20,000 nt of DNA from Chiloscyllium plagiosum (Eukaryota), in assembly GCF_004010195.1 (NCBI RefSeq), contig NC_057719.1:17097292-17117291 (forward strand). Direction: 5' to 3'. The position numbers were made by a program, and so were the translations under genes. The stretch's first letter is position 1. Every line of letters starts with the position of its first letter. Under the pieces are notes generated by a model, which was not told where the DNA came from, made no database searches, and was given only the letters and a program-made list of their open reading frames with translations. Shown here piece after piece: positions 1-20,000 of this stretch.

Positions 1-257
1 TGTTTCTTTTTCCTTGGTTGAATCTCTGCTGTTGAAACTTTATTGCTGGAACAGCACAGCAGGTCAGGCAGCATCCAGGGAACAGGAGATTCGACGTTTC
101 GGGCACAGGCCCCTCCCCGCCTCCATCCTACTCCGGCCTATCGCCTTCGCCTTGGCCTCTTTCCGCCTATCGCATTTCCGGCGCCCCTCCTCCGGGTCCC
201 TCCTCCCTACCTTTTGTCTTCTCCTGCTGAACACTCTCTGGGTTTGTAGTTTGTGGT

Positions 258-887
258 TTCTACTACAAATCAACCGACTCCCACAGCTACCTGGACTACA
301 CCTCCTCCCATCCTGCCCCCTGTAAAAACGCCATCCCATTCTCCCAATTCCTTCGTCTCCGCCGCATCTGCTCCCAGGAGGACCAGTTCAAAATACGTAC
401 AACCCAGATGGCCTCCTTCTTCAAGGACCGCAATTTCCCCCCCCACGTGGTCGACGGTGCCCTCCACCGCATCTCCTCCACTTCCCGCTCCTCCGCCCTT
501 GAGCCCCGCCCCTCCAACCGCCACCAGGACAGAACCCCACTGGTCCTCACCTACCACCCCACCAATCTCCATGTACAGCGCATCATCCGCCGTCACTTCC
601 GCCACCTCCAAACAGACCCCAGCACCAAGGATATATTTCCCTCCCCACCCCTATCAGCTTTCCGTAGAGACCACTCCCTCCGCGACTCCCTTGTCAGATC
701 CACACCCCCCACCGACCCAACCACCACTCCCGGCACCTTCCCTTGCAACCGCAGGAGGTGCAACACTTGCGCCCACACCTCCCCCCTCACTTCTCTCCAA
801 GGCCCCAAAGGAAAATTCCATATCCGCCACAGATTCACCTGCACCTCCACCCACATCATCTACTGCATCCGCTGCAGCCGGTGTGGC
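258..887 (+). pseudogene. PLE polyprotein remnant: RT thumb, Cys-rich linker and start of the GIY-YIG endonuclease (truncated at both ends)
   Basis: An open frame continuous with ORF 408..1022 reads FYYKSTDSHSYLDYTSSHP..KNAIPFSQFLRLRRICS, PLVLTYHP, AFRRDHSLRDSLV, GTFPCNRRRCNTC and FTCTSTHIIYCIRCSRCG. It breaks just before the expected YIG motif. Confidence 0.88.
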
Positions 888-1034
888 TGCAGTCTTCTTC
901 TTGACCTCTCCGCCTCCATCCTACTCTGGCCTATTGCCTTCGCCTTGGCCTCTTTCCGCCTATCGCATTTCCGGCGCCCCTCCTCCGGGTCCTCCTCCCT
1001 ACCTTTTGTCTTCTCCTGCTGAACACTCTCTGCT

Positions 1035-1071
1035 CATTCCTGGGGAGGGGCCTGTGCCCGAAACGTCGAAT
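1035..1071 (+). ncRNA. Mutated minimal hammerhead ribozyme in the PLE pseudo-LTR (core reads CUGGGGA instead of CUGAAGA)
   Basis: Sequence cattc-ctgggga-g-gggc ctgt gccc-gaaacgtc-gaat. Sister copies at 8498 and 12476 read ctgaagaagggc. Confidence 0.65.
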
Positions 1072-1450
1072 CTCCTGTTCCCTGGATGCTGCCTGACCTG
1101 CTGTGCTGTTCCAGCAATAAAGTTTCAACTTTGATCTCCAGCATCTGCAGACCTCACTTTCTCCTTGAATCTCTGCTGTGTCTCCTGAATTACTCCCATA
1201 AACTCCTTCCATTGCTGTTCCATTGTCTTTCCTGCTTGGCTCCTCTCCCAGTCAGTTCTACCCAGCTCTTCCCTCATGCCTCTGTAGTTGCCTTTATTCA
1301 GCTGTAATACTGTTACCTCTGATTCTATCTTCTCCCTCTCAAACTGCAAATCATATTATGATCACTGCCTCCTAAGAGTTACTTTACTTTAAGCTCCCTT
1401 ACTAAGTCTGTCTCATTGCACAACACTAAATCCAGTATTGCCTGTTCCCT

Positions 1451-1568
1451 GGAGAAAGTGAGGTCTGCAGATGCTGGAGATCAAAGTTGAAACTTTATTG
1501 CTGGAAAAGCACAGCAGGTCAGGCAGCATCCTCGTGGGAGCACGAGGTAGCGCCGATACAGTCATCTA
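1451..1568 (-). mobile_element. Short PLE 3'-tail insertion (same family as 33-1164) plus about 37 bp of extra sequence
   Basis: 1451-1531 is the reverse complement of 1084-1164 (near identical). Flanking duplication tgttccctg at 1443-1451 and 1569-1577. Confidence 0.8.
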
Positions 1569-1960
1569 TGTTCCCTGCTCCATCTTGAAGACATTCCACA
1601 AATTCCTTTCCTTGCAATCCACTACCAACCTAATTTTCCAGTGCACCTGCGTATTGAAACCCCCATGATCACTGTAACTTTGCCTACACATCTTTTCTAT
1701 CTCCTAGTTCATTCTAGTGATGATTGCAGCTACAATCAGTTCATTTAGAGCTTGGATATAATTCTCAACAAAAGGTTAAAGCCCAACGGCAACTTAATGT
1801 GAACCAGAGGACATTATTGTATTTGTCCTCTGAGGAGCAGAGTGCGACAAAGGTTGAGAGACGAGTAGTCAATGGTTGAATAGTAGATTGGTTAGAATGG
1901 ATAACTATTCTGGAAGCTTTGTTTTTGATTATCTCCGAAGTTTGTTAGGTTTCTTTACAG

Positions 1961-2061
1961 TGTGGTTTCAATCAAAAGATGAAACAACAGTGGAAGCTGT
2001 GCAGAATGTGTGGACTTTCCAGTTGTTTATGAATCTGAATAGTTCAGTGTCACCCCATGTG
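1961..2061 (+). CDS. Candidate internal coding exon of an unidentified host gene (xWFQSKDETTVEAVQNVWTFQLFMNLNSSVSPHV)
   Basis: Acceptor tttctttacag ends at 1960 and donor gtacgt starts at 2062. The 101 bp are open in only one frame and end in phase 0. The context is non-repetitive. The protein was not recognised. Confidence 0.4.
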
Positions 2062-2190
2062 GTACGTAAACCCACAGATCCATCTTGGGTGTCCTTGTTT
2101 TCAATATATGCATCATGTTCTGACTGTGTTAATGCAAAGTCTGAGGCTTGATCCAGAACGGGAAGAATTTATTTCTCGGACAAATAATGT

Positions 2191-2432
2191 GATGCTGGAA
2201 ATCTGAAACAAACACAGGAAATTGCTGGAGAAACTTAGTCGATCTGAGAGCATCTGTGGAGAGAGAAACCTTTTGAGTCCAGCTTCTTCTCTGTGTTTAC
2301 ATAAGGATTTATTTCTGGTAATTGGTCAATATCCTGAAGTGTTAACTCTCTTTCTCCCTCCACGGATGCTGATCATTTCCAGTATTTTCTGTTTTTATTT
2401 AAGACTGTCAGCATTTGCAGAACCTTGCTTGT
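2191..2432. repeat. Old, degenerate inverted pair of PLE-like 3'-tail sequences
   Basis: gatgctggaaatctgaaacaaacacaggaaattgctgg...agcatctgtggagagagaaa (2191-2268) is imperfectly complementary to ctctctttctccctccacggatgctg...ccagtattttctgtttttatttaagactgtcagcat (2346-2414). It resembles the young PLE tail. Confidence 0.5.
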
Positions 2433-3010
2433 GTTTCTTGTTTCCCCTGAATTAGTCAAAATGCCACTCATCTCTTTTTTGGATTCTGGCTCATGCCCCG
2501 GGAATAATTCACAGCAGAGGATGGCCATTTGGGTGGTTTTCAAGGCTTTGTTTTCATAAAACAAACCGTGCTGCTCTGAAATGTATGGAAATCCCTCTGT
2601 CCCGGAGTAGAAATCCAGTGGGAGACATTCTTTTTGTGCCTGGCAATATGGTTCAAAAACGTTGAGGTTGATGGAATGATGATCTCTTATCTAGCTAATC
2701 AGGATTTTGGGATAATTAAGTTTCCAGTGTTACTCAGTCCCCAGCACAAAACTGTCTAAAAATTGCTGGAACACTGTACTCTAACTCATACAGGCTGAAG
2801 AAAATTCCACAGATGCTACAGGTGATATTAATCTTATAACATAGTTAACCATTTTTATGCCAGAATGAAGCCTCACTGCGCAACCACCCTCCTGTTATAT
2901 TCAATCGTGCAGTGCGCCACACTGAGTAAAATGGAGATGTGCTCCATCCAGATTTACTGTACTGAAGTGCAGAAACCTTTCTGAAACCATTGGTTTCAGC
3001 CAATGTAGAT

Positions 3011-5746
3011 GATCATAGAGATGTACAGCACAGAAACCAACCTTTCGGTCCAACCCCCCATGCCAACCAGATATCCCAACCTAATCCAGTTCCACTTGCC
3101 AGCACCCGGCCCATATCCTTCCAAAGCCTTCCTATTTATATACCCATCCAGATGCCTTTTAAATGTTGCAATTGTACCAGCCTCCACCGCTTTCTCTGGC
3201 AGTTCATTACATACACGCACCACCCTTTGCATGAAAACGTAGCCCCTTAGGTCCCTTTTATATCTTTCCTCTCTCACCCGAAACCTATATCCTCTAGTTC
3301 TGGACTCCCTCACTCCAGGGAAAAGACCTTGTCTACTTACCCTATCCATGCCCCTCATGATTTTAAAGTCACCCGTCAGCCTCCGACGCTCCAGGGAAAA
3401 TATCCCCAACCAATTCAACCTCTCCCTGTAGCTCAAATACTCCAACCCTGATAAGATCCTTATAAATCTTTTCTGAATCCTTTCAAGTTTCATACCATCC
3501 TTCTGATAGGAAGGAGACCAGAATTGCATGCAATATGACAAAAGTGGCCTAAGCAACATCCTGTACAGCCATAACATGACCTCCCAACTCCTGTACTCAA
3601 TGCTTTGACCAATAAAGGAAAACATACCAAATGCCTTCTTCACTATCCTATCTACCTACAACTCTACTTTCAAGGAGCTATGAACCTGCACTCCAAGGTC
3701 TCTTTGTTCAGCAACACTCCCTAGGACCTTACCATAAAGCGTATAAATCTTCCTAAGATTTACTTTCCCAAAATGCAGCACCTCGCATTTATAAGAATTA
3801 AACTCCATCTGCCACTCCTCAGCCCATTGGCCCACCTGGTCCAGATCCTGTTGTAATCTGAGGTAACCTTTTTCACTGTCCACTGTAGTTCCAATTTTGG
3901 TGTCACCTGCAAACTTACTAACTACACCTCCTATGTTCTCATCTAAATCATTAACATAAATGACGAAAAGTAGTGAACCCAGCACTGATCCTTGTGGCAC
4001 TGCACTGGTCACAGGCCCCCAGTCTGAAAAAAACCCTCCACTACCACCCTTTGTTTTCTACCTTCAAGCCAGTTCTGTATCCAAATGGCTAGTTCTCCCT
4101 GTATTTCCCCTTGCTAACAAGTGTCGCATGGGGAATCTTGTCGAACTCCTTACTGAAGTCCATATAGATCACGTCCATCACTCTGCCCTCATCAATTCTC
4201 TTTATCACTTCTTCAAAAAACTCAATCAAGTTTGTGAAACATGATTTCCCATGCACAAAGCCATGTTGACTAGCCCAAATCAGTGCTTGCCTTTCCAAAT
4301 ATATGTACATTCTGCCCCTCAGGATTCCCTCCAACAATGTGCCCACCACTGATGTCGACCTTACTTAAATAGTGGCACCACATTAGCCAATCTCCAATCT
4401 TCCACCTGTGAATATCGATGATGCAAATATCTCAGCAAGCGGCCAAGCAATCACTTCCCTAGCTTCCCACAGAGTTCTGGGGTACATCTGATCAGGTCCT
4501 GGGGATTTATCCACTGTTGCACATTTCAAGACATTCATTACTTCATCCTCTGTAATATGGGCATTTTTCAAGATTTCACCATCTATTTCCCGACATTTTA
4601 TATCTTCCGTGTCCTTTTCCACAGTAAACACTGATGCAAGATACTCGTTTACGATCTCTCCTATGTCCTGCGGCTCCACACAAAGGCAGCCTTGCTGATC
4701 TTTGAGGGGCCCTATTGTCTCCCTCATTACCCTTCTGTCCTTAATGTATTTGTAAAAACCCTTTAGATTCTCCTTCACCCTATTTGCCAAAGCTATCTCA
4801 TGTCCCCTTTTTGCCCTCCTGATTTCTCTCTTAAGTATACTCCTACTTTATACTCTTCTAAGGATTCACTCGATCTATCCTGTCTGTACCTAACATATGC
4901 TTCCTTCTTTTTCTTCACCAAACCCTCAATTTCTCTGGTCATCCAGCATTCCCTATACCTACCAACCTTTCCTTTCACCCTCACAAATATACCATCTCTG
5001 GACACTTGTTATCTCATTTCTGAAGGCTTCCACTTTTCCATCCATCCCTTTATCTGCAAATATCTGCTCTCAATCAGTTTTTGAAAGTTCTTGCCTAATA
5101 CCATCAAATTAGCCTTTCTCCAAATTAGAACTTCAATTTTTAGATCCATTCTATCCTTTTCCATCACTATTTTAAAACTAATAGAATTATAGTCGCTGGC
5201 CCCAAAGTGCTCCCCCACTGACACCTCAGTCACCTTTCCTGCCTTATTTCCCAAGAGTAGGTCAGGTTTTGTACCTTCTCTTGTAGGTACATCCACATAT
5301 TGCATCAGAAAACTGTCTTGTACACACTTAACAAATTCCTATCCATCTAAATCCTGAACACTATGGCAGTTCCAGTCTATGTTTGGAAAGTTAAAATCCT
5401 CAAGCATAACCACCCTCTTATTCTTACAGATAACTGAAATCTCATTACAAATTTGTTTCTCAATTTCCCACTGACTATTAGGGAGGGTCTATAATAGATC
5501 ATCCCTTTCTCATTTCTCAGTTCCACCCAAATAACTTCCCTTGATGGATTTCCGGGAATATCCTCCCCAAGTACAGCTGTAACATTATCCCTTACCAAAA
5601 ATGCCACTCCACCTCCTCTCTTGCCTCCCTTTCTATCCTTCCTGTAGCATTTGTATCCTGGAACATTAAGCTGCCAGTCCTGTCCATCCCTGAGCCACGT
5701 TTCTATAATTGCTATGATATTCCAATCCTATGTTCCTATCCATGCC
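3011..5746 (-). mobile_element. CR1-clade LINE (HER1-like), 5'-truncated within the endonuclease; ORF2 disrupted
   Basis: Broken ORFs give IIAIIETWL (about 5690), ASDYN, KSPGPDQMYPR, QHGFVHGKSCFTNL, DVIYMDFSKEFDKIPH, AVPQGSVLGSLLF, SKFAGDTK, EEWQMEFN..KC and QRDLGV. The 3' UTR and tail (tcatagag) lie at about 3011-3060. Confidence 0.95.
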
Positions 5747-6161
5747 AGCTACTAGAAGAGGTACTTTGTTTGCTGTAAAGTGTTTTGTGACATTCAGAGG
5801 CTGCAAAAGAGTTTATAGAAGTGCCGATACTTTATTTTTATTCAAGGCTGAGCGATCACTTACTGCAGCGGCTTTGGTCAATGCTTCACAAAAGAAAAAA
5901 ACCTGAAACAATCAGGCAGGTTTTTGACTGGTATGTTCAGCTTTTAGTGGACCTGTCACTGCACTGATTAATGGGCCAGTGAAAGGCGAAATTCAATTTG
6001 GTCACCCAAAGGTTCACCCTACACATCTGCTGCTGGCTCTTTTCAAAAATATTACCCTATGGTAACTGCATTTGTAAGGCGAAGTAATTGGCCTTTGAGC
6101 TATGAACTAACATAACCTGTGCATCCGCATCCAGAATGTTGAAGAGGAGTGCATTGTTTTG

Positions 6162-6518
6162 AAAGCTAAAAATCACACAACACCAGGTTATAGTCCAACA
6201 GGTTTATTCGGAAGCACGAGCTTTCAGAGTGCTGCTCCTTCATCAGGTGCTTGTGGAGTATAACACAGAACCTTGAGCAAAAGATTGCAGTGTGATGTCA
6301 CTGAAATGAAGTATTGAAAAAAAATGGATTGATTGTTAAGTCTTTCATCTTTTTGACCATTTTAGTCTTGGTTCCTTCATATGTAAAATCAACAACTTTT
6401 TAAAAGTTACATTTTCAAGTTAGCTTTAACAATCGGTGCTATTTCAGCTCAGATTGAAGGTGTGAGGTTTAAGTCCAACATTATCTACCCCAGTCTAACA
6501 CCAGAACCTCAAAATCAT
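6162..6518. mobile_element. Second PLE-like family remnant: inverted hammerhead-bearing terminal repeat (6162-6252, minus) and a probable plus-strand tail (6485-6518)
   Basis: Hammerhead motif on the minus strand followed by aataaacctgttggactataacctggtgttgtgtg. The tail accccagtctaacacc recurs at about 17829-17850 (accccagtccaacaccggcatct). Confidence 0.6.
6212..6252 (-). ncRNA. Minimal type-I hammerhead ribozyme motif
   Basis: The minus strand reads aagcac-ctgatga-a-ggag cagca ctct-gaaagctc-gtgctt: 6-bp stem I, intact CUGAUGA and GAAA cores, palindromic AGCU in place of stem III, and a CUC cleavage triplet. Confidence 0.75.
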
Positions 6519-6964
6519 TGATTAGAAAGAAGAGGTTTGTGGGCTGACACTGGTAATGCTGCAGTTAGGATACACAGTGCAGGACTCTGAGTTGACACTA
6601 TATCTTGGGCTAAATCCTATGAGTTTTTGCTTGAGTGAAAGTCATGGTGAGTTTTGAGATACTCACCACAAGGTCTGGTGAGCTGGCTTGTCGAATCTTA
6701 GTAAATTTGCCACACTAATTGCTGTTGCCACCCATATGTCTGATTTCCACCACATTTTACCATACGCAATTCCCTTAGGAACTCGCCACTCAAGGAGATA
6801 TCGACCCTGAGATCAGCATCCCTGTCATCTCTGAACCGCTGATGATCACCTGGAGAAGCACTGGTAGCTGTCCAGCTCGCTGTGCAAGCAGTGAGGAGGG
6901 ATGGACGAGAAGGCGACGCTGGCACAATGTTTCTCATTCACTGACCACAGTGTGGCACAGTGAA

Positions 6965-7087
6965 AAGATCTTCCCTTCCTGGAAGCCACGCAATCCAGAT
7001 GATGCCAGGCTGGTTAGAGATCATCACCTGGGTCAGTGCTATCTCCACGTGTGCAGGACAGGACTGGAGGTCAATGACCTTCTGCAG
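6965..7087 (+). pseudogene. Possible decayed Myb/SANT-like gene fragment of a PIF/Harbinger transposon (appears to resume at 9571-9585)
   Basis: Frameshifted translation KIFP...QMMPGWLEIITWVSAIST...VNDLL, then SAR plus a donor-like gtgaat after the CR1/HE1 block. This resembles the Myb_DNA-bind_5/NAIF1-type pattern W..IA..VS......(R..QCRKK)VNDL. Confidence 0.4.
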
Positions 7088-8416
7088 TCATAGAATCATA
7101 GAGATGTACAGCACGTAAACAGACCCATCAATCCAAATCATCCATGCCAACCAGATATCCTAGATAAATCTAATATAACTGCTAGAATTTGGCCCAATCC
7201 CTGTAAACGCTTCCTATTCATATACCCATCCAGATGTCTTTAACTGTTGTAATTGTACCAGCCACTACCAGTTCTTCTGGCAGCTCAATCCATGCATGCA
7301 CCACCCTCTGTTTGAGATAGTTGTCCTTTTAAATGCCCTCCCCTCTAAGATTAACCTATGCCCTCCAGTTATGGAGTCTTCCACCCTGGGGAAAAGACCT
7401 TGTCTATTTACCCTATCCATGCCCCTCATGACTTTATAAACCTCTATAAGGTCACCCCTCAGCCTCTGATGCTCCAGGGAAAATAGCCCCAGCCTATTTA
7501 GCCTCTCCCTATAGCTCAAAATCTCCAACCCCAGTGACATCCTTGTAAATCTTTTCTGAACTCTTTCAAGTTTCACAATATCTTTCCTAAAGGAAGGAGA
7601 CCATAATTGCATGCAATATTTCAATAGTGGCCTAACCAATGTCCTGTATAGCTGCAACATGACCTCCCAACTCCCACCTCCAAAGTCTTCTTCACTATCC
7701 TGTCTACTTATGACTCCACTTTCAAGGAGGTATGAACCTGCACTCCAAGGTCTCTTTATTGAGCAAAACTCCCCAGATCTTACCATAAGCTTATAAGTGC
7801 TGCCCTGATTTGCATGCCCAAAATGCAACTCCTCGCATTTATCTAAATTAAACTCCATCTGTCATTCCTCAGCCCAATGCCCCAATTGATCAATTGAAAA
7901 ACAGCCCTCCACCACCACCCTCTGTCTTCTGCCTTCGAACCAGCTCTGTATTCAAATGGCAAGTTCTCGCTATATTCCATAAGATCTAACCTGGCTAACC
8001 AGTCTACCACAAGGAACCTTGTTGAAGCCTTACTGAAGTCAATTTTGATCATGTCCATCACTCTGCCCTCATTAAACCTCTGTTGTTTCTTCAAAAACAC
8101 TCAATTAAATAGTGAGACCTGATTTCCACGCACAAACTCATGTTGACTATCCCTAATCAGTGCTTGCCTTTCCAAATACATGTACATCCTGTCCTTCAGG
8201 ATTCCCTCCAAAAACGTGCCGACCACCGATGTTGGGCTCACCAGTCTATAGGTCCCAGGCTTTTTGTTACCGCTTTTCTTAAATAGTGGCACCACATTAG
8301 CCAACCTCCAGACTTCTGGAACCTCACCAATGCTATCAATGAAGTAAATATCTCAGCAAGAGGGCCAGCAATCACTTTCCTAGCTTCCCACAGAGTTCTA
8401 GGGTACCCTGATTAGA

Positions 8417-8624
8417 GCTGAAACTTTATTGCTGGAACAGCACAGCAGGTCAGGCAGCATCTAGGGAACAGAAGATTCGACGTTTCGGGCACATGCCCTG
8501 AAGAAGGGCATGTGCCCGAAACGTCGAATCTTCTGTTCCCTAGATGCTGCCTGACCTGCTGTGCTGTGCTGTTCCAGCAATAAAGTTTCAGCTTTGATCT
8601 CCAGCGTCTGCAGACCTCACTTTC
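8417..8624 (+). mobile_element. Fold-back (palindromic) PLE pseudo-LTR insertion inside CR1
   Basis: Arms 8416-8498 and 8506-8593 are complementary except for a 5-bp gtgct duplication, around a 7-nt loop tgaagaa. TSD accctgattaga at 8405-8416 and 8625-8636. Confidence 0.9.
8498..8529 (+). ncRNA. Minimal hammerhead core (5' arm of stem I lost at the fold-back junction)
   Basis: ctgaaga-a-gggc atgt gccc-gaaacgtc-gaat, with palindromic ACGT and a GUC triplet ending at 8525. Confidence 0.7.
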
Positions 8625-9242
8625 ACCCTGATTAGATCCTGGGGTGTATCCACCTTTATGAGTTTTAATACGTCCAGCACCTCTTCCTCTGTAATATGGA
8701 CATTTTTCAAGGTGTCCCTATTTATTTCCCCATGTTCTATATCTTCCATGTCCTTTTCCACAGTAAATGCTGATGCAAAATACTCATTTAGTATCTCCGC
8801 CACTTCCTGCAGATCCACAGAGGCTGCCTTCCTGATCTTTGAGGGGCCCTATTCTCTTCCCAGTTACCCTTTTGTCCTTAATGTATTTATAAAATCCCTT
8901 TGGATTTGCCTTAACCCTATTAGCCAAAGATATCTCATTACCCTTTTTGCCCACCTTATTTCCCTCTTAATTATATTCTTACTGCCTTTCTACTCTTCCA
9001 AGGATTCACTTGATCTCTGCAGTCTATACCTGACATATAATTCCTTCTTATCCATGACCAAAACCACAATCCTCCTGTCATCCACCTTGCCCACAGCCTT
9101 ACCCTTCACTCTATCAGGAACACACTGTCTCTGAACTCTCATTGCCTCACTTTCGAAGGCTTCCCATTTTCCAGCCATCCCTTTTACCTGCAAAAATCTG
9201 CTCCAATCAACTTTTGAAAGTTCTTGCCCCATACTGTCAAAA

Positions 9243-9566
9243 TTAGATTAGATTAGATTATTGACTGTGGAAACAGGCCCTTCGGCCCAACAAGTCCACA
9301 CCGACCCTCTGAAGCGCAACCCACCCAGACCCATTCCCCTGCACTTACCCCTTCACCTAACACTACAGGCAATTTAGCATGGCCAATTCACCTAACCTGC
9401 ACATTTTTGAACTGTGGGAGGAAACCGGAGCACCCGGAGGAAACCCACGCAGACACGGGGAGAATGTGCAAACTCCACACAGAGAGTCGCCTGAGGCGGG
9501 AATTGAACCCGGGACTCTGGTGCTGTGAGGCAGCAGTGCTAACCACTGTGCTACCGTGCCGACCAC
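9243..9566 (-). mobile_element. HE1 SINE (tRNA-derived V-SINE), full length
   Basis: On the minus strand: A box (tagcacagtgg), B box (ggttcaattccc), V-domain gtgtggagtttgcacattctccccgtgtctgcgtgggtttcctccggg, a CR1-like 3' end and a (taatc)n tail. Highly similar to 18399-18725. Confidence 0.92.
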
Positions 9567-10019
9567 AAATTCTGCCAGGGTGAATGCTATACTCTGCTCT
9601 TTGCCATCTCACATTCATTTCCATCCCTGCTAGTGCATCTGGCTCCCACCAAGGTCCATGTCCTGACATTCTTCTGTTGCGTATGACCCCACCCCTCACT
9701 CACCCCCATCCCTGACCCCACCTGCCTCCAGCCCTAACCTTGCATGGCCTGCAGCCAGTTCTGTTCAAAACCTGGAGTAATGCAACCAGTCCTGTGGCCA
9801 TCTACCTGTCTCCATGGATCAGTTAGTGACTCCCATGGAGGGACAGGCCCAGAACCCTCTAACGGCAGCTAGAATTGGCATGCTTACACTATATTGCCCT
9901 GTGCATTGGTTCTCAGGATCAAATACAGGACCAGAGAGGGTACAGGAACCTAGGCCTGGACGCAAGTGCCCCTCTTCACAAGGAGACAGGACGGTGCCAG
10001 GGGGGCACCCAGCCAGAGG

Positions 10020-10714
10020 AGGAGCCTCTAGCCTAGTGGTATTATTGCTAGACTGTTAATCCGGAGACCCAGGTAATGTTCTGTGCACCCAGGTTCAATT
10101 CCCACCATGACAGGGTTTTCTTTTATTATTTATCATTTATCAGATGAGGACTTTGCTGGCTAAGCCAACATTTATTGCCCATACTTAATTTCCGAGACAG
10201 CCATTTAGAGTCATACACATGGTTGTGGGTCTGGACTCACACATAGGCCAGACCAGGTAATGATGGCAGTTTTGTTCCCTAAAGGAAATCAGTGAACCAG
10301 ATGGTTTTTTCCAACAATTGACAAATGCCATTAGTAAATTCTCAATTCCAGGTTATTATTGGGTTAATGATCCAATACATGTCATGGCAGGATTTGAACA
10401 TGGATCCCGAGAACATCACCTGGGTCTCTGGATTAACAGTCCAGTTATAATACCACTGGGCCATTGTCTCACAGATTCAATTTTAAAAATCTGGAATTAA
10501 AAATCTAATGATGACTATGAATCCATTGTTGATTCTGAGGAAAACTCCATCTAGTTCACTTCTGTTCTTTGGCAAAGGAACCTGCAATCCTACATGTGAC
10601 TCCAGACCCACAGAAATGTGGCTGCCTTTTAACTGCCCTTGGGCAATTACAGATGGGCATTAAATGCCAGCCTAATCAGGTGATGCACTCATCCCTTGAA
10701 TGAATATTAAAAAA
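10020..10714 (+). mobile_element. SacSINE1/DeuSINE-like SINE split by a nested antisense copy (host parts about 10020-10113 and 10471-10714)
   Basis: tRNA-like head tagcctagtgg...ggttcaattccc; body aaatctggaatt...catctagttcact...acatgtgactccagacccacag; tail gggcattaaatgc...tgaatgaata. Confidence 0.75.
10114..10470 (-). mobile_element. Nested SacSINE1/DeuSINE-like SINE, antisense
   Basis: Its reverse complement matches both the host SINE and the 12238-12763 copy (head tggcccagtggtattataactggactgttaatccagagacccagg). Confidence 0.75.
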
Positions 10715-11372
10715 GGCCCGTTGGCAGTTTTTGAACAGGACACTAGCTGGGCATTCCACTCCCACCAAGCCTGCTCCCTGCTGACCTGTGGATTTTCAGG
10801 CTGAGAAGGGGGATTTTGTCTCTGGAAAGAAGACCCTCAAGATGTCAGGCCATGGGACCCCGCAAAAACCTCCTGGACAATGGGATCCATTATGCAGTGG
10901 TGACCCTTCATCAAAAGAGGAGCTCACTGTAGTGCAGCAAGAGGGAGAGAAGAAGGAAGTTATACCGCGGGCACATTCAGGACGTGGCTGACAATATTAA
11001 GTCAATTATTTGTTGTCTTCCTAGCCACTTGTTGGTCATCAGTCACGTGGTTGTCTGTGTTTTAGTGTAGCACCTAAATGCTTCATTAGGTCCTGTGGCA
11101 TCGCCGTCTGGGCAGTAACAGGGCACACTGACTAAGGGTCTGTGATGACCGATAAAACATCATGTGGCAGCTGGGGGTACATGGTTTATACTCGATGGAT
11201 GAGGGAGAACCTAATTTAAATGTACAGAATACTGAATGGCCTGGACAGAGTGGATGTTGGGAAGATGTTTCCATGGTAGGAAGGACTAAGACCCAAGGGA
11301 ATGATCTTAGAGTAAAGGGAAGACATTTTAGAACAGATATAAGGAGAAACTTATTCAACCAGAGAGTGGTGA

Positions 11373-11760
11373 AGTTGGATGTAGGTTTGCTCGCTGAGCT
11401 GGAAGGTTCAGTTTCAGACGTTTCATCACCATACTAGGTAACATCATCAGTGAGCCTCTGGATGAAGCACTGGTGGTATGGACCACTTTTTATTTATGTG
11501 TTTAGGTTTCCTTGGGTTGGGGAAGTCATTTCCTGTGATGTCATTTCCTGTAGTGATGTCATTTCTTGTTCTTTTTCTCAGGGGGAGGTAAATGGGATCC
11601 AAGTCAATATGTTTGTTAGAGTTCTGATTGGAATGCCGTGCTTTGAGAAATTCTCGTGTGTGTCTCTGGCTTGTCCTAGGATGGATATGTTGTCCAGTTG
11701 AAGTGGTGTCCTTCTTCATGTGTATGTAAAGAAACTAGTGAGAGTAGGTCACTTTTTGTT
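11373..11760 (-). mobile_element. 3' end of a third PLE family (Poseidon/Penelope-like): GIY-YIG C-terminus, 3' UTR and hammerhead
   Basis: Frameshifted minus translation EGHHFNW..SILGQA..RHTREFLKARHSNQNSNKHIDLDPIY, matching the PLE endonuclease C-terminus. Short tandem gtcatttcctg repeats at 11525-11570. Hammerhead motif present. Confidence 0.8.
11414..11453 (-). ncRNA. Minimal type-I hammerhead ribozyme motif
   Basis: The minus strand reads tca-ctgatga-t-gttacc tagtat ggtgat-gaaacgtc-tga: intact cores, 6-bp stem II with wobbles, palindromic ACGU and a GUC triplet. Confidence 0.75.
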
Positions 11761-12237
11761 CATGTACATGAACATCAACTAGCCATTGAGCAGACTTGAG
11801 GGGCTGAATGGCCTAATTTCTGCTCCTATGTCTTATGGTCATATGGACTTAGTCTGATACCATCACCCTATGCTCCTCCCAGCCAACCCACAGCACAAAG
11901 CCTACCCTCTGACTGACCTTTATGGAGACCAATGACTGACCGTGACTCATTACCTCATGCACGGTGTTCCTGTGTAACTCCACCCCAACCGAACTCCTTA
12001 CAATGACTAAAACCAAGGCCAGGTATGTGAGGCTGCCGTTGACTAACAGTGCTGACTCACCTCTGACTGAAGATATACCTATGAACCTCACTGCAGACTA
12101 CTTCCCTTAGACTATCAGACAGGTTACAGCAGGTTTGGTGATGAATACTCCTGCAACATGATCTAGGCCTGGCATTCTGACACACGGTGAAAGGTACATC
12201 CCTTTGAACTGAGGGCTGCTGCACAGACTGCCACCAT

Positions 12238-12763
12238 TTTTTTTATTGTTCATTCATGGGATGAGGCCAGCATTTATTGTCCATCCCTAATTGCCAGAGT
12301 CAGCCACATTGCTATGGGTCTGGAGTTACATGTAGCCTAGGAGAAAGTGAGAACTGCAGATGCTGGAGATCAGAGCTGAAAAATGTGTTGCTGGAAAAGC
12401 GCAGCAGGTCAGGCAGCATCCAAGGAGCAGGGGAATCAATGTTTCGGGCATAAGCCCTTCTTCAGGAGTGCATTCCTGAAGAAGGGCTTATGCCCGAAAC
12501 ATCGATTCTCCTGCTCCTTGGATGCTGCCTGACCTGTTACATGTAGCCTAGACCAGGTAAGGATGGTAATTCCCTTCCCTAAAGTGAACCAGATGGGTTT
12601 TTCCAACAATGGGTTCATGGTCATCAACAGACTCCTCGTTCCAGATTTTTATTCACTTACAATTCCACCATCTGCCATGGTGGGGTTTGAACCTGGGTCC
12701 CAGGAGCATTACCTGGATTGCTGGATTAACAGTCCAGTGATAATACCACCAGGCCATTGCCTT
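12238..12763 (-). mobile_element. SacSINE1/DeuSINE-like SINE interrupted by a fold-back PLE insertion
   Basis: Minus-strand head aggcaatggcctggtggtattatcactggactgttaatccag...ggttcaaacccc; tail gacaataaatgctggcct...cccatgaatgaacaataaa. Confidence 0.8.
12341..12535 (-). mobile_element. Fold-back PLE pseudo-LTR insertion with hammerhead cores on both strands
   Basis: TSD gttacatgtagcctag at 12325-12340 and 12536-12551. Spacer-less near-palindrome centred at 12470/12471 (ttcaggagtg|cattcctgaa). Confidence 0.9.
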
Positions 12764-13491
12764 CCCTACAGCAAGGCGTGGCAGGGTAAGGAAAGGTATG
12801 TAAGCCGAGGGCATGGCAGTAAGCACCAAGTGAACACACACAGGAAGTGCAAGGGAACAGCCGTGATAGGCCACCTATTGCAAGCCGCAGACAATGTACC
12901 TGTCTCTGTGTGTGGTAAGTACATGATGCTGGTTGCTAGCGCACTGCTGGTACTTTTAGAGAGAGGCTGGAATGGTGGTGATTACTCCCTGAAAGTCTAG
13001 TGCCAGTATCTGTGGTGGAAGGATAAATTGTGGCTGGGGCTGGTGGATCATGGCCTGGTTTGCATTTTGCCTGTGGGCAAGGTGGAGGTCACTTGAGGGG
13101 GCGGGGAGGGGCTAGTTGAAACCACCATACGTCCACTCAGGTTTTCACATTGAGTTTTCCCGATTGCTGGTTTGTTGGGAGGGCTCAGTAAGATTTCAAC
13201 AGGAGAGCCATCTGAAGGACCTTGACCAATGTTAATCACCATCAATTGGTGACTCACCACTGCCCAGTGAGAATCTTGCCACACCGCTAGAGAAAAACGA
13301 ACAAGACGTGGTGAAGTGATCTCAACATCAAGGTGGGTCTCGCCAGATGTATGTCCCAATTCTGCCAGACATGTTGCCATAGCCCATGTCGCCCGGAACC
13401 CTGGAAGGTTCCGCCTTCCACGTGTGAATGATCAGCTTTAAGTCTTGGTCCACCATTCTGTCAGTTTTTCTCACTCTATGATAATGCCTGT

Positions 13492-14233
13492 TGTTATGGA
13501 CCAGGCTAGGCTCCTCAAAATATTTCAACAAAGTAGCCCAGACCCTAACTTTGTTTGTTGTTTTAAGCAAGTGTAAGGTGGATGTTCCAGGAGAGGATCA
13601 GCTGGTCAAACCACTTAATTTTAAACAAAACAGAATTTATTTACAAGATTACTGAATGAAACACAAACAACAGAATACTGAATAATTTCATCTTTCCAAC
13701 AACCGAACAGATCGCCCCCACCTTAACGATGCTGTTTCTAATACTTTCAACAATCCCCATGAACACCCCTTGGCACAAAAGTTAAAATCAAACACAGGGT
13801 CTTCCAGGTGAGAAGTCAGAGAGAGAGGACCAGCCTGGACCTGCTGCTTTGGGTCCAGCAGCTTTTCCCCACTACTGCCAAAAGCCAAGCCAAACCAGAG
13901 AAAAGCTGAGCTGGGAGAACTGATGAAGAACATATGCCCGAAACATCGATTCTCCTGCTCCTCGGATGCTGCCTGATCTGTTGTACTTTTCCAGCAACAC
14001 TCTCTTCAACTCTGATCTCCAAGCTGGGAGAACTGGCCGCTCGCTTTTCATTGTACAAGTGACTTTTTTTTAAACTTGAAAGCCTTCTGCCTGAGGCAGT
14101 ATTTGTTATCTATTATCAAATTAGCCCTAAACCCCTTCAACCCAGTCTTTTCAGAGTCTGTGCCATTTTACGATCTCTCTGAAAAGAAAACCCAAGTACA
14201 AGATAATGTGGTTAATGGAGCAGTTTTGTCACA
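13492..14233. mobile_element. Probable solo LTR (Gypsy-like)
   Basis: Begins TGTTAT and ends GTCACA (TG...CA). Flanked by ctgt (13488-13491) and ccgt (14234-14237), a 4-bp TSD with one CpG-type mismatch. About 630 bp after removing the nested PLE tail. AATAAA on the minus strand near 13637. Confidence 0.55.
13923..14021 (+). mobile_element. Short PLE tail insertion starting in the hammerhead core
   Basis: TSD agctgggagaactg at 13909-13922 and 14022-14035. The insert (ctg)atgaagaacatatgcccgaaacatcgattctcctgctcc...ctgatctcca matches the family. Confidence 0.85.
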
Positions 14234-15928
14234 CCGTCTACTAATGAAAATCTATGGCAGTCTCGCTGCCGACATGATCTTGACTTCTTGTTTACTGACG
14301 TTGTCTTATCCGAAGCAAAGAGAAAGCAACACAAGGTGGGGGGTGAGGGGAGATGGTGGAGTGTGGTTGGGAGAGTATGGCGTAGTTGTGGTGATGGGTG
14401 TTGTAGGTTGGCGTTATAGATGAGAGTGATCAGAAATCGGGTGATGGGGGTGGGGTGCAACATCCGAATCACCTCACAAAGCTGTGTTGTGAACCGGAGT
14501 TCTGCCACAATCCTATGGCCTCAGGTCAGTCAGCCTACACATTACAGCACGTCCCGTCCGAACAGCCGGAACAATTCCAACTCAGTCAAGTCTCCTGGTG
14601 CAAAGCCAAGGTCCATAAAGGGTTAAGCTGGGATTGCCATCCAGTGAGACTCAGAGGCACAGCTGCTGGGAGAATCTATCTGCACCACCGCCGCTAAGCC
14701 ACCATCTCCCTTCCCCACCCACACTGCCTCACAAACCACCCCCTCCAACCCTCCCCTCTCCCACATGCACTCCCATCTCCAACACCCACAACCCCCACCA
14801 TCCCTTCAAAGCATTCAAGTCGCAGCCTGGAATGAAAGAGTGCCGGAGTCTTGTTTTAATTTGAGTTTAGAGAAAGACGGCATTCAGCAGCATATTGTTG
14901 AAGCATGCAGCAGTGGTGACACTGAGCATACTTCAAGGCTTCAGATTGGACGGTGGTCATTGCTGCCTGACGCCTTATCAGGGACTTAATTTCACCGCAA
15001 ATCCTCTGGAGTGCAGCTTCATCTTCTGAGCCCATGCCAAGTGAATTCTCATCTTCCCACTTGTCTGCAGGCTGTTTGGAGGTTCTAATGCGGCTGGCTT
15101 GATGCTATTAATCCTGCTTCAAGTTGATACATGCAAATGCTGATGGAAAAAAAACACAGAAAGGGAAATAAAAACAAAACAGAAAGAGAGCATCCAAGTG
15201 GCGACCACAAGTCGTACTGCCATGGGAACTCTCCTAATTGAAACCTAAACTACCCCTTTATCGTCAGTACAAAAAAAGGATTTATAACACACCCTTATGT
15301 CTCAACATCTCCTCCTCATAAAAACAATGATTTACCCAAAACAGACAGTAAATTATTGCAAGGCCTCATTCCTTAACAGCCTCTCCCATGCTAAGAAACC
15401 CAGTAGCCTTCCTAATTAACTCGTTTGACTGAGCGTCGTAAAAGCAATTGAATTTATTTACTTTATTTGAATTTTGTTTTTTTTTTAACAAGGCGAATCC
15501 AAGGCGAGTGCAGCCAGTTGCCTGGTGACCTGACCCAGCTAGATCTGTCTGAATCAGAAGGAAAATTAAACGACTGAAGGGGGAAGATTATGAAGCTGCT
15601 GTTTGCTGTTCTAGACCACAGAGTGAACTGCGGCAGTAATATAATCAAACTGTTGCCATCAAGAACTAGAAGCACAGAGGTGCGATACCTGAATGTTATA
15701 GAATTGTACGCTCACTGTGAATATTGTGCACTCCCCGTGTCAAGTTTAAAGGCTATATGATTTCTCAGTAGATTAGTTGGCTCCACGCAACTTATTAATA
15801 TCTATATCCCTGTTCAGTTCAGTCAGCATATGCAGCTCCCTGTATTATCTCCTCTTAAGACAGTTGACTATGCATTTGGGAGCTGTATTTTGTAATGGAG
15901 TCCCTGTTATAATGATGTTGCCTTACAG

Positions 15929-16010
15929 GGCTTCTTTATTACGTTGGCAGCTTCCAACTATGAAAACTACATCCACATTCATGTTATCTCAGAGAATATT
16001 GAAAAGCTTG
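15929..16010 (+). CDS. Candidate internal coding exon (GFFITLAASNYENYIHIHVISENIEKL in phase 0)
   Basis: Acceptor ttgccttacag ends at 15928 and donor gtatgt starts at 16011. 82 bp in repeat-free DNA, phase-compatible with 1961-2061. A second frame is also open. The protein was not recognised. Confidence 0.4.
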
Positions 16011-16239
16011 GTATGTTCATGTCATTTTTTTTTCCCCAGATTTCTCAGTTAATGAGAGAGTCGCATATCAGGAATGACTGCCTTGCTTAGGCTTTTGGCC
16101 CGGTGTGAAAAATAATTTTGAGTCCAGGCCAAAAGGAATATTGCCTAATAATAGCCAATGGTCACCATGGTGTACAATAACAGCAATTGTGCTAATTTGC
16201 ATATGACAGGAATGCACATATTAAACATCTGAATATGCA

Positions 16240-16480
16240 AACAAGGAACAAGAGAAGGCCACTCAGCATTTTGAGCCTGTCTGGCCATTCGGTAAGGTGA
16301 TGGATGATCGGATTTTAAACTCATTCCTGCATACCCTCCAATAATCTTTCATCCCCTTGGTAATCAAGAATCTATTGACATCTGCCTTAAAAATATTTAA
16401 ATATTCCGACCTGCCACCTTGTGACGAAGGGAATTCCAAAGACCTCTAAGAGAAAAGAAGATGAAGGATCACCCTTATAT
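16240..16480 (-). mobile_element. Old CR1-like LINE 3' end fragment
   Basis: aggccactcagc...gagcctgtctggccattc...aagaatctat...gccttaaaaatatttaa...gaattccaaaga follows the layout of an antisense CR1 3' end. Highly diverged. Confidence 0.5.
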
Positions 16481-16833
16481 GGTATGACAACAAACTTTGA
16501 GTTGGATCAGGATCCCAAAAGTTAAGGAGTACGGCTCATTCTGTGAGAATGCACGTTTCCTCAGCGTGAATTCTGTGCAATGTGATTGACGAACTGGGGA
16601 GGCTACTTGTACAGCTTGAACTTATAAAATGTGTGTTAGCTGTAACTACATTGCCAATATGTTAAGCATTGTTTCCAAAGCCCAATTTCTCTATAACGTC
16701 AGGCTGCGCTAGAACACAACCAATGTGTTATAGAAGAACTGATTGGATATAAATATGATTAAAACGGGTTGTCTAATGGGACGATGTACATTAGTGCAAC
16801 AAAATAAAATCCACCATATGTGGAGAAAGAAAC

Positions 16834-17534
16834 GTGAGGAGCAGTAGACTACGATGGAAGATAAATGAGGAGATGGAGTGGTTGGACATAGAGCAACCCT
16901 CTATTTGGCTGAATGATCATCTATTAGGATTGATTCACAAGCAAGGCCATGTATCCACGTGCCCCTGTCTGTTGATGGAGGCAGTGCTGATGAATAATTA
17001 ACAAACTAAACAAGTGGGGTAATTATTTCAGACTGTTTTGAAGTCCTGAGCCTGCCCCTGAAATGAAGCAGGCATTAGAAAACCCCATCAGCCCACTAAA
17101 TTACACTGATCCTCCAAAGAGCATCCCACCCAAACCCAACACCCTAGGTATTTCCCATGGCTAATCCACCTAGCCTGCACACTATGGTAATTTAGCATGG
17201 CCAATCCAACTGAGCTGCACATTTTGGAGTGTGGGAGGAAATCAGAGCACCCAGCAAAAACCTACATGGGGAGAACATGCAAACTCCACATAAACAATTA
17301 TCCAAGGCTGGAATCGAACCCAGGTCTCTGGTGCTGTGAGGGAGCAGTGCTTACCAGTTAGCCAGCCACAGTGGGATTAAATGAAATTTTTACTAAGTGT
17401 CCCCTTCACTTGGGATGGTGGGTAGGCTCTCAAAGAACGATGGCTTATCTGAGGTCTCCCGGCATGTGAGGAGTAGTAGACTGCAATGGAAGGTAAATGA
17501 GGAGATGAAGTTGTTGGACATAGAGCTCCCCTCT
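16834..17534 (+). repeat. Dispersed 69-bp direct repeat pair (16834-16902 and 17466-17534)
   Basis: Ungapped alignment by eye, 61/69 identical. Confidence 0.85.
17100..17370 (-). mobile_element. Diverged HE1-like V-SINE
   Basis: atttagcatggccaatcca...ctgcacattttggagtgtgggaggaaatcagagcaccc...caaactccaca...ggaatcgaacccaggtctctggtgctgtgag is colinear with 9243-9566. Confidence 0.8.
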
Positions 17535-18398
17535 CACCAAACATTTTAAATAAAGTGTGGAGACAATAGCCAGGCCTTCAACATGGATTGAAATGGTGGA
17601 ATCCCTTTTCAGAGTGGTTAATTCTTGCTCTTCCACCCAGGTGGGCACGGATACCCTGCTGGATCTCTGAGGGTTTGCTAATCTGCCCATCTCCTGTCAC
17701 CTAAACTGCCCCTGGAGATCAGCTAGAAAATCACAGTTGTCCTTCTATGATTGATCTTAAACCGTCCTATGACAAGCTTAATCAGCTAACCACCATGGAA
17801 GAGGTTACTTGCCTTTGCAAGTCTTTGTTCACCCCAGTCCAACACCGGCATCTTCACACATACAGCCTGCTCTGGGAAATGGGTATGACAGGAGGCATGG
17901 GTATTTTCAGGTTATGGCCACCTTTTTGCATGTGAGTCCCTTAGCTCTATTTTGTTTCTCTCCTTGGATGCTGGCTGACCAGCCTGTGTTTACATCATTG
18001 TCTGTCTTTATCTCAGATTTCTGGCATCTGTGGTTATTTCTACCGGGCTGTGTTCAAAACCCTGCAGGTAATGGGGAGATGGGATCTCTGATGGTTTCAT
18101 TTTTATTCCTCCGGCAAACTCGGAGCCACTTCTCTGTGGAAACGCTAAACACCAGTGTTTCTAGCTTAACTCGGAGACCAATAATGTGTCCCAGCCACAT
18201 GTGGCATTCAATCAAATACTTCCGGACAATGAAGTTTGTTGTCAGTAACAAAATACCAATCCTAATACTGTAGCTGATTGTAATTAATGTACTCCATAAG
18301 GAATCTAAGTGGCATGGCAACCTCTGAGGAGGGATTCCAAAATTGCTTGTATGTTTATAGTTATCTGTGAGGATTTAAAAGAGGTGTCTAACATCATT

Positions 18399-18725
18399 GT
18401 GGGCGGCACGGTGGCACAGTGGTTAGCACTGCTGCCTCACAGCGCCAGAGACCCGGGTTCAATTCCCGCCTCAGGCGACTGACTGTGTGGAGTTTGCACG
18501 TTCTCCCCGTGTCTGCGTGGGTTTCCTCCGGGTACTCCGGTTTCCTCCCTCAGTCCAAAAATGTGCAGGTCAGGTGCATTGGCCATGCTAAATTGCCCGT
18601 AGTGTTAGGTAGGAGGTAAATGTAAGGGTATGGGTGGGTTGCGCTTCGGCGGGTCGGTGTGGACTTGTTGGGCCGAAGGGCCTGTTTCCACAGTGTAATC
18701 TAATCTAATCTAATCTAATCTAATC
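18399..18725 (+). mobile_element. HE1 SINE (tRNA-derived V-SINE), full length, young
   Basis: A box tggcacagtgg, B box ggttcaattccc, V-domain, CR1-like 3' end ttgggccgaagggcctgtttcca, (taatc)6 tail; CpGs retained. Confidence 0.95.
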
Positions 18726-18749
18726 AGTGACAAGCATTAAAAAAAGAGA

Positions 18750-19640
18750 CAGTGTCACTGGACGAGTACTCCAGAGGCCTACACTAGAGTCACATTTATA
18801 GAGTCATAGAGATGTACCGCACAGAAAAGACTCTTTGGTCCAACCCATCCATATCGACCAGATATCCTAAATAATCTAGTCCCATTCGCCAGCATCTGGC
18901 CCATATCCCTCTAAACCCTTCCTTTTCATCTATCCATCCAGATGCTTTTTAAATGTTGTAATTGTACCGGCCTCCACCACTTCCTCTGGCAGCTCATTCC
19001 ATACACACACCACCCTCCATAAAAAAGTTGCCCCTTAGGTCTCTTTCATATCTTTCCCCTCTCACCCTAAACCTATGCCCTCTAGTTCTGGACTCCCCCA
19101 CCTCAGGGTAAAGATTTTGTCTATTTATCTTATCCATGTCCCTTATAATTTTGTAAACCTCTATAAGGTCACCCCTCTACTTCCGACACTCCAGGGAAAA
19201 CAGCCCCAGCCTGTTCAGCTCTCCCTATAGCTCAAGTCCTCCAACCTGGCAGCATCCTTGTGAATCTTTTCTGAACGTTTTGAAGTTTCACAACATCCTT
19301 CCTATAGCAGGGAGACCAATGGGGATCAAACCCCAATGTCACACTGTTAAGAGTTGAATGAATAAATCTGGAATTAATTAAAACAAAATTAGTCTTAGTA
19401 ATGGTGACTATGCATGTCCATTCAATGTGCGAACCCATCTGGTTCAATAATGAATTTTATGAAAGGAACTCTGGAATTGTTATCTGATCTGGCCCTCCAG
19501 GTTGACTGCAGACCCAGTGCAATCTGGCTGACTCTTAACTGTCCTCTGCAATGGTCAAGAAGCCACACCGTTCAATGGCAATTAGGGACAGGCAATAAGT
19601 ACCGCACTTAAATATGACATCCGATGAAAGAATAAGACAT
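18750..19640 (+). mobile_element. Diverged SacSINE1/DeuSINE-like SINE split by a CR1 fragment (parts about 18750-18790 and 19320-19640)
   Basis: gtcactggacgagtactccagagg, then aataaatctggaatt...taatggtgactatg...cccatctggttca...gactgcagaccca...ggctgactcttaactgtcctctg...ggcaattagggacaggcaataa. Confidence 0.65.
18800..19318 (-). mobile_element. CR1 3' fragment of about 520 bp (same family as the 3011 and 7088 copies)
   Basis: Tail agagtcatagagatgtac; colinear with 3011-3520; translation WSPCYRKDVVKLQNVQKRFTRMLPG. Confidence 0.92.
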
Positions 19641-19664
19641 TAAAAAAAGGTTGTTGACATCCTC

Positions 19665-19878
19665 AAATTTTGTGTGTGGTTTTGGTCTCCTTTTCTGAGG
19701 AAGGATGCCCTTGCTCTTGAGGGAGTGCAGTGAGTGCAGCCAGGCTAAGTCCGGGGATGGCAGAACTGACACATGAGGAGAGATTGACTGGGTTAGGATT
19801 GTTTTCGCTGGACTTCCGATGAGTGTGGGAGTATCTCAGAGACTTATCACATTCTAACAGGACTAAACAGGGTAAATC
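19665..19878 (+). mobile_element. Diverged CR1 RT C-terminal fragment
   Basis: FWSPFLRKDALALEGVQ, PGMAELTHEERLTGLGLFSLD and ETYHILTGLNRVN-like translations. Confidence 0.75.
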
Positions 19879-19883
19879 TTTGA

Positions 19884-20000
19884 GGAGAAAGTGAGGTCTT
19901 CAGATGCTGGAGATCAGAGCTGAAAATGTGTTGCTGGAAAAGCGCAGCAGGTCAGGCAGCATCCAGGGAACAGGAGAATCGACGTTTCGGGCATAAGCCC
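19884..20000 (-). mobile_element. PLE 3' tail (young family), running off the window end within hammerhead stem II
   Basis: Near identical to 12340-12457; ends gacgtttcgggcataagccc. Confidence 0.9.

Follow-up and report, generated by a model that had tools for sequence, protein, structure and literature searches.

The insertion at positions 31-1165 of the window, that is, of the whole 20,000-nt stretch of DNA analysed here (17097292-17117291, from a 3.56-Gb genome assembly), is a single, 5'-truncated copy of a young Penelope family. Between 929 and 1047 it reads G at 14 of 23 family As, whereas none of the 37 Ts of the same tract is changed to C (p=5e-8). These changes very probably arose by ADAR hyper-editing of a fold-back source transcript that was then retrotransposed, the reverse transcriptase having read inosine as G. 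A-to-I editing followed by retrotransposition had been put forward in the initial annotation of the sequence, and the reading is supported by the privacy of the haplotype, the enrichment of A>G and the agreement between the duplicated segments of the copy.

The features of the insertion are collected in the table below. The inverted arm ends at 1129, the direct copy ends at 1165 and the target-site duplication (TSD) is 15 nt long, an arrangement that corresponds to the Penelope layout of an inverted tail-less pLTR, a 30-40 nt tail and a short TSD given in the accessible text of PMC3846280 and PMC11167929. The ORF piece, which differs from the family by 4 substitutions in 629 nt, gave no Pfam match itself; it is 97% identical in amino acid sequence to a sister ORF bearing RVT_1 (E=1e-8), in which the GIY-YIG match is weak (E=2e-4, 21.9 bits, slightly below the cut-off of 22.6). 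Through this sister ORF, with its RT and GIY-YIG, the copy can be assigned to the EN+ Penelope-like elements. The direct duplicate at 112-240 joins the inverted arm through a 7-nt overlap. Within the filler, 241-250 match the ORF start at 10 of 10 positions on the minus strand; over the unique part of the filler (247-255) a contig depth of 14.5 and 18.4 was obtained in two contig sets, which is a hint only of presence. The junction at 887/888 was spanned by none of the 39 other scored ORF matches (40 scored of 3,271 candidates).

Table. Features of the insertion and its flanks (positions in the window).
Feature	Position	Strand	Basis or remark
Left target-site duplication, 15 nt	18..32	+	same sequence as 1165-1179
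Inverted tail-less pLTR arm	31..118	-	exact reverse complement of 1042-1129
Direct duplicate of 905-1032, same 11 A>G	112..240	+	alignment of both copies
Junction filler, 18 nt	241..258	.	241-250 = inverted copy of adjacent ORF start
ORF piece, 5'-truncated, unedited	259..887	+	from past RT core into GIY-YIG start
Internal deletion junction, 320 nt removed, endonuclease end gone	887..888	+	alignment to sister ORFs
3' UTR / pLTR including hammerhead and tail	887..1165	+	family alignment
A>G tract, G at 14 of the 23 family As	929..1047	+	comparison with family majority
Minimal type I hammerhead	1036..1071	+	sequence read against PMC4209133 layout
Hammerhead parts	stem I 1036-1039/1068-1071, core 1040-1046, stem II 1048-1059, GAAA 1060-1063	+	PMC4209133 layout
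Tail, missing from inverted arm, unedited in this copy	1130..1165	+	arm stops at 1129
Right target-site duplication, 15 nt	1165..1179	+	perfect match to 18-32

Other repeats are present in the window. Located 286 nt downstream (1451-1531) is a second piece of this young family, an unedited tail fragment on the minus strand with 99% identity, and at 8410-8627 and 12339-12536 there are palindromic hammerhead stubs that belong to the same superfamily and have kept their cores intact. A minus-strand repeat that bears an RT, and which we take to be CR1-like by motif, is present in three decayed copies (2996-5727, 7096-9134 and 18804-19318).

The reference for the substitution counts was the majority of the 29 best sister copies; the family is young, most sister copies being 97-100% identical to this majority. 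The right copy of the duplicated segment showed 14 A>G (929, 936, 942, 948, 958, 965, 973, 974, 987, 988, 1008, 1043, 1044 and 1047), no T>C and 3 C>T. Its G>A count was zero, so that a sense G>A cluster of the APOBEC type is absent. The initial annotation had caught only 3 of the 14 changes, those at 1043, 1044 and 1047, where 1040-1051 reads CTGGGGAGGGGC against CTGAAGAAGGGC at 8498 and 12476, and these three were confirmed. The unusual composition that it had reported for 118-240 was also reproduced (9 A and 9 CpG in 123 nt, the family majority having 20 A and 3 CpG), as were the two decayed CpGs of the second copy, C927T and C935T relative to the left one, beyond which the two copies differ by one 1-nt deletion. 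Outside the tract, A>G was absent from the 136 As of the ORF piece and from the 21 As downstream of 1047. The background was taken from 151 other family arms with 13,817 family As, a conservative choice in that arms picked for 1043G were included; it gave 101 A>G in 13,817, with no arm exceeding 3 within any 120 nt, and at this rate the probability of at least 14 changes among 190 As is 2e-10. The editing hypothesis had been made to stand or fall with an excess of A>G over other substitutions, and this excess is huge. Both the dense clustering of a single substitution type and its strand specificity are thus found in the focal copy.

The two direct copies have 20 family As in common, 11 of which read G in both and 9 A in both, with no discordance, and the inverted arm at 31-118 carries the complement of all three hammerhead changes, inside one TSD. 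This agreement at 20 of 20 As, together with the matching arm, indicates that the changes were already on a common template, and the earlier proposal that they predate or accompany integration therefore holds. C935T adjoins A936G and represents the decay expected of a CpG created by the change itself, which speaks for a passage of the G through germline DNA.

The hammerhead motif had 4,884 exact matches in the genome. At 1043 the A was retained in 4,869 of these motifs and G was present in 15, two of which have the triple change (the focal copy and locus L002) and one a double. The G alleles are not the consensus of a subfamily, an outcome that would have undermined the editing hypothesis, and whole-genome pattern counts restricted the upstream G haplotype to the two copies of this locus.

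The genome was further searched with patterns that had G in place of the family As, four of them covering stretches of the pLTR and one a stretch of the ORF, and with mirrored controls, in which family Ts were set to C in two windows. The first pLTR pattern gave 16 matches, namely the focal locus twice, L115, L124 and 12 copies of an older subfamily; the latter were excluded as bursts, their own majority already having G at 965 and 973. The second gave L131 and L132, the third the focal locus and L115 only, and the fourth 13 matches spread over 9 loci, of which L140, L145, L139 and four older ones were new. There was no match to the ORF pattern genome-wide, and none to the mirrored T>C patterns in both of the two windows, against five young A>G loci (sign test, p=0.03). 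The other young bursts comprised 15/23 As in L115, 5/6 in L124, 8/12 in L131, 14/19 in L132 and 6/16 in L140, each locus carrying its own distinct A>G set, and over the six young spans, the focal one included, 62 of 66 substitutions were A>G. L145 and L139 have just 2-3 A>G each and the four older-subfamily loci 5-8 each. With six to ten young loci among 4,884 motifs, the lower bound of the frequency is about 0.1-0.2%. Changes on both arms were found in five of the six two-armed loci (focal, L131, L136, L140 and L145; not L124), and this sharing of edits between arms would favour one sense RNA over an antisense template.

Several of these loci have features of their own. L124:1252-1682 is a palindromic insertion whose arms differ both in edits and in subfamily alleles, so that it must derive either from two templates or from a source that was itself palindromic; T1034C on its second arm was considered as an antisense edit and rejected, the allele being present in L063, L073 and L082 too. 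L132:1360-1650 is a 125-nt pLTR stub with 14 A>G and an unusually long target duplication of 85 nt. L115:629-2050 is an edited copy that adjoins an assembly gap and has a 371-nt flanking direct repeat, which may be a TSD of great length or may result from duplication in the assembly. In run X2 a 304-nt contig over 943-1045 of the window was present at single-copy depth, with 5-6 differences from the edited sequence; it is possibly another edited copy, in a different animal. The older-subfamily stubs L136, L137, L138 and L147 share 1062G, 1063G, 1069G and T1125C. To judge from these alleles the four loci may be related by descent, and the alleles would reflect the spread of a single edited lineage or else a strong hotspot.

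The alternative that survives best agrees with the preferred explanation on the cause and differs on the timing: ADAR would have edited the RNA in an earlier round, so that the Gs were present in the source DNA beforehand, and this DNA has since been lost or was left unassembled. The edits would then be uninformative on the building of the insertion from one RNA. No unedited source locus was found among the candidates scored (40 of 3,271 and 40 of 1,755 BLAST candidates), the private alleles of other types, C270T and G444C, being shared by 0 of 36 and 0 of 38 loci, and the alleles common to the four older loci could be due to descent from one edited copy. Against it, no second locus with the focal haplotype exists and the sets of the young bursts are private; we consider an earlier round unlikely, though worth bearing in mind.

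For ADAR the expected order of 5' neighbours is A, U, C, G, as stated in the accessible part of PMC8586724. Pooled over the six young loci, the edited fractions were 24/30 after A, 8/12 after U, 19/34 after C and 11/23 after G (A/U vs C/G, p=0.014; G vs the rest, p=0.08). When the sites used in the searches were removed, G stood at 10/20, with p=0.18 for A/U vs C/G and p=0.43 for G vs the rest. Depletion of 5' G had been suggested as a check on ADAR: the pooled order agrees with it, but the depletion itself is marginal and disappears without the searched-for sites, and it fails in the focal copy alone, where 3 of 5 As following G and 1 of 4 following U were edited. Within the GAAA at 1060-1063, five loci have 1062G and 1063G without a change at 1061, the site preceded by G, and L132 has all three; the sparing of 1061 in five loci fits the ADAR neighbour rule.

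Counts at the RNA level came from run X21, in which 1,948 reads aligned over 40-300 gave 17 places with A>G and 13 with T>C, counts that refer to an edited reference without matched DNA; from a second RNA run, X22, no reads aligned. The same comparison for two contig sets gave 6 A>G and 4 T>C each, the other change types being level with X21. At nine family-A sites the X21 reads were non-A in 87 of 443 cases in one read direction vs 8 of 188 in the other, where calls are not independent across sites and the sense direction of the RNA is inferred; sites 172 and 180 were dropped from these counts because the older subfamily has G there. The non-A reads could come from transcripts of edited genomic copies. 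Heavy hyper-editing of Penelope RNA in a lizard is described in the available text of PMC5625713.

A burst of errors in DNA synthesis, in which G was placed for A by the reverse transcriptase or during second-strand synthesis under nucleotide imbalance and with no editing at all, would likewise be strand-specific and clustered, and the weak neighbour preference fits it. Separate passes of synthesis should, however, err differently, whereas the direct copies show no disagreement at any of their 20 shared As (p=6e-6), a difficulty that could be escaped if one piece was copied from the DNA of the other. The bursts are moreover restricted to the part of the pLTR covered by arms, with none in the ORF, and RNA reads show an excess of A>G and T>C, so that an error burst appears improbable.

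ADAR editing calls for a duplex, and this had been attributed to folding back of the transcript. The duplex is retained in our reading, but the fold-back of the focal locus itself was rejected as the ADAR substrate: it extends over 1042-1129, covers 3 of 14 sites and leaves 21 As after 1047 unchanged. With an arm of this extent, the duplex that was edited has to be placed in the source transcript, a location that we infer, the source locus not being among the scored candidates. A sense-strand partner inside the element was also rejected, the predicted fold of the unedited sense RNA leaving most edited As unpaired (pairing probability <0.35 for 10 of 14), and an antisense partner is thus needed. 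According to the accessible part of PMC13445718, editing requires mostly intramolecular duplexes and cis-antisense duplexes are rarely edited. Among the first 100 motifs listed, on one contig, 23 of 70 clusters hold both orientations, all head-to-head, and are capable of forming a hairpin; for one two-orientation locus the predicted fold pairs 94% of 1,017 nt. The inverted overlap among 84 fetched loci included 1006-1126 in 12, 887-950 in 2-3 and 1141-1165 in none. The bursts are confined to the zone covered by arms, with two exceptions in the tail, 1140 in L147 and 1143 in L140, the allele at 1143 occurring in three other loci too.

Inheritance of the G alleles from an older or CpG-rich subfamily, or their acquisition by gene conversion, is very improbable. 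Six of the 14 changes create a CpG, G is the base of the older subfamily at 965 and 973, and L002 shares the three hammerhead changes, all of which could be read in favour of inheritance. Eight changes do not form CpGs, however, and the focal copy has none of the other 25 diagnostic alleles of the older subfamily; its haplotype occurs at the focal locus only, and the other burst copies differ in their sets. L002 has none of the other alleles of the focal copy across the stretch that both cover, and on comparison of the two sequences it would be either a parallel hit or a remote relative. An assembly or polishing artefact, for instance from edited RNA reads or strand-biased base calls, is equally hard to credit: the early G-bearing matches lay on the plus strand of the assembly in 18 of 21 loci (p=0.0015), a bias not fully explained, and none of the public contigs compared was shown to span the insertion, but in the last search 5 matches lay on the plus and 8 on the minus strand, background A>G is 6 vs 8 by strand, the changes occur in both orientations within single loci (focal, L131, L136, L140 and L145), and C935T, present in one copy only, is what one would expect if a CpG made by an edit had decayed in genuine germline DNA.

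Under ADAR editing of a source transcript, the preferred explanation, the course of events may have been as follows. A source copy with an inverted pLTR arm would have been transcribed into a long hairpin, in which ADAR converted about 60% of the As within a 120-nt patch. Reverse transcription would have proceeded from the tail end (1165) through the uncleaved hammerhead and, by a 320-nt jump, into the ORF. The segment 905-1032 would have been re-copied, and the inverted arm built from the same edited molecule or from its cDNA. One CpG made by an edit would have decayed later.

The edits fall partly on the hammerhead ribozyme, whose stems I and II are present in the predicted fold of an unedited sister. 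We take A1043G to be core A6, A1044G the variable N7 and A1047G the bulged base. A search of Rfam gave no hammerhead match, just sub-threshold miRNA-like matches to the palindromes. The intact core CUGANGA...GAAA is present in the family and absent from the focal copy, where core A6 is G, and this loss is predicted from the sequence to stop self-cleavage. It is probably a by-product of where the duplex lay: the core is kept in L115 and L124, and ribozyme mutants insert normally in vitro. With the cores of L115 and L124 intact, selection for loss of the hammerhead is unsupported. The idea that the edits end at the ribozyme cut site was rejected too, since L131, L132, L140 and the four older loci are edited on both sides of it or downstream. 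In vitro, PLEs use chiefly uncleaved RNA as their substrate, as reported along with the insertion of ribozyme mutants in the accessible portion of PMC11167929. The focal copy is truncated and deleted regardless of the state of its hammerhead.

Apart from the bursts, 1043G and 1096G are common to nine distinct loci (L011/L043, L032, L035, L036, L038, L039, L040, L044 and L045), and a head-to-head junction 923/968 with a change at 993 of the other arm was found in L032, L035, L036, L040 and L044, also in L031 and L034. Judged by these shared alleles, a core-mutant lineage probably kept spreading, and this palindromic lineage perhaps transposed as a whole hairpin.

The principle that A>G hyperediting may be fixed by reverse transcription is known from two avian retroviruses, RAV-1 and avian leukosis virus (Felder 1994; Hajjar and Linial 1995, cited in the accessible part of PMC8586724), and the Penelope case adds to it. 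In the avian viruses, likewise, ADAR-type A>G clusters were made on RNA that was later reverse transcribed to DNA; here, in contrast, they belong to an endogenous Penelope-like retrotransposon and recur at ten or more loci of an assembled host genome. The hyper-editing of repeat RNA described in PMC5625713 concerns the same class of substrate, with clustered strand-specific A>G and dependence on fold-back, but its available text deals with RNA reads only and reports a strong depletion of upstream G, which is weak in the focal family. APOBEC editing of LTR retrotransposons (PMC4866542) also leaves deaminase scars fixed in the genome as strand-biased clusters against a consensus; it acts as G>A on the cDNA of LTR elements, whereas here the change is A>G in Penelope. 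In the part of that survey available, other cluster types are given as negligible and ADAR is mentioned nowhere. The EN+ Penelope insertions described in PMC3846280, PMC11167929 and PMC4209133 share with the focal copy the tail-less inverted arm, the tail of about 35 nt, the short TSD, the internal deletion and the minimal hammerhead, and editing scars are undescribed in the accessible parts of these papers. An antisense template for inverted arms is raised in PMC3846280, in its available text; here the scars are on the sense strand and common to both arms in five of six loci. No report of fixed ADAR scars in genomic copies of Penelope or of other non-LTR elements was found in the open-access literature, supplements excluded, and the accessible portions of PMC12925331, PMC2873906 and a retrozyme preprint contain nothing on such scars.

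The balance tips slightly towards a more general view, in which ADAR is a recurring germline mutagen of the Penelope family, hitting about 1-2 in 1,000 young insertions, and its scars act as barcodes showing that arm, duplicate and tail were copied in one event from one sense RNA with an uncleaved hammerhead, two primings on one sense RNA being favoured over an antisense template and the ribozyme being dispensable for insertion in vivo. If the editing origin is true, edited RNA would have changed the heritable DNA of a vertebrate directly, in a setting other than the retroviruses, with 14 substitutions and six new CpGs from one event. Penelope RNA would then meet ADAR in the cells that feed the germline, and the scars would provide natural barcodes for how Penelope builds its inverted ends, and from which RNA strand.
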